From: Dehalococcoidia bacterium
GTDB taxonomy: Bacteria; Chloroflexota; Dehalococcoidia; UBA6926
Assembly: GCA_963666115.2 (NCBI GenBank)
Contig: CAXXET010000007.1
Span: forward strand, 1-64,000
DNA length: 64,000 nt
Reading direction: 5' to 3'
Shown: in pieces, positions 1 through 64,000 of the stretch
Position numbering within the stretch: the stretch's first letter is position 1
Layout: every line of letters starts with the position of its first letter
The notes under the pieces: model-generated
What the model was told of the DNA's origin: nothing
Database searches by the model: none
The model's input: the letters and a program-made list of their open reading frames with translations, nothing else
Made by a program: the position numbers and the translations under genes

Positions 1-429
1 GTCTATGTCATTCAAGCTCCGTGCTTGTTCTTGGGGGGAGCCCTCGTAGGCAATTCTTGCCTTTCCGATAATGTGTGCGGCGCACTCCAGAATGACGCGC
101 ATGTGAACGGCCAGGGAATGCAGGTTGTGATGGTCGTTGGCTCCAAGCACGGCGACCATGTGAATCTCAGCCTTGCGAAGAAAGAGGCCGCATTCGTCAC
201 GCACGGACAACTCGGGAGCCTCATCCGTCGGGTCGGCGAAGATTTGTGGGAATGAGTTCTCAAAGTCTGCCTCAGCGAGCAGACGCTTAGTCAACCGCAA
301 AGATTCGCGCACGTAGTCGGTCATGACGTCGCGATAGTGATAGACTGCGATCTCGGTCGAGTAGCTCATGCGCTCCAGAATAATCCGAGTCGTCCCACCG
401 GGCAAGACGACCAGGTGGTCGTCCTGCAC
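1..429 (-). CDS. Hypothetical protein, partial (runs off the window edge); possible DUF5677/HEPN-like helical protein
   Basis: Manual translation: GTG at 429, 9 nt after the RM gene stop, frame open to base 1 (VQDDHLVVLPGG...HSLAVHMRVILECAAHI...). Not in the ORF track because its stop lies outside the window. Confidence 0.6.
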   Translation of the reverse strand, partial: MQDDHLVVLPGGTTRIILERMSYSTEIAVYHYRDVMTDYVRESLRLTKRLLAEADFENSFPQIFADPTDEAPELSVRDECGLFLRKAEIHMVAVLGANDHHNLHSLAVHMRVILECAAHIIGKARIAYEGSPQEQARSLNDID

Positions 430-438
430 TTTAATTCC

Positions 439-3400
439 CTACGCCCCACCTCCCAGCAGCCTCCCCACCAACCCCTCCACAGCCTTTCCCTCCGCAGACC
501 CCCGCAGCCAACCCCGTATCTCACGACGCGCCACCGTCACCGTCAGCGACCTGCCCCGTGCCTCTTCTCGCGCTCGCAATTCCGGCAGCATCTCCGCCAC
601 ACGTTCGGCCGCCGCCTCCCCTGCCTGCGCAAGTTCTCGGTGCAAGTTTACATTCTCGTCGAACCTGGGTATCGGCAGCTTCCATAGATGCTTGTGGAGG
701 TGGCGAGTCCTACCCGCCCAGTTCGGGACGGTGTACCTATTGACTGCCTCCTCTAATGTATCGCTGTTGATGATAGACAGCAGGTATTTGGCTTCGGCCA
801 AGCTAACGCAGGCAACCCAAAAGAGAGTGTAGTCGACTACCGATTCATCATTAGTAAGGATGGCCGCAGTTGGGGTACCAGACTGGTTGTAGATGACCCG
901 CACCGGCATCTCACCATTGTCTTGCTGCCATTCGATCTGGGCTGTCAGTTTGCCCCACCAATCAATTTGGCCCAGCAAAGATAGCTTGTTGGCCTCTGCC
1001 CTATTCACCTCCCACAGGCGGCTGACCGTCCTCCATCGACCCCGCATTCGTCTTTGCAGACCGGACGAATCAAGGACGCTAAGCGGGTTGCCGTCCTTAG
1101 AAAGCCTCTCTTTGTCCTGCCGAATTGGAAGAACCGCCTTCAGAGGCTCAAGTGTCGCATACGGCACGAGCGTCTCGCCCAAATGGACATCGAAGACGTG
1201 AGTTTCCTCAATGGTCTGGCCGGTGATCGCCGAGAGGTCAAGGTCACGCCATGGGGCTTTGTCCTGCGACCCACGACGCGGATTGACCGTGACGGTTCCG
1301 GGCGCCTTGATAATGGCCGTGTTTTCCGCTGGCTCGACGAAATGCAGGCTGCGAGGAACAATGGTTGCTCCCTCACTTGTGCGACGAGTGTATGGAGATT
1401 CGCCGACCTGAGATGTGTCGGTGATCGTAGCGGGCACCCTTCCGAAGTTCTGCTTTTTCGTCTCCCCAGTCCAACGCTCAACCGTTCCCGCGAGTGGCTT
1501 CGCAGGCGGATCATTAGCGCCCTCTGCAACGACGCGACGCGCAAAGGCGACGCTTGCGGGCACAGGAAAGAACGTGTTGGGTTTCAACCGCTCGAGGTCC
1601 CAAGAGGGTTTATGCGTGAAATCCACGGCCAGCACCCCGCCATCGATCCCGATTTTCCAGACACCCGTCCGCCACCTGGCGTACTGCCCTGTCTGCAGCG
1701 CGCTGTGGGGCAACACCATGCCGATGATGCCACCGTCCTCAAGATAGAGATCAACTGAGCGGGTGAAAAAGAGCCCCGCCACATCCTGATGCGTGGCGTA
1801 CCGCCCGCCCTGCCAGATGCCGTACACGTCTTTGCTCAGTCGCTCAAGTCCTGTACGCAAGTCCTTGATGGTCTGGTTGTAGTTGATCCATGGCGGATTG
1901 CCGATGATCACGTCCACTTTCTGCCGGCTCAGCGCCACCGGGCGCACCATGTTGCGCGTGTAATACGCCCAGATGTGGTTGCGCCCCTCTGCATGCAATC
2001 TCTGGAGATCACGGATAGTTTGCTCAAGCACGGGGCGCTCGCTCTCAAACACGCCCGCCTGATCCAGCACAAAGGACGGATCGTCACCCGATTCAATCGC
2101 GCTGGTTACATCAGCAACGACATTGTCAAAGTTCTCGGCTCGGCTTACCAGAGACACCGGGAACTTCAGTTCAATGTTGTCGTGTCCTCCAACCTGGATA
2201 GGCACGTTTGGCCCGGACAACATGTCGCCTCTGATTCGTAGTTGGAGTGAATCCCCCAAGTAGACCGGCGCGGAGAAGTTGGACGATGGCGCCCCGCCGC
2301 CCAATCCGTCGAAAAGCGGCTTGGCGGCCAGCACCCACGCGGCGCGCGCCAGATGGACGGCGACTGGATGGATGTCGATGCCGATGACCTTGTCGCGCAG
2401 CCGATTCAGGAGTTCCGCGGGTGTATACGTGTCTTTCGGATCAGGGTTGTTGTCAGCCGTCCAAATGAAGTGTGCGATTGCCTCCGTGAGGAACGTGCCG
2501 GAGCCGCAGGCGGGGTCAAGCACGCGCTGACTCAACGGGTCATCCACCAACTCCGTCACCATGGCGCGGGCGAGCCAGTCGGGCGTGTAGTATTCGCCAA
2601 GCCGCTTGCGGTCATCCGGCGGAATTACGGCCTCATAGAGGATGGCGGCGACGTTTTCCGGGGCCGCAAGCCAGTTGAACCGGTTGATGCGGCGGGCAAG
2701 CGCGCTGAGGAAGGGGCCGCCGCCGACTTCTGTCGGCCATGCAAAGAAGTCCGACTCCACCACGCCCTCGATGCCAGTGTTGCTGCGAAATATCCGTCCG
2801 AGCACCAGATCGTGCGGGTCATTGGCGGCAAGCTCACGGATATCAATGCCGAAGGAGGCCTGCACGACGATGCCGATGACGGTAGTGAGATACGTGTGGC
2901 GGATGAACAGGTCATCCATCGCCTGCTCGCCCTGCGCAATCTCGCCCAACGCCGTGCGCAGCAGGTCTTCCCACAGCCGGCGTTTGACCGCGATGCTGGG
3001 ATTCTCCCGGGCCTTCTCGTACAGCACCCTGAGGGTGTCGATGTCCTGGGCATAGCGTGGGCTTTTGGGGCCGAACTGGGCTTCGATGTCTATCCGATTT
3101 GGCGGGATATTCTCCAGGGCGACGAGGGCCTCATCGCGCAGCCATTCGTAGAGATCGGTCCACTGATTGGCATTGTCCAGGGTCATGGCATACGGCTTTG
3201 TCAGCTTGGGCTCTCCCGCGCCCGGCCACCGCAGCAGCCAGCGCTTGCCGTCCGTCAACACGCCCATGCGCTGCTTGCCCTCACGCTGTGATTCAGCGAG
3301 GTAGTTATCCAGTTGGTCGACGTAGTCCTGGTCCGGGGCGCCGGATGCTGCTAGTCCGAGGTTTTGCTTGCATTCGATGAACGTATCGAGAGCCGTGAGG

Positions 3401-3609
3401 TCGACGGCGCGGCCGGATTTGGTTGCGGGATGGACTTCAAGGTTTACCTCGGTCGTCCTGGCGAGGTCTGCGACTCTGAGGAACTCGCAGATGGCGGCTC
3501 GGATGTTGTCCTCATGCTGGAAACTCCCGTGGCGATGCAGAATCTCTTCTGCGGCCTTGAGACAGTCGGGGTCTTCGGGACTGGGGATGCGTCTCTTGTC
3601 AGTGGTCAT
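439..3609 (-). CDS. Type IIG-like fused restriction endonuclease / N6-adenine methyltransferase
   Basis: 1056 aa. N-terminal PD-(D/E)xK-like motif (AVD...FIECK), GEYYTP, motif I VLDPACGSGTFL, motif IV IIGNPPW, C-terminal TRD-like region. Confidence 0.88.
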   Translation of the reverse strand: MTTDKRRIPSPEDPDCLKAAEEILHRHGSFQHEDNIRAAICEFLRVADLARTTEVNLEVHPATKSGRAVDLTALDTFIECKQNLGLAASGAPDQDYVDQLDNYLAESQREGKQRMGVLTDGKRWLLRWPGAGEPKLTKPYAMTLDNANQWTDLYEWLRDEALVALENIPPNRIDIEAQFGPKSPRYAQDIDTLRVLYEKARENPSIAVKRRLWEDLLRTALGEIAQGEQAMDDLFIRHTYLTTVIGIVVQASFGIDIRELAANDPHDLVLGRIFRSNTGIEGVVESDFFAWPTEVGGGPFLSALARRINRFNWLAAPENVAAILYEAVIPPDDRKRLGEYYTPDWLARAMVTELVDDPLSQRVLDPACGSGTFLTEAIAHFIWTADNNPDPKDTYTPAELLNRLRDKVIGIDIHPVAVHLARAAWVLAAKPLFDGLGGGAPSSNFSAPVYLGDSLQLRIRGDMLSGPNVPIQVGGHDNIELKFPVSLVSRAENFDNVVADVTSAIESGDDPSFVLDQAGVFESERPVLEQTIRDLQRLHAEGRNHIWAYYTRNMVRPVALSRQKVDVIIGNPPWINYNQTIKDLRTGLERLSKDVYGIWQGGRYATHQDVAGLFFTRSVDLYLEDGGIIGMVLPHSALQTGQYARWRTGVWKIGIDGGVLAVDFTHKPSWDLERLKPNTFFPVPASVAFARRVVAEGANDPPAKPLAGTVERWTGETKKQNFGRVPATITDTSQVGESPYTRRTSEGATIVPRSLHFVEPAENTAIIKAPGTVTVNPRRGSQDKAPWRDLDLSAITGQTIEETHVFDVHLGETLVPYATLEPLKAVLPIRQDKERLSKDGNPLSVLDSSGLQRRMRGRWRTVSRLWEVNRAEANKLSLLGQIDWWGKLTAQIEWQQDNGEMPVRVIYNQSGTPTAAILTNDESVVDYTLFWVACVSLAEAKYLLSIINSDTLEEAVNRYTVPNWAGRTRHLHKHLWKLPIPRFDENVNLHRELAQAGEAAAERVAEMLPELRAREEARGRSLTVTVARREIRGWLRGSAEGKAVEGLVGRLLGGGA

Positions 3610-3634
3610 GGTTGGATTATAAGCGAGGCTGCCA

Positions 3635-4573
3635 TCACAACTGCCCCCGCGCCTTCAACTCCGAGGGAAGCAGCGCCGCATACACAGCATCATGGGCGGG
3701 CGTGGCAACGTCATGCCGCTGCCCCAAGCGCGGAACCACGCCGACCTGCGCCTCCAATTCCGACGGCCTCCCTGAGGCAATATCACGCTGCATGGACGCC
3801 GTTCCGTCCGCCGGGGCCAGGTCCGCCAGCCGCATTGCGCCCTCAACAGCATCGGACGCCAGGACGACGCTCTCCACTGCGGCGACGGCGGCTATCTCCT
3901 CCATGCACGCCTTGAGCAGATCGCGGGAACGCGGAACGGATCGGAAGACGCCAATGGGCGCCCGCGTCACCGCGCCCACCCCTGCCAGCGGCCCCACGAA
4001 CAACAGCTTCTCCCACAACGCCGCGCGGATGTCCGCCCGTGTCGTGGCGAAAATACCGGCATCGGAAAGAGCGGCGCGAATGTCCTCCACCGTCTCGGAC
4101 GCGCTGCCGTCCAGTTCGCCGATGGTGATGGTCGGCGGCACGCCCGTGTGCCGGATGACGCCCGGCTCAACGATGTCCGTAAAGATGCGGCACGTGCCGC
4201 CGATGACGTGGCCGTTCGTCACCGCTGACGCAAGCTGGTCCGGCGCTTCAACGCCGTTCTGGAGCGGGATGACCGTTGTGCTCTCACCCGCCATTGGCGC
4301 GATCGCGACGGCCGCCTCCGGAACCATCCACGTCTTGACCGTAACGAATACGACGTCAACCTGCCCCACGTCCGCCGGGTTCCTCGTTGCCATGAACGAT
4401 CCGGGCGGCAGCTGCGCGCTACCCTCGGGGCTTTCGATACGGAGCCCCTGGGCCTGAAGGGCGTCAAGATGCGGGCCGCGGGCAATCAGGGAAACATCGT
4501 GCCTGCCAGTCTCGGCCAGCCGGCCTCCGAAGTATGCGCCGACGGCTCCCGCTCCAAAGAAGGCGATTCTCAA
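3635..4573 (-). CDS. panE: 2-dehydropantoate 2-reductase (ketopantoate reductase)
   Basis: GAGAVG Rossmann motif, VKT, LQNG, WEKL, SMQRD..GRPSELE. Confidence 0.9.
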   Translation of the reverse strand: MRIAFFGAGAVGAYFGGRLAETGRHDVSLIARGPHLDALQAQGLRIESPEGSAQLPPGSFMATRNPADVGQVDVVFVTVKTWMVPEAAVAIAPMAGESTTVIPLQNGVEAPDQLASAVTNGHVIGGTCRIFTDIVEPGVIRHTGVPPTITIGELDGSASETVEDIRAALSDAGIFATTRADIRAALWEKLLFVGPLAGVGAVTRAPIGVFRSVPRSRDLLKACMEEIAAVAAVESVVLASDAVEGAMRLADLAPADGTASMQRDIASGRPSELEAQVGVVPRLGQRHDVATPAHDAVYAALLPSELKARGQL

Positions 4574-4582
4574 CGCAATTCC

Positions 4583-5233
4583 CTACGCCGTGCCGAATTG
4601 GCGGTCGCCCGCGTCGCCCAGGCCGGGCACGATGAACCCCTGCTCATTCAGGCGCTCATCGAGACCTGCGATGTGGATGCGAACGTCGGGATGATCGCGC
4701 TGCAGCCGTTCAACGCCCTCCGGCGCGGCGATAAGGCCGATGTACCGGATGCGCTGCACGCCCCAATCCTTGAGCAGGTCGCACGCGGCGGACGCAGAGC
4801 CGCCCGTCGCGAGCATCGGGTCCATCAGCAGGCACGCCTGCACGTCCGGCTCAAGGGGTTTGTTGGCGTAATACTGCATCGGCTCCAGTGTGCGCTCGTC
4901 ACGGCGGAGGCCGATGTGCCAGACGACGGCGTCCGGCATCATCTCCCACAGACCCTCCACCATGCCAAGACCCGCCCTGAGAACCGGCACGAGGCCGATG
5001 GAGCCGCGCAGGCGCTGGCCGGGGGCGTTGGCGAGCGGCGTAAGGACGCTGGTTGGTTCCGTTAAAAGGTCTGTTGTCGCCTCATAAGCGAGCAGGATTG
5101 TGATTTCCTTAACCAGTTCCCGGAACCGACGTGCGGGCGTCTCTGCAATACGAAGTTGCGTCAGCTTGTCCCGCACAATAGGATGCGACGACACGTGCAC
5201 CCCCGCCCCGGCAACTGTCTGGCTCATATCCAT
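4583..5233 (-). CDS. upp: Uracil phosphoribosyltransferase
   Basis: VPVLRAGLGM, DPMLATGGS, IVPGLGDAGDRQFGT. Start chosen at ATG 5233 (5227 also possible). Confidence 0.95.
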   Translation of the reverse strand: MDMSQTVAGAGVHVSSHPIVRDKLTQLRIAETPARRFRELVKEITILLAYEATTDLLTEPTSVLTPLANAPGQRLRGSIGLVPVLRAGLGMVEGLWEMMPDAVVWHIGLRRDERTLEPMQYYANKPLEPDVQACLLMDPMLATGGSASAACDLLKDWGVQRIRYIGLIAAPEGVERLQRDHPDVRIHIAGLDERLNEQGFIVPGLGDAGDRQFGTA

Positions 5234-5316
5234 AGTGTACCGCGTGACCCTACTGAACCGCACTCAACGCCCGCGCGCCACCCTGCTAAACTCAGATAAA
5301 GGAGTGAGCGCCTCTC

Positions 5317-6330
5317 ATGACATCGAGCCTGCCTGTTGACCTGCCTGGCGGCAAGAAGGGCCGCGTGCTTTCCGGCGCGCGGCCGACCGGCCGATTGCAC
5401 CTTGGCAACTACTTCGGCGCGCTGAAGAACTGGGTGTCCCTGCAAGACGAGTATGATTGCTTCTACTTCGTCGCCGACGTCCATGCGCTCACGACCGTCG
5501 AGGACACGGTCGGCCTCAAACAGAACACGCGGGAAATGGCGCTGGATTGGCTTGCCGCGGGCCTCGACCCGGATCGAAGCACGCTGTTCATCCAATCGCG
5601 CGTTCCGGAAGTGCTGGAACTCCACACCTACCTGAGCATGGTCACACCGATGGGGTCATTGCAGCGCGTGCCCAGCTTCAAGGAGCAGTTCCGCGCCCGC
5701 GCCGACAGCATGAATTACGGCCTCGTGGGTTATCCCGTCCTGCAAACGGCAGACATCATCATCTACCTGGCAAACAAGGTTCCCGTCGGCGTGGACCAGG
5801 TTCCGCACGTGGAACTGTCGCGGGAGATCGTGCGGAGGTTCAACGGGCAGTTCGGCGAGATCTTTCCTGAGCCGGACGCTCTTCTCTCGGACACGCCGAG
5901 CATCAAGGGGACGGACGGCGACCAGAAGATGTCCAAGAGCCTGGACAACCAGATTGAATTGGCCGCAACGACGGAGGAGACGGCGCAGCGCGTGATGTCC
6001 ATGGTGACCGATCCACAGCGCGCCCGCCGCACGGACCCGGGGCGTCCATGGGTCTGCAACGTCTATGCGCTCCACCAGATTTTTTCCACCGAGGAGTACA
6101 CGAAGACGGTGTATGACCAGTGCATGGCGGCGACCATCGGCTGCGTGGACGATAAGCGCGCGCTTGCAGACGCCATCAATGAGTACCTTGGACCGTTTCG
6201 GGAGCGGCGGGCGGAGTACGAAAAGCGGCCAGACCTGGTTGAGGACGTGCTCGCCACCGGAACGGAGCGCGCCCGGGCGGTCGCCATCCGCACGATGGAA
6301 GAAGTCCGTGACCGCATCGGGTTCTTCTAG
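5317..6330 (+). CDS. trpS: Tryptophan--tRNA ligase
   Basis: SGARPTGRLHLGNY (HIGH), YPVLQTADI, VPVGVDQ, KMSKS. Confidence 0.96.
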   Translation: MTSSLPVDLPGGKKGRVLSGARPTGRLHLGNYFGALKNWVSLQDEYDCFYFVADVHALTTVEDTVGLKQNTREMALDWLAAGLDPDRSTLFIQSRVPEVLELHTYLSMVTPMGSLQRVPSFKEQFRARADSMNYGLVGYPVLQTADIIIYLANKVPVGVDQVPHVELSREIVRRFNGQFGEIFPEPDALLSDTPSIKGTDGDQKMSKSLDNQIELAATTEETAQRVMSMVTDPQRARRTDPGRPWVCNVYALHQIFSTEEYTKTVYDQCMAATIGCVDDKRALADAINEYLGPFRERRAEYEKRPDLVEDVLATGTERARAVAIRTMEEVRDRIGFF

Positions 6331-7134
6331 GTGACAACTTCTCCTGACGGACTCCCCTTGGCCGCGTCAGGCCGCACGGCGGAGTCCGTCGCGTTGGAAG
6401 CCGCGCAGTACGCGGGCAAGATTCATCTCCAGCATTTTCGCGGCGACGAGGTGGGCGCGAGAGAGAAGCAGCGCGCGGACGTTGTGACGGACGTCGACAT
6501 CGCCATCGAGCAGGAACTGCGCGCGCTGTTCTCGCGGGAGTTTCCGCAGGCCGGATTCCTCGGAGAAGAGACGGGCGAATCCGCCGGGGATTCCGGGTAT
6601 GTCTGGACGGTCGATCCCATCGACGGCACGGCGAATTTCGCTCGCGGGATTCCCCATTTCTGTACGACTATCGCGCTGCTCCGTGACGGCGTCCCGGCTC
6701 TTGGCATCACCTATGACGCCGTGCGGGACGATACGTTCCTCGCCATCGCCGGACACGGCTTGACGCTCAACGGAGCCCCTGTCTCACCGGCCTACCCCGC
6801 CGAATTGTTGGATGCGACTATCGGCTTCGACATCGGGCCGGAGCAGGATTTGAACGTCCGCGCATTTGACATCATCCGCGCGCTGGTGCCCATGCACCGC
6901 GTGCGGCTAATGGGCTCCGGGGCGCTGGGATTCGCATACGCGGCGGCAGGTCTCATCGACGTATACTTCCACCTGGCGCTCAAGCCGTGGGACGTGGCGG
7001 CAGGCCTGCTGTTCATCCAGGAGACCAACGCCGACGCCGTCTCCCTGGACTTCGACGGCAACCCGGCCACACCATGGAGCAGCAACTACCTGGTGGGCGC
7101 ATCCCACTTGCTGGAACGAGTGCGGACGGCGTAG
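6331..7134 (+). CDS. suhB: Inositol monophosphatase family protein
   Basis: GEE, WTVDPIDGTANF, WDVAAG motifs. Confidence 0.85.
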   Translation: MTTSPDGLPLAASGRTAESVALEAAQYAGKIHLQHFRGDEVGAREKQRADVVTDVDIAIEQELRALFSREFPQAGFLGEETGESAGDSGYVWTVDPIDGTANFARGIPHFCTTIALLRDGVPALGITYDAVRDDTFLAIAGHGLTLNGAPVSPAYPAELLDATIGFDIGPEQDLNVRAFDIIRALVPMHRVRLMGSGALGFAYAAAGLIDVYFHLALKPWDVAAGLLFIQETNADAVSLDFDGNPATPWSSNYLVGASHLLERVRTA

Positions 7135-7137
7135 AAC

Positions 7138-7356
7138 CTAGCCACGCCCCCGGTTCACGTCATCCCAATTCAGGCCCAAATCGCGCGCAATTGCGCGAAG
7201 CGTACCGATCTTCAGGTCGCGGCTTCCCCAGTCAGGAACAGAGGCCTCCCCGTTGTTGGCGGGGTTGAACCACCTGCGATGGGAACCCCGCCTTCTCACG
7301 ATCATCTCCTCACAGCCCAGTTGGCGGAGGCGGCGTGCAAACTCCCTGTAGGTCAC
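7138..7356 (-). CDS. hicA: HicA family toxin
   Basis: 72 aa, RRRGSH catalytic motif, VP..GSRDLKIGTLRAI; overlaps the hicB stop (GTGA). Confidence 0.88.
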   Translation of the reverse strand: MTYREFARRLRQLGCEEMIVRRRGSHRRWFNPANNGEASVPDWGSRDLKIGTLRAIARDLGLNWDDVNRGRG

Positions 7357-7637
7357 GCAGGTACCAGAGCTTCATTCTTCACCGCAAGAAGCAGTTCAAT
7401 TCTGATCGGTTGCTCTGTTGACTCATTCACGAATAGCTCACGCGGGAGAGGCCGCTTGTCGTCTTCGTAGAACTCCAGCACCGTGTAGAAGGCATCAATG
7501 GCGTGTTCAATCGTTTCCGCAACCGTATCACCCTCGGTAACCAGTTCACGTACAGCGGGCGACGTCACCGTATACCCGCCCTCAGGCTGGGGCTCCAACA
7601 ATAGGGGCACTCGCACCGTGCGTCCGGGCTTGGCCAT
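7353..7637 (-). CDS. hicB: HicB family antitoxin
   Basis: EPQPEGGYTVTSP...TEGDTVAE. Start set at ATG 7637 behind GGAGGAGG; the longer ORF-track extension is not supported. Confidence 0.85.
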   Translation of the reverse strand: MAKPGRTVRVPLLLEPQPEGGYTVTSPAVRELVTEGDTVAETIEHAIDAFYTVLEFYEDDKRPLPRELFVNESTEQPIRIELLLAVKNEALVPA

Positions 7638-7742
7638 GTCCTCCTCCTGATGCTGCAACCACGCGTCATTCTGAACGGACAGTAACCATGATAACGCAGA
7701 GTCAAGCACTTCATCGACAGGCGAGGGCGCGGGATATTCAAC

Positions 7743-7770
7743 TTGCATTCGGAAAAGTAATCCATATACT
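7743..7770 (+). promoter_or_regulatory. Putative sigma70 promoter for the small ORF at 7833
   Basis: TTGCAT-16 nt-TATACT, followed by hairpin GGCTCGGT/ACCGAGCC (7789-7809) and RBS GGAGGT (7821-7826). Confidence 0.5.
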
Positions 7771-7832
7771 TGGTTGGGCAAGAAAATCGGCTCGGTATCC
7801 GACCGAGCCAAAGACGGATTGGAGGTATCGTG

Positions 7833-7943
7833 ATGTCCGAGACTGTGAATGCAAAGGGTGGCAAGGGGCCTGCTGGCTGGCCAAGCAAAAAACCCGGTGA
7901 AAAGTCGGGGGGAGGCAGAGACAACAACCCACCCAAGAAGTAA
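7833..7943 (+). CDS. 36-aa Gly/Lys/Pro-rich small protein (MSETVNAKGGKGPAGWPSKKPGEKSGGGRDNNPPKK)
   Basis: Strong RBS at correct spacing, upstream promoter, downstream terminator; below the ORF-track size cut-off. Confidence 0.62.
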   Translation: MSETVNAKGGKGPAGWPSKKPGEKSGGGRDNNPPKK

Positions 7944-7960
7944 GCACAGAAACACAAAGC

Positions 7961-7997
7961 AAGGCGGGCGGCTCAGTTGGGTCGCCCGCCTTCTTTT
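7961..7997. terminator. Intrinsic terminator, probably bidirectional
   Basis: AAGGCGGGCGGC/GTCGCCCGCCTT stem with T-rich tails on both strands, between convergent genes. Confidence 0.75.
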
Positions 7998-8052
7998 CGA
8001 TGGATGCTCACCCCGTGCTGGCAGGCCCGCCGCACGGTGCTGATGCGATGCG

Positions 8053-8502
8053 CTATTCAGACCTCATTCGGCGGAGGGTGACCCACGTGACGCTCGTTGA
8101 CGTGATGAGGCTGAGCAGTCCACCGATGAGAATGTCGATCGGCACAAGCGCCGTCGACCATGTGGACAGCATCAGGAACGTCGGGACGCTGTATGTCGCG
8201 TAGGCGGCGATTCCCAGCACAAAGCTATTCTTCATCGCTTTGGTCAGGTCTCTCTCCTTCACGGCAGGCTCAATCGCAAGATAGCTGTTGGCGAGCGCAA
8301 TCAGTCCAAAGAAGATGAGCGCGAAGAGAATCTCGGTCCCGCCCCATGTGTCAATCTGCTTCCCGAAGGCGTCGAAGAGTTCGTTGTGGCCGCTTCCCTC
8401 ATGAAAGTTCTCATACATGGCCACTGCCATTGGTGATATATTCCATCCCACGTCGATCACCAAGTAGACGACAAACGCCGCGGCAAATCGAATGTACTGC
8501 AT
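8053..8502 (-). CDS. DUF2177-like membrane protein
   Basis: Four hydrophobic segments; YLVIDVGW, LGIAAYATY, W...LVPIDILIGG pattern. Confidence 0.65.
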   Translation of the reverse strand: MQYIRFAAAFVVYLVIDVGWNISPMAVAMYENFHEGSGHNELFDAFGKQIDTWGGTEILFALIFFGLIALANSYLAIEPAVKERDLTKAMKNSFVLGIAAYATYSVPTFLMLSTWSTALVPIDILIGGLLSLITSTSVTWVTLRRMRSE

Positions 8503-8542
8503 TCTTCACCCCCCACCCGCCATTGCGCGGTGCGTATAAGAG

Positions 8543-8580
8543 AAGGGGGCGCTGCCCCTTGCGCGGCAACGCCCCCTTTT
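8543..8580 (-). terminator. Putative intrinsic terminator after the ACAD cluster
   Basis: AAGGGGGCGCTGCC/GGCAACGCCCCCTT inverted repeat about 30 nt after the stop at 8609. Confidence 0.6.
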
Positions 8581-8608
8581 CCGTACGGTCTCGTGTATCT
8601 ATCGGAGC

Positions 8609-9733
8609 TTAGATGTCCATCGCCTGGGCAACGCGCTCGCGGTGGTAGTCGCCGTCGCCGAAGGAGACCTCCCACGCCTTGAGGCGGCGCGTGAACAACT
8701 GCAGGTCGTGCTCCTGCGTGAAGCCAATGGCGCCGTGGCACTGGTGCGCGGTGGCCGCCACACGCTGCGCGGAATCGCTGACCCACGCCTTCGCGGAGGA
8801 AACCTCCAGGTCGGACGACAGGCCCTCGCCAAGCCGCCAGATCGCCTGGTAGGTGATGAAGCGGGAGCCGTCAACGTCCGTCGCCATGTTCGCGCAGTAG
8901 TGCTGGATGGCCTGGAACGAGCCGATGGGCCGACCGAACTGCACGCGGTTCTTCACGTACTCAACGGTCATGTCCAGGACCTCTTGCAGCGCGCCAACCA
9001 TCTGGCAGCAGCGCAGGGCAGCGCCCTTCTGGAGCAGCAGGCGCAGATGGGACCAGCCGTTGCCGGCCTCGCCCAGCACATTGGCCGCCGGAACGGAGAC
9101 GTTGTTGAACGTCACTTCGCACTGGTTGTCCGTGGCGATGGTCTTCAGCTTATCGACGGAGACCCCGTTGCTCTGCGCGTCAACGAGGAGCAGGGTGACG
9201 CCGTCCTCGCCGGAGCCGCCCGTGCGCGCCGCGACCAGCAGGTAGTCGGCTGCGTGGGCGTTCTCCACGAACATCTTTGTGCCGTTGAGCGTGTAGCCGT
9301 CGCCGGACGCGGACGCCTCCAGGTTGATGCCGTTGGCATCGAGGCGGGAATACGGCTCAAGGATGGCGGCGGTGGCGATCAGGTCGCCTGCCGCGATCCG
9401 GGGTAGGTATTCAGCCTTCTGCGCGTCGGTTCCGGCATCGAGAATGGCGACCGTGACGAGCGCGGTGTTGAAGAACGGGCCCGGCATGACGCCATGGCCA
9501 ACCTCTTCGAGGAGGATGCCCAGATCAACCAGATTCTGGCCGGTGCCACCGTGCTCCTCGGGAACGATCAGGCCGAGCCACCCCACCTGGGCGATCTTCT
9601 GCCACATGTCCGCCGTGAAACCGCGGTCATCCTCTTCCATGTCCCGGACGAATGTGCGCGGTGTCTCCTGCTCAATGAACTCTCGCGCCATCGACCGCAG
9701 CATTTCCTGGTCTTCAGTCAGTCCCAGATCCAT
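8609..9733 (-). CDS. Acyl-CoA dehydrogenase family, partner (FadE27/FadE28-like) subunit
   Basis: 374 aa. NRVQFGRPIGSFQAIQH and HQCHGAIGFTQEHDL present; lacks the SEPxAGSD and FER motifs; ends FGDGDYHRERVA. Confidence 0.88.
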   Translation of the reverse strand: MDLGLTEDQEMLRSMAREFIEQETPRTFVRDMEEDDRGFTADMWQKIAQVGWLGLIVPEEHGGTGQNLVDLGILLEEVGHGVMPGPFFNTALVTVAILDAGTDAQKAEYLPRIAAGDLIATAAILEPYSRLDANGINLEASASGDGYTLNGTKMFVENAHAADYLLVAARTGGSGEDGVTLLLVDAQSNGVSVDKLKTIATDNQCEVTFNNVSVPAANVLGEAGNGWSHLRLLLQKGAALRCCQMVGALQEVLDMTVEYVKNRVQFGRPIGSFQAIQHYCANMATDVDGSRFITYQAIWRLGEGLSSDLEVSSAKAWVSDSAQRVAATAHQCHGAIGFTQEHDLQLFTRRLKAWEVSFGDGDYHRERVAQAMDI

Positions 9734-9781
9734 TTCCCCCTCCTGTGTCCCTTGCTCTCTCTTATGTCCGTGGATTCTCAG

Positions 9782-10999
9782 CTAGCGCGGGAGGCCAAGG
9801 CCCCGCTGCGCGATGATGTTCTTCTGGATTTCGCGCGTGCCGCCGCCGATGCTCGTGCCGATGGACTGCCAGCCGCGAGCGGGCAGGAAGCCGTCATCAG
9901 GCAGCGCGAAGCGGTCGCCGTTCGTCGGCAGCAGGTTGCCGTACCCGTCCATGATCTGCGCGAGTCCGCGATAGATGTGCTGGAAGAGCTGGTCGCCGAA
10001 GAACTTGACCATCGAGGATTCCTTCTGCGGAATCATGCCCTCGCTCTGCATCCAGCCCACGCGGTAGCACAGGGAGCGCAGCGTCTCGATCTCAATGCGC
10101 CACTCCGCAAGGCGGTGGCGAATCTCCGACCGGTCGATCGGCGTATCGCCGCCCTCGTCGCGCACCATGCCGCACCAGTTGATGAACTGCTCCAGCGTGC
10201 GGAGCAGCTGCGCCGGACGGCCGATATTGGAGCGTTCAAACGAGAGCGTGGTCATGGCCGCGTACCAGCCGCGATTCTCCTCGCCAAGGATATTATTCGC
10301 CGGCACGCGCCAGTTCTCCATGAACAACTCATCCCAGCGGTGATTGTTGGTGCCGTCCTTGATGCCGCGAACCTGGATGCCGGGCATGTAGTTGCCGTCC
10401 TCATCCTTGAGCCGCGCCAGCAAGTACGTGATGCCGCGGTGCTTGGGCGCGTCCGGGTCCGTCCGCACCAGGATATGAATCCAATCGCTCCGGTATGTCC
10501 CCCAGATCTTCTGGCCGCTCACCACGTAGTCGTCGCCGTCACGAACGGCGCGCGTCTTGAGCCCGGCGAGGTCGGAACCGGCGTCCGGCTCCGAGAACCC
10601 CTGCGAGAACTCGATGTCCGCGTTGGCCAAGAGCGGCAGGAACTGCTGCTTCTGCCAGTCCTGCCCGTGAACCATGAGAACCGGCGCCACCAGGCCGCCG
10701 CCGAGCGATGCGGGCGCGTCGTGGTAGGACATCACCTCACGGTACGCAAGCTGCTTTTCAATTGAAGCGTCCTGCCCGCCGTGCTCACTGGGCCAGTGCA
10801 TGGTGTACCAGCCCTTATTGACGAGCTTCTTGGCGAACTGACGGGCAACCTCGTGCCCCGCCTCTCGCTCCTCCTCGTTGCCGTGCCAACCGGCGAGACC
10901 GCCGGTCAGGTCATAGCCGGGATTCTGCCATTCACTCCTGACGAACTGCTCGGCCTCATCACGGATGGCCTGCGCCTCCGCCGAAAATCGAAAGTCCAC
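9782..10999 (-). CDS. Acyl-CoA dehydrogenase family, catalytic (FadE26/FadE29-like) subunit
   Basis: GFSEPDAGSDLA, GQKIW, TTLSFER, GGGTREIQKNIIAQRGLGLPR. Confidence 0.9.
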   Translation of the reverse strand: MDFRFSAEAQAIRDEAEQFVRSEWQNPGYDLTGGLAGWHGNEEEREAGHEVARQFAKKLVNKGWYTMHWPSEHGGQDASIEKQLAYREVMSYHDAPASLGGGLVAPVLMVHGQDWQKQQFLPLLANADIEFSQGFSEPDAGSDLAGLKTRAVRDGDDYVVSGQKIWGTYRSDWIHILVRTDPDAPKHRGITYLLARLKDEDGNYMPGIQVRGIKDGTNNHRWDELFMENWRVPANNILGEENRGWYAAMTTLSFERSNIGRPAQLLRTLEQFINWCGMVRDEGGDTPIDRSEIRHRLAEWRIEIETLRSLCYRVGWMQSEGMIPQKESSMVKFFGDQLFQHIYRGLAQIMDGYGNLLPTNGDRFALPDDGFLPARGWQSIGTSIGGGTREIQKNIIAQRGLGLPR

Positions 11000-11050
11000 A
11001 CCTTCCTCCTTTTGCTTACCCCTTCGTGCAGCGGTTCCGGCTCTGCGGCG

Positions 11051-12253
11051 TTAGCGCGGCAGGCCCAGTCCCCGCTGCGCAATGATCTGGCGCTGCACTT
11101 CAGTTGTGCCGCCGGCGACGCTCAGCGTGCCGGACATGAACGCGCGATTGTTAAGGAAGCCTTCGTTCGGCATGTCAATGCCCTCCTGCGTCGGCAGCAG
11201 GTTGCCGTACTCCTGGAGGCCGCGCGCAAGGGTCTTCATCGTCTTCTGGTACTGCACGTCCGCCCAGAGCTTGCTCATGGAGGATTCCTTCTGGGGAATC
11301 TCGCCGCGGCTCTGCATCCAGCCGACCCGGTAGGCGATCATGCGCAGGGTCTCGATCTCAATGCGAAGATTGGCCATCTGGTTGCGGAAGGGCGCATCAT
11401 CCAGCGGGCTGAAGCCGCGCGTCGCCTTCAACTGGCGGACAAACGCGATGTATTCCTCAATCTGGCGCTGCATTGTGGCGGGCGCCTGGATGTTGGAGCG
11501 CTCGAACGAGAGCGTGGTCATTGCCGTGTACCAGCCGCGGTTCTCCTCGCCGAGGATATACCGCGCCGGCACGCGCCAGTTCTCCATGAACAACTCGTCC
11601 CAGCGATGCCGACCCAGCGCGTCAGGAATCTTGCGCACCTGCACGCCCGGCATGAAGTCGCCCCCCGCGTCCTTGAGCGGCGCGAGCAGGTACGTGATGC
11701 CACGGTGCTTGGGCGCATCCGGATCCGTCCGCACCAGGATATGAATCCACGGATTGCGGTACGTGCCCCAGATCTTCTGACCGCTGATGAGATAGTCGTC
11801 ACCGTCGCGGACGGCCCGCGTCTTGAGCGAACCGAGATCCGAGCCGGCGTCCGGCTCTGAGAAGCCCTGCGAGAACTCAATGTCCGCGTTGGCGATGCCC
11901 GGCAGGAACTCGTCCTGCATCCACTTGGGCGCGGCGAGCATCAGGACCGGCGCGACGAGGCCGCCGCCCAGTGATGCGGGAGCGCCCGCATACGACATCG
12001 CCTCTCGATACGCCAACTGAACCTCGATGGAGGCGTCCTGCCCGCCAAACTCGCTGGGCCAGTGCATCGTCCACCAGCCCTTGTTGACGAGCTTCTTCTC
12101 GAACTCGTTGATGGCCTCCTCGGCCTCATCCACCTGGTGGTGCCAGTTGACCAGGATCTGGGTGTCCCACTTGCCGGGCTCCCATTCATTCCGGGTGAAC
12201 TCGATAGCCTCCTGCTGAATCTGCTGCGCTTCCGGCGTAAATCGGAAGTCCAT
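11051..12253 (-). CDS. Acyl-CoA dehydrogenase family, catalytic-type subunit
   Basis: Same motifs as 9782; start set at MDFRF (12253) by comparison with paralogs. Confidence 0.9.
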   Translation of the reverse strand: MDFRFTPEAQQIQQEAIEFTRNEWEPGKWDTQILVNWHHQVDEAEEAINEFEKKLVNKGWWTMHWPSEFGGQDASIEVQLAYREAMSYAGAPASLGGGLVAPVLMLAAPKWMQDEFLPGIANADIEFSQGFSEPDAGSDLGSLKTRAVRDGDDYLISGQKIWGTYRNPWIHILVRTDPDAPKHRGITYLLAPLKDAGGDFMPGVQVRKIPDALGRHRWDELFMENWRVPARYILGEENRGWYTAMTTLSFERSNIQAPATMQRQIEEYIAFVRQLKATRGFSPLDDAPFRNQMANLRIEIETLRMIAYRVGWMQSRGEIPQKESSMSKLWADVQYQKTMKTLARGLQEYGNLLPTQEGIDMPNEGFLNNRAFMSGTLSVAGGTTEVQRQIIAQRGLGLPR

Positions 12254-12453
12254 GTAATCGATTCCCCCTTTTCCACAACCCGCCGGACGCCGCGTGACGC
12301 CCCGCGAGTTGCCCCCCTGACTCAACTCGTGAACGATAGCACGCGCACGCCGTCAAGGTAAAGCCTCAGCGGGGCGTTCGTTGGTCAACGTCGAATGCCG
12401 CGCGATTCTCCCGATATACTATGACGGTCCAACCCTAAGGAGGCGCGATCTTC

Positions 12454-15400
12454 GTGGAAGAACAATTCTTCAAGAACCCGATTCTGAACTCACCCTATGA
12501 CTACCCGCGGCGCCATTGGCAGCTGCTTGATGGGCAGCCAACGGGAGACATCGTCGAGCACCGGCGGGCAGCCGATTTCATCACGCCCATCCCCAAGCCG
12601 CGCAAGCGGAGCCGAGCACAGCCTGGGCTAATGGTCGACGAAGGCACGGGGCTGTCGACCCAGGACCAGCGTTATGAGGCCGTTGCCGCGCTCATCAGCG
12701 GAATCCGGCAGGAGGTCGACGCATGGAGACAACTCCCGAATGAGCGGGACTGGGGTGTCACGCCCGAAACTGCCCGGCTGCTCAGGCATTGGCGGGACGA
12801 CAGTTTGCGCCAATTCCGCCCATTCTTCTGCCAAGTCGAAGCCGTCGAAACCGTCATCTGGCTAACCGAAGTAGCCCCCAAACAGGGAGCAACGCCTCGG
12901 GTCTTCCTCCAGAACCTGGAGAACGCCAGCCGCGAAGCTAACCCTGAACTCCTCCGCATGGCCCTCAAGTTGGCCACCGGCGCCGGCAAGACAACTGTCA
13001 TGGCCATGCTGATCGCCTGGCAGACCATCAATGCCATCCGCCACCCGGGGAGCAACCGCTTCACCCGGGGATTCCTGGTCGTCACGCCGGGCATCACCAT
13101 TAGGGATCGCCTGCGCGTCCTCCAGCCAAACGACCCGGAGAGTTACTACGATACTCGCGGATTAGTTCCGGAAGACATGCGGCAGGATTTACAGCAGGCG
13201 CACATCATCATCACGAACTTCCATGCGTTGCAGCGCCGCGAGGTTTTCACCATTTCGCGCGGCGGCAAGGCGCTCCTCAGAGGGCGCGGCCCTGACCTCG
13301 AAACTCGCGAGACCGAGGGACAGATGGTCAAGCGGGTCATGCCATCCCTCATGAATATGAAGGGTGTCCTCGTGCTCAATGACGAGGGCCACCACTGCTA
13401 CAGGGAAAAGCCCGGTGAGTCTGAGGAGGGAACTCTGACTCCGGAGGAGCGTGACGAGGCCAAGAAGAACACTGAGCAGGCCCGCGTCTGGATAAACGGC
13501 ATTGAGAGCGTCAAGCGTGTCCTTGGGGTCAGGCAGGTCATTGATCTATCGGCCACGCCCTTCTTCCTGCGCGGCTCCGGCTATGTGGAGGGGACGCTGT
13601 TCCCGTGGACCGTCAACGATTTCTCACTCATGGACGCGATTGAGTCGGGCATCGTCAAGCTGCCGCGCGTGCCTATCGCCGACAACATCCAACGAGACGA
13701 CATGCCACGCTACCGCAACCTCTGGGAGAATATTCGAACGAAGATGCCAAGGAAGGGCCGCGCCCGATCCGGCGACCTTGATCCACTCAGCCTGCCAGTA
13801 GAACTACAAACGGCGCTGGAGGCGTTGTACGGGCACTACGCAAAAACATTCCGCTACTGGCAGGAGGCGGACATCGAGGTCCCACCCTGTTTCGTCATCG
13901 TCTGCAACAACACGGCGACGTCCAAGCTTGTGTATGACTACATCGCGGGCTTCACCCAGCAGACATCTAACGGGACCATACGCGCAGAGCAAGGCCGCCT
14001 GGAGTTGTTCAGGAACTTCGATGAGCAGGGGAATCCCCTCTCACGGCCACACACGCTGCTCATCGACAGCGAACAGCTTGAATCAGGCGATGCGCTGGAC
14101 TCAAACTTCCGCTCTGTGGCCAAAGAGGAAATTGACCGCTTTCGCCGTGAGCGCTTACAGCGTTCCGGCAATCGGGAGGAAGCAGACAACATCTCCGACC
14201 AGGATCTCTTGCGGGAGGTCATGAACACCGTCGGCAAACCGGGAACCCTCGGGGAATCCATCCGGTGCGTGGTTTCAGTATCAATGCTGACCGAGGGATG
14301 GGACGCCAACACGGTTACCCATATTCTCGGCGTGCGCGCCTTCGGAACGCAGCTACTATGCGAACAGGTTGTCGGGCGGGCGCTTCGCCGCAGTTCTTAC
14401 GATCTGAACGAGAACGGGCGATTCGGCGTGCAGTACGCGGACATCCTCGGTGTCCCATTCGATTTCACCAGCAGGCCCGTCATCAGCCCGCCGCAGAAAC
14501 CCGAAAAGACAACGCAAGTCAAATCGATGAGGCCTGAGCGGGATCACCTCGAAATCATTTTTCCTCGCGTTCGCGGCTACCGCGCGGAACTCCCAAAGGA
14601 AGAACTGCGTGCCAGCTTCACGCCCGATTCGACATTCCTGCTGACGCCCGATGTAGTGGGGCCAACCGTTACTCGCGACCAGGCAATTATCGGGGAAGGG
14701 GTCGACCTTACCGTCGTTCACACGGGGAACCTGCGCCTCCCCACCCTTGCGATGCACTTGACCAAGCGGCTCTTGGAGACGAAATTCCGCGACACCAACA
14801 AGGACATCAATCTCAATCTCTACGGACCAGCCCGCAGAATCGTCAGCGAGTGGCTGGAAAACTACCTAGATTGCCGGGGAGGGACGTACCCCGCCCAGCT
14901 GATGTATCAGGAACTCGCGGATCGAGCCTGCAACATCATCATGGACGCTATCAACAGAACCAGGTCGGACGAGCATCCCATCAAGGCCATTCTGGATGCG
15001 TACAACCCAACAGGCTCAACCGCTCACGTGAACCTTACAACGTCGAAGGCGAACCTTTGGGAGACAGCCCCAGACAAGAGCCACGTCAACTATCTCGTTC
15101 TTGACGGTCAGACCGGCGCTTGGGAGGCGGAGTTGTGCCGCGTGGCGGAGTCGAATCCCCGCGTTCGTTCGTACGTCAAAAACCACGGGCTGGGCTTTGA
15201 GGTTCCCTATCGCTCCGGCTCAACGACTCGCAACTACCTGCCGGACTTCATCGTGCTCGTGGATGACGGGCGCGGCAAGGACGATCTGCTGCACCTGGTC
15301 GTTGAGATCAAGGGCTATCGAGGACAAGACGCCAGGGACAAGAAGAGAACCATGGACACATACTGGATACCGGGCGTCAACAATCTTGGGCGCTACGGCC

Positions 15401-15603
15401 GGTGGGCGTTCGCGGAGTTCACGAGCATGTTCGACATTGAGGCGGAGTTCAACAGTGTGATCGAGCAGCAGATTGCGGCGACAGCCTCACCTGAAGACAC
15501 GTCATTTGACACAATGAACTTCAAAGACCTCCTGGCTGCTGCGCCGCTAGACGGCATTAATCTGGAACGATCCCAGACGCCCCCGCGAGACCTCGATCTC
15601 TGA
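12454..15603 (+). CDS. res: Type III restriction enzyme Res subunit (SF2 helicase + PD-(D/E)xK nuclease) with an antitoxin-like C-terminal tail
   Basis: LATGAGKT, DEGH, SATP, TEGWD, QVVGRALR, YLPDF...VEIKG. RBS AAGGAGG and TATACT upstream. Confidence 0.9.
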   Translation: MEEQFFKNPILNSPYDYPRRHWQLLDGQPTGDIVEHRRAADFITPIPKPRKRSRAQPGLMVDEGTGLSTQDQRYEAVAALISGIRQEVDAWRQLPNERDWGVTPETARLLRHWRDDSLRQFRPFFCQVEAVETVIWLTEVAPKQGATPRVFLQNLENASREANPELLRMALKLATGAGKTTVMAMLIAWQTINAIRHPGSNRFTRGFLVVTPGITIRDRLRVLQPNDPESYYDTRGLVPEDMRQDLQQAHIIITNFHALQRREVFTISRGGKALLRGRGPDLETRETEGQMVKRVMPSLMNMKGVLVLNDEGHHCYREKPGESEEGTLTPEERDEAKKNTEQARVWINGIESVKRVLGVRQVIDLSATPFFLRGSGYVEGTLFPWTVNDFSLMDAIESGIVKLPRVPIADNIQRDDMPRYRNLWENIRTKMPRKGRARSGDLDPLSLPVELQTALEALYGHYAKTFRYWQEADIEVPPCFVIVCNNTATSKLVYDYIAGFTQQTSNGTIRAEQGRLELFRNFDEQGNPLSRPHTLLIDSEQLESGDALDSNFRSVAKEEIDRFRRERLQRSGNREEADNISDQDLLREVMNTVGKPGTLGESIRCVVSVSMLTEGWDANTVTHILGVRAFGTQLLCEQVVGRALRRSSYDLNENGRFGVQYADILGVPFDFTSRPVISPPQKPEKTTQVKSMRPERDHLEIIFPRVRGYRAELPKEELRASFTPDSTFLLTPDVVGPTVTRDQAIIGEGVDLTVVHTGNLRLPTLAMHLTKRLLETKFRDTNKDINLNLYGPARRIVSEWLENYLDCRGGTYPAQLMYQELADRACNIIMDAINRTRSDEHPIKAILDAYNPTGSTAHVNLTTSKANLWETAPDKSHVNYLVLDGQTGAWEAELCRVAESNPRVRSYVKNHGLGFEVPYRSGSTTRNYLPDFIVLVDDGRGKDDLLHLVVEIKGYRGQDARDKKRTMDTYWIPGVNNLGRYGRWAFAEFTSMFDIEAEFNSVIEQQIAATASPEDTSFDTMNFKDLLAAAPLDGINLERSQTPPRDLDL

Positions 15604-16016
15604 TGTTTCTCCTGGACACTAACGTCATATCGGACGTGAGACGGCGGGGGCGTGGTGACCCGGGCGTAGCGGAATGGTATGCAAACATCCCTGAAGCGGA
15701 TCTCTTCCTCAGTGTCCTGACAATCGGCGAGGTTCGGCGGGGAATCGAACAATCCCGTCAACGCGGCGACAATCCGCAGGCCGATGTGCTTGAATCATGG
15801 CTTGGTACTGTAAGAGATAAGTTCATGTCGCGTGTCCTGCCAGTTGATGAAGAAGTTGCCGAGACATGGGGACGCATCTCAGCCATCCGGCCGGTGCCCG
15901 TCGAGGACGCGCTGCTGGCCGCAACTGCTATCGTCAACGATTTCACGCTTGTGACTCGCAACACGAAACACGTTCAGGGGCTGGGGGCTCGCATCCTAAA
16001 TCCCTTCACAGGGTAA
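15603..16016 (+). CDS. vapC: VapC/FitB-type PIN-domain toxin
   Basis: MFLLDTNVIS, LSVLTIGE, DALLAATA, LVTRN, LNPF; TGATG stop/start overlap with res. Confidence 0.92.
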   Translation: MFLLDTNVISDVRRRGRGDPGVAEWYANIPEADLFLSVLTIGEVRRGIEQSRQRGDNPQADVLESWLGTVRDKFMSRVLPVDEEVAETWGRISAIRPVPVEDALLAATAIVNDFTLVTRNTKHVQGLGARILNPFTG

Positions 16017-16050
16017 GATGATATGATCGCAAGGTGCCGGGAGGTAAATC

Positions 16051-18888
16051 ATGGCAAGGCGAGCGAAGCCCAAATCCGGCAAGGCGGTGGAAACGCTCAC
16101 TCACGCCGGAGAAAAGCGCCGCAATCTGCCCAGCGCGGAGCATGAGCCGCTGATGCGCGACGAGGACAAGAGCCCGATTCGCCTGGCCCTCGAGCGCCGC
16201 AAACCCGATCTTGACCCCCAATTCGTCTGGCGGGGCAAGTCGGAGAACCCTCTAGAGATCGATGCCCCGCCCCTGTACATCCAGGAGCGCGTGCATCCAA
16301 AGGCGCTGATCGATGATCTAACCCGCGCGAGCAGGCGAGCCGAGCAGGACGCCGCCGACCAGACGCAGAGCGGCTTCGCCGACCTGTTCTCTGATTTCAA
16401 CGGCCTGCCCTCCGAGGACGCCAAGACAGAGTTCTACCAGCATGACGCTAACTGGTCGAACCGCATGATCCTGGGCGACAGCCTGCACGTGATGGCGTCC
16501 CTGGCCGAGCGAGAGGGACTCCGGGGCAAGGTGCAGTGCATCTACATAGACCCGCCCTACGGCATCCGATACAACTCCAACTTCCAGTGGTCCACCACCA
16601 GCCGGGACGTGCGGGACGGCAACAAGGACCACATCACGCGGGAGCCTGAGCAGGTCAAGGCCTTCCGGGACACGTGGCGGGACGACATCCACTCCTACCT
16701 GTCATACCTGCGGGATCGACTCATAATCGCACGCGACCTCCTCTCTGACAGCGGCTCAGTCTTTGTCCAGATAGGCGATGAGAACGTCCACCGAGTGCGC
16801 GCGGTGATGGATGAGGTGTTCGGGGAGAAGAACTGCGTTTCAATTCTGACGATTCAAAAGACCAGTAGTCAGACGGACAAGAATCTCTCTTCAGTCTCTG
16901 ACTATTTGCTATGGTATGCAAGAAATGAACAAATGCTTAAGTTCCGAAGGCCCTTCTTAGAGAAGGGCGCGGATTTTACCGCCGGCGGTCAATATTCTAG
17001 GCTACAAATGCCTGACTTCAGCAGAACACCAATGACGGCTGAACAGCGTTCGAATAGGGCAAGTATCCCTCTCCACGCTAGGGTGTACAGGCACGACACG
17101 TTGACAGCCCAAAGTGGAGGGGAGACTACTGGTTTCGAGTTCATCGACCAAGGTCGTAAATTCAATCCAGGTCGCGGCTTTTGGAAGACGAATTTCACGG
17201 GGCTGACGCGCCTGTCCCGTTCTATGCGTCTAGGACATGCGCGGAACAGTTTGAGCTACATCAGATTCATTGATGATTTTTCCGTCACGCCCATCGGTAA
17301 TCTCTGGACAGACACTCTGACAGGTTCTTTCACGGAGGACAAGATCTACGTTGTTCAGACCGCACAGAAGATCGTCCAACGCTGCGTCCTCATGACTACC
17401 GACCCCGGAGATTTGGTACTTGACCCAACCTGCGGTTCCGGCACAGCGGCCTACGTCGCAGAACAGTGGGGACGCCGGTGGATCACCATCGACACGTCAC
17501 GAGTGGCATTGGCGCTCGCGCGCGCTCGCATCATGGGCGCGCGCTACCCCTACTACTTGCTCGCGGACAGCGCGGACGGGCGGACAAAGGAAGCCGAACT
17601 CTCACAGAAGGACATCGACGAGGCGCCAACGTACGGCAACATCCGGCAGGGATTCGTGTATGAGCGCGTGCCTCACATTACGCTGCGAGACATCGCCAAC
17701 AACGCGGAGATCGACGTCATCTGGGAACAGTATCAGCAGGAGCTGGAACCGCTCAGAACGCAGCTGAACGATTCACTCGGCGAGTCATGGGAGGAATGGG
17801 AGATTCCGCGTGAACCGGAGCCTGACTGGTCTGAGGATGCGCGCGGCGTCCATTCCGAATGGTGGGAGAGGCGCATCGCCCGCCAGAAGGAAATTGATGC
17901 CTCCATCGCGGCCAACGCCGAGTTCGAATACCTCTACGACAAGCCGTACGAGGATCGGGGCAAGGTGCGGGTCGCTGGGCCGTTTACCGTTGAGAGCGTG
18001 TCGCCGCACCGGACTCTCGGTGTCGACGAGAATGGCGACACCTTTGACAGCATCGCTGAGGCGCGGAACGTGTACTCGACAGGGTACGACTTCGGCACGG
18101 CAATCCTGGAGAATCTCAAGCGCTCCGGCGTCCAGCAGGCGCATCGGGAGGACAGGATTGAGTTTTCGTCTCTGACGCCGTGGCCCGGCGACCTGGTGTG
18201 CGCCGATGGCCGCTACATCGAGGGCGGCGCAGGTTCTGCCGACGATAGCGAGCCTGTCACCGGCACAGAGCGTCGCGCGGCCATTTTCATCGGGCCCGAG
18301 TTCGGCACTGTTTCGCGGCCCGATCTTGTCGAGGCGGCGCGCGAGGCTGCCGAGGCGGGTTTCGATGTGCTTATCGCCTGCGCGTTCAATTACGATGCGC
18401 ACTCAACTGAGTTCGAGAGGCTTGGGAGCATCCCCGTCCTCAAGGCGCGGATGAACGCCGATCTCCACATGGCAGACGAGTTGAGCAACACCGGCAGCGG
18501 CAATCTCTTCGTCATTTTCGGCGAACCGGACATCGACGTCCTGGACGCGCCGGACGACCAGATTCAGGTCAGGGTCAACGGTGTGGACGTGTTCCACCCG
18601 AATTCCGGCGAGGTGCGCAGCGACGGCCCAGACGGCATCGCGTGCTGGTTCATCGACACCGACTACAACGAGGAGGCGTTCTTCGTGCGACAGGCCTACT
18701 TCCTCGGCGCAAACGACCCCTACAAGGCGTTGAAGACAACACTCAAGGCGGAGATCAACGAGGAAGCATGGGCATCTCTCCACAGCGCGGTCTCGCGGCC
18801 GTTCGAGAAGCCGGAGACCGGGCGCATTGCCGTGAAGGTTATCAACCACCTGGGCGACGAGGTCATGAAGGTCTACCGCGTTGACTAG
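16051..18888 (+). CDS. mod: Type III RM Mod subunit / site-specific DNA methyltransferase
   Basis: IYIDPPY, VLDPTCGSG, WGRRWITID, C-terminal IAVKVINHLGDEV; RBS GGAGGT. Confidence 0.9.
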   Translation: MARRAKPKSGKAVETLTHAGEKRRNLPSAEHEPLMRDEDKSPIRLALERRKPDLDPQFVWRGKSENPLEIDAPPLYIQERVHPKALIDDLTRASRRAEQDAADQTQSGFADLFSDFNGLPSEDAKTEFYQHDANWSNRMILGDSLHVMASLAEREGLRGKVQCIYIDPPYGIRYNSNFQWSTTSRDVRDGNKDHITREPEQVKAFRDTWRDDIHSYLSYLRDRLIIARDLLSDSGSVFVQIGDENVHRVRAVMDEVFGEKNCVSILTIQKTSSQTDKNLSSVSDYLLWYARNEQMLKFRRPFLEKGADFTAGGQYSRLQMPDFSRTPMTAEQRSNRASIPLHARVYRHDTLTAQSGGETTGFEFIDQGRKFNPGRGFWKTNFTGLTRLSRSMRLGHARNSLSYIRFIDDFSVTPIGNLWTDTLTGSFTEDKIYVVQTAQKIVQRCVLMTTDPGDLVLDPTCGSGTAAYVAEQWGRRWITIDTSRVALALARARIMGARYPYYLLADSADGRTKEAELSQKDIDEAPTYGNIRQGFVYERVPHITLRDIANNAEIDVIWEQYQQELEPLRTQLNDSLGESWEEWEIPREPEPDWSEDARGVHSEWWERRIARQKEIDASIAANAEFEYLYDKPYEDRGKVRVAGPFTVESVSPHRTLGVDENGDTFDSIAEARNVYSTGYDFGTAILENLKRSGVQQAHREDRIEFSSLTPWPGDLVCADGRYIEGGAGSADDSEPVTGTERRAAIFIGPEFGTVSRPDLVEAAREAAEAGFDVLIACAFNYDAHSTEFERLGSIPVLKARMNADLHMADELSNTGSGNLFVIFGEPDIDVLDAPDDQIQVRVNGVDVFHPNSGEVRSDGPDGIACWFIDTDYNEEAFFVRQAYFLGANDPYKALKTTLKAEINEEAWASLHSAVSRPFEKPETGRIAVKVINHLGDEVMKVYRVD

Positions 18889-18917
18889 CAGGAGGCCAAG
18901 AACGGAGCTTGGCCAGA

Positions 18918-20108
18918 CTAGGGGCGGGGCGCGGGGCCGACGACGGTGTACTTCTTGTCTTCGGTTCTCTCAGCAAGCGGGAGGACTTTGACGACGACCC
19001 TGGATAGTCCTACGACCTCTCCGTTGGCATCAAAGCTGTAATCGTCGCCGATTGCGCCGCTCCAGGTGATTCCGTAGAGGCAGTCCCGGAATCCATCGGC
19101 GTCGCTGTCGTCACCAGTCTGTTTGAGGCACTCCGCGGCAATGTAGACATCGTCATATGCAGACCCCAGGTGCCAGGGCAAGGTCACGTAGTCATACCGT
19201 TCCCTAAAGTCTGCGAGCACTTCCTGCGCCTTTTCGTTGTTCGGGTCCAGGTCGGCGGTGATCGCCTTAACGCCCGTCGCCGCGTCGCCGGCAATCTCTA
19301 GCGCAGTCGTTCCCATTGACACGGTCTCGGCGTAGATCGGGCCTGTGTAGCCCAATTCGCGGGCCTGCTTCATGATCGAGCCTGCCGAGAACTCCGACTG
19401 AGGAGCGATGTGAAGCGCGTCCGGGTTGGCCTCGAAGAGCTTGGTCAGATGCACCCTGAAGTCGAGGGTGTCCGACTGGTATCGCTCCGTGGCGACAACC
19501 CGGCCGCCGCGCATTTCAAACTGGGCGACCGAGGTTCGCCGGACGCCCTCCGCGTAGTCCGTGGTCTCCGTGATCGTTGCAAGCGTGCGGATGCCGTCCG
19601 CCCACAGGGTGTTGCCGGTATCGATGCCCACCTGCACGTCGCTGATCTGCGTCCTGAAGATGTAGTCTCCGGCATGGGCGATGTCAGGGTTGCTTGCGAG
19701 GCCGGAAAAGAGGATGACCTGATCTTCCTCCGCCAGGGGGGCGACGGCAAGCATGGCGCCGCTGCATGAAGTGCCAAGGATGATCTTCATGCCGTCGACC
19801 TGCGTGAGCTTGTTGTACGCGGCGATGGCGTCCTGGGCGGCGCATTTTGAATCCTCGACGATGAACTCAAGCGGGCGGCCATCAATGCCGCCTGCTTCGT
19901 TGATTTCGTCACGAGCCATCTGCTTGGCCTGGCTCGCCACCGTGCCGTACGTCTCCCCCGCGCCCGTCAACGATTCCATCACCCCAACCGTGAAGGGCTC
20001 CGCCTGCTGATCATCACCCGCCGGGCTACAGGCGAAGAGGGCAAGCGACAGCATGAGGCCAACAAGGGCAGTCCCAACTCTTGCGCGCCTGTTTATCGGT
20101 AGATTCAT
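18918..20108 (-). CDS. ABC transporter substrate-binding lipoprotein (branched-chain amino acid family)
   Basis: Lipobox-like LALFAC; SLTG...EINEAGGIDGRPLEFIVEDSKC. Start set at ATG 20108. Confidence 0.85.
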   Translation of the reverse strand: MNLPINRRARVGTALVGLMLSLALFACSPAGDDQQAEPFTVGVMESLTGAGETYGTVASQAKQMARDEINEAGGIDGRPLEFIVEDSKCAAQDAIAAYNKLTQVDGMKIILGTSCSGAMLAVAPLAEEDQVILFSGLASNPDIAHAGDYIFRTQISDVQVGIDTGNTLWADGIRTLATITETTDYAEGVRRTSVAQFEMRGGRVVATERYQSDTLDFRVHLTKLFEANPDALHIAPQSEFSAGSIMKQARELGYTGPIYAETVSMGTTALEIAGDAATGVKAITADLDPNNEKAQEVLADFRERYDYVTLPWHLGSAYDDVYIAAECLKQTGDDSDADGFRDCLYGITWSGAIGDDYSFDANGEVVGLSRVVVKVLPLAERTEDKKYTVVGPAPRP

Positions 20109-20125
20109 GCAGGGTTGATGAAAAC

Positions 20126-21337
20126 CTACCTTGGCAGGCCCAGCCCGCGTTGGGCGATGATGTTGGGGCCTAGCGCCAGGCCGCCGCCGCCGCCGAAGCC
20201 TGTTGTCATGGAGAGGGCATAGTTGGTGCCGTACTTGCCGTTGCCCGGCGCGCGGCTTTCGCCTTTGAGCAAGGCCCTGTATGGGCCGATGGCCTTGGCG
20301 AGCGCCGGCCAGAACGTGAACTTGGCCGTCGCCAGCGCGCGGTAGCCGGAAATCGCGCCCTCTGCCTGGGGTACCTCGCCGTTCGCCTGCATCCACGCCA
20401 CACGATAAGCCAGCATCCGATCTGCCTCCAGCGTGATTCGCGCATCGGCCAACACATGCCGGATAATGTCGTTCTTCAGCGGCGACTCCCCGCTGAACGT
20501 CACGCCGCGCATCTCCTGGAGGTAGCGGTCAAGAACACCAATCAGCCGCGCCGCGCTGTCGATGCCCGTCCGCTCGAAGTTGAGCGTCGTCATCGCCGCG
20601 TACCAGCCGCGGTTGACCTCGCCGATGATCTGGTGGCGCGGCACACGGACTTCGTCCATGAACACCTCGTTCCACCGGCGCCGCCCGAGCATGTCGTACA
20701 AAGGACGCAGCGTTATGCCGGGCATCTGGTTGCCCTCATCGTCCTTGAGCTGCATGGCCAGGTACGTGATGCCCCGATGCTTGGGCGCCTCCGGGTCCGT
20801 CCGCACCAACACGTGGTACCAGTTGGCGAAGTGGGAGCCGGACGACCATATCTTCTGGCCGGTGACGACGAAATCATCGCCGTCCTCCACGCCGCGCGTC
20901 GCCAGCGAGGCCAAGTCGGTTCCCGCGTTCGGCTCAGAGAATCCCTGCGCCCAGTTGACGGTGTTGTTTCGCATCCCGTCCAGGAACGTGTCCTTCATCC
21001 AGGGCGTGCCGTGGATCATGATCGCGCCTGCGACGTTGGCCTGCGGCTGGGACGCCGGCGCGTTGTGGTACGCCATTTCCTCGGAGTAAACCAACTGCCG
21101 TGAGATCGGCGCGTCCTGCCCGCCGTACTCCTCCGGCCATGCCATCGTCCACCAACCGCGGTCAATCAGCTTCTGTTGGAACTCCTCCGCGTGGTCGCGC
21201 GCGCCGGGATTGTCATAGTCGTACGACCACACGTTCATCGCGTAGGCGTCGTAGTCCTTGGGGTCCCATTCCCTGGAGAGAAACTCCCGCAGCTCGCCTC
21301 GAAAGGCCTCATCGGCGGGGTTCGTTGAGAAATCCAT
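20126..21337 (-). CDS. Acyl-CoA dehydrogenase family, catalytic-type subunit (Gly-rich C-terminal variant)
   Basis: GFSEPNAGTDLASL, TTLNFER, GFGGGGGLALGPNIIAQRGLGLPR. Confidence 0.9.
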   Translation of the reverse strand: MDFSTNPADEAFRGELREFLSREWDPKDYDAYAMNVWSYDYDNPGARDHAEEFQQKLIDRGWWTMAWPEEYGGQDAPISRQLVYSEEMAYHNAPASQPQANVAGAIMIHGTPWMKDTFLDGMRNNTVNWAQGFSEPNAGTDLASLATRGVEDGDDFVVTGQKIWSSGSHFANWYHVLVRTDPEAPKHRGITYLAMQLKDDEGNQMPGITLRPLYDMLGRRRWNEVFMDEVRVPRHQIIGEVNRGWYAAMTTLNFERTGIDSAARLIGVLDRYLQEMRGVTFSGESPLKNDIIRHVLADARITLEADRMLAYRVAWMQANGEVPQAEGAISGYRALATAKFTFWPALAKAIGPYRALLKGESRAPGNGKYGTNYALSMTTGFGGGGGLALGPNIIAQRGLGLPR

Positions 21338-21454
21338 CCTGCCTCCCCCTCATTGTTCGGCGATGATTCGCGGCGCCATCATCGCGGCGGCTCCGCGTCC
21401 ATGCGGGCAATGTAGCACCGCGCGGGCGCGCGGTAAAGGCGGGGAGTGGTCGGC

Positions 21455-22015
21455 TCAGCCGCTGCGGGACTCCAGCAAGTGCGTGATGATCTGCTGCACC
21501 GTGCCCCACTGTTCGGCAGATGGCGCGAATTTGCTGTGGATCGTCACGATCCAGCCGGTGAAGTCATTGATGGCCTCCCGTTCGATCTCCACGTCGCCAA
21601 GGCTCATCACCATGCGCCGCACCGCGCGGTCATTGGTCAGCGTCCGCAGCAGGCCGGTGCCGACGTCCTCCCCTGACCACGTGACGCCGGTGACCTTCCA
21701 GAACTGGGGAAAACTCCGCTTGCGAACAGTCTTGACGGTGATGGGACGATTCCGCGAGAACCGCCGCTCATCCGGGATATACAGCGCCGCCCACCACTTT
21801 GGGGCGGAATACTGGCTGCCGTCACGCTTGAAGACATTGATGGATTTGATCGGCCCTCCGTCCGGCAGATCGACCGCTCCCAGGGCGCGCGCCCACGTTG
21901 GTTTGCGCCGGTTCTCTGCTGCCGTCCCGCGCTCAACCATGTTGGCCCGGACGCCCAACCTGTTCAGCGCGTCGGCCAACTCATCCCGCGTCTTGTCCCT
22001 GAATCGTTCTCTCAT
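21455..22015 (-). CDS. Hypothetical protein
   Basis: About 186-aa ORF co-oriented with its neighbours and filling the gap; no motif recognised. Confidence 0.6.
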   Translation of the reverse strand: MRERFRDKTRDELADALNRLGVRANMVERGTAAENRRKPTWARALGAVDLPDGGPIKSINVFKRDGSQYSAPKWWAALYIPDERRFSRNRPITVKTVRKRSFPQFWKVTGVTWSGEDVGTGLLRTLTNDRAVRRMVMSLGDVEIEREAINDFTGWIVTIHSKFAPSAEQWGTVQQIITHLLESRSG

Positions 22016-22050
22016 GGCCAATTGCCAGTGTATCGCGCGCGGGCCGTCCG

Positions 22051-22440
22051 CTATGACGTTGCGCCGATGATTGTCCCCATCACGGTGAAGGCGACGATCA
22101 TGTAGCCGGCGTTGACGAGGAAGTGCGTGACGGAGCGCCGCTCAAACAGGTAGAGGATGCCGATGCCGACGGCGATGAATGCCGCGCCGACAGCCAGACC
22201 CACGCGCAGCCCCTCCATGATCGTGGCGTCCTCCCCGATGATCAACGAGAGGACATAGCTCGCGATGAGCATGAGGATGAACGCCGCGAGATACGCCTGC
22301 GGCGGCGCGCCGGGATCATCATCCGGGAAGCCGTTCTCCCGCATCCAGAACGTGCCGAAGACGCGCGGCATGAACCACAATGCGCCAAGCACGAACGATG
22401 TCACCGTCGCGGCGATGATGCCAATGATATTGATTTCCAT
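22051..22440 (-). CDS. DUF1761 family membrane protein
   Basis: FVLGALWF.P.VFG..WM, LFERRS...FLVNAGY pattern. Confidence 0.8.
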   Translation of the reverse strand: MEINIIGIIAATVTSFVLGALWFMPRVFGTFWMRENGFPDDDPGAPPQAYLAAFILMLIASYVLSLIIGEDATIMEGLRVGLAVGAAFIAVGIGILYLFERRSVTHFLVNAGYMIVAFTVMGTIIGATS

Positions 22441-22441
22441 G

Positions 22442-24367
22442 CTAATCCGTCCTGTACACGTACCTTACGTCAAAGAGACCGTACAGCGTGGCCGTCATAT
22501 TCCCAAACACATTGCGGACGGCGGAGATTCTCTCTGAGAGCGTTGTGTAGATGATCGGCACGTTCTCCGCCACGATCTCCTGCGCCCGGTGGTACAACGC
22601 CACGCGCTTTTGGCGATCCAGTTCCTTGCTGGCATTGATGTAGAGCTCATCGATTTCAGCTTCCCATTCCGTGGCAGGCTGCGATTGGTTTGGATGCCAG
22701 AGGTGCAAGCCTTCGCTGCTGTGCCAGACGTTGATTCCACCATGGGGCTCCGTCCCGCCGGTCAAGCCGATAACGACTGTTTCCCAGTCGTAGGTGGCGC
22801 TCAACTGGGTCACGAGTTCGCCAAAGTCAATTACGGTGTAGTCAACGTCCAGGCCGATGGCCTGCAGCCCCTCATGGGCGATTGAGCCGACGGTCTGACG
22901 GACGCTATTGCCCTCATTCGTTATTAGCGTGAACTCGATTGTCCTGCCATCGCCATCTTCGCGAATTCCGTCGCCGTCGGTATCGACCCACCCCAGTTCG
23001 TCGAGAATCTCATTCGCCTGGTCCAGGCTGTATTCGTACTTCCTGACGTTCGGGTTGTGGAAGTCGCCGGCTGCCGGGCTGATGGACGACCACTGCCGGT
23101 AGCCGAACCCGTGCTGCGCCTCATCGATGATTCGTTCCTTATCGATGACGTGCGCAATGGCCTGCCGGAATTGCTTGTTGCTGAACCACTCACGCTTTTG
23201 AGGCTCCAGGTACGGCTCACCCGTTTCAGGATTTTGCCCGGGGTTCATGTTGAATCCCAGGAAAGTTGTGCCGAAGGTGGGGCCGCGCCTGTAGATCGTG
23301 AAATTCAGATCGTCTTGCCGGGGTTCAAGCTGCGCGTACTCTTTGCCAAGAACGCCGTGAATGTCGGCCACGCCGGACAGGAAGTACGAGAGTTCATCTT
23401 CCAACTCGGGAACGATCACGTGCACGACTCGATCGAGGTACGGCAAGCTGCCGCCGAAGCCGTCGCTTAGCCAGTAATCAGGGTTCCGGGCCATGACGAC
23501 GCGCTCTCCCGGAATGTAGGTGTCGATGGTGAATGGGCCGGTTCCGATGATGTCGGAGGGAGGCGTCTGAATGTCCCACGTCGAGTTGAACGTGCCGTCA
23601 TCCACGTGCTTTTTCAGGATGTGCCGGGGATAGATGGCCGTGCCCATGCTGCGCAGGAACGGCGCGAACGGCTGCGGCAGGACGCAGACGATGGTGTACT
23701 CATCCACGGCCACGACGGTCATGGGAGCTTCCTTCCACGCTCCGGTCTCCTCATCCAGGTAGCGGAAGTTGAAGGCCGCGCGGGAACTCGCGGGTATGTC
23801 ATCGTTGTAGATGATGTCATTGAACGTAAACTCCACGTCGCGGGCCGTGAACGGCGCGCCATCGTGCCAGCGAACGTCGTCGCGCAGGTGGAACGTCCAC
23901 GTCATCCCGTCCTCAGATGTCTCCCATGACCTCGCCAACGATGGTTCGACGCGATCGGTCAGCCAGGATGTTTCGGTCAGGCCCTCGAAGAGGTAGGACA
24001 AGACGCCGGAGGATGAGGCGTCAGTCGCAATCGCAAGGTTGAACGTCAGCGGATCGGAAATCGTGGCAATCGTTAGCTGCCCGCCGTGTTCGCCATTCGC
24101 ATACTGAAATTGCTCCGCGTTGGCCTTGAGTTGATCGGTAACGGAAAGCTGCGGGGCCTCGCTGGGCGCCTCCGTGGGCGCCGGGATTGCGGTAGGAGCG
24201 GGCGCTGAACCGGCGGTGGGAGTCGGCGTCGGGGTCACGATGGCGACATCCGGGGCGGGCGGCGTGGCCTCCGGTGGAGGAGGCGTGGGCGTTGCGTCCT
24301 CGCCGCACGCCGCCAAGACAAGTGCCAGGGCAAGCGCCCCGACGAGCAACACAACTGCTTGTTTCAA
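22442..24367 (-). CDS. ABC transporter substrate-binding lipoprotein (peptide/nickel, family 5)
   Basis: LAAC lipobox, Pro/Thr linker, LARSW..SEDG.TWTFHLR..VRWHDG, GTGPF, RQAIAHVID. Confidence 0.92.
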   Translation of the reverse strand: MKQAVVLLVGALALALVLAACGEDATPTPPPPEATPPAPDVAIVTPTPTPTAGSAPAPTAIPAPTEAPSEAPQLSVTDQLKANAEQFQYANGEHGGQLTIATISDPLTFNLAIATDASSSGVLSYLFEGLTETSWLTDRVEPSLARSWETSEDGMTWTFHLRDDVRWHDGAPFTARDVEFTFNDIIYNDDIPASSRAAFNFRYLDEETGAWKEAPMTVVAVDEYTIVCVLPQPFAPFLRSMGTAIYPRHILKKHVDDGTFNSTWDIQTPPSDIIGTGPFTIDTYIPGERVVMARNPDYWLSDGFGGSLPYLDRVVHVIVPELEDELSYFLSGVADIHGVLGKEYAQLEPRQDDLNFTIYRRGPTFGTTFLGFNMNPGQNPETGEPYLEPQKREWFSNKQFRQAIAHVIDKERIIDEAQHGFGYRQWSSISPAAGDFHNPNVRKYEYSLDQANEILDELGWVDTDGDGIREDGDGRTIEFTLITNEGNSVRQTVGSIAHEGLQAIGLDVDYTVIDFGELVTQLSATYDWETVVIGLTGGTEPHGGINVWHSSEGLHLWHPNQSQPATEWEAEIDELYINASKELDRQKRVALYHRAQEIVAENVPIIYTTLSERISAVRNVFGNMTATLYGLFDVRYVYRTD

Positions 24368-24384
24368 CGGTCAATCTCCTGGCG

Positions 24385-25596
24385 TTAGCGCGGCAGGCCC
24401 AGCCCCCGTTGCGCGATGATGTTCGGCCCCAGCAGGATGCCGCCCCCGCCGCCGAACCCCAGCGACAGCGAGATGGCGTTGTACGCGCCGTAGTAGCCGT
24501 TGTGGGGCGCCCTGCCCTCGCCGCGATTCAGGACCCCGTAGTCGCCGATGATCTTGGCGAGCGTCGGCCAGAAGTGCAGCTTGGCCGTCACCTGGTTGCG
24601 GTAGCCGGAAATCGCGCCCTCATGCTGCGGCACGTCGCCGCGCGCCTGCATCCACGCCACGCGGTTGGCAAGCTGCCTGTCCGCCTCGATGGTGACGCGC
24701 AGATCCGCCAGCTTGTGGCGAACCATCGGATCGCCCAGGATCGGCTGCCCGTTGAAGGTCGTCTCCTTGAGCACGTCGATGAACCGCTCCAGGATGCCGA
24801 TGTGGCGAACGGGGCCCTCGGTGCCGGTGCGCTCGAAGTTCAGCGTGGTCATCGCGGCGTACCAGCCGCGATTGACCTCGCCCAGCACGTACTTCTTCGG
24901 CACGCGCACGCCGTCCATGAACACCTCGCACCACCGCCAGCGACCCATCATGTCGTACAGCGGCCGCAGCGTCAGCCCGTCCGGGCGGTTCTCATTTTCA
25001 TCCTTGAGGTTCATGAGCAGATACGTGATGCCGCGGTGCTTGGGCGCCTCCGGGTCCGTTCGCACAAGCACGTGGTACCAATCGGCCAAATGCGCGCCGG
25101 ACGACCATATCTTCTGGCCGGTGATGACGAAATCGTCGCCGTCCTCGACGGCGCGGGTCTGGAGCGAGGCAAGGTCCGTGCCGGCGTTCGGCTCAGAGAA
25201 GCCCTGCGCCCACTCGATGTCGCCGTTGGCCATGCGCGGCAGGAACTCCTGCTTGACCTCATCGGACGCGTGGAACATGAGCGCGCCGGTGATGTTGGAC
25301 TGCGGCGAGCCGTTGGGGGCATTGGCATAAGCCAGCTCTTCCTTGTAGATGAATTGCTGGCTGATAGGATAGTCACCACCGCCGAACTCCCTGGGCCAGG
25401 TCATGGTGTACCAGCCCTTGTCGACGAGCTTCTTCACGAACTCCTTGTCGTTCTCACGGGACTCCACCATATCGAAGTCCCACGAGCGGACGGACATGCT
25501 GTGGCCGTCAAAGCCCTTGTCGTCCCAATTGCTGTTGATGAAATCACGCACCTCTGCGCGAAATGCCTGATCCTTAGGGTCTTCCCGAAAATCCAT
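24385..25596 (-). CDS. Acyl-CoA dehydrogenase family, catalytic-type subunit (Gly-rich C-terminal variant)
   Basis: GFSEPNAGTDLASL, TTLNFER, GFGGGGGILLGPNIIAQRGLGLPR. Confidence 0.9.
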   Translation of the reverse strand: MDFREDPKDQAFRAEVRDFINSNWDDKGFDGHSMSVRSWDFDMVESRENDKEFVKKLVDKGWYTMTWPREFGGGDYPISQQFIYKEELAYANAPNGSPQSNITGALMFHASDEVKQEFLPRMANGDIEWAQGFSEPNAGTDLASLQTRAVEDGDDFVITGQKIWSSGAHLADWYHVLVRTDPEAPKHRGITYLLMNLKDENENRPDGLTLRPLYDMMGRWRWCEVFMDGVRVPKKYVLGEVNRGWYAAMTTLNFERTGTEGPVRHIGILERFIDVLKETTFNGQPILGDPMVRHKLADLRVTIEADRQLANRVAWMQARGDVPQHEGAISGYRNQVTAKLHFWPTLAKIIGDYGVLNRGEGRAPHNGYYGAYNAISLSLGFGGGGGILLGPNIIAQRGLGLPR

Positions 25597-25619
25597 CGTG
25601 TCTCCCCCTCTCCCGCCGG

Positions 25620-25973
25620 CTATCGCGCAGCAGCCTGCGCCGCCGGAACCTCAACCTCGATCATCTCGATATGGAGATCGTCTTCGTCAAAGGCGCGGTC
25701 TTCCTCCGTCTCACCCTCAAGCGGGTACGCTGCAAGCTCTCGAAACCACTTGAGCGCCTCATCACGCGTGAACATCTGCGGCTCTGGAATCAACCCGGTA
25801 TCTTCCAATGCCCCCTGTAGACACAAATCCATGCACTCTCTGACCATCACCCGGGCGTCCTCTAGATCATCGCCGGAGGTCGCGCATGACGGAATATCAG
25901 GCGTGAACACGGCATAGGTTCCGACCTCTTGATCATACGCAAAGAGGCACAAATATGTCTGCTTCATCACCAC
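25620..25973 (-). CDS. hicB: HicB family antitoxin (no adjacent hicA)
   Basis: YAVFTPDIPSCATSGDDLEDA...IPEP; TATAAT and GAGGT upstream. Confidence 0.75.
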   Translation of the reverse strand: MVMKQTYLCLFAYDQEVGTYAVFTPDIPSCATSGDDLEDARVMVRECMDLCLQGALEDTGLIPEPQMFTRDEALKWFRELAAYPLEGETEEDRAFDEDDLHIEMIEVEVPAAQAAAR

Positions 25974-25983
25974 CTCACTTTCA

Positions 25984-26004
25984 GCCCGGCTTGCCGCATT
26001 ATAC
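25984..26004 (-). repeat. 21-bp repeat, copy A (contains the hicB -10 box)
   Basis: GTATAATGCGGCAAGCCGGGC versus GTATAATGCGGCAGGCAGGGC at 28070-28090; 19/21 identical. Confidence 0.7.
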
Positions 26005-26100
26005 TCCTCCTAAGACCCCGCTCAGCAGTACGCGCGCTACGCCCATTCGCGCTCCATCATGCGGAGGTGCTCCCATGCACTCTACCGATCCACAAGCTAT

Positions 26101-27147
26101 CTAGTCACCGGAGGCTGTTTGAGGCCCGCCTGACAGGCACATTAGGAGACGATATTCCAGATCCCACAATTCCTCCGTGGGACCAATCGGAAGCACTGTC
26201 GTCTGTGGGCAATACAGTTCTGCGTGAGCCCTGATTTCGTCAGAACTCAGCGGACCCTCACTGTCCGCGTACAGTCTGGTTGCCTCAACTCGGAACGCCC
26301 CTGGAGTATCGCAGGGAATCAAGGCAGAGGGTTCCTCTAGCGTAAAGCAGTCACCGATTCTATACGTGTTCAAGTAATTCGTCGGAACTGTCGCGGGGTC
26401 TTCTTCCGCAACGGGTTCTTCTTCCGCAAACGACGCCTCATAAAGGAGAAAACCCGATACAAGTATGAGGATACTGAAAGGAATCACCCACACAGTGGTT
26501 CGCAGTAATTTCGCCGCTGGCCACGCTCCCAAGAGAACCAAGCCGCCCAAGAGAAGTGGCATGGCATATACGAGAAGGCCAGGAATCAGGTCATGGTTGA
26601 GAGTATCGACATACTGCAGCAACGATTGCCCACCAAGAACTCCGGCAAAGACGGAGGCGGCATAGCCCTTGTCTGAACCCTGAGCCTTGAGCCAACCCCT
26701 CAAAAAAATAACGACGGCGGACACGGCTAGTACTGCGGCAAGGATGTACCAGAGGAGGGTCCAAAGATCGACAGCGAATGGGGTCGACCGCACAATAAGC
26801 AGGAGAAACGAGATATAGAAGCAGGATTGTATCAGCCAGCGCCAAGAGTTCTCGTCTGGGAACCGTTCGCTCTCTCTACTAGAATCGAATTGAGATCCGC
26901 CTCCGCCTGACGATGATGAGCTGGAGCGAGCGTAGCGCATCCGATCATACGCTGCCCGTTGTTCCTCATCCCGCAGAACCTCGTATGCCTCGTTGAGTTC
27001 ACGCATACGCCCCGCAGCGTCGGCGCTAGGATTGCGATCAGGATGATACTCACGGGCGCGCTCACGAAAGGCGGCACGAATCTCCTCGAACGTGGCTTCC
27101 TGAGAGACGCCAAGGATTTCGTAGTAGTCCCGGTTCTGGGAGGTCAT
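26101..27147 (-). CDS. J-domain membrane protein (DnaJ domain, about 5 TM segments, Cys-containing C-terminal domain)
   Basis: DYYEILGV...YHPD...NEAYEVL..R.AYD; hydrophobic middle region; IGDCF...IPC..P septum-formation-like tail. Confidence 0.85.
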   Translation of the reverse strand: MTSQNRDYYEILGVSQEATFEEIRAAFRERAREYHPDRNPSADAAGRMRELNEAYEVLRDEEQRAAYDRMRYARSSSSSSGGGGSQFDSSRESERFPDENSWRWLIQSCFYISFLLLIVRSTPFAVDLWTLLWYILAAVLAVSAVVIFLRGWLKAQGSDKGYAASVFAGVLGGQSLLQYVDTLNHDLIPGLLVYAMPLLLGGLVLLGAWPAAKLLRTTVWVIPFSILILVSGFLLYEASFAEEEPVAEEDPATVPTNYLNTYRIGDCFTLEEPSALIPCDTPGAFRVEATRLYADSEGPLSSDEIRAHAELYCPQTTVLPIGPTEELWDLEYRLLMCLSGGPQTASGD

Positions 27148-27223
27148 GCAGTTGCTCTCTAAGGGGCTGCGGCCAGTGAAGTAGAGAGGCTACAGGATTC
27201 CACGCGAGCCAATACGAACGCGT

Positions 27224-27964
27224 TCATGTCGCTACGAAGTACAGGGTTGAACCTAGGGCGATTGAGGCTGCAACAACCACAACTGCGCTGACGATCTTCC
27301 CTGAACGGCTTAGGCCGCGTGGGCTTGCATCTGCGATTAGTTGGGCAAATACGCTCGGAGAGATGTAGGGCTCCAGTGCCTCAACTCCACTCAGCCATAT
27401 CTTGTGCACGAATCTCCTTTCGAACCTTTCTCCCATGATTATTCCGTTTAGCGCAGCATGAAAGGTTTGCTCAAATGCGCCGCGCCATGCCTTTGGTGGA
27501 GGAGGGTCTGACAAACCGAATTGTGCGGCGAGCAGTCCTGCCTCAATCCCAATTCTGCCCACCAACTTTACTGCAACCCCCAGCGACAGGGCAGTCGCCT
27601 CTCTCGGCACATCGGTCGGGGCCAACACCCAGCTAAACAGCATGGATTGCTCAAACAATTGACGAGTACCCCGGGAACGACATGCCTCGCTACTCCACGC
27701 CTCTCCGGCGAATTCCTGTGCCTTAGCCTTGACCGTAGGTAGGTCGTCGGTATCCATTGCAGCAAGTAGTGACGGGAGAAAAACGCACTCCCAGAATCCA
27801 TCTGGTGCATCGCCGCCACGAACACCGTATCCATAGGACATTTCACCTAGGACAATCTGTGCAGTTTCAAATGCAGCCCGCCAGCGCTCGCCAAGAGCGT
27901 CTGTCATGTCCGTCATTAGGCTGTCTTCTGAACTCATAGCCTTACTCACGACAGTGTCCCGCAC
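27224..27964 (-). CDS. Hypothetical tail-anchored protein; J-less paralog of the C-terminal domain of 28171..29100
   Basis: Colinear similarity by eye (IVLGE/VVVGE, W..VF, DTDD/DGDD, ALEPY, C-terminal TM). Alternative start ATG 27937. Confidence 0.7.
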   Translation of the reverse strand: MRDTVVSKAMSSEDSLMTDMTDALGERWRAAFETAQIVLGEMSYGYGVRGGDAPDGFWECVFLPSLLAAMDTDDLPTVKAKAQEFAGEAWSSEACRSRGTRQLFEQSMLFSWVLAPTDVPREATALSLGVAVKLVGRIGIEAGLLAAQFGLSDPPPPKAWRGAFEQTFHAALNGIIMGERFERRFVHKIWLSGVEALEPYISPSVFAQLIADASPRGLSRSGKIVSAVVVVAASIALGSTLYFVAT

Positions 27965-27994
27965 TTACCTTTTGAATTGTGACCAGCAATCACT

Positions 27995-28072
27995 TCACCT
28001 CGGCAACCCCAACCCCCGCTGCACAATGATATTGCGCTGAATCTCCTTTGCGCCCCCGCCGAACCTCCTGCC
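27995..28072 (-). pseudogene. Duplicated 3' end of an acyl-CoA dehydrogenase gene (25 codons + stop)
   Basis: Translates to GRRFGGGAKEIQRNIIVQRGLGLPR*; 23/25 aa and 63/78 nt identical to 29124-29201. Confidence 0.88.
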
Positions 28073-28090
28073 CTGCCTGCCGCATTATAC
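28070..28090 (-). repeat. 21-bp repeat, copy B (-10 box copy)
   Basis: Matches 25984-26004 at 19/21 positions; joins the ACAD remnant through a shared GGGC. Confidence 0.7.
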
Positions 28091-28170
28091 GCCCCCACCT
28101 CCACTTCCGAACGACTCTGCCGCCATGTCTGCCCATTGGTCGGCATTCGGATTTCAGCAGAAACGCCCTC

Positions 28171-29100
28171 TCAACAGGCTTGAGTCAAGAGAATGAGGAG
28201 TCCCACCGAGACTGCTATCGCAATGATATTGGCAACGCACCCAGTGCCAACACGTTGATCCCCCCGAGCTTGCCGTCTTTCAACATCTATGCGCCTGGCG
28301 TATGGCTCCAATGCAGCGCGACCTGCCTCTACAGCGCGACTTGCTATCGTGCCAAATACGCTTTCTCTTAGGCGGTCGCCTCTGTCAAGTATGTCTCTGT
28401 ACCGTGACAAGCCCTCAAGGCTCGCATCATGGGCCGCGGCGAAGACATCCTGCCACCCTTGCGTCCTGGGCTTTACTCGAATGCCCGTCTCACCAAGATG
28501 GCCTCCCAATGAACTCGCAAGAACACCCAGAACGGTTATGGAGATGTCGGTGGCTATGGCCATCTGAGCATTTTCGGCGCTCTCGTACAAGGCATGCCTG
28601 CGGGCCTGGCGCGCTGTCTCATTGTGAGCGCCAACCCACGCAGCTTCTCGGGCGGCTTCCTGTATGGTGCTTGTATCGTCGCCATCGAGAGCAGATTCAA
28701 GCGCTGCCTCAAAGACGGCGGCCCAGAGAGCGCCAGGGGTATCCGTGTCCCCGATTCTTGCCCTTACCCATTCATTGCTAGTCCTGGCTCCAACATCCCA
28801 CCCGAGGCGAAATGCCAGTTCACCTACGACGACAATAGCAGCAGCTCTAGCTTGCGATAGCCGCCCACCAGTCGCCGCAAAATGTCGGTGCGCCCGGTCG
28901 TATGCCGTTCTTTGCTCCTCATCCCGCAGAACTTCATACGCCTCATTGACTTCCTGCATCCGGTCAACGGCGTCCGGGCTCTTGTTGACATCCGGGTGGA
29001 ACTCACGAGCTCGCTGGCGAAACGCAGCACGGATTTCCTCGAACGTGGCGTCCTCGGAGACACCGAGAATCTCGTAATAGGTCCGGTTTCGGGAGGTCAT
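28171..29100 (-). CDS. J-domain protein with a helical domain and C-terminal membrane anchor
   Basis: TYYEILGV...FHPD...NEAYEVL; C-terminal IIAIAVSVGLLILL. Confidence 0.85.
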   Translation of the reverse strand: MTSRNRTYYEILGVSEDATFEEIRAAFRQRAREFHPDVNKSPDAVDRMQEVNEAYEVLRDEEQRTAYDRAHRHFAATGGRLSQARAAAIVVVGELAFRLGWDVGARTSNEWVRARIGDTDTPGALWAAVFEAALESALDGDDTSTIQEAAREAAWVGAHNETARQARRHALYESAENAQMAIATDISITVLGVLASSLGGHLGETGIRVKPRTQGWQDVFAAAHDASLEGLSRYRDILDRGDRLRESVFGTIASRAVEAGRAALEPYARRIDVERRQARGDQRVGTGCVANIIAIAVSVGLLILLTQAC

Positions 29101-29123
29101 CTAGCGAGGGGTGGAGGCGAAAA

Positions 29124-30323
29124 TCAGCGCGGCAAACCCAGCCCTCGTTGCGCGATGATGTTGCGTTGGATCTCCTTTGCGCCGCCTCCGAATGTCCTGC
29201 CCGTCGAGAGGTAGTGGTTCGCGCCGACGTAGCCCCCCATCGGCGACCACCGCGCCGGGCCGCCCGGAATCAGCGTGCCCATGTCCGTCATCAGGCGCGA
29301 GGCCGTGCGGAATATCCGCTGCGTCGCCTCTCCCGCCCACACGCGCGCCAGCGACCCCTCCGCCTGCGGCATCTCGCCCTTCGCCTGCATCCATGCCACG
29401 CGGTACGCAAGCATCCGCCCCAGCTCGATGTAGATTCGCAGATCGGCCATCTCATTTCGCACGATGGGATTGGCGGTGAACGGCTCCCCATTCATGTTGG
29501 TCGTGCGGAGATAGTCGAGAATCTTCTCCCACTCGCGGAGAAGGGCGGCGGGGATGTCCACGGACGCCCGCTCAAACGAGAGCGTCGTCATGGCCGCGTA
29601 CCAGCCGCGGTTGAGTTCACCGACAAGGTTGCGGGCAGGGATGCGGACGTCCTGTAGGAACCACTCCGACCAGCGCCGGCGTCCCAGCATGTCGTACAGG
29701 GGGCGCAGGGAGATGCCCTCGCTCTCCATGTCGATCAGGAAGTAGGAGATGCCGCGGTGCTTGGCGGCGTCCGGGTCCGTCCGCACCAGGATGTGTCCCC
29801 ACTTGGCGCGGGGATGGTGCGCGGTGGATGTCCATATCTTCTGGCCGTTGATGACGAAATCATCGCCGTCCGCGACAGCGCGCGTTTGGAGGGAGCCGAG
29901 GTCGGAGCCGGCGTTCGGCTCTGAGAATCCCTGCGCGAACTCGAACTCGCCCTGTGCCAGGCGCGGGATGAAATACTCCTTCTGCCAGTCCTGGCCATGG
30001 ATCATGAGGAGCGGGGCGACGAGGCCGCCGCCGAGCGCGGACGGCGCGCCCTGGTAGGCCATCTCCTCGCGGTAGACCAGTTGCCGCTCAATGCCGGCGT
30101 TCTGGCCGCCGAATTCCTCCGGCCAGTGCATCGTCCACCAGCCCTTTTGGACCAGCTTCTGCTCGAACTCGTGCTGGAGCGCCAGGGCGGCGTTGTCGTC
30201 CAGGTGCCACGACGTGTTCATCGTGGAGACGAGGTCGTAGCCGCGATCGTCCCACTCGCTTTGGACGAACTCGCGAACCTCCTGCCGGAAAGCCTCATCC
30301 TCAGCAGAGAACCTGAAATCCAT
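29124..30323 (-). CDS. Acyl-CoA dehydrogenase family, catalytic-type subunit
   Basis: GFSEPNAGSDLGSL, GQKIWTSTA, TTLSFER, GGGAKEIQRNIIAQRGLGLPR. Confidence 0.9.
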   Translation of the reverse strand: MDFRFSAEDEAFRQEVREFVQSEWDDRGYDLVSTMNTSWHLDDNAALALQHEFEQKLVQKGWWTMHWPEEFGGQNAGIERQLVYREEMAYQGAPSALGGGLVAPLLMIHGQDWQKEYFIPRLAQGEFEFAQGFSEPNAGSDLGSLQTRAVADGDDFVINGQKIWTSTAHHPRAKWGHILVRTDPDAAKHRGISYFLIDMESEGISLRPLYDMLGRRRWSEWFLQDVRIPARNLVGELNRGWYAAMTTLSFERASVDIPAALLREWEKILDYLRTTNMNGEPFTANPIVRNEMADLRIYIELGRMLAYRVAWMQAKGEMPQAEGSLARVWAGEATQRIFRTASRLMTDMGTLIPGGPARWSPMGGYVGANHYLSTGRTFGGGAKEIQRNIIAQRGLGLPR

Positions 30324-30406
30324 GACGTTCACCCCCTAATCCCGCCATCGCGACGCGACGGTACGCGGTAATGATACAGCGCATAGGATTCCCGTGTACG
30401 AGACCT

Positions 30407-30928
30407 CTAACCTTTTTGGGCTGGGAACGGGTCATTCACGCTTCTCTGAGCCTGCAATTCCGCGATGGAGACGCCCGTGGTCGACTTCCCATGCCACAAC
30501 GTCTTGATATACCGCAACACCTCGATGATTTCCTGCTGGCTCAGCTTGTCGCCAAAGGCGGGCATTCCGCTCTTGAAATCCGGCTGGCTCGGAATTGCTC
30601 CTCCATCCCTCACAATTCGGTAAAGCAGGCCATCGGCGTGATGCCACGTGTGGCCGTCACCATTGAGGGGCGGCGGATTCAACGTGCCATCGACGTTGCG
30701 AACCTGCCAGTCGGCGTGGCCTTGTCCGAGGTTTCCATGACACTCGGCGCAATTGGCAGCGTATGTTTCTGAGCCCGCCATAGCAAGTGAATCATCGGAT
30801 GGCGCCGGCTCGCTCGACGACTCACTCGGTGTAAAGTTGCTGGAGCAAGCAATGCCGCTAGCGCCAAGAAGAATCGACACCGCAACGACAACAGTGAGAA
30901 GCGCCGCAGTATTCTTGGCTCTCCTCAT
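30407..30928 (-). CDS. Monoheme c-type cytochrome (lipoprotein-like)
   Basis: Signal peptide ending GIAC, CAECH heme-binding motif, HTWHH, GMPAF distal Met. Confidence 0.88.
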   Translation of the reverse strand: MRRAKNTAALLTVVVAVSILLGASGIACSSNFTPSESSSEPAPSDDSLAMAGSETYAANCAECHGNLGQGHADWQVRNVDGTLNPPPLNGDGHTWHHADGLLYRIVRDGGAIPSQPDFKSGMPAFGDKLSQQEIIEVLRYIKTLWHGKSTTGVSIAELQAQRSVNDPFPAQKG

Positions 30929-30943
30929 CGCTTTGTTCAGTCG

Positions 30944-32635
30944 CTAGCCGTCGATCAAACCGTCCTGCGGCACGGTCCATGGGGGCTGCGCCGCGCCGCG
31001 AAACATCTTGGCCCGCGGCAGTGACGCGGCAGGCGGCAACGGCACGTCGATGACCACCGGCGCCTGCCGCTCCAACGCCTCCGGCAGCAGCGATTCGAGT
31101 TCGGACGGATCATTCGTCCTCATGCCGACTGCGCCGAACGACTCGGCGAACCGGACGATGTCCGGATTCTGCAGGTCAGTTCCGTAACTCCCGTCGAAAG
31201 CCTCGTCCAGGTCTCGCGCAACGTTTCCGTAGGAATCATCGCGGAAGACGATGGTCACGACGTTGATGCCGTACTGAACCGCCGTGGCCAACTCCGTCGA
31301 GTTGAACATGAACCCGCCGTCTCCGGTCACGCAGAGAACGGGCTCATCCGGGAGCGCGGTCTTCACGCCAAGCGCGGCGGGAAACGCAAACCCCAGGTTG
31401 AACGAATAGCCTGAATCGATGTACGTCTTGGGATGATTCACGCGGTAATGGGAGCGCGCATAGTAGCCAAACTGCGTCACGTCCCACGTGATGCGCGTGT
31501 TCTCAGGCAGGGTGTTCCACATCATTTCAAGAACGCCGTACTGGGGCTCTTTTTCGCGGATATCGTAGTAGGTGATGAGCCTGCGCGTGGCGATGACGGC
31601 CTCTTCAGGGGACGGGCGATCCCCCGCGCCCGCCTCCTCCAGGAGCGGCAGCAGCGCCTCGATTGTCGCTCCGGCGTCGCCGTGCAGCGGAATCGTATTG
31701 GATTGCACGCGGGTCAACTCGCTGTCGTCGATATTGATGTTGACCAGAGTCGATGACTCGCCTGCGGGGTTCCCGATGGAGAATCGCGCACCGATGCCGA
31801 TGACAACGTCGGCGGCGGCCATCACCTCATACACCTGGTTCATCTCGTCCAGTTCGGCGCGCGGGCCAAAGCAGGAGCCATAGCAGAGCGGATGATTATC
31901 CGGAATGACCCCCTTGCCGCCGCTGGACATGACAACGGGGATATTCGTTGCTTCCGCGAGGCGAACCAGCAGTTCCTCCGCATTGGATTGGGCCACGCCG
32001 CTGCCCGCGTAAATGATCGGCAAGCGCGATTCCGTGATCGCGTGAACCGCCTGGCGAAGGTTGTCGGGAGCGGGCGCAATGCGCGAGACGGGCGCGGGAT
32101 CGCGCAGTTGTATCTCTTCCCGCTCAACACCGGCTTCCGGCGGCAGCTCCACCAGCACGGGACGGGGACGGCCGGCGCGCATCTGGCGAAAGGCCTCCGT
32201 CATGGCGTTCGGTATGTCGCGGGGGCGCAGAACCTGCCTGCGCCACTTCGTGACGGGGCGCACGGTTTCCATCTGATCGACAACCTCGTGCACGGCCCCG
32301 AGGTCTTTGCCAATCAGCGCGCGCGGTATCTGCCCCACGATGGCCAAGACCGGCGATGATCGCGCGTACGCTGTCGCCAGCCCGGAGGCGCCGTTGTAGA
32401 GGCCCGCGCCCGGGACAAGCAGCGCGACACCGGGCTTGCCGGACACGCGGGCATACCCGTCCGCCATGTGCACGGCGCCCTGCTCATGCCGCGTTGTAAC
32501 CAGCCGGATGGAGGGTTCATCCCGCATAGCCGCGACGATGCCGGACATGTGGATGCCGGGGATGCCGAAGACAACCTCGACGCCCTCCCGAACAAGTGAG
32601 GCAACAAGCGCTTCGCCGCCGGTCATCGTTGCCAT
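30944..32635 (-). CDS. Thiamine pyrophosphate-dependent enzyme (acetolactate synthase-like)
   Basis: VFGIPG, RHEQGA..MADGYAR, GDGGFMFN ThDP-binding motif. Confidence 0.9.
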   Translation of the reverse strand: MATMTGGEALVASLVREGVEVVFGIPGIHMSGIVAAMRDEPSIRLVTTRHEQGAVHMADGYARVSGKPGVALLVPGAGLYNGASGLATAYARSSPVLAIVGQIPRALIGKDLGAVHEVVDQMETVRPVTKWRRQVLRPRDIPNAMTEAFRQMRAGRPRPVLVELPPEAGVEREEIQLRDPAPVSRIAPAPDNLRQAVHAITESRLPIIYAGSGVAQSNAEELLVRLAEATNIPVVMSSGGKGVIPDNHPLCYGSCFGPRAELDEMNQVYEVMAAADVVIGIGARFSIGNPAGESSTLVNINIDDSELTRVQSNTIPLHGDAGATIEALLPLLEEAGAGDRPSPEEAVIATRRLITYYDIREKEPQYGVLEMMWNTLPENTRITWDVTQFGYYARSHYRVNHPKTYIDSGYSFNLGFAFPAALGVKTALPDEPVLCVTGDGGFMFNSTELATAVQYGINVVTIVFRDDSYGNVARDLDEAFDGSYGTDLQNPDIVRFAESFGAVGMRTNDPSELESLLPEALERQAPVVIDVPLPPAASLPRAKMFRGAAQPPWTVPQDGLIDG

Positions 32636-32643
32636 GGACGACC

Positions 32644-33849
32644 CTAACGCGGCAGGCCGAGACCCCGCTGGGCAATCAAGCCCGGCGCGAGCAGGATGCC
32701 GCCGCCGCCCGCGTAACCCGTCACCATGGAGAGGGCGTAGTTCGTGCCGTACATGCCATTGTCAGGAGACCGCCCCTCGCCCTGCAGCAGCGCGCGGTAC
32801 GGGCCCATGATCTGCGCCAGCGCCGGCCAGAAATTAAACTTCGCCATCATCGAGGAGTACAGGTTGGCAATCAGGCTTTCCGATTGCGGCACTTCGCCCT
32901 TGGATTGGAGCCAGATCAGGCGCAGGGACAGCATCCGCCCCGTCTCGACACGAATGCGGAGATCGGCAAGCTGATGACGGACGAGAGGGTCGTTCAGCAC
33001 CGGCTCGCCGTTGAACTTGAGGTTCTTCGCCATGTCGAGGAACTTCTCCAGCACGGCGACGTTCCTCGCGCCCGTGCCGCCCGCACGCTCGAAGTTGAGC
33101 GTCGTCATGGCCGCGTACCAGCCCCGGTTGACCTCGCCAATGACCTGCCGCTTGGGAACGCGAACTTCGTCCATGAAGACCTCATTCCAGCGGCGGCGGC
33201 CAAACATGTCATAGAGCGGCCGGAGCGTGATGCCGGGCATCTGGCCCCCGTCATCGTCCTTGAGTTGCATGATCAGGTACGTGATGCCGCGGTGCTTGGG
33301 CGCGGAGGGGTCCGTGCGGGTCAGCACGTGATACCAGTTGGCGTAATGAGAGCCGGACGACCATATCTTCTGGCCTGTCACAACGAAATCGTCGCCGTCC
33401 TCGACCGCCCGCGTTGTCAGGCTTGCGAGGTCCGTGCCGGCGTTCGGCTCGGAAAATCCCTGCGCCCAGTCGATGTCGTTGGTCGCCATCTTGGGGAGGA
33501 ACTCGTTCTTGATGGACTCTTCAGCGTGGTACATCATCGCGCCGGTGATGTTGGCGCTGGGGCTGCCCTGTGGCGCGCCCGCGTACGCAAGCTCATCGGC
33601 GTAAATAACCTGCCGGGACAGCGGAATGCCCTGCCCGCCGTACTCCTTCGGCCACGCCATCGTCCAGTAGCCCTTGTCGACGAGCTTCTTCTGGAAGGCC
33701 TTGGCGTCCTCGCGGTACTCCGCGCTGTCAAAGTCGTAACCGAAGACGTTGAGGTCCGTGTTGTAATCCTTGGGGTCCCATTCCCGCCGAACGAACTCCC
33801 GGATTTCCTGCCGAAACGCCTCATCCTCAGGTGCAAATGTGAAATCCAT
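32644..33849 (-). CDS. Acyl-CoA dehydrogenase family, catalytic-type subunit (Gly-rich C-terminal variant)
   Basis: GFSEPNAGTDLASL, TTLNFER, GYAGGGGILLAPGLIAQRGLGLPR. Confidence 0.9.
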   Translation of the reverse strand: MDFTFAPEDEAFRQEIREFVRREWDPKDYNTDLNVFGYDFDSAEYREDAKAFQKKLVDKGYWTMAWPKEYGGQGIPLSRQVIYADELAYAGAPQGSPSANITGAMMYHAEESIKNEFLPKMATNDIDWAQGFSEPNAGTDLASLTTRAVEDGDDFVVTGQKIWSSGSHYANWYHVLTRTDPSAPKHRGITYLIMQLKDDDGGQMPGITLRPLYDMFGRRRWNEVFMDEVRVPKRQVIGEVNRGWYAAMTTLNFERAGGTGARNVAVLEKFLDMAKNLKFNGEPVLNDPLVRHQLADLRIRVETGRMLSLRLIWLQSKGEVPQSESLIANLYSSMMAKFNFWPALAQIMGPYRALLQGEGRSPDNGMYGTNYALSMVTGYAGGGGILLAPGLIAQRGLGLPR

Positions 33850-33912
33850 TACTGCCTGCCTCTCCTTAAATCAGTCAACGTCAGCATACCACGCAAGGCG
33901 GATTCTAGAGGA

Positions 33913-35100
33913 TTATCGCGGTAGTCCCAGTGCCCGCTGGGCGATGATGTTCTTTTGAACTTCCCGCGTGCCGCCGCCGATGCTGAGGCCCGTCGCGAGG
34001 ATGGAGTTCACGCCCATGAAGCGGCCCGCCGGCGCCCACTTGTCCTCCGGGCGCAGTTGACCGTAGTCGTCCAGGATGGACGCGATGCCGCGGTAGATGC
34101 CCTGGTGGAGCGCGTCGCCCCACAGCTTGGTTTGCGAGGACTCCTTGACGGGAATCTCGCCCCGCGTCTGCATCCACGCCACCCGGTAGGAAATCATGCG
34201 CGCCACTTCGATCTGGAGGCGCATATCCGCGAGGATGTGCCGCACCCGAACGTCATTGAGCAACGGCTCGCCGTTTACCTTTGCCTCTCTGGCGTATTCG
34301 ATGAACTCCTCAAGGGTGCGCAGCATCCGCGCAGGCCCGCCGATGTTCGACCGCTCAAAGGACAGGTGCGTCATGGTGGCGTACCAGCCCCGGTTGACTT
34401 CTCCCACCATGTTGCGCTTAGGCACGCGAACCTCATCCATGAAGACCTCGCTCCAGCGGCGGCGTCCGAGCATGTCATACAGTGGACGGAGAATGATGCC
34501 GGGCGACTTCATATCGATGATGAGATAGGTGAGGCCACGATGCTTGGCGGCCTTAGGATCAGTGCGGACAAGCGCCTGCCCGTAGTCCGCCATCTCAGCC
34601 ATCGACGTCCATATCTTCTGGCCGGTCACGACGAAATCATCGCCGTCCTCGACCGCGCGCGTCTGGACGCTGGCCAAATCGGAGCCCGCGCCGGGCTCGG
34701 AGAGGAGTCGGCAGAACTCGATCTCCGCCGTTGCATAGTGGGGCAGCAACTCATCACGGTGCCATTCATTGCCGTGGAACATGAGGACGGGGCCGACGAG
34801 GTCGCTCGCGCCGGAGGCCGGCGCGCCCCAGTAGGCCATTTCCTCCCTGTAGATGAGCTGGCGCGAGATGGGCGCGCCCTGCCCGCCGAACTGCTCGGGC
34901 CAGTGCAGCGTCCACCAACCCTTGTCGGCCAGCTTTAGCTGCCATTCCTTGACCAGGTCTATCGCCTCATGCGTGTGGAGGTCATAGGACGCGATGGACG
35001 CGCCAACGGAGTCGTAGCCCTTGGCGTCCCACTCTGTGGTGACGAAGTCACGGACTTCCTGGCGAAACGCCTCATCTTCCGGTGAGAATCGAAAATCCAT
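33913..35100 (-). CDS. Acyl-CoA dehydrogenase family, catalytic-type subunit
   Basis: LLSEPGAGSDLAS, HLSFER, GGGTREVQKNIIAQRALGLPR; start set at MDFRF (35100). Confidence 0.9.
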   Translation of the reverse strand: MDFRFSPEDEAFRQEVRDFVTTEWDAKGYDSVGASIASYDLHTHEAIDLVKEWQLKLADKGWWTLHWPEQFGGQGAPISRQLIYREEMAYWGAPASGASDLVGPVLMFHGNEWHRDELLPHYATAEIEFCRLLSEPGAGSDLASVQTRAVEDGDDFVVTGQKIWTSMAEMADYGQALVRTDPKAAKHRGLTYLIIDMKSPGIILRPLYDMLGRRRWSEVFMDEVRVPKRNMVGEVNRGWYATMTHLSFERSNIGGPARMLRTLEEFIEYAREAKVNGEPLLNDVRVRHILADMRLQIEVARMISYRVAWMQTRGEIPVKESSQTKLWGDALHQGIYRGIASILDDYGQLRPEDKWAPAGRFMGVNSILATGLSIGGGTREVQKNIIAQRALGLPR

Positions 35101-35113
35101 GGCCCTGACCTCC

Positions 35114-35350
35114 TCAAAGTGAGACGGAGAGACAGGTGACGGTGCGCAGAATACCCCCAATCGTGTGGATACGGCTCGCAACGAGGCTGCCGACTGTATT
35201 CAGGTCTTCTGCTTCGATCGTCGCGATGACATCGTACGGGCCCGTGACCGCATCAACGGATGTCATCTCTGGAACCTTCTTGAGTTCATTGACGACATCC
35301 TGCGTCTTGCCGACGGAAGTCTCTACCAGTATGAAAGCGCGAGTGGCCAC
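35114..35350 (-). CDS. Stand-alone Lrp/AsnC ligand-binding (RAM) domain protein
   Basis: 78 aa: RAFILV...VTGPYDVIA.IEA...I..I.GI.RT.T. Confidence 0.85.
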   Translation of the reverse strand: MATRAFILVETSVGKTQDVVNELKKVPEMTSVDAVTGPYDVIATIEAEDLNTVGSLVASRIHTIGGILRTVTCLSVSL

Positions 35351-35438
35351 GTTAACCCCCCAGAATTCCCTACCTGCCAAAGCCGTCAAAGGCGGCTTAT
35401 TCTAGGCGCGGACGGGCGAAAGTGTCAATCGCGGCTGC

Positions 35439-36398
35439 CTACGACGATGCCCCGTCGAAGCGGCCCTTGAAATACTCCGCCACCGCCTGCAGGAACGCCT
35501 CGGGATGGGCCTCAAAGGCCCGGCTGTGGCCATCCCCGGGGAAGCGGATCAATTCGGATTGGGCATGAGTGGCGGCATCCGCGATACGCTCCGAATGTTC
35601 AATCGGTATCCGGTCGTCGTCCTCGCTGTGAGTGAACAGTATCGGGAAATCGAGTTGATCCACGAATTCCTCTGGCTTGAGGTCCGAGAGGCGTATGCCG
35701 TAGCGTACTCTCGCGACGACCTCCATGCCCGGGCGGAGCGCGCCGACGCTCCACGCCGGCAGCGGTGTCCGGTCGGCGACCTCCGCCGCGAACAGGTCAT
35801 TGATGTTCGCAAAGGCGCTGTCGATGACCAGGGCCTGTAGCCGCGGCTCCTCAGTCGCGGCGAGCAACGCCGCGACGCCTCCCAACGACCACCCCAGCAC
35901 GCCGATGCGCTCAGGCGGCACGCCGAAACGACTAGTGGCGGTGTCCATCGCGCCAAGCACGTCGTAGCGTTCGTAGTAGCCGGCTGACGTGATCTCCCCG
36001 CCCGACTGCCCATGCGCGCGCAGATCGAAGAGGAGCAGTGAGAAACCTTCATCACGCAGGTCGCGCACAAAAGGCATGTAAGCCTCCGGTTCGCGGGCGC
36101 GGTTTGAATCAAGTCCGTGAACCACGATGATCGCGGAGGGTTCGCCGGCTTCATCACGCGCGGCGGGAATCCACCACCCCCGCAATGTGATCGGCTCGTC
36201 ATCCGCCCGTTCTTCAATCATGCGCGGCATGAAGCCTACATCCACGAAGTTCATGCCGTAGTCGCCGGGGTTGGCCTCTACAGACTCGCGTTCTGCCACC
36301 ACCGCGGCGGACACCATCATCCACCCGATGATCAGGTAGACGGCAACCAACAGCCCCAGCGCCGCAACTGCAGCCCGGCGCGCCAGAATCAGGTTCAT
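35439..36398 (-). CDS. Alpha/beta hydrolase with an N-terminal membrane anchor
   Basis: VVHG, FDLRAHGQS, GWSLGG nucleophile elbow, DDRIP, GHS. Confidence 0.88.
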   Translation of the reverse strand: MNLILARRAAVAALGLLVAVYLIIGWMMVSAAVVAERESVEANPGDYGMNFVDVGFMPRMIEERADDEPITLRGWWIPAARDEAGEPSAIIVVHGLDSNRAREPEAYMPFVRDLRDEGFSLLLFDLRAHGQSGGEITSAGYYERYDVLGAMDTATSRFGVPPERIGVLGWSLGGVAALLAATEEPRLQALVIDSAFANINDLFAAEVADRTPLPAWSVGALRPGMEVVARVRYGIRLSDLKPEEFVDQLDFPILFTHSEDDDRIPIEHSERIADAATHAQSELIRFPGDGHSRAFEAHPEAFLQAVAEYFKGRFDGASS

Positions 36399-37708
36399 CC
36401 GGCAGCAGGCCCAACGTCGCCGGAAAGGCCGTCCTCACCCAGCAGCTCAACGCGCGTTTCGTCGCCCGCCTCAAGCCGTGTCACGTCCTCCGGGCAGATC
36501 GCCAGGCCGTTGGCCCGCGCCATCGCCGTCAGGATATTGGACCCCTGCGGGCCGGACAGGCGCGCGTGCATCCGCCCGTCGTCACCGCGATACACGTGGG
36601 CGCGGGCGTATACGCGGCGGCCATCCTCATTCTCAATTGGGTCATCGAGCACGGCCATGAGCGACGGGGAGTCCCAGGAGGCATGCCCCATCATCTTGTT
36701 CAACGCCGGACGCGCCAACATGTGAAACACGACCATTGCGCTTACGGGGTTGCCGGGCAGGCCGAGATGCGGCACGTCACGCCCCCACGGTTCCTCCGCC
36801 CCGCCGCGCAGGATGCCAAACACGACGGGTTTTCCCGGGCGCATCCGCACGGCCCACACGCGCAGGTCGCCAAGCGACTGCAATACCTCTTTGACAAGGT
36901 CGTAGTAACCCACGGAGACGCCTGCGGATGTGATGAGGAAATCGGCGTCCCGCGCTCGTGCCACGTGGTCGCGAACCGACTCCTCCGTATCGCGCGCAAT
37001 GCCCAGCGGGCGGGCGATGCCGCCCATCTGCTGGACGAGGCCCTGCACCGTATATGTGTTGATGTCATAGATGTGTCCTACACTTAGTTCTTCACCGGGC
37101 GAGGCAATCTCATTGCCGGACGCCAGTATCGCCACAACGGGGCGTGGATGAACGGGAACGCTTGCCATGCCGACGGACGCAAGCACGCCAAGCCGCGCGG
37201 GAGTCAATTGCGTGCCCTTTGTCAGCACCGTGTCGCCTGCCTGCACGTCCTCACCTGCGGCGCGTATTGACATGCCCAATCGTGGAGAGGCGTATATCCC
37301 GATGGCGTCAAGCGGCAGCCCCTTTTCCCTGCGGCTTTCCTCGTCCGTGTCCTCGAAGCGGACGATGGTGTCCGCGCCGGGCGGGATTGGGGCGCCCGTC
37401 ATGATGCGCACGGCGGCGCCCGGCGTGACGGCGGGTTCGGGCGGCGATCCCGCCGCGATCTCGCCAATGACGGGCAGCGCCATGGGTGAGTCCTGGCGCG
37501 CGCCCGCCACGTCCTCTGAACGGACAGCGTAGCCGTCCATCGCGGAGTTCGGCAGCGGCGGTATGGAGACGGCGGAGCGAACGTCCTCAGACAGGACAAG
37601 CCCGTTGGCGTCGGCAAGGGGAACGCGCGCAGGCGTCAATGGCCGGACGTCGGCCAGAACGCGCTCAAGCGCCTCTTCAACAAGGATCATCCCGGTCTGT
37701 GTCGTCAT
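36395..37708 (-). CDS. moeA: Molybdopterin molybdenumtransferase MoeA
   Basis: SAMDGYA, IMTGAPIP.GAD, SAGVSVG, MRPGKP, LPGNPVS. Confidence 0.95.
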   Translation of the reverse strand: MTTQTGMILVEEALERVLADVRPLTPARVPLADANGLVLSEDVRSAVSIPPLPNSAMDGYAVRSEDVAGARQDSPMALPVIGEIAAGSPPEPAVTPGAAVRIMTGAPIPPGADTIVRFEDTDEESRREKGLPLDAIGIYASPRLGMSIRAAGEDVQAGDTVLTKGTQLTPARLGVLASVGMASVPVHPRPVVAILASGNEIASPGEELSVGHIYDINTYTVQGLVQQMGGIARPLGIARDTEESVRDHVARARDADFLITSAGVSVGYYDLVKEVLQSLGDLRVWAVRMRPGKPVVFGILRGGAEEPWGRDVPHLGLPGNPVSAMVVFHMLARPALNKMMGHASWDSPSLMAVLDDPIENEDGRRVYARAHVYRGDDGRMHARLSGPQGSNILTAMARANGLAICPEDVTRLEAGDETRVELLGEDGLSGDVGPAAG

Positions 37709-37747
37709 GCCGTCTACTCGCGCCTCTCATCGCATGGGCGCTTGCCA

Positions 37748-40210
37748 TCATGCCTGGGAGCGAAGCGCCGCGCCCGTCTCTCGTTGCAGTTTATCCAACA
37801 ACTGCGCCTCTGCCACGTCTACCTCAGTATCCGTCAATGTGCGCGTCGGTGACTGCCATACAAGCGAAAAGGCGAGAGACTTCTTCCCGTCCGGCACTTG
37901 CGGCCCGTGATAGACGTCCACGAGGGAAGCTCGCACGACGGACGGAAAGTCGCGGATGATGTCCCCCACCATCCCTGCAGGCGCGCCCTCGTCGATAATC
38001 AACGACAACTCCCGCAGCACGCCGGGGTAGCGGGAGACGGACTGCCACGTCCGCTCGGCCTCGCGGCGATGGTCGAGGGCGGCGTGCAGATCAATCTCGT
38101 AAAGGACGACACGCGGTGCGCGAATATCGAGCGCCGCCAGCGTATCCGGGTGAACCTCGCCGATAGTCCCGAAAGGCCGTCCGCCGTCCTCCGGCAGGAT
38201 ATGAGCCGTGCGCCCATGCGCCAGGATGCGGTCCTCGGCGGGTTCGTAGCGTGCGCGGACACCAATCGCGCCAAGCAGGCTCTCGACAAGTCCCTTCGCG
38301 TCGAAGAAGTCCATCTCGTCGGTGGCGGCCTCGTTGCCGCCGATCCATGAACGATTCGCCCGCATTCCCGCCATCACGCCGGTGACGTATGTCCGCTCCT
38401 CCGGCTGGTGGCGCGGGCCGTGCGGCAGGTACGCCTGCCCGATTTCGAAGAGCCGGTACGATTCCCTGCCAATGCCGCGTTCATTGTTCGCAAGCGTTCG
38501 CAGCAGGCTGCCCCGCAGCGTGGTTCTCAGATACTCCTGGTCGGGCGACATGCGATTCCAGACGCGCAGGGGGTCCTGCGGCGCGTCGCCGGGGATTGTG
38601 GTCTGCAGCAAATCCATCGGCACCAGTGGATAGGAAATCGTTTCCCGGTTGCCAAGCCGCACGAGAGCATCGCGCACGTCGTCCTTGATCTGCGTTATGG
38701 GCTCCGGCAGGTCAGGCTCGCCGGTGGCCGGCAACAGTGTGACCGGCACGGCGTCATAGCCGACGATCCGTGCCACCTCCTCGATCAGGTCGTCCGGTAT
38801 CCCGATGTCCGTCCGCCAGTGCGGCATGACCGCGTCGATAGTGTATTCACCGTCTGCCCTGTCCGTGGCCGTCACCTCAAAGCCGAGCGAACGCAGCGTC
38901 CGCTCCGATACCTCACGCCCCGGGTCGCTGCCCATCACCTGCTTCATGCGCTCCGATGTCATGGTCACAACCCCAGGATCGCGGCGGTCCGGCCAATCGT
39001 CCGCGATACCCCTGGCAGCAGTCCCGCCGCAGAGTTCAACCAGCATCTTGGCGGCCCGGCGGAGGCCGATGGGCGGCAGGGTAATCGGCAGATTGCGCTC
39101 GAAGCGCTGGGATGCCTCCGTGCCCCGCTTGCCGCCCACCTCGATGCGCCGCCGCTGCACCGTGCGGCGTGTGCTGGCGAAGCCAAATGACGCAGACTCC
39201 AGGATGATGTCTGTCGTGGAATCCGAGACTTCCGAGTTCTCACCACCCATGATGCCGCCCAGGCCGACCGGGCCGTTCTCATCCGCGATGACAAGGTCTT
39301 CTGTGGAAAGCGTGTGGACGCGCCCGTCCAGCGTCATGAGCGGCTCATCCGGCGTCGCGCGCCGCACGATGAGTTTGCCGCCCGCAATGGTGTCGCGGTC
39401 GAATGCGTGGAGCGGCTGCCCAATCTCCAGCATGACGTAGTTCGTGATGTCGACCACGTTGGAGATGGGCCGCACACCGGCGGACTTCAGCCGCAGCTGC
39501 ATCCAGCCCGGCGCAGGGCCGACGGTCACGCCCGTGACCAGTGCCGATGTATAGCGCGGCGCAAACTCCGGCGCGCGCAGGTCAACAAGGTCCGTCGTTG
39601 TTATCGGGTCTCCGTCCTCGGCGTACTCCAGTGAGGGCACGCGCACCGGATTGCCGGTAAGCGCCCCCACCTCCCACGCAACGCCCATCATGGACAGGCA
39701 GTCAGGCCGGTTGGCCGTAACTTCAACGTCCAGGATGACGTCGCCCAGGTAGTCCTCCAGAGGAGTGCCGGGCACGGCATCATCCGGCAGGACAAGGATG
39801 CCTTCATGGTCATCGCCAAGCGCAAGTTCTCGCTCGGAGCAGATCATCCCCTCCGAGACGACGCCGCGAATCTTCGCCGCCTTCAGCGTCTCCCGGTTGC
39901 CCGTCTCCGGGTGTGTCAGTGTGGCTCCGACGCGGGCGAGAACGATCTTCTGACCGCCCTCCACGTTCGGCGCCCCGCAGATGACCTCCAGTTGCTCCGA
40001 GCCTGTATCGACGGTGGCCAGCTTGAGACGATCCGCGTTCGGGTGCGGGCCAAGCCGCTCAACGTGGCCGACGAGGATGTTGTCCCAATCCCCCCCGACG
40101 CGCTCGATGGAGCCCACCTCGAGGCCGGCCATCGTCAGCCGATGCGCCAGCTCCTCCGGCGTCAGGTCAAAATCGACGTATTCTCTTAGCCACTTGAGCG
40201 ACACGCGCAT
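37748..40210 (-). CDS. pheT: Phenylalanine--tRNA ligase beta subunit
   Basis: MRVSLKWLREYV, HPNADRL, CGAPNV, NRPDCLS, DLIEEVARIVGYD, FDX-ACB tail. Confidence 0.97.
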   Translation of the reverse strand: MRVSLKWLREYVDFDLTPEELAHRLTMAGLEVGSIERVGGDWDNILVGHVERLGPHPNADRLKLATVDTGSEQLEVICGAPNVEGGQKIVLARVGATLTHPETGNRETLKAAKIRGVVSEGMICSERELALGDDHEGILVLPDDAVPGTPLEDYLGDVILDVEVTANRPDCLSMMGVAWEVGALTGNPVRVPSLEYAEDGDPITTTDLVDLRAPEFAPRYTSALVTGVTVGPAPGWMQLRLKSAGVRPISNVVDITNYVMLEIGQPLHAFDRDTIAGGKLIVRRATPDEPLMTLDGRVHTLSTEDLVIADENGPVGLGGIMGGENSEVSDSTTDIILESASFGFASTRRTVQRRRIEVGGKRGTEASQRFERNLPITLPPIGLRRAAKMLVELCGGTAARGIADDWPDRRDPGVVTMTSERMKQVMGSDPGREVSERTLRSLGFEVTATDRADGEYTIDAVMPHWRTDIGIPDDLIEEVARIVGYDAVPVTLLPATGEPDLPEPITQIKDDVRDALVRLGNRETISYPLVPMDLLQTTIPGDAPQDPLRVWNRMSPDQEYLRTTLRGSLLRTLANNERGIGRESYRLFEIGQAYLPHGPRHQPEERTYVTGVMAGMRANRSWIGGNEAATDEMDFFDAKGLVESLLGAIGVRARYEPAEDRILAHGRTAHILPEDGGRPFGTIGEVHPDTLAALDIRAPRVVLYEIDLHAALDHRREAERTWQSVSRYPGVLRELSLIIDEGAPAGMVGDIIRDFPSVVRASLVDVYHGPQVPDGKKSLAFSLVWQSPTRTLTDTEVDVAEAQLLDKLQRETGAALRSQA

Positions 40211-40219
40211 CGCGTCGTC

Positions 40220-40528
40220 CTATTCCGTTCGCTCCGTATCGTCAGCCGTTTCAGTTCCGTCGTCGCCACCGTGGTCCTGCCCCTGCTGCGCGATGGACTC
40301 GGCAGTTGCGAGGTCGCTCGGCCCCGCCGCCATGTGCCTCATCGTAAGGCGGAAGCGCGGCGGCTTGTTTGAGGTTGACCGCACAAGGTACACGTTCCCG
40401 CACGCATGACAGTGAAACCGGTGCGGCACCAGGTTCGACGGCAACCGGCTATGCCCTTCATAGTAGACGAGGGCATTGCAGCTGGGGCAATTCTGCCGGG
40501 TGGGGACGGGACCGCCGAGCGTGGTCAT
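40220..40528 (-). CDS. Hypothetical zinc-ribbon protein
   Basis: CPSC...CHAC; stop lies 9 nt before the pheT start. Confidence 0.6.
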   Translation of the reverse strand: MTTLGGPVPTRQNCPSCNALVYYEGHSRLPSNLVPHRFHCHACGNVYLVRSTSNKPPRFRLTMRHMAAGPSDLATAESIAQQGQDHGGDDGTETADDTERTE

Positions 40529-40555
40529 GCCGTATGCGCGCCCCCGGCCAGCGAA

Positions 40556-40816
40556 CTATGCCTCGCGCAGCGAGACAAGAGTGTCCTGCTCCGTATCCTG
40601 GATTTCACGGACGACCCCCATTCCCTCGGCAACCGACATCGGGCCAAGCATATCGCGCTGCGCGTCGCGCAGTCTGTCGGCCAGTTCCATGAAGTGGACG
40701 CGCCGGTCCGTGTCAATCGACCTCTCGGCCGCCGAACCCACGCACCCCAACAGTATGCCGAACTCCTCCGGCGACAGCGAAAGCGCGACCTTTACCTGTT
40801 CTGCCCGTTCAGTCAT
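40556..40816 (-). CDS. Hypothetical protein
   Basis: 86 aa with a strong RBS (GGAGGAGGT). Confidence 0.6.
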   Translation of the reverse strand: MTERAEQVKVALSLSPEEFGILLGCVGSAAERSIDTDRRVHFMELADRLRDAQRDMLGPMSVAEGMGVVREIQDTEQDTLVSLREA

Positions 40817-40873
40817 CTCAACCTCCTCCGATTCTCGGATTCCCTCTCTGCGTCCCGCGCTGTTCCCACCAAC

Positions 40874-41926
40874 CTAGAACTGCTCCAAAAAGCTCAGATC
40901 GTTGGCGTAGAAATGCCGTATATCGTCGATGCCGTGCCGGAGCATCGCTATCCGTTCCGGCCCCATCCCAAAGGCGAAGCCCGTGTACTCATCAGGGTCA
41001 TAGCCGACACGCCGCAGGACCTCCGGGTGAACCATGCCGGCGCCCATGATCTCAATCCAGCCGGTTTGGCTGCAGATGCGGCAGCCATCCTCGTCACAAG
41101 CGAAGCAGTCGATGGCCATGTCAACTCCTGGCTCAACAAAGGGGAAGAAGTCACAGCGAAAGCGGACGCGGCGGTCTGGGCCGAACATGCGCCGCGCAAA
41201 CGCGTACAACGTGCCTTTGAGGTCTGCGAACGTGATGCCGCGGTCAACGGCGAGGCCCTCAACCTGGAAGAAGACGGATTCGTGGGAGGCGTCCGTCGCC
41301 TCGTGCCGGAACACGCGACCCGGAACGAGCACGCGGATCGGCGGCTCCTGCGCCTCCATGATCCGCACCTGCATCGGCGACGTGTGCGTTCGCAGCAGCA
41401 GCGGCCTCTTGCCGTCATCATCCTCGATGTCGAGCCACAGGGTGTCCCATTGATCACGGGCCGGGTGGTCTGCCGGAATGTTCAGCGCCTCGAAGTTGTA
41501 GTAGTCCCACTCGACCTCGGGCCCCTCGATGACGCGAAAACCCATCGGCTTGAACGCGTCGATGATCTCGCGCATCGTCTGGGTTGTGGGGTGCAGCCCG
41601 CCGGAGGGGACTTGGCGTCCCGGCAGCGTCACGTCAATGGCCTCTGCCGACAGCCTTTGCGACACGCTCGCGTGCTCAAGCACGGCGCGGCGCTCCTCAT
41701 ACGCGCTTTCAAGGGCAGAGCGAACGCGATTGGCAAGCTGCCCCGCCTCGCGGCGATCCTCAATGGGGAGCGTCGGCAACTGCTCCAGCAGCTTGGGAAG
41801 ACGACCTTGACGACGCCCCTGCCACGCCACACGCCATTGTTCAAGCGCATCCCTGTCCGAGATGCGCCCAAGCTCAGCGAGCGCGCTGCTCTCAGCGTCA
41901 GCAAGTTCGTCGGTGAGTGTGGACAT
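40874..41926 (-). CDS. pheS: Phenylalanine--tRNA ligase alpha subunit
   Basis: HPARD, LLRTHTSP, FFPFVEPG, GAGMVHP, GFAFGMG.ER. Confidence 0.97.
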   Translation of the reverse strand: MSTLTDELADAESSALAELGRISDRDALEQWRVAWQGRRQGRLPKLLEQLPTLPIEDRREAGQLANRVRSALESAYEERRAVLEHASVSQRLSAEAIDVTLPGRQVPSGGLHPTTQTMREIIDAFKPMGFRVIEGPEVEWDYYNFEALNIPADHPARDQWDTLWLDIEDDDGKRPLLLRTHTSPMQVRIMEAQEPPIRVLVPGRVFRHEATDASHESVFFQVEGLAVDRGITFADLKGTLYAFARRMFGPDRRVRFRCDFFPFVEPGVDMAIDCFACDEDGCRICSQTGWIEIMGAGMVHPEVLRRVGYDPDEYTGFAFGMGPERIAMLRHGIDDIRHFYANDLSFLEQF

Positions 41927-41970
41927 GTTCCCCGCGCCTATGTGACTGTCCGTACTCGATAACCGGAATC

Positions 41971-41995
41971 AAAAACGCCCGTCCCCTGACGGACA
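41971..41995 (-). terminator. Hairpin + T5 in the pheS leader (possible attenuator)
   Basis: TGTCCGTC-AGGG-GACGGGCG-TTTTT on the minus strand. Confidence 0.45.
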
Positions 41996-42004
41996 ACAGC
42001 AGTG

Positions 42005-42034
42005 ATTATACCGCCTCCCCTATTGAGCGGTCAA
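42005..42034 (-). promoter_or_regulatory. Putative sigma70 promoter of pheS
   Basis: TTGACC-18 nt-TATAAT. Confidence 0.65.
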
Positions 42035-42078
42035 CCTGAGCCGCGTCTCGCGCCGTCAGCGGGACACGCGATGCCGCC

Positions 42079-42597
42079 TTACCCGGCGTCCCCGTCACCA
42101 CCCACGGTCAGGGGAGGAAAGCCGTCGCCCAGGGCGAGCATGCGCGCCTCTGTCCGGGCGAAAATCCCGAACTCCTCCGGCGTCATCCCGGAGTGCCGGA
42201 TGAGCGCCTTGAGCGCGCCCCGCTTGATCATCTCCACGCCCGGCACCCCCGGCGCGACCAAAACAGGCGGGCGCTCGTCCTCAAACGCGCTCTGCTGCTG
42301 ATCGCCGATGTCCACCTGGACCTCGACCGTCTCGCACGTCAGCGGCAGGTCGTCGTCAGCGCGCGCCGCGAGAATCTCGTAGAGCTCATCGCCCACATAA
42401 TCCACCGAATCCGCGGGCGGCGGCATATCGTCCTCAGCCCACGCCGTCAACGATTGCCCGATGGCCGCCTCGATACCCGCGAAAGCCTCCTCCCGCGTCT
42501 CACCCTGCGCCACACACCCCGGCAGCGCCGGACAATGCACAGAGAACCCCCCGGCAAGTTCAGGCTCGATGATGACCGTGTACTGCGCCAACGCCAT
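42079..42597 (-). CDS. hicB: HicB family protein with a C-terminal HicA-like fragment
   Basis: YTVIIEPE..GGFSVHCPALPGCVAQGETREEA (HicB); tail IKRGALKALIRHSGMTPEEF. Start set at ATG 42597. Confidence 0.78.
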   Translation of the reverse strand: MALAQYTVIIEPELAGGFSVHCPALPGCVAQGETREEAFAGIEAAIGQSLTAWAEDDMPPPADSVDYVGDELYEILAARADDDLPLTCETVEVQVDIGDQQQSAFEDERPPVLVAPGVPGVEMIKRGALKALIRHSGMTPEEFGIFARTEARMLALGDGFPPLTVGGDGDAG

Positions 42598-42712
42598 AAC
42601 GCATTCATTGTAGCCGCCGCGCGGCATAGACAGGCGCGGTATCGTGTCCGTAGACGAAATGACTCCCGGCTCGCCGGGATATGACGAGACAGTGCAGAGA
42701 GGCGGACACGTC

Positions 42713-45079
42713 ATGGCGAGGCGCGCACGGATGCTGTGGCTCACGGCGGGCTGCCTCCTCGCGCTTGCGACAGCCTCAGCCTGCGATTCTGACCCGCCGT
42801 CTACGCCCCAGATGAGAGATTCAATCCTGCCTCTGCCATCCATACAGGTGCTCGCGCCGACGGCAACCGCGACGGCTACGCCAACTCCAACACCGGTTCC
42901 AACAGCAACCTTCACGCCCCGGCCAACGCCAACTCCATCACCAACTCCGACGCCAACACCCGCGCCGGAGGAGAAGGGGTACGTGCCGGCGCCCCAAGAA
43001 CCGTGCACTCCTTCCACACATGGCGATCTCCATTACCATGGAGAACTGAGTCTTGAGGAGCACGTCAGTTTTCATTATCGCAGCCGACATAACTATACAC
43101 CGGGCTTCAGATACCGCTTTGACGTAACCTATCATGAATCCCATCAACATTTTGTCCACTGGGCTGAAGATGGTTCCCGTTTGGTCTTCGATATCGACGA
43201 TACAATCTGGGCCCTTGACGCCGAATCCGGACACCTGGCAGAGCTTGTCGACACCGACACAGATTATGACAATCTCGACAGATCACACAGGAGAAGCTTC
43301 GATCGACAACCATTTGGAGCCCGTATGGCATACGGATTCTATGCCGATGTCTCTCCGGATGGTTCTCAGATCGTCTACTCTACCTGCGAGTATCCGCTGA
43401 CAGAATGGGATGAAGAAGCACAGGGAATGGCGGCGCAGGGTTATGAACTCGCAATGATCGGCGCCGACGGCACCAGTAAACTCCGGTTGACGGACAATGA
43501 TTCCTTTGAGCACTACCCGGCATGGTCGCCGGACGGAACGAAGATCGCCTTCCTGGTGAACGACGGCTCACATGATTATCAGGACGCCGCCCAACTCGCG
43601 ATCTTGTCTCTGCCGACTGGACACGTTCGCCTTCTGCCACAGCCGTCTCGCCTCGCGCTAAGCCCACCGGCATGGTCGCCCGATGGGCAGCACCTGGCCG
43701 TTGCCGTCAACGAGGGAGAAGTAGTGGGATGGTCTGAATCGTATGTCCGCGCGCTCTACGTGGTTCGCGCAGACGGCTCGGCGGTGCACAGGATTGGGCC
43801 GGCTACAACGCCTGCCACATGGTCCCCGGACGGTCGTTACCTTGCATTTGGACTGACGGAGGTCACTGAAGAGGACGGGTCATATACGGGCCTTTACACC
43901 GTTCGGCGGGATGGCATGGATATGCGTCGACTCTGGGACAGGGAAATCGCTGATTTTCGCCAGGACTGGAATTGGGATGATCCGTCGATACGCAATGGCC
44001 AAATATCAAACGTGGTGTGGTCGCCGGACGGTTCCGAGATACTCTTCGTCTCTGAGGGCGTGCATGTTATCCGACCGGACGGCAATGGGCTGCGCACACT
44101 GTCCGGTGGCTCCATGAGGTCCACTCGCGCTGCATGGTCACCGGATGGACAGCGAATCGTGACTCACCACCCGAACTACCAGATTATCTCCGTGGAACTC
44201 GACGGGTCGGACATGCGAACCCTAATGGAGATACCCGTCAGTACCGAGACATGCTCCAACGGTTCTTCGGTCTACCGCCGGGGGTGGTGGGAAGAACCTA
44301 ACCCCAACAATTGCTTTACGCTGTTGACCGTCCGGAATCACTTTGCCGACCGAGGTATCTTCCTGCCATGGAGCACTTCCGTCCACATGTTCGCATGGCC
44401 CGGCGTCTCACTCATCGAAACCTATGACGATTACGGTGGCGGCGGTGTCTCGGGGCTTGATCTTCGGGACAAAGGGCTCACCGGCTCCATCCCGGTCGAG
44501 ATATTTGAACTGTCGCCTCTCTACGGGCTGGATCTGGGGAACAACGACCTTGAGGGAGAAATCCCGCCGTCATTGGGGGCTCTCACCTATCTATGGGAGC
44601 TGGACCTCAGTGGCAACAGGCTTGAGGGGGAAATCCCTGCGTCGTTGGGCAATCTCACTGATCTAAGGGAGCTGGACCTCAGTGGGAACAGACTTGGGGG
44701 GGAAATCCCTGCGTCATTGGGCAATCTCGCCGGTCTGTTGACGCTGGACCTCAGTGGCAACAGGCTTGGCGGGGAGATTCCCTTAGCGCTCGGCAGTCTT
44801 GTAGATTTGCTTGAGTTGGACATCTCAAACAATCGATTGACCGGCAAGATTCCGCCGGAATTGGGCAACCTCGGAAAGGGTGCCTGGAATGACTACTATT
44901 TTTTGCGTAAACTAAACCTTTCGTTTAACGAACTATACGGAACCTTGCCACCCGAGCTGGCGCCCCTTAACCCTGCTAGCCTAAGCCTTGAGGGCAACAA
45001 CTTCGTCGGGTGTGTCCCGCTTAAACTAGGCCAGCAATGGGTAGAGGCAAGCGGCCTCGAATACTGCGAGCCGGGATGA
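42713..45079 (+). CDS. Lipoprotein with a TolB-like (PD40) beta-propeller and plant-type leucine-rich repeats
   Basis: ASAC lipobox, PT linker, repeated WSPDG, 24-aa LRRs LDLSGNRLxGEIPxSLGNL. Start set at ATG 42713. Confidence 0.88.
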   Translation: MARRARMLWLTAGCLLALATASACDSDPPSTPQMRDSILPLPSIQVLAPTATATATPTPTPVPTATFTPRPTPTPSPTPTPTPAPEEKGYVPAPQEPCTPSTHGDLHYHGELSLEEHVSFHYRSRHNYTPGFRYRFDVTYHESHQHFVHWAEDGSRLVFDIDDTIWALDAESGHLAELVDTDTDYDNLDRSHRRSFDRQPFGARMAYGFYADVSPDGSQIVYSTCEYPLTEWDEEAQGMAAQGYELAMIGADGTSKLRLTDNDSFEHYPAWSPDGTKIAFLVNDGSHDYQDAAQLAILSLPTGHVRLLPQPSRLALSPPAWSPDGQHLAVAVNEGEVVGWSESYVRALYVVRADGSAVHRIGPATTPATWSPDGRYLAFGLTEVTEEDGSYTGLYTVRRDGMDMRRLWDREIADFRQDWNWDDPSIRNGQISNVVWSPDGSEILFVSEGVHVIRPDGNGLRTLSGGSMRSTRAAWSPDGQRIVTHHPNYQIISVELDGSDMRTLMEIPVSTETCSNGSSVYRRGWWEEPNPNNCFTLLTVRNHFADRGIFLPWSTSVHMFAWPGVSLIETYDDYGGGGVSGLDLRDKGLTGSIPVEIFELSPLYGLDLGNNDLEGEIPPSLGALTYLWELDLSGNRLEGEIPASLGNLTDLRELDLSGNRLGGEIPASLGNLAGLLTLDLSGNRLGGEIPLALGSLVDLLELDISNNRLTGKIPPELGNLGKGAWNDYYFLRKLNLSFNELYGTLPPELAPLNPASLSLEGNNFVGCVPLKLGQQWVEASGLEYCEPG
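44595..44783 (+). repeat. 72-bp tandem repeat encoding LRR units
   Basis: GCTGGACCTCAGTGG(C/G)AACAG recurs three times at 72-nt spacing. Confidence 0.85.
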
Positions 45080-45171
45080 CGAAGATCGTCGATTAACATC
45101 GACCCTCTGCGATTCAGTCTCAACTGTGGCACGTGGTTCATTTTGGGCGCGTCGGCGGATAGTCTGTCTGT

Positions 45172-46482
45172 ATGGATGCAAGGCCGAAAACGCCCGCGCC
45201 GCCCCGGGGAGGACGGCGCTTCTACTATGGGTGGGTGATTGTGGCGACGATGTTCATCGTCTCCGTCGCCCAGACGGCCCAGTACAACCCGGCCATCAGC
45301 GTCTTCGTCAAACCCATCACCCAGGAGTTCGGGTGGAGCCGCACGACGTTCTCGACCGCGATCGGCATTGGTGGAATCGTCGGCGCCGGCCTCGCCGTGA
45401 TCATCGGGCCGATCCTAGACAGGCGCGGCCCGCGCATACCGACCCTGATCGCGTTCATGCTGCTGGGCGGGGTTGTGATGTCCTTGAGCCAGATATCCGA
45501 AGTCTGGCAGTTCTACACGATCATCATCACGAACCGGGCACTGAATACAGGCTTCCTGTCCATCGTTGCGGGCGTCGTCGTCTCCAAGTGGTTCATCCGG
45601 CGGCGCGGGCGCGCAATGTCGTTCTCCATCACCGGCATCCGCTTTGGCCAGGCGATCTTCCCGCCCTACGCAACGTTCTTCGTTCTGCGATCTGGCTGGC
45701 AGAGTGCCGCGATTGCCCTCGGCGCGTTGGTATGGGCGATGACCCTCGTGCCGGTTGCGCTGTTCCTGCGGCGGCAGCCGGAGGACATGGGGCTGCGGCC
45801 CGACGGCGACACCCCTGTAGATGAGGACGACGACGGATTCGATTCGCCCCAATCATATGCCGCGACCGAAGAGGCGTCATTCACGCTGTCGCAGGCGCTG
45901 CGCACGCGCGCGTTCTACCTAATCCTGTTCGCCACGAGCGCCCTTGCCTTCAACATCGGCGGCATCAACTTCAACCTCTTCCCGTACATGACCGACCAGG
46001 GGATGTCGGAGGCTCAAGCCGCGATGATCCTGACGGCGTGGTCGCTGGTGGGCGCGACAGGGTCGCTGATCGTGGGATTCGTGGCAGAGCGGATGCACGT
46101 GCGGTTCGTGATGGCCCTGGCTTTCTCGTTCGCGACGGCGGGCGTCGGGCTGCTCATCATCACGGATGACGTGCCGACGGCGCTCGTGTTCTCGCTCGTG
46201 CATGGCCTGTCGTTCGGCTCGCTGCCCATGCTGATGAACCTGGTATGGGCGGACTACTACGGCAGGCGGCACCAGGGGGCGATACGCGGGTTTACCACGC
46301 CGTTCCAGGTCATCGTGCAGGCGGGCGGGCCCATCATCGGCACGCTGTCGTACGATTTCATCGACACATACCTGCCGGCGTTCATCTTGTTCGCCGCGCT
46401 CTATCTGCTCAGCGCCCTCGCGATGCTGCTGGCGCGGCCGGCGCCGCATCCGGACGCTGTGGCAACTCGGAGCGAGGTGTGA
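45172..46482 (+). CDS. MFS transporter (MCT/OFA-like)
   Basis: FYYGWVIV, GPILDRRGPR, WF.RRRGRA, about 12 TM segments. Confidence 0.92.
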   Translation: MDARPKTPAPPRGGRRFYYGWVIVATMFIVSVAQTAQYNPAISVFVKPITQEFGWSRTTFSTAIGIGGIVGAGLAVIIGPILDRRGPRIPTLIAFMLLGGVVMSLSQISEVWQFYTIIITNRALNTGFLSIVAGVVVSKWFIRRRGRAMSFSITGIRFGQAIFPPYATFFVLRSGWQSAAIALGALVWAMTLVPVALFLRRQPEDMGLRPDGDTPVDEDDDGFDSPQSYAATEEASFTLSQALRTRAFYLILFATSALAFNIGGINFNLFPYMTDQGMSEAQAAMILTAWSLVGATGSLIVGFVAERMHVRFVMALAFSFATAGVGLLIITDDVPTALVFSLVHGLSFGSLPMLMNLVWADYYGRRHQGAIRGFTTPFQVIVQAGGPIIGTLSYDFIDTYLPAFILFAALYLLSALAMLLARPAPHPDAVATRSEV

Positions 46483-46597
46483 GGATGGGAATATCTGCGG
46501 CTTGCTTAGGCATGGCGCACGTATCTACTCTTGGGAGTGAGCAAAGTCATGCCGGGGGCGGAAACGCGACCCGGCCAACCAGGGGACTAGTGGGGAC

Positions 46598-49186
46598 ATG
46601 ACAACAAACATTGACGGACGGTTCACCCTTCTGCCACGGTCGGTTAGGCCGTCGCACTACAAGCTGGAACTGACGCCGGACCTGGAAAATGCCGCATTTA
46701 CGGGGTCCGCGTCCATCGACGTGCTTGTGACGGAAATCACACAGCAGGTCGTCCTAAACGCCACCGAACTCGAATTAGGCTCCGCAGCGTTCACCCCGCG
46801 CGGCGGAGAGACCTCGGAATCAACTGGCATCATATATGACGAGGACAGCGAGACTGCCACGATCAGTTTTGCGGAGGCGCTGCCCGTCGGTACGGGGACG
46901 CTTGAGATTTCTTTCACAGGGACGCTGAACGATCAACTGCACGGGTTTTACCTGAGCACGTTCCGCGACAAGGACGGCGTCGAGCGGCGGATGGCGGCAA
47001 CGCAGTTCGAGGCGTCGGACGCGCGGCGATGCTTCCCCTGCTGGGACGAGCCGGCAATCAAGGCGACGTTCCAGGTTGACCTGATCGTTCCCGAGGGGTT
47101 TTCGGCGATTTCAAACACGCTGGAGTCCGCGCCGGAGCCGGTGGACGGCGGCAGGCAGCGGGTCAGCTTCCCGACCACACCGATCATGTCCACCTACCTG
47201 CTCGCGTTCATCGTGGGGGAGATGGAGTATATCGAGGCGCGGTCGGCCAACGGCACGCTCCACCGCGTGTGGGCGACCGTGGGGCAGGCGGAGCTGGGGC
47301 GGTTCGCGCTGGAAACGTCGGTGCGCGTGCTGGACTACTACAACGACTACTTCGGCGTGGATTACCCGCTGGAGAAGCTGGACCACATTGCGCTGGCGGA
47401 CTTCGCCGCGGGGGCGATGGAGAACTGGGGGGCGGTGACGTACCGCGAGGTGGCGCTGCTCTTCGATCCGGCGAGTTCGTCGCCCGGCACACGGCAGCGC
47501 ATCGTGGAGATCGTCGCGCACGAGATGGCACATATGTGGTTCGGCGACCTCGTGACGATGGCGTGGTGGAACGATCTGTGGCTGAACGAGAGTTTCGCGT
47601 CGTGGATGGCGGCAAAGGCTGCCGACACGCTCTTCCCGGACTGGGCGATCTGGACGCAGTTCATCGCCACGGACGTCGCGCCCGGCATGAGCCTGGACGG
47701 GCTGGAGAACTCGCACCCCATCGAGTCCGAGGTGCGGAATCCGAACGAGGTCAGCCAGCTCTTCGACGCGATCAGCTACGAGAAGGGCGCGTCCATTATG
47801 CGGATGCTGGAGCAGCACATTGGCCCCGAGTCTTTCCGCAGCGGGCTGAACGACTACATGGCCGCGTTCGCCTATTCCAACGCGGAGGGCGCAGACCTGT
47901 GGCGGGCGATGGCCGATGCCTCCGGCCAGGACATCGTGGGCATGATGGACTCCTGGATCAAGCAGGTTGGCTATCCCGTCGTGACGGCGGAGACGACCCG
48001 CAGCGACGCGGGCGCGACCGTCTCGCTGACACAGCGCCGGTTCCTCTACTCAGGGCCGAGCGACGATGAGACCCTATGGCACGTGCCCGCGCGCGTCACG
48101 ACGCAGGGAAGCGCGGATGAGGCGCGGGCCCTGTTCACGGGGCGGACGGAATCCATCGACGTTCCGGCGGCAACGGCAGACGGCTGGATCAAGGTGAACG
48201 CCGGCGGCACGGGGTTCTATCGCGTCGGCTATCAGCAGGATGAGCTGGACCGGCTGATCGCGGCGGTGCGGACGGGCGAACTGTCCGCGCCGGACCGCCT
48301 GACGCTGCTGGAGGACACGTACGCGCTGTCCCGCGCCCGCCATATCCCGGCCCGCAACTACCTCGAACTCGCGCAGGCATACGCGGACGATGAGGACTAC
48401 AGCATCTGGGCGGCGATGGCATCCCAGCTCGGCGCAATCGAGGCGCTGTCACGCAACGAGCCGTACCTGGAACGCTACCAGGAGTTCGCCCGCGGGCTGA
48501 CTCAAACAGTCGCCGGCAAGGTCGGTTGGGACCAGCCAGAGAATGAGGCGCATCTGCGGACGCTGCTCCGGGCAGTCGCGCTGAGCGCGGCGGGCGGCTT
48601 CGGCGATGAGGCAGTGCTGTCGGAGGCGGCGGCGCGGTTCGGGCGGTTCCTGGAGGATGAGTCATCGCTGCGGCCGGACCTGCGCGCGGTGGTGTACAAC
48701 CTGACGGCGGAGCAGGGCGACGATGAGATGTTCGAGACGATGGCGCGGCTGGAGCGGGAGTTCGACCTGCAGGAGGAGAAGGTGCGGATGCAGATGGCGC
48801 TGACGCAGTTCAGCCGGCCGGAGCTCCTGGAGCGGGCGCTCGCGATGTCCGTCGACCAGGAGCAGATACGGGTGCAGGACGCGCCGCGCATCCTGATGGG
48901 CGTGGGCGGCAACCTCCGGGGCCTGAGCCTGGCGTGGGAGTTCATGAAGAGCAACTGGCCGGAGATCGAGCGACGCTACGCGGGGGGCGGATTCGCCATC
49001 ATGCGGCTAGTCTCCATCACAGGCGCATTCGCCACGGAGGAAGCAGCCCAGGAAGTCCGCGACTTCTTCGATGCCCACCCCACCCCGTCCGCCACACGCG
49101 CCATCCAGCAATCCCTGGAGCGCATAGAACTAAACCGCCTCTGGCTGGAACGCAACCGCACAGAGTTGGCCAAGTGGCTGGGGTAG
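46598..49186 (+). CDS. pepN: M1 family aminopeptidase (aminopeptidase N / puromycin-sensitive-like)
   Basis: GAMENWG, HEMAH-x18-E, YEKG, ERAP1-like C-terminal domain. Confidence 0.93.
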   Translation: MTTNIDGRFTLLPRSVRPSHYKLELTPDLENAAFTGSASIDVLVTEITQQVVLNATELELGSAAFTPRGGETSESTGIIYDEDSETATISFAEALPVGTGTLEISFTGTLNDQLHGFYLSTFRDKDGVERRMAATQFEASDARRCFPCWDEPAIKATFQVDLIVPEGFSAISNTLESAPEPVDGGRQRVSFPTTPIMSTYLLAFIVGEMEYIEARSANGTLHRVWATVGQAELGRFALETSVRVLDYYNDYFGVDYPLEKLDHIALADFAAGAMENWGAVTYREVALLFDPASSSPGTRQRIVEIVAHEMAHMWFGDLVTMAWWNDLWLNESFASWMAAKAADTLFPDWAIWTQFIATDVAPGMSLDGLENSHPIESEVRNPNEVSQLFDAISYEKGASIMRMLEQHIGPESFRSGLNDYMAAFAYSNAEGADLWRAMADASGQDIVGMMDSWIKQVGYPVVTAETTRSDAGATVSLTQRRFLYSGPSDDETLWHVPARVTTQGSADEARALFTGRTESIDVPAATADGWIKVNAGGTGFYRVGYQQDELDRLIAAVRTGELSAPDRLTLLEDTYALSRARHIPARNYLELAQAYADDEDYSIWAAMASQLGAIEALSRNEPYLERYQEFARGLTQTVAGKVGWDQPENEAHLRTLLRAVALSAAGGFGDEAVLSEAAARFGRFLEDESSLRPDLRAVVYNLTAEQGDDEMFETMARLEREFDLQEEKVRMQMALTQFSRPELLERALAMSVDQEQIRVQDAPRILMGVGGNLRGLSLAWEFMKSNWPEIERRYAGGGFAIMRLVSITGAFATEEAAQEVRDFFDAHPTPSATRAIQQSLERIELNRLWLERNRTELAKWLG

Positions 49187-49191
49187 GCCGG

Positions 49192-49347
49192 CTATTTGCT
49201 GGGCTTTGGAGCCGTGGACTGACGTCCTGGAGGCTTGCCCGTCAGCGGAGGAGGCGGGGGGAATTTCTTGGGGCTGGTCGTCTTCGTACCGGGCAAGGCC
49301 GTTGCCGCGTCCTTGCCCTTGTTACCTGACCCAGTTTGCTTAGCCAT
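49192..49347 (-). CDS. 51-aa Lys/Pro/Gly-rich small protein
   Basis: MAKQTGSGNKGK...PKPSK; GAGG upstream; fills the gap after 49381. Confidence 0.45.
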   Translation of the reverse strand: MAKQTGSGNKGKDAATALPGTKTTSPKKFPPPPPLTGKPPGRQSTAPKPSK

Positions 49348-49380
49348 CACGTCTTGCCTCGCCGTCCGTCTGGCGTTCAC

Positions 49381-50040
49381 TTAAGCCTGCTCTCCAACAT
49401 CATACATGGTCGTTGCTGCCCAGCCCTCTCCGGCTCCGGTATCCCTTTCTCTGTGCTCGTTGTAGAAATACGTGTAGAGGAGCACAGTCTGGCTCTCCCA
49501 GCCTTCAATGACGAACTCGAATGTCTCCGCATGCTGCTCCCCGGGTTCGACTATTAGCTCCTTGTCACCCCACACACGATTTGTCCTCGCGATGGTACGC
49601 CACTGATAACTGGGATCATCCTCGTTATCCAACCCTCCGCTATAGATAGCCTCCGCTTCCTCATCAGAAATTGGAGCAACTTCCTGGATGATTGCCAAGC
49701 CTCGCCGCAACTCCACGTGGACCCTAGAGCTATTCTTCAGGATTACCGTAACCTCAATGTGGACATAACTGTCGCTCAACTGGCGGTGGCTAACCTTGTG
49801 GGCGATGGTCAGATGGGGTTGAAACGTCCTGAAAATCTGGAATCGCCTGTCCGCTACGTATGCGCCTGCCCCTATCGCAACAGCAGCAACGATACCCTGA
49901 ACAAAGAGCGCGTAATCCCGCAGCCTTTCCCCGTAGGGATAAATGTCCTCCGACACAAGAGTAGCCAGGAAGACCAGCAAACCCAAGGCTGTTATCGACA
50001 GCGCGATAAACAGTGCTGCTCTGAAGCGGAGAGTATTCAC
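49381..50040 (-). CDS. Hypothetical membrane protein (2 TM segments + beta-rich domain)
   Basis: 219 aa, lower GC than the flanks, two hydrophobic helices. Confidence 0.7.
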   Translation of the reverse strand: MNTLRFRAALFIALSITALGLLVFLATLVSEDIYPYGERLRDYALFVQGIVAAVAIGAGAYVADRRFQIFRTFQPHLTIAHKVSHRQLSDSYVHIEVTVILKNSSRVHVELRRGLAIIQEVAPISDEEAEAIYSGGLDNEDDPSYQWRTIARTNRVWGDKELIVEPGEQHAETFEFVIEGWESQTVLLYTYFYNEHRERDTGAGEGWAATTMYDVGEQA

Positions 50041-50052
50041 AGTCTGTGCCTC

Positions 50053-50214
50053 TTACACCATTCGTTGGGGGCGGCGGTGGCGGGGGGCGCGGGGGAAGGT
50101 GGTATCTCTGACCTCCCAATCTTTGCTAGCAAGGTCAGCCATATAGTCGCCTAGAGTGCCAGAGTAGCCCCGACGCTCACGGGCCGCATCCAGGATTTCC
50201 TTCATTGTTTCCAT
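50053..50214 (-). CDS. Short hypothetical protein
   Basis: 53 aa, AAGGA upstream, stop 12 nt before the next start. Confidence 0.35.
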   Translation of the reverse strand: METMKEILDAARERRGYSGTLGDYMADLASKDWEVRDTTFPRAPRHRRPQRMV

Positions 50215-50386
50215 TTCCGAAGTGTCCTTTCGCCCCAGTGATTGCGTGGCCAACACAGGTGTGCCGTTTGTCTCTCAACGGTGTCTGTCACGCGCCTTTT
50301 GAGCAGAATAGCACATTCGTGCGCATTGCGCCAGAGAGCCCAACTGCGCAATGGAGAAGGGGGCAGTTGGCGCAATCGGCTGTTGT

Positions 50387-50535
50387 ATTCTTCGCTGCGC
50401 TCAGAATGACGGTTCGAGGACGTTACTGGGTTTGGCTGCACTCCAAGTTGTAGATTCCCGCGTGCGCGGGAATGACGGGTGAGTGCGGGCGGGTATGCGG
50501 TGGGGGTTCACCCTTCGACTGGGCTCAGGGTGAAC
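50387..50535. repeat. Cluster of three different REP/dRS3-like palindromic elements
   Basis: ATTCTTCGCTGCGCTCAGAATGAC (50387-50410); ATTCCC-GCGTGCGC-GGGAATGAC (50454-50476); GTTCACCCT-TCGACTGGGCTC-AGGGTGAAC (50506-50535). Confidence 0.75.
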
Positions 50536-50565
50536 GGGAGGGGTGGGTCTGGCTGAGCGGCCGGC

Positions 50566-50802
50566 TTAGGGTGGGGAGGTATAGATGCGCCGGGTGGGTT
50601 CGGCGGCGAAGGCGAAGCAGGCGAGGAGGTCCAGGCGGGTGAGTTGGGGGTAGCGCTCATAGAGTTGTTCCTCGGATTTCCTTTCGGCCAGAAACTCCAA
50701 GACATCGTGGAGGGTGATGTTCTTGCCGATGAGCACAGGCTGTGGATGCCCGTCTACTTTCTCGATAGCTATGTAGTCCCAGTAGTTGTCAGCTTCGCCC
50801 AT
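50566..50802 (-). CDS. DUF433 family protein (divergent putative antitoxin)
   Basis: P...G.NIT..DVLE.LA...SEEQL..RYP.LT..D..AC..FAA. Confidence 0.75.
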   Translation of the reverse strand: MGEADNYWDYIAIEKVDGHPQPVLIGKNITLHDVLEFLAERKSEEQLYERYPQLTRLDLLACFAFAAEPTRRIYTSPP

Positions 50803-50817
50803 AACGTCGGTCTAACT

Positions 50818-50925
50818 TTAGTGGCCCGCTCGGCCCATTAGGTGAAGGTGGGAGGAGTCCGGATACAACTCTCTCAGAAGATACACCAGGTCAGGCGACA
50901 GATTTTGATCGAACAGGAGTCGCGC
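50818..50925 (-). pseudogene. Truncated DUF5615 PIN-like toxin relic
   Basis: GCG in place of a start codon, then RLLFDQNLSPDLVYLLRELYPDSSHLHLMGRAGH*; overlaps the DUF433 3' end. Confidence 0.72.
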
Positions 50926-51157
50926 TTGGCCAATCCCACATGGTTCGCTTGCCTACACGCGCTGCGAAATCACAGCAGGCGCTGATGTCATCACGCGTCA
51001 GGTACGGGAAATCGCCCAGAACCTCTTCGATGGTCATGCCGCCTGCGAGGTACTCAAACACGTCGTAGACGGTCAGCCGCATTTTGCGGATGCACGGCTG
51101 GCCGCTGCGCTTGCCCGGCTCAAACGTGATGTAGTCTTCGTATTTGACGGCGCCCAT
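50891..51157 (-). CDS. DUF433 family protein (putative antitoxin)
   Basis: ITFEPGKRSGQPCIRKMRLTVYDV.EYLAGGMT.EE.L.DFPYLT..DI.AC; RBS GGAGGAG. Confidence 0.9.
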   Translation of the reverse strand: MGAVKYEDYITFEPGKRSGQPCIRKMRLTVYDVFEYLAGGMTIEEVLGDFPYLTRDDISACCDFAARVGKRTMWDWPSATPVRSKSVA

Positions 51158-51214
51158 GATGCTCCTCCGAATACTATCCCCATTGTACCCGCATTGGAGA
51201 AGTGCCGGGGAGTA

Positions 51215-51679
51215 TCAGGGGGTAGTGGCCCAGCGGGCCAGGGCCTTGTCCAGCGAGGTTATTTCGGTGACTGAGGTGTAGTAGTAGTCCTGCCAGCCTT
51301 TTTCAGGCAGGCCGGTGAAGAGCATCAGGTTGAGCGGGTAGTTCTCGCTGTCCGTGGCGCGGCGGAAATCGTCCCGGAACAGGAACGTCGGCTTCTTGAG
51401 CGCGATGGCCATTCCGAGTTCGACCATGACGCCCTCGTCCGGGGGGACGCCGTTGACGATGGCGAATGTGGCATCGCTCTCGACGACGTCCTCGTAGTCC
51501 TTTTGCCCCACCTGGTAGGCCCATCCCTCCTGGGTGACGTCGACCTGGTTATTCCGCGCGAAGGGCTCCCAGACCTCCAGCCCCAATTCTTGCAGGGCAG
51601 CGATTATCGGCGGCAGCAGCAGGGCGCGCTGCTGCTCAGAAAAACCGTAGGGATTTGCCAGGTAGATCGTCTTCGCCAT
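51215..51679 (-). CDS. Nucleoside 2-deoxyribosyltransferase family protein
   Basis: IYLANPYGFS, PDEGVMVELGMAIAL.KP, NLM. Confidence 0.88.
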   Translation of the reverse strand: MAKTIYLANPYGFSEQQRALLLPPIIAALQELGLEVWEPFARNNQVDVTQEGWAYQVGQKDYEDVVESDATFAIVNGVPPDEGVMVELGMAIALKKPTFLFRDDFRRATDSENYPLNLMLFTGLPEKGWQDYYYTSVTEITSLDKALARWATTP

Positions 51680-51688
51680 GGCGGGGGC

Positions 51689-52864
51689 TTATCGTCTGAG
51701 CGGTTGGCGGGCGCGGTAGGTTCCGACGCGCCAGAGCCATTCCATAGGGCCGAATCGGTATCGGGCCAGCCACGCGGGCGACCACCACAGCTGGATCAGC
51801 CAGACGCCCAGCACGAAGACAAGGACCGTCGCGCGGCCTATCTCGACATCGGCGAGCAGCCAAGTCAGGACCAGGACGCCGAGGACGGTCTGCGAGAGGT
51901 AGTTGGTCAGGGCCATGCGGCCGACGGCGATGAATCGGTCCTTGAGCCACATCAGCCCGCTCGTCCGCTGCCACAGAATGATGAGGCTCATGTACCCAAG
52001 CGAGGCGGGGATGGTGCCGAACGTGTTGGGAATCTCGCCGATGAACGAAACCTCGCGGCCATAGTCGGCCGCATGCGTGATGACGACGCCAACCGTGGCA
52101 AGCGACAACCCGACGGCAAGTCCGCCAATCGCCATCCTCCGGTAGAACCGATCGGAGAGGGCGCCCTGCATGAACCCCGTCCGGTACAGCCCGGCGCCTG
52201 CGAGAATCAGGCCGAGCGCGCGCATGAAGTAGGCGAAGACTACCAGGCCGGAAATGGCGTCATAGTCGTTCCCCGATGGCGTAACTCCGGCCTCGGGCTG
52301 TGTCCAGATGCCGGCGAGCGACACGTCCGTCGTGTCGACCCAGCCCTGGAGCATGAGGGACGGGATCACGGATGCCAGATAGATGATCACGCCGAGCACG
52401 ACCATGGCGCGGGACGGCAGCTTTCTGAGCAGCAGGAGGACGAATGCGGAGAGCGCATACGCCGTTAGGACATCCCCCTCCCAGATGAACATGTGAATGA
52501 TGCCCATGACGAGCAGCAGGATATTGCGCCACGCGTTCAGCAGGGTTGGGCGCTTTTCACGCCGCGCCACCCGTTCGATGAACAGGAAGATGCCCGCGCC
52601 AAACAGCAGCGAGAAGATGCCCATGAACTTCTGGTCGACCAGTATCTCACCGAGGATGGCGACGGCCATGTCGAGGCCGGTATCAGAGCCTCCCGCGCTG
52701 ATGTTGCGATACGGCACCATGCCGTAGGCAAAGGAGACGGCGTTCATCAGCAGGATCCCGAGGACGGCGACGCCGCGAATCAGGTCGAGGCTGAGGATGC
52801 GGTCCGATTCCGCGACGGGGCCGCGCGCGGCAGCGGGTTGGTCACTCACGGGTTGGTCACTCAT
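51689..52864 (-). CDS. DUF418 (YeiB-like) membrane protein
   Basis: RILSLDLIRGVAVLGILLMN, FSLLFGAG, GRMALTNYLSQ, FGPMEWLWR. Confidence 0.92.
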   Translation of the reverse strand: MSDQPVSDQPAAARGPVAESDRILSLDLIRGVAVLGILLMNAVSFAYGMVPYRNISAGGSDTGLDMAVAILGEILVDQKFMGIFSLLFGAGIFLFIERVARREKRPTLLNAWRNILLLVMGIIHMFIWEGDVLTAYALSAFVLLLLRKLPSRAMVVLGVIIYLASVIPSLMLQGWVDTTDVSLAGIWTQPEAGVTPSGNDYDAISGLVVFAYFMRALGLILAGAGLYRTGFMQGALSDRFYRRMAIGGLAVGLSLATVGVVITHAADYGREVSFIGEIPNTFGTIPASLGYMSLIILWQRTSGLMWLKDRFIAVGRMALTNYLSQTVLGVLVLTWLLADVEIGRATVLVFVLGVWLIQLWWSPAWLARYRFGPMEWLWRVGTYRARQPLRR

Positions 52865-52873
52865 GGGCAAAGG

Positions 52874-54307
52874 CTAGTGGGCGTAGATGGCGAGGCGGCC
52901 CTTGGCGAGGGAATCGCCGACGTGTTCCTTGATGGTTTGGAGCATATCGAAATCATCTTCGCCGACAAAGGTGACGGCCTTGCCTGCGTTGCCGATGCGG
53001 CCCGTGCGGCCGATGCGGTGGATGTATTCCTCTAGGTTGCCGGGCATATCGTAGTTGATGACGTGGGAGATTTCGGGAATGTCCAGCCCCGCGCGACGCG
53101 ACGTTCGTAGCGACCAGCACCTTGAGTTCGCCGGAGCGAAACGCGCGCGCATGACGGCCTCGCGCTGGTTCTGCCTCATGCCGCCGTGGATTGGCTCAAC
53201 GCGAATCCGCGCGCGTTGGAGACGCCGCGACAACCGATCCACGCCGACCTGTGTCCGGCAAAAGATCAGCGTCTTTTCACCCTCAAGGTCGGTGCGGAGA
53301 ACCTCTTCCAGGCCGGCCAGCTTGTCCTCAGAGGCCACCTCATAGTAGATCTGCTCGATCGTGTCGGCAGCCTCGGACTCTTCGCCGATGCCGATGTGAA
53401 TGGGGTCGCGCAGGAATCGCTCGATCATGCGCCGGATGAAGAACGGGACGGTGGCGGAAAACAGCGCTGTCTGGCGTGAGCGCGGGGTGGCGCGGAGGAT
53501 GCGGATCATGTCCTCGGCAAAGCCGATATCCAGCATCTGGTCGGCCTCATCGAGGATAGCGATGCGGACGTTGTTCAGCTTGAGCGTGCCGCGCTGCATG
53601 TGGTCCTGGACGCGGCCGGGGGTGCCGACGATGATCTGCGGGGTTTCGCGGAGGGCCTTCAACTGCACGTCGATCTTCTGGCCGCCGTAGAGCGTGACGA
53701 CCTTGATGCCGCGATGCTTTCGCGAGGCGGCGCAGTTCACCGGTCACCTGCACTGCGAGTTCCCGTGTCGGCGCCAGCACGATGCCCTGCACCTCGCGGC
53801 GCGTCGGGTCAAGCAGCTCAATCATCGGGATGCCGAACGCGGTTGTCTTGCCGGTGCCCGTCTGGGGCGCGCCCGACGACGTCCCTGCCCTCAAACATGA
53901 CGGGGATGGCCTCCACCTGGATGGGCGTGGGGTTCTCGTAGCCCATGTCATCGAGCGCCCGTCGAATCGGCTCGGACACAGCGACTGTCCCGAAGGTCTT
54001 GTCACGCTCGAACGGGCCCCGCTTGCACCTCAATGCGCGGGGCGGGCTTTCGCCGGCGGGCGGGGGGATCACTCGCACCATTCACGGACTGTTGCTCAGT
54101 TCGACGATCTGCCGGCGTGGGCTTGTCCTTGCGGCGGCGTCGAGGCCGCCTGCGCGAGGGGGCGCCGTCAGGATGCTCTATCGTCCGGGTTTCTTGTGGC
54201 GCCGGCGGCGCGGCGGAGATGTCCGGTCTGGTGGGAGGCGGGAGGGTAACGGTGGAAGCCGTTGAGGAGGTGGAGGCCGTCGAGCGGCCTAGCAGTTTTC
54301 GAAGCAC
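52874..54307 (-). pseudogene. DEAD-box RNA helicase split by five small insertions (pseudogene or assembly error)
   Basis: Q motif PTPIQ, QTGTGKT, PTRELA, TPGR, DEAD, SAT and HRIGRTGR are spread over several ORF-track segments. Confidence 0.85.
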
Positions 54308-54316
54308 AAAATCTCC

Positions 54317-55090
54317 TTATTCACACGCCTGGTCAAGTCCAGGCAGGTTGCGCTGTCCAGCCAAATAGTAAGCCTGCTGACACTCCTCGTCGGAAGCAAA
54401 GCAAACAAGCGCGAAATACCAGTTCTCACTTGTAGTGCCATCATCTTGGTGATACTTGCCAGTAAGCTCGTAGGCAGCAAATGGGAGTATGTCGGCAAGC
54501 GCCGCTGGCGGGGAGAGTGGGGCTATCCATTCGGTGCTGATGTCGATAATCCCAGGATTCGGCAGAGCGCCGCTCTGCCGTGTGAAGGTACCCAGATCAT
54601 CACCCTGTCGGTAACATTCATCCTTCCAGAAGCCACGGCGGAGAGTCGCCTCACGAGCGTGCCAACTGAATTCCACGTCAACCCTTCCATCGGGAAATGG
54701 ATTTCGCCACCCCCCCCCAAAATCTGGTAGGAAGAGGTGATCGCCAGGACGAACAAAGCCCGCGCCATTTGCAAAGCCCCAAGGCTCAAAATTTAACCAT
54801 TGCCAAGCCGTAGCGGTTGGGATAGGCGTTGCTGTTACGACGATCACTTGAGGGGTCGGAACGGGTGCTGGCGTCGCCGCTACGATGATCACTTGAGGGG
54901 TTGGCGTGGAGGCTGGCGTCGCCGTGATTACAATGACGTTCGGCGTAGGCGTCGGGGCCGCCTCACTGGGCATTGGTGTGCTCACCGGCGCGGCAATATC
55001 CGTTGGAATAGCGTCGACACGCGTACACGCCATGGCAAGAATGGCCGCCGTGGCAGATAAGCCGACGAACATAACCGATGTTCGCATCAC
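54317..55090 (-). CDS. Lipoprotein with a repeated PTPQVIxVxATP linker
   Basis: LAMAC lipobox, three near-identical linker repeats, lower-GC C-terminal domain. Confidence 0.7.
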   Translation of the reverse strand: MMRTSVMFVGLSATAAILAMACTRVDAIPTDIAAPVSTPMPSEAAPTPTPNVIVITATPASTPTPQVIIVAATPAPVPTPQVIVVTATPIPTATAWQWLNFEPWGFANGAGFVRPGDHLFLPDFGGGWRNPFPDGRVDVEFSWHAREATLRRGFWKDECYRQGDDLGTFTRQSGALPNPGIIDISTEWIAPLSPPAALADILPFAAYELTGKYHQDDGTTSENWYFALVCFASDEECQQAYYLAGQRNLPGLDQACE

Positions 55091-55176
55091 TCCCTCAGCA
55101 GCCCCGGGCCCACACCTCGTGCCCAGACAGACTCCGCCGATGCCATTGACACCAAGCCATGTTTTCTTGGCTGCGC

Positions 55177-55530
55177 CTAAAATCGGTTGGCACTGTGGTT
55201 CCTGAAGCAGTCTGAGCAGTAGACGGGCCGGTCGCCGCGCGGCTGAAAGGGCACCTCCGCCTGCTTGCCGCAGTCTGCGCAGATGACGGAATACATGCGG
55301 CGCTCCCGCCTTTCAAAGTTGCCGGCGGGCACCTGCCCCGAGGTTGGCCCGCCCGATGTGTACGTGCCGCCGACGTAGCCGCCCTCGCGGTCGCGCTTGC
55401 GGGCCGCGCGGCACTCCGGGCATCGGGTCGGCTCTCGTGTGAATCCCTTGCTGGCGTAAAACTCCTGCTCGCCTGCCGTGAAGACAAATTCCGTCGAGCA
55501 GTCACGACACGTGAGTGTCTTATCGGCCAT
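55177..55530 (-). CDS. Double zinc-ribbon (CxxC-x17-CxxC) protein
   Basis: DKTLTCRDC..EFVFTAGEQEFY..KGF..EP.RC..CR and C..CG..A.VPF.P.GDRPVYCSDCF; RBS AAGGAG. Confidence 0.9.
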   Translation of the reverse strand: MADKTLTCRDCSTEFVFTAGEQEFYASKGFTREPTRCPECRAARKRDREGGYVGGTYTSGGPTSGQVPAGNFERRERRMYSVICADCGKQAEVPFQPRGDRPVYCSDCFRNHSANRF

Positions 55531-55739
55531 CGTCATCCCGTCTGTCTCCTTCTGCGCTGTCCTGTCCGACGACCACGATTCGCGCGTGATCACCAGTCGG
55601 GGCCTCTCGCCCATGGGACTTGCCGTAAAGGCTGCCCCGACATTCAGCGCCCAAGGATGCTGCGGCGTTCTCCGGCCGACTACGTGGTTGGTGCAAGCGA
55701 TTGTGCGGTCGATAGTGTCCAAACACACCTGTCAGGTGA

Positions 55740-55748
55740 ATTATAGCA
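55740..55748 (-). promoter_or_regulatory. Extended -10 promoter element for the zinc-ribbon gene
   Basis: TGCTATAAT about 210 nt upstream of the start codon. Confidence 0.5.
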
Positions 55749-55866
55749 GATTGAGACAGCGGCTATTCGCGCGGGCGTCGTGGGGGGGGGCTGTCTTGCC
55801 CGCGCGGGCGTCATTCACTAAGCTTGACGGCGAGGCACGGCGCGTTGACGCGGGAGGGGGCACGCA

Positions 55867-57084
55867 ATGGATTTTCGATTTTCAGCCGAGGACGAGGCGC
55901 TCCGACAAGAGGCGATGGAATTCACGCGGCGTGAGTGGGACGCCAAGGGAATGGGCGACGGCCAGGGCATCTACTACGCCCTTTCCTGGGACCATGAGAA
56001 CCATGAGCTTGAGTCCATGATCAACGGCTTCGAGAAGAAGCTGGCCAACAAGGGCTGGTGGACGATGCACTGGCCGACGGAATACGGCGGCAAGGGCGCG
56101 GGCATCGAGACGCAGATGGCGTACCGGGAGGCGATGGTCTACGCGGGCGCGCCGGCCACGCTGGGCGGGGGACTGGTGGCGCCGGTCCTGATGGTGCACG
56201 GGACGGACGAGCAGAAGGAGTATTTCCTGCCGCGCATCGCCAACGCGGACATCTCGTACATCTCACAGGGTTTCTCCGAGCCGGACTCCGGTTCGGACCT
56301 CGCAAGCCTGCAGACGCGCGCCGTGCGCGACGGGGACGACTACGTCATCAACGGCCAGAAGATCTGGAGCACGTACAAGGCCAAGTTCATCCACATCCTG
56401 GTGCGGACGGATCCGGAGCAGCCCAAGCACCGCGGCATCACGTACCTGCTGGCGCGGCTGAAGGACGAGGACGGGAACTATCTGCCCGGCATCAAGGTGA
56501 ACGCGATCCCCGACGCGCTGGGACGGCATCGGTGGGACGAGGTGTTCTTCGAGGACTGGCGGGTGCCGTCCAACAACATCATCGGTGAGGAGAATCGCGG
56601 CTGGTACGCGGCGATGACGACGCTGAGCTTCGAGCGGTCGAACATCGAGGGGCCGGCGATGCTGATTCGCATCATGGAGGACTTTATCGACTACGCGCGG
56701 AACGTGCGGCAGCACGGAGACAGCCCGCTGGACAACCCCGTCGTGAGGCACCAGATTGCCAACCTTCGGCTGGAGATCGAGGCGATGCGGATGCTGTCGT
56801 ACCGCGTGGGCTGGATGCAAAGCCAGGGCGAGATTCCGGTGCGCGAGGCGTCCATGACCAAGTTCTGGGGCGACGAGATCACGCAGAAGGTGTACCGCTA
56901 CTTCTCCCGCGTGCTGGGCGATTACGGGCAGGTGCTGCCGACGACGGAGCTGCCGCTCAGACTGCCCGTGGATGGGTTCCTGAACTCCAATGCGACCAGC
57001 ACAATCGGCATCAGCATCGCAGGCGGCACAACCGAGGTCCAGAAAAACATCATCGCCCAACGCGGCCTGGGCCTGCCACGGTAG
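55867..57084 (+). CDS. Acyl-CoA dehydrogenase family, catalytic-type subunit
   Basis: GFSEPDSGSDLASL, TTLSFER, AGGTTEVQKNIIAQRGLGLPR. Confidence 0.9.
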   Translation: MDFRFSAEDEALRQEAMEFTRREWDAKGMGDGQGIYYALSWDHENHELESMINGFEKKLANKGWWTMHWPTEYGGKGAGIETQMAYREAMVYAGAPATLGGGLVAPVLMVHGTDEQKEYFLPRIANADISYISQGFSEPDSGSDLASLQTRAVRDGDDYVINGQKIWSTYKAKFIHILVRTDPEQPKHRGITYLLARLKDEDGNYLPGIKVNAIPDALGRHRWDEVFFEDWRVPSNNIIGEENRGWYAAMTTLSFERSNIEGPAMLIRIMEDFIDYARNVRQHGDSPLDNPVVRHQIANLRLEIEAMRMLSYRVGWMQSQGEIPVREASMTKFWGDEITQKVYRYFSRVLGDYGQVLPTTELPLRLPVDGFLNSNATSTIGISIAGGTTEVQKNIIAQRGLGLPR

Positions 57085-57109
57085 CGGGGCGGAAGGCTTC
57101 CACTCCAGA

Positions 57110-58000
57110 CTAGGCTTTAGCCAAGCGAACAGTGCGCGTGTTCTCCAGCCGCTCTCCTGCCGTCTTGATGGCCGCAGGGTTGTCGTCTATCCCTATCCAG
57201 CGGCGGTTGAGACTCCCTGCGGCGACGAGGGTGGTGCCGGAGCCGCAGAAGGGGTCCAGGACGAGATCGCCCTCGTTTGTGCTGGCGGAGATGATGCGCT
57301 CGTAGAGGGCTAATGGTTTCTGCGTCGGGTAGCCGGTGCGCTCCTTCGCCATGTTGTTGAGCGAGGGAATGTCCCAGACGTCCGTGGCTCCTTTCATTTG
57401 GCCTTTCAGTCTTTGGGACGTGGCCGGCGTCTGCGGCTTGTTGAACGTGTACCTGTCCGATTTGGTGTAGAAGAGAATCACGTCGTGCTTGCTGGAGTAG
57501 CGCCTGGGAGATGAGCCGCCGAGGCCATAGCTCCAGATAATCTCGTTGCGGAAGTTGGCGACGCCGAACACCGCATCCAGGAGCTGTTTCAAATAGTGGC
57601 TGGACGTGGGATCGCAATGGACATATATGCTGCCGTCACTCTTGAGCACGCGCCGCATCTCCACCAACCGCACGGCCATAAAGCAGAGAAACGCTGCCAT
57701 GTCATCGCCGTAAGTTGCCCGCGACGCCTCGATGACGCTCAAGGCCGCAGGGCAGGCATCGGCAAGTATCGCCGCCCATTCAGGGTCCACGTCGCGCTCC
57801 CATTGCCAGCGGTCTTTAAATTGGGCGTTGGCGGCGGGGCGTTCGGAGTCGGTGCGTATCTCGCGGCCCTTGTTGAACGGGGGATCAGTGGCGATCAGGT
57901 GGATAGATTCCGATTCCAGGGAGCGCAAGACTGGCAGATTATCGCCTTGGTGGAGGATGTTGGCCTGGATAGCCTTAGTTGACTCGCGCAGGGCTTTCAT
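57110..58000 (-). CDS. Orphan beta-class N4/N6 DNA methyltransferase
   Basis: TDPPFN, YPTQKP, VLDPFCGSGTT, RRWIGID. Confidence 0.9.
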   Translation of the reverse strand: MKALRESTKAIQANILHQGDNLPVLRSLESESIHLIATDPPFNKGREIRTDSERPAANAQFKDRWQWERDVDPEWAAILADACPAALSVIEASRATYGDDMAAFLCFMAVRLVEMRRVLKSDGSIYVHCDPTSSHYLKQLLDAVFGVANFRNEIIWSYGLGGSSPRRYSSKHDVILFYTKSDRYTFNKPQTPATSQRLKGQMKGATDVWDIPSLNNMAKERTGYPTQKPLALYERIISASTNEGDLVLDPFCGSGTTLVAAGSLNRRWIGIDDNPAAIKTAGERLENTRTVRLAKA

Positions 58001-58229
58001 TCATCACCCGCGCATGGAGGACATCATGGGAGGTGACTGCACGGATCTGGTTGGGCGTAACAGTTGCGATCGCCGTGGTGGCTCCATTCACTCCCACGAA
58101 CTCAAGCACATAGGCTTCGGCCCTAGGATGTACGTGAATCACTACACCGACGTCCCCGGGCAACATCATTCCCCCGTCGTCGTCCTTGACGGGTTCCGTG
58201 AGAATGACTCGCGAGTGTTCCTTGTACAT
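57975..58229 (-). CDS. DUF4926 family protein
   Basis: KEH..V.L...PGDVG.VIHV....AY.LEF....G.T.A..TV...QIR. Confidence 0.8.
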   Translation of the reverse strand: MYKEHSRVILTEPVKDDDGGMMLPGDVGVVIHVHPRAEAYVLEFVGVNGATTAIATVTPNQIRAVTSHDVLHARVMNESPARVN

Positions 58230-58238
58230 GATGCACCA

Positions 58239-58571
58239 TTAGACAGCATGCGCAGTGATTAGTCTAGGGAAGTCTGTTCCGACGTCAAACTGCCAGACAG
58301 TCTGAACAAGATGCTCGCTGCCATCTGGCAAGCGCATATTGCCTTCAACTGTGTACCTCGTTCCCCAGGGGGTCTCCTGCATCTTTATGACCGAGTGTTC
58401 CTGGCCATGCCTGAATAGCGCGTCAACAAGCTCATTAGGTTGCTCTCGCCTAAAGCCATGATCCGTAAAGAACTTGGCCTTGGGGGCTCCGTCCGGATGG
58501 TCAAGCGCCAGCAAATAGTCGCTCGATTTTTCCCAGGGAACTACCGCACGCTCACGCTCGGGTAAATTCAA
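58239..58571 (-). CDS. DUF6883 family protein (putative toxin/nuclease domain)
   Basis: LP..E.A.V..EK..DYLL..DHP.G..KAKFF...GF, TPWG.RY.VEG, TVWQ....D.PRLITA. Confidence 0.78.
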   Translation of the reverse strand: MNLPERERAVVPWEKSSDYLLALDHPDGAPKAKFFTDHGFRREQPNELVDALFRHGQEHSVIKMQETPWGTRYTVEGNMRLPDGSEHLVQTVWQFDVGTDFPRLITAHAV

Positions 58572-58583
58572 TGCACGACCCTG

Positions 58584-59981
58584 CTAAAACGCCGGGCCCT
58601 CCGAGAGAGGAAATGGCATCTGAACGTCCGGGTATTTCTCCTGGAGGTGCTTCCATGCCCGATGCGCCAACTCCTCGCCGCGTTGCAGAATGTCGTCCTC
58701 ATCGACATGCAGCAGCTTGCGGTCGCGCATCACCCAGTTGCCCGCCACCATGACCGACTCCACGTCGGACGCCTGCCCGTTGTTGACGAAGTCGGATATG
58801 ACGCGCAGGACCGGCACCATGTGGGCGCGGCGCAGATCTGAGATGAAGAGGTCTGCCTGCTTGCCTACCTCAAGCGAGCCGAGCGTCTCATCCATGCCCA
58901 TGATGCGCGCGCCGCCGATGGTGGCCCAGTCCATCAACTTTTCAGGGGACGGGCTGAACGGGTCATCACGCCGAACACGCTCGACAAAGTAGCCGGTTCG
59001 GACGGCCTCCACCATATCCTCGGCCATGTTGTCCGTGCCAATCCCGATCACGGCGCCGGCCTCTTCAAGGTCCAGCGCGGGCGCCGCCGCGCCGCGGCGG
59101 GCGGCGATAGCAGGGTTGTTGGAGATTCCCGTGCCGTGCCGCCCAAGCGCCTGTATCTCGGATTCGACGATCTCGCGGCAGTGCGCCACAACGAGGCGCG
59201 GGCCCAAAAATTCATTCTGCTCCAGGTAGTGCGTAGGCAGCACGCCCCACGCCGCCATGACGCCCGCCACCTCCTGCTTGCTCTGGGAGAGGTGGATGGT
59301 GTAGCCGACGCCGCGCTCTTCCGCCAATTCGCGCGAGCGGCGCAGCATGGCCGGAGAGACGGAATCGGTCGTTGACGGCGAGAAATAGACGGTCAACCGA
59401 CCGTCCGCCTTGCCGTGCCACGCCTCATAGACATCGACTGCGCGCTGGTAGGCTTGCTCTGCCAGTTCTTCGGAGAAGTCTGCGGATGACTTGAGGAGGG
59501 TTCCGGCGCTGATGACGTTGTAGTTGACGTCCGTCATGGATTCGGTAAGAACGAATCGCGCGCCGGTGTCGGCCAACTGCTGCGCGTAGTTGGATATACC
59601 CCTGCCCTGCTCGAAGAACGTGGTCGTGCCGCTGCGGATGCCCTCGATTGCGCCGAGCAGCGCGAATACCTGCATCTCCTCGGCGGACAGCATGGCCGCA
59701 ACCTGCTCCGGGAAACGGAGCGGGGAGGGGAAGCCCAGGTCTTCCAGGATGCCCCTGCTCAACGTCGCGGTCAGGTGCGTATGGCAATTGAAAAAGCCGG
59801 GGAATACCGCCTTGCCGCGCGCCGAAATCATCTCGGCGTTTGGGTGGGCGCTGACGACCTCGTCAGTCGGGCCGACGGCGGCAATGTTGCCGTCATCGCC
59901 GATGGCAATCGCGCCATCGTGGATGATACGGCCTTCTGGGTCGGACGTAACGATGATGGTGTTGTGAATTACGGTTGCCAT
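58584..59981 (-). CDS. Amidohydrolase family protein (MTA/SAH deaminase-like)
   Basis: PGFFNCHTH, SGTT, IHLSQ, AHC, GTDN, GSLEVGKQAD. Confidence 0.9.
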   Translation of the reverse strand: MATVIHNTIIVTSDPEGRIIHDGAIAIGDDGNIAAVGPTDEVVSAHPNAEMISARGKAVFPGFFNCHTHLTATLSRGILEDLGFPSPLRFPEQVAAMLSAEEMQVFALLGAIEGIRSGTTTFFEQGRGISNYAQQLADTGARFVLTESMTDVNYNVISAGTLLKSSADFSEELAEQAYQRAVDVYEAWHGKADGRLTVYFSPSTTDSVSPAMLRRSRELAEERGVGYTIHLSQSKQEVAGVMAAWGVLPTHYLEQNEFLGPRLVVAHCREIVESEIQALGRHGTGISNNPAIAARRGAAAPALDLEEAGAVIGIGTDNMAEDMVEAVRTGYFVERVRRDDPFSPSPEKLMDWATIGGARIMGMDETLGSLEVGKQADLFISDLRRAHMVPVLRVISDFVNNGQASDVESVMVAGNWVMRDRKLLHVDEDDILQRGEELAHRAWKHLQEKYPDVQMPFPLSEGPAF

Positions 59982-59993
59982 TGCTGTTCCCTC

Positions 59994-61832
59994 CTAGCTC
60001 TGCGCGAGCAGGCGCGCGGCCGCCTCGATGTGGGCGGCGTCGATGCCTGCGGCGGACAGCAGGTCCGCGGGCTTGCCGGAGCCCGGCATCCCCTGCACTG
60101 CCAGCTTGATAACGCGCGGCGGCGACGCAAGGCCGCCCAGCGCCGCAAGCACGGCGTCGCCGATTCCGCCCTCTGCCCAATGGTCTTCAACGGTCAGGAG
60201 CGTGCCCGTGTCATTCGCGGCGGCTTCAAGGGTCGCCGCGTCAATGGGTTTGACCGAGTAGAGGTCAATGAGCCGAACGTTGATGCCGTCGGCTGCCATT
60301 GCATCAACGGCCTTGAGCGACTCATGGACGGTGATGCCTGCTGCCACGATCGTGAGCTTGTCATCGTCTGAGGATCGGAGCACGCGGGAGCCGCCCACGC
60401 GGAATATCTCATCAGGCTCGTAGAGAATGGGCGTCGCTTCACGTGTTGTCCGGATGTAGGAGATGCCGTCAATATCGGCCATTGCCGCGACAAGCTGCGC
60501 CGCCTGGTTGCCGTCCGAGGGGTAGAGCACCGTGCTCCCGTGAATGGCGCGCATCATGGCGATGTCCTCAAGGGCCATCTGCGACGGGCCGTCTTCTCCG
60601 ATGGAGACGCCCGCGTGAGAGCCGGACAGCCGGATGTTGGCGCGGCTGACGGACGCCATGCGGATGAAGTCATACGCCCGGGTCAGGAACGCGGCAAAGG
60701 TGGACACGTACGGCGTCCAACCCCGCACCTGCATCCCAACGGCGGCCGCAACCGCCTGCTGCTCCGCGATATAGCACTCGAAGAACCGGTCGGGGTGCGC
60801 CTTGCCAAAGATGTCCGCGTGCGTGGAATTGCTCACCTCTCCATCCAGCGCCACAACGTCCCCTCTGCGTCCTCCAACCGCTGCCAGCGCATCGCCGTAG
60901 GCGCGTCGTGTCGCCATGCGTGAGCCAACCTCGTATTTCGGGAGTCCGCCGCTTGGCGTGACACGAAAGACGTTGGCCTCAACCGAATTGGCGGGCATCT
61001 GCACTGTCACGGTCGCGCCGGTGCCGCCTCCAAGCTCCGTGATGGCGGTTTCCGCGTCCGCGATGGGCCTGCCATGAAAGCCGTCCTTGTTCTCAACCGC
61101 CGACGCGCCGCGTCCCTTCATGGTTCTGGCAATGACGGCAGTCGGACGGCCTTCGGTGGCAACGGCCTCCTGGAAAGCGGCGTTGACGGCGTCAACGTCA
61201 TGGCCGTCGATCTCGACGGTATGCCAGCCGAACGCCTGCAGGCGGGCTGCGTACGCGCCGGTATCCCACCCGTACATGGTCTCGCCGCGCTGCCCCAGCC
61301 GGTTCACGTCGATGATGGCAGTCAGGTTGTCCAGGTTCCAAAAGGCGGCGTGCTCAACCGCCTCCCACATGGAACCCTCCGCCATCTCGCTGTCGCCGCA
61401 GAAGACCCACACGCGGTACGGCAGCTTATCGAGCCGCTTGCCCGCCAATGCGATGCCAACGGCAATCGGCAGCCCCTGCCCAAGCGAGCCCGTGGCCACG
61501 TCGATGGTTGGGAGATTGGGAACGGGGTGCCCCTCGAGGCGGCTGCCCGCCGTGCGATAGGTCAGGAACTCCTCTTCATCGATGACGCCAGCAGCTTTCA
61601 ACATGCTGTAGATCAGCGGCGAGGCATGTCCCTTGGAAAAGACGAGGTGATCGTTGTTGGGGGCATCGGGGCGTTCAAGGTCGTACCGGAGATAATCGCT
61701 CAGCAGGACTGACGCCAGGTCAGCCGACGACATGCTGGACGTCGGATGGCCGGAACTCGCCTGCGCGGCCACGCGCACGGAATCAACCCTGAGCTGTTGC
61801 GCGAGACTCTCCCACGCTGCGACATCACCCAT
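59994..61832 (-). CDS. tkt: Transketolase (short, about 612-aa type)
   Basis: SGHPTSSMS, SKGHA, ATGSLGQG, GDSE.AEG, IAEQ, GEDGPSQ, VEDH. Start set at ATG 61832. Confidence 0.93.
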   Translation of the reverse strand: MGDVAAWESLAQQLRVDSVRVAAQASSGHPTSSMSSADLASVLLSDYLRYDLERPDAPNNDHLVFSKGHASPLIYSMLKAAGVIDEEEFLTYRTAGSRLEGHPVPNLPTIDVATGSLGQGLPIAVGIALAGKRLDKLPYRVWVFCGDSEMAEGSMWEAVEHAAFWNLDNLTAIIDVNRLGQRGETMYGWDTGAYAARLQAFGWHTVEIDGHDVDAVNAAFQEAVATEGRPTAVIARTMKGRGASAVENKDGFHGRPIADAETAITELGGGTGATVTVQMPANSVEANVFRVTPSGGLPKYEVGSRMATRRAYGDALAAVGGRRGDVVALDGEVSNSTHADIFGKAHPDRFFECYIAEQQAVAAAVGMQVRGWTPYVSTFAAFLTRAYDFIRMASVSRANIRLSGSHAGVSIGEDGPSQMALEDIAMMRAIHGSTVLYPSDGNQAAQLVAAMADIDGISYIRTTREATPILYEPDEIFRVGGSRVLRSSDDDKLTIVAAGITVHESLKAVDAMAADGINVRLIDLYSVKPIDAATLEAAANDTGTLLTVEDHWAEGGIGDAVLAALGGLASPPRVIKLAVQGMPGSGKPADLLSAAGIDAAHIEAAARLLAQS

Positions 61833-61916
61833 TGAACCGCCCCTCCTTCGCCTCACCTGCCCTACCCGTCATCATCAACTTTTTTGTGCCTCGTATCAAT
61901 GATGACTGGCTGAGAA

Positions 61917-61946
61917 TTGACCCTCAACCGCCGCGACGCCGATAAT
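61917..61946 (+). promoter_or_regulatory. Putative sigma70 promoter
   Basis: TTGACC-18 nt-GATAAT, implying a very short leader before ATG 61960. Confidence 0.45.
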
Positions 61947-61959
61947 GCGCCCATATCCC

Positions 61960-63042
61960 ATGGCCGTACGCACTGTTCAGGGCAGGACGCCCACCATCCA
62001 TCCCACCGCGTGGATCGCCGAGAACGCCTATCTGATGGGCGACGTTGAGGTTCACGAGGGCGCGAGCATTTGGCCGGGCGCGGTGCTGCGCGCGGAGGGC
62101 GGACGCATCATCGTTCGCCGCAACGCCGCCGTCCTGGAACGCGCCGTCGTTCACGGCGGCGGAGTCGGCGCAATCTCCGGCACGACGGAGATCGCCGAGG
62201 GCGCGCACGTCGGCGTCGGCGCGATGGTGCATTCTATGGGCGTCGGACGGTTCACCCGCGTCGGCGACAACGCAACAGTGCTCGAAGCGGCAGCGGTCGG
62301 CGAGTGGTGCTGGATCGAACCCCGCGCCGTCGTCCTGCCCCGCGCCGTCATTCCGCACAATTCCCGCGTCTCCGGCATCCCCGGCGTCGCAATCAGGACA
62401 ATCAACGACTGGGAGCAGCGCATCCTCTCCGTGCAGGGCCACAACACGAACGCCCGCGCGGCGCAGCATCGCGCTGCCGAGGCTGATGGAGGCTCATCGA
62501 TGATCCGACCTTTCAATGGAAAAACGCCGAAGATTCACCCCACCGCGTGGGTGAGCGAGGCGGCATATATCGTCGGGGACGTGGAGATTGGCGAGCAATG
62601 CACCATCTTCCCCGGCGCGGTGATTCGCGGCGACATGGGCAAGATCGTCATCGGTGACCGCACCAACGTGCAGGACAACGCCGTCGTCCACGCGAACGGC
62701 GACATCACGATCGGCACGGACAATACACTCGGCCACGCCATAACGTTTCACGGGCGCAAGCTCGGCGACCACTGCCTGATTGGGAACAACTCGACGGTGT
62801 CGGAGGGCGTGGAGATCGGCGATTTCTGCGTGGTGGCGGCGGGCGGCGCCGTCGCGCCGTACGCAATCATCCCCGATGACTCATTCGCGGCCGGCGTGCC
62901 GGCGGAGGTTCTGTGGCAGACGGAGCCGGCGCGCCGCGCGCAGATGGCGGAAAGCGGCGGCCAGTACTACGCCCGCCTCGCCGCCGCCTACCAGGCAGAC
63001 GGCCTCGGCTCGTGGCCCCCTGGAGAAAACCCGCCAGGGTAG
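61960..63042 (+). CDS. Tandem gamma-carbonic anhydrase-like (PaaY/CaiE/YrdA family) protein
   Basis: Two hexapeptide-repeat domains, each starting with G.TP.IHPTAW..E.AY..GDVE. Confidence 0.85.
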   Translation: MAVRTVQGRTPTIHPTAWIAENAYLMGDVEVHEGASIWPGAVLRAEGGRIIVRRNAAVLERAVVHGGGVGAISGTTEIAEGAHVGVGAMVHSMGVGRFTRVGDNATVLEAAAVGEWCWIEPRAVVLPRAVIPHNSRVSGIPGVAIRTINDWEQRILSVQGHNTNARAAQHRAAEADGGSSMIRPFNGKTPKIHPTAWVSEAAYIVGDVEIGEQCTIFPGAVIRGDMGKIVIGDRTNVQDNAVVHANGDITIGTDNTLGHAITFHGRKLGDHCLIGNNSTVSEGVEIGDFCVVAAGGAVAPYAIIPDDSFAAGVPAEVLWQTEPARRAQMAESGGQYYARLAAAYQADGLGSWPPGENPPG

Positions 63043-63049
63043 GCGCTCC

Positions 63050-63739
63050 TCAGTCCGGCAGCGCGCTTTCCGCCAGCCGCCTAATCGCCGCTATCCGTTC
63101 CCCCACCGCCTCCGCGCGCCCATACACCGCCGTGCCCGCCACCAGCAGCCGCGCCCCTGCCCTCGCCACCCGCGCCGCCGTGCTCTCGTTGATGCCGCCG
63201 TCTACTTCCAGTTCAACGTCCGCGCCGCGCTCGTCGATGAGTTTCCGCATCTGCGCGATTTTTAATTCCATTTCGGGTATGTACGGCTGTCCGCCGTAGC
63301 CCGGCTCCACCGTCATCACCAGCGCGACGGCGATCTGATCCAACAGCGGCTCAATCACGTCGATAGGCGTTCCGGGTTTCACGGCCACCCCCGCCTTCGC
63401 GCCCGTCTCCCGCACCGCCGCCACCGTCCCCGCCAGGTCCGCGCACGCCTCCGCATGAACAACGATGATGTCGGCGCCCGCCGCGGCGATGTCCGCAGCC
63501 TGTCGCCCCGGCTCCTCCACCATCATGTGAACGTCCAGCGGAATGCCGTCCGCGTAGGGTTTGATTGCGGCGATCATCTGCGCGCCGAACGTGATCGGCG
63601 GCACGAACCGGCCGTCCATCACGTCCACGTGGATATAGTCCGCGCCGCCCTGCGCCGCCGCTGCCACCTCCTCGCCAAGCCGCGCAAAGTCCGCCGCAAG
63701 GATCGACGGCGCAATCTTGATGCGGTCGTGATGCGACAT
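63050..63739 (-). CDS. rpe: Ribulose-phosphate 3-epimerase
   Basis: IAPSILAADF, HVDVMDG, DVHMM, MTVEPGYGGQ, EVDGGIN. Confidence 0.96.
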   Translation of the reverse strand: MSHHDRIKIAPSILAADFARLGEEVAAAAQGGADYIHVDVMDGRFVPPITFGAQMIAAIKPYADGIPLDVHMMVEEPGRQAADIAAAGADIIVVHAEACADLAGTVAAVRETGAKAGVAVKPGTPIDVIEPLLDQIAVALVMTVEPGYGGQPYIPEMELKIAQMRKLIDERGADVELEVDGGINESTAARVARAGARLLVAGTAVYGRAEAVGERIAAIRRLAESALPD

Positions 63740-63747
63740 TCAGGCGG

Positions 63748-64000
63748 TCAGCTTTCGTCCGATTCAAGCCGTGAGCGGGCGGCTGCGATAGCCTCACGAA
63801 CGCGATTGGGCGCCGTCCCGCCCGCCACGTCCCGCTTGGCAATGGCGGATTCGACGGTTATGTCCATGACATCATCGCCGAAGTGAGGCGACGCGCGCCG
63901 GTAATCATCGAGCGTCAGATCGCGCAGCTCCCTCCCGTCCGCTATCGCCCCCTCCACCAGGTCATGCACAATGCCGTGCGCCTCCCGGAACGGCACGCCC
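63748..64000 (-). CDS. argH: Argininosuccinate lyase, C-terminal part (partial)
   Basis: GVPFREAH.IV..LV...GGTAP..V; runs in from the window edge. Confidence 0.88.
   Translation of the reverse strand, partial: GVPFREAHGIVHDLVEGAIADGRELRDLTLDDYRRASPHFGDDVMDITVESAIAKRDVAGGTAPNRVREAIAAARSRLESDES

Follow-up and report, generated by a model that had tools for sequence, protein, structure and literature searches.

Links between restriction-modification (RM) systems and toxins are known, but to our knowledge PrrC is the only case in which the physical connection has been elucidated. The trigger of PrrC is T4 Stp. The PrrC toxin is part of a type I (Ic) RM system; it combines a HEPN nuclease with an ABC-ATPase regulator of its own and involves no antitoxin-derived peptide. 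In the accounts cited, its latent RNase gene lies inside the EcoprrI RM operon and the product is thought to be kept inactive by the RM proteins (PMC3710099, PMC12707154). Anantharaman et al. 2013 describe HEPN RNase domains that are repeatedly linked or fused to RM subunits, with a PrrC-like model (PMC3710099), and Matelska et al. 2017 describe PIN toxins that are transcriptionally coupled to type I RM genes and whose antitoxin elements are apparently missing (PMC5499597). According to the latter authors, a direct interaction between toxin-antitoxin (TA) and RM systems had not been shown (PMC5499597).

The locus described here lies in the window (the whole stretch of 64,000 nucleotides that was analysed) and resembles PrrC/EcoprrI in that a putative latent RNase gene sits inside an RM operon. 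However, its toxin is a 137-aa PIN/VapC protein rather than a HEPN anticodon nuclease with an ABC-ATPase domain, the RM system is of type III, and a VapB-like tail is fused in frame to the restriction subunit, Res. As in the HEPN-RM cases, an RNase toxin appears to be wired, convergently, to the nuclease/helicase subunit and not to the methylase; there it is the toxin domain that is described as fused (PMC3710099), whereas in the window it is the antitoxin module, with the toxin as a protein of its own. The PIN cases differ in being found in type I contexts, and they are not known to carry a fused tail (PMC5499597); the window offers one concrete way for an antitoxin gene to appear absent. Compared with VapBC/FitAB, the locus shares a FitB-like toxin, homology to the C-terminus of Phd-type VapB and an antitoxin coding sequence that comes first and overlaps the toxin start, but has no separate antitoxin gene and no DNA-binding or dimerisation domain, hence presumably no autoregulation. 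The carrier also differs, being a 1000-aa and presumably stable enzyme where the canonical antitoxin is small and labile. Searches of the literature, supplements excepted, returned no description of a restriction subunit with a fused antitoxin, and no paper for BPTD_3080. As judged from sequence, the Res-tail/VapC arrangement adds a new form to the PrrC-like toxins that are linked to RM systems, one in which the physical link can be read directly, with the restriction subunit itself bearing the predicted antitoxin peptide.

Layout of the res-vapC-mod locus

Table 1. Features of the res-vapC-mod locus (positions are those of the window).
Feature	Position	Strand	Basis
res-vapC-mod operon	res 12454..15603, vapC 15603..16016, mod 16051..18888	+	ORF list
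res core (aa 1-1000), SF2 helicase and PD-(D/E)xK nuclease	12454..15453	+	NF046055, PF04851
linker (aa 1001-1020, SVIEQQIAATASPEDTSFDT)	15454..15513	+	low identity, low pLDDT
predicted antitoxin tail (aa 1021-1049, 29 aa, MNFKDLLAAAPLDGINLERSQTPPRDLDL) and res stop codon	15514..15603	+	VapB-tail homology
res stop / vapC start overlap TGATG	15601..15605	+	read from sequence
vapC, predicted FitB-like PIN-domain toxin, 137 aa	15603..16016	+	PF01850, FitB match
mod, type III N6-adenine methyltransferase, 945 aa	16051..18888	+	PF01555 104.5 bits; PADLOC MTase_III

The res frame opens with GTG, encodes 1049 aa and ends in ...GRWAFAEFTSMFDIEAEFNSVIEQQIAATASPEDTSFDTMNFKDLLAAAPLDGINLERSQTPPRDLDL (Table 1). 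Against NF046055, the profile of type III Res proteins of the BPTD_3080 family, it scores 1263.9 bits (cut-off 800), with profile positions 1-968 of 970 covered by aa 6-1001, and PF04851 (ResIII) is matched at 33.5 bits. The P-D ... E-x-K residues of the nuclease (D81, E101 and K103 of the fragment) are invariant across 25 aligned homologues, the Res of the window included; PF19778 gave no match in this Res at E up to 0.01 and was matched in homologues only. Taken together with the partner type III Mod encoded in the same operon, these data point to a complete restriction subunit of the BPTD_3080 family. Since the NF046055 match stops at aa 1001, about 48 residues of Res are extra. Mod matches the PADLOC MTase_III model PDLC03632 at 1334.9 bits (profile positions 74-983 of 983); PADLOC also gave a marginal REase_III match for Res, and VapC is without a PADLOC model.

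The TGA of res (15601-15603) contributes its A to the ATG of vapC, an overlap that would couple translation of the two genes, and mod follows vapC after a gap of 34 nt. The earlier note on this DNA had described the in-frame tail, the overlap and the spacing of mod, all of which proved correct to the base, and had claimed that no separate antitoxin ORF is present. Indeed, res is the sole frame that ends at the vapC start, and the plus-strand ORF list holds no other ORF of at least 40 aa at the position of a would-be antitoxin gene. A scan for promoters and terminators gave no signal stronger than expected from shuffled sequence, and none in the gaps between the three genes.

An overlooked stop or frameshift might nonetheless hide a small antitoxin gene of its own. 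A search of sequencing runs listed no RNA run, and its best DNA runs share 0.07 of the words, which leaves some room for such an artefact. However, independent assemblies, in part with contigs of 3-4.8 Mb, contain the same unbroken frame in 18 further proteins of full or near full length, and it recurs in 8 other loci read as DNA, making an assembly error very unlikely. A gene of its own would moreover specify no more than ~29-45 residues, and several homologues would offer it no start codon. The chance of a hidden gene is therefore, in our estimate, negligible.

The VapC toxin and the tail of Res

VapC is predicted to be a FitB-like PIN toxin, in agreement with its earlier assignment to the FitB/VapC type: PF01850 is matched at 56.2 bits (GA 23.6), and the profile of the VapC clade matches FitB (2h1o/2bsq/2h1c) at E 2.6e-26. 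Residues D5, E43, D102 and T118-R119-N120 are invariant in 20 VapC homologues. The fourth acidic PIN position is occupied by His in the window VapC; it is His in 4/20 aligned homologues and Gln in one more. One of the homologues with His or Gln at this position is paired with a normal antitoxin.

The tail of Res was compared with free-standing antitoxins. A tail HMM, trained on nothing but the C-terminal 38 aa of 27 distinct free-standing Phd-type antitoxins, was searched against 1194 six-frame segments of the window and had Res aa 1021-1049 as its top match (E 3.3e-4; runner-up 0.039). In pairwise alignment, the tail matches the C-terminal 29 aa of a Phd/YefM antitoxin, confirmed as such by Pfam, over its full length (13/29 identical, E 7e-9), and it matches a Phd antitoxin of the same genome at E 2e-4. 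Recognition of a VapB-type tail, made at first from a residue pattern, is borne out by these searches: profile and pairwise matches establish homology between the tail and the C-terminal ~30 residues of free VapB antitoxins of the Phd/YefM type, so that Res carries a predicted C-terminal toxin-binding segment of VapB type. Seven positions (K1024, L1027, A1028, P1031, L1037, R1039 and R1045) show no variation across 12 tails. The final 69 aa of Res match no Pfam or NCBIfam domain, and the N-terminal DNA-binding domain of antitoxins (Phd, RHH, AbrB) is absent from them. Searching the tail profile against PDB sequences gave no meaningful match (best E 0.079, an unrelated repeat protein).

Between the nuclease and the tail, sequence and predicted structure both loosen. 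In an AF2 model of Res aa 851-1049 the nuclease domain is confident up to ~aa 1010; beyond it pLDDT is about 50-64 (59-64 in the linker), with a single short helix at aa 1023-1029. Among 20 fused Res, mean pairwise identity drops from 0.60 (core) to 0.25 (linker) and rises again to 0.63 (tail), that is, the tail is conserved to a similar degree as the nuclease core, and the reading frame is preserved across the diverged linker. Once Res and tail are fused, toxin addiction by itself would be enough to keep the tail conserved, and such conservation is no proof of a link to restriction. Tail-less relatives of Res terminate within the stretch equivalent to the linker, which corresponds to the native C-terminus of Res, variable in itself, with a few residues added. 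A reading of the linker as the remnant of a Phd domain was rejected because it aligns with this native variable end.

Could the tail act as a free peptide, released from an internal ATG at 15514 or by a protease cut in the linker, with Res as a mere carrier or precursor? The in-frame ATG, the predicted disorder of the linker and the free 70-73 aa antitoxins without a DNA-binding domain that accompany the closest unfused VapCs (L019, L020, L023, L059) would fit. However, the 24 nt upstream of this ATG (CCTGAAGACACGTCATTTGACACA) contain no GGAG, GAGG or AGGA, as the earlier note's failure to see an RBS had suggested, and the codon of Met1021 is CTG, CAT or CTC in three homologues (L018, L022, L179). 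The internal start was rejected on these grounds, namely that no SD-like motif is present and that the codon is not conserved as a start. Moreover, the position of Met1021 is a conserved hydrophobic residue within free antitoxins too. We regard a free peptide as improbable.

The known role of C-terminal segments of the VapB/FitA type in VapBC/FitAB is inhibition. The homology of the tail to these segments, and the occurrence of the same VapC clade with ordinary antitoxins away from RM genes, argue against an arrangement in which the tail recruits VapC without inhibiting it and PIN cleavage of RNA or DNA becomes part of restriction. Tethering through a long linker would permit such recruitment, and HEPN RNase domains are described as repeatedly fused to RM nuclease/helicase subunits (PMC3710099); even so, we hold an accessory nuclease to be highly improbable.

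The predicted complex of VapC with Res aa 1000-1049 scored 0.59 against 0.00 for the best of three controls, which falls in the tool's weak class ('weak support'). At least 79% of contacts agree between runs, and pLDDT of the partner is at least 59. In calibration, 58 of 80 solved complexes passed the mark, as did 2 of 110 mismatched pairs, and passing scores of 0.60 or less belong to only 7 of those 80 complexes and to both passing mismatches; these counts hold only roughly here, as own alignments were used. VapBC/FitAB complexes have already been solved, and the pass may come from the model's memory of these structures.

Occurrence of the fusion and cassettes at the res-mod junction

A profile built from 9 tails was searched against proteins of 106-2000 aa. 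The 40 matches comprised 19 BPTD-type Res of full or near full length (the window's own counted in), 3 Res of a second subfamily, 10 C-terminal fragments of Res and 8 proteins other than Res, giving 32 tail-bearing Res or Res fragments, 22 of them full or near full length. A word search with Res aa 990-1049 against proteins of 576-1836 aa had found only the query's own protein; the resulting view of the fusion as a singleton was overturned by the profile search. An accidental single fusion, which the earlier note had kept as its alternative, does not agree with these 22 proteins or with analogous fusions to other toxin families. Among loci read as DNA, a pattern scan of genome contigs yielded fused Res at 3/80 loci holding a vapC relative, a class sample at 5 of the 30 top-ranking Res loci (58 of its 401 genomes contributing), and a phylum sample at one more (among 12 of 401 genomes). 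The fused form is therefore a minority of the family, being found in 5/58 Res-bearing genomes of the class sample. When Res aa 851-1049 was compared with representatives, 3 of the best 150 reached the tail, a rough fraction given that most were fragments. A metagenome scan with VapC gave fused Res in 0/80 among the matches listed, with 11/80 upstream frames reaching the contig end, and this result carries little weight.

The tail is regularly found together with its toxin. A vapC homologue lies directly downstream in 9/9 readable tail-bearing loci, so that the first refuting condition of the earlier note, a tail on Res without vapC, did not arise among them, and stop and start overlap at 8/8 fused loci other than that of the window (in L044 they abut within 4 nt). 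In 7/8 BPTD-type fused loci mod follows, and the arrangement of the window, with vapC between res and mod behind a tailed Res, recurs at 6 other loci. That the Res-tail/toxin layout has been kept in many bacteria suggests that the restriction enzyme itself may hold a growth-stopping toxin in check.

Other fusions and cassettes occur in related Res proteins. The Res of L044 scores 284 bits, under the family cut-off, and its mod is located upstream; its tail is identical at 15/19 positions to another Phd-VapB subtype, to which its VapC is also nearer (49%). A second type of Res tail is followed by another PIN gene (L192), and in two loci (L193, L195) Res of the same family is fused at its C-terminus to an MNT antitoxin and followed by HepT. 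The HepT-MNT pair differs from the window in its toxin family and its enzymatic antitoxin, and is absent from the window. Across 30 loci, MNT-like ORFs stand directly after res in 7, of which L187 alone was checked against Pfam and is an unfused MNT + HepT; RHH + ParE (L190) and Bro-N (L184) are found unfused in the same place, and res directly adjoins mod in 7/30. A Res tree of 43 rows requires at least 5 changes of tail state, pointing to rapid turnover of cassettes. Gene order marks the res-mod junction as a predicted site for toxin-antitoxin cassettes.

These data bear on a neutral ratchet, a rival that the earlier note did not name, in which TA cassettes land at the junction with the antitoxin gene beside the res stop, a deletion fuses the tail to Res, and the tail goes on neutralising VapC without any meaning for restriction or phage defence. 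The operon promoter would then make the lost DNA-binding domain needless, and the toxin would forbid loss of the tail. Such a course is consistent with the many unfused cassettes and with the changes of tail state. It is also consistent with vapC being frameshifted in 2/9 fused loci (L181, L209), which indicates that the toxin is dispensable in some hosts, and with one Res (L202) that keeps the second-type tail without a PIN gene. However, there are at least four fusion origins and three toxin families, the fusion persists over deep divergence (the branch of the Pseudomonadota clade is ~1.0 changes per site), and each time the N-terminal domain of the antitoxin has been cleanly lost and the native end of Res retained. 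All three observations are still compatible with a mutational bias, and we consider the ratchet unlikely rather than implausible.

Proposed role of Res as antitoxin of VapC

Our preferred reading, that Res is the antitoxin of VapC, is probable as a whole and proceeds in four steps. A complete Res is followed by a flexible linker of ~20 aa and by a segment homologous to the C-terminal toxin-binding part of VapB only, the DNA-binding domain being gone, and vapC overlaps res in the operon. The tail, with a short helix (FKDLLAA) and an extended stretch bearing two invariant arginines, would very probably fold onto VapC and block its acidic active site, as the tails of VapB and FitA do, and each VapC made by coupled translation would be tethered to one Res molecule. 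Tethered and blocked in this way, VapC would likely be silent only while full-length Res is made and remains intact; truncation, degradation, shut-off or sequestration of Res would free VapC to cut RNA and stop growth. Points that weigh against this reading are the weak class of the complex score, the His at the fourth acidic position of VapC, the two frameshifted vapC genes and the minority share of fused Res in the family.

What the cell would gain from this is more tentative. The complex could act as a guardian of the PrrC/EcoprrI kind, a second line of defence for cases in which restriction is disabled or outpaced by a phage, a use that we would place short of an even chance. Addiction, in which loss of res is punished, is rather unlikely, and the two uses are mutually compatible. 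If translation of vapC needs ribosomes that travel to the end of res, an early stop codon in res would reduce VapC as well, weakening the version in which res mutants are punished. If the reading of Res as antitoxin is true, it shows a first-line defence coupled to a suicide or arrest response, or an RM gene made hard to lose.

A wider and speculative proposal, to which we lend guarded credence at best, is that Res proteins of the BPTD_3080-type family serve as a general docking platform, with toxins of at least three families (FitB-like VapC, a second PIN and HepT) wired to it through C-terminal antitoxin fusion. The complex would double as the sensor of a modular abortive infection system, in which removal, truncation or jamming of Res by a phage anti-restriction factor, proteolysis or mutation frees the toxin.

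Lastly, a TA finder that expects the antitoxin to be a gene of its own would list vapC genes of this type as orphans. In public records the fused Res are entered as 'DEAD/DEAH box helicase family protein', as judged from the 5 that bear a name among 27 members read.

The res-vapC-mod operon and the end of Res

The window carries res, vapC and mod on one strand, and the coordinates of these and the other features discussed are listed in the table. Res is complete (NF046055, 1263.9 bits against a cut-off of 800), with a ResIII helicase domain and nuclease residues that are invariant across 25 aligned homologues. The profile is exhausted at aa 1001, and the frame runs on through a linker (aa 1001-1020) into a tail (aa 1021-1049). 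The stop of res and the start of vapC share one base (TGATG), mod follows vapC after 34 nt, and a site scan revealed no terminator-like or promoter-like sites between the three genes. Mod scored 1334.9 bits against PADLOC PDLC03632 and VapC 56.2 bits against PF01850, whilst a profile of the VapC clade had FitB of Neisseria as its top solved structure (E 2.6e-26). The anatomy described in the earlier note, a Res that continues in frame past its nuclease domain, an overlapping gene for a FitB-like PIN toxin and mod in one operon, was therefore confirmed in the window sequence.

Features of the restriction-modification (RM) island, its surroundings and related loci
Feature	Location	Strand	Description
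res	12454..15603	+	1049 aa; BPTD_3080-family type III restriction subunit
vapC	15603..16016	+	137 aa; PIN protein
mod	16051..18888	+	945 aa; type III methyltransferase
low-G+C stretch	16800-17400		within mod
flanking paralogues	9782-12325 and 20126-21337	-	three genes, ~400-424 aa, both sides of the island
L014	G000 C4:274408-274809		Phd/YefM-VapC pair, paralogous to the fused pair
L015	G000 C3:35579-35977		Phd/YefM-VapC pair, paralogous to the fused pair
L019	1958-4414		antitoxin-VapC pair placed 31 nt 3' of a GmrSD type IV restriction gene

The RM island looks acquired: its G+C content is ~58% versus 63-65% in the flanks, and matches at E 1e-3 or better turned up in 5 of 21 further members of the genus, at identities no higher than 36%. 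Within mod, G+C falls to 0.50 in a stretch surrounded by values of 0.57-0.62, which may be an exchanged target-recognition region. The three flanking genes are alike by eye and have a G+C of 0.63-0.65 against ~0.58 in the island.

The Res tail was proposed to be a VapB-type C-terminal segment, and this is borne out by BLASTP, in which it matched a Phd/YefM antitoxin of an alphaproteobacterial MAG end to end (13/29 identities, E 7e-9) and an antitoxin of its own genome (E 2e-4). An HMM of 27 distinct free Phd-type tails, from which fused proteins were excluded, placed the Res tail first when the window was searched in six-frame translation as 1194 segments (E 3.3e-4; runner-up 0.039). Because the last 69 residues of Res match no Pfam or NCBIfam model, what Res carries is the toxin-binding part alone, with no Phd fold. 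AF2 modelling of aa 851-1049 from an alignment of 25 rows (mean pLDDT 81) gave high confidence across the nuclease domain and up to ~aa 1010, beyond which pLDDT is 59, 64, 50 and 50 per ten-residue block and a single short helix is left at aa 1023-1029. The window's genome also encodes two further VapCs, paralogous to that of the operon at 46% and 42% identity, each preceded by a normal antitoxin (both Phd/YefM by Pfam) whose final ~30 residues resemble the Res tail. Cross-neutralisation between these two ordinary pairs and the Res tail is conceivable.

A putative tethered antitoxin

Amongst 20 fused Res proteins, mean pairwise identity was 0.60 at the end of the nuclease core (last ~80 residues) and 0.63 in the tail, against 0.25 in the intervening linker; the frame has therefore been retained across a drifting linker. 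Seven positions do not vary among 12 tails (K1024, L1027, A1028, P1031, L1037, R1039 and R1045). Tail-less relatives terminate inside the stretch equal to the linker, and therefore the native Res has been retained whole with the tail added on. Met1021 was considered as a conserved start and ruled out, in line with the earlier note, since its codon is CTG, CAT or CTC in three homologues and its position in free antitoxins is an internal hydrophobic residue. As loss of the tail would be lethal with the toxin present, its conservation by itself shows, on comparative grounds, a working toxin-antitoxin pair, and is no proof of service to restriction.

We propose that the Res tail serves as an antitoxin on a tether. 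VapC would be produced through translational coupling at the res 3' end and then bound by a Res tail; candidate causes of its release are inhibition of Res by a phage, proteolysis, mutations that truncate Res and a shut-off of synthesis. In FitAB an arginine of the antitoxin tail plugs the acidic site of the toxin, and by analogy an arginine of the Res tail may plug that of VapC. When VapC was modelled in complex with Res aa 1000-1049, the prediction scored 0.59 against 0.00 for the best of 3 controls, with at least 79% contact agreement between runs and a partner pLDDT of at least 59. Amongst 80 solved complexes 58 reach the mark applied, as do 2 of 110 mismatched pairs, counts that are only rough for this prediction as it used custom alignments; just 7 of the 80 and both passing mismatches met it with a score of 0.60 or less. 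The pass may also reflect the fact that related complexes have solved structures. The prediction agrees with a tethered antitoxin and lends it weak support, not proof.

Latent RNases embedded in RM systems, and with them the guardian idea, are established in the case of PrrC/EcoprrI, and guardians of this type are reviewed alongside PARIS (PMC3710099, PMC12707154). A catalogue of 2013 lists fusions of HEPN toxin domains with the nuclease and helicase subunits of RM systems (PMC3710099), and a 2017 study reports type I RM operons that contain PIN genes 'with antitoxin elements missing' and remarks that no direct TA-RM interaction had been demonstrated (PMC5499597). A restriction subunit is absent from the available part of the list of PIN-toxin antitoxin partners of Makarova et al. 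2009 (PMC2701414), and our literature search found no account of a restriction subunit to which an antitoxin segment is fused. The likeness to PrrC/EcoprrI is an RM-linked toxin, whereas here the restriction subunit has the antitoxin peptide, and this appears to be what is new relative to known RM-linked toxins. The earlier reading, that Res itself is the antitoxin of VapC, has the support that comparison of sequences can give.

Recurrence and history of the fusion

A word-based search with a single sequence query returned the window's own protein only. The view of the fusion as a one-off that this search gave was overturned by locus context and a tail-profile search. A pattern scan of genome contigs yielded 80 loci with a vapC relative, 3 of which have a Res of ~960-1050 aa with an antitoxin-like tail end immediately 5' of vapC. 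Two of these, from a Dehalococcoidia MAG (L018; BPTD_3080, 1331 bits) and a Pseudomonadota MAG (L022; BPTD_3080, 1177 bits), are ordered res-tail/vapC/mod; the third, L044 from a deltaproteobacterial MAG, is ordered mod/res-tail/vapC and has a Res of a related subfamily (284 bits, under the cut-off). A profile of nine tails, searched against proteins of 106-2000 aa, gave 40 matches: 19 full or near full-length BPTD-type Res (the window's own among them), 3 L044-type Res, 10 C-terminal Res fragments and 8 other proteins in which this tail follows various small N-terminal parts. In one fragment (P0036) there is a deletion within the tail (...EGIDLDPRDIEF), and it is possibly a decaying copy.

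In the class sample the Res C-terminal domain was found in 58 of 401 genomes (E 1e-10 or better). The layout of tail, vapC and mod, which the earlier note suggested looking for in other genomes, occurs in L018, L022 and 5 of the best 30 class loci; a phylum sample of 401 genomes added one further tail-bearing locus. All nine readable tail-bearing loci have a vapC homologue starting no more than a few bases from the res stop, with a one-base indel in vapC at nearly the same place, near codon 109, in L181 (G176) and L209 (G691). One gene has lost a base and the other has gained one, within ~3 nt of each other in the stretch GCCGCCACCGC; this may reflect decay, a site prone to slippage or an error of long-read sequencing. 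Within the Res family the fused form is in the minority: the C-terminal domain reached the tail in 3 of the 150 best representatives, and a metagenome scan gave no fused Res among the 80 matches listed, mostly on short contigs. Public records name these proteins 'DEAD/DEAH box helicase family protein'.

A maximum-likelihood tree of Res C-terminal halves (43 rows, tail columns omitted) requires at least five changes between tail and no tail. Fused rows form a Pseudomonadota clade (branch ~1.0 changes per site), the pair P0018 and P0023, the window with L182, inside which lie two tail-less rows (95/94), and a large group of 13, within which a clade with a different tail is nested. This scatter points to frequent exchange at the junction, the res 3' extension moving along. 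The L044-type fusion is, by sequence, independent of the window type, differing in Res subfamily and gene order; its tail is identical at 15/19 positions to another Phd-VapB subtype (E 7e-9), and its VapC is 49% identical to the VapC of that subtype versus 41% to that of the window.

The closest unfused VapCs (L019, L020, L023 and L059; 55-59% identity) have antitoxins of 70-73 aa, in which no DNA-binding domain is recognisable. Within the last 40 residues of the fused Res P0018, the linker (...EAMREYYMSLDFKELL) resembles ...RVREYYRSLNFKELL of free short antitoxins. This is a hint of interconversion, by fusion or fission, between the fused tails and the short antitoxins that stand alone. The GmrSD gene next to the L019 pair matches PF03235 (122.6 bits) and PF07510 (85.3 bits).

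Contents of the res-mod junction

The res-mod junction is a hot spot for small cassettes. Amongst the 30 class loci, read by eye except where Pfam confirmation is stated, it holds a VapB tail and vapC in 5, a second kind of Res tail in 2, a Res-MNT nucleotidyltransferase fusion in 2 (Pfam), a separate MNT-like ORF directly 3' of res in 7 (L187 being MNT with HepT, Pfam), RHH and ParE in 1 (Pfam) and other inserts in 4, including a Bro-N protein (L184, Pfam). In 7 loci mod directly follows res, and 2 were unreadable. The Res-MNT fusions (L193 from G232 and L195 from G255) are in frame (PF01909, 54 and 49 bits) and the Res of both fall into a single clade (100/99); the gene after the fusion in L195 encodes a HepT-like RNase (84 bits, Pfam). 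The second extension, ...WLADAGG...IPRRRS.L, is unrelated to the first; in L192 (G221) it precedes a different PIN gene (40 bits, Pfam), and in L202 (G127) no PIN gene follows and mod is directly next, leaving a tail without a toxin. The alternative raised in the earlier note, an accidental single fusion after insertion of a toxin-antitoxin pair, is not supported, given the independent L044-type fusion and the MNT domain and second tail likewise fused to Res.

In the wider representatives, one Res C-terminus is followed by Unstab_antitox near threshold (21.7 bits vs GA 23.3) and another continues to an MNT domain. The Res C-terminal domain of P0057, P0080, P0059, P0125 and P0041 runs into other domains (GmrSD_N, DUF1016_N, a methylase domain, LRR/ankyrin repeats and a near-threshold Unstab_antitox); some such extensions may be gene-calling read-through on fragments. 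By eye, the junction holds a Phd-like ORF and PIN in L213 and DUF2283-like small ORFs in L216 and L219, and a Fic-like ORF lies 3' of the broken vapC of L209.
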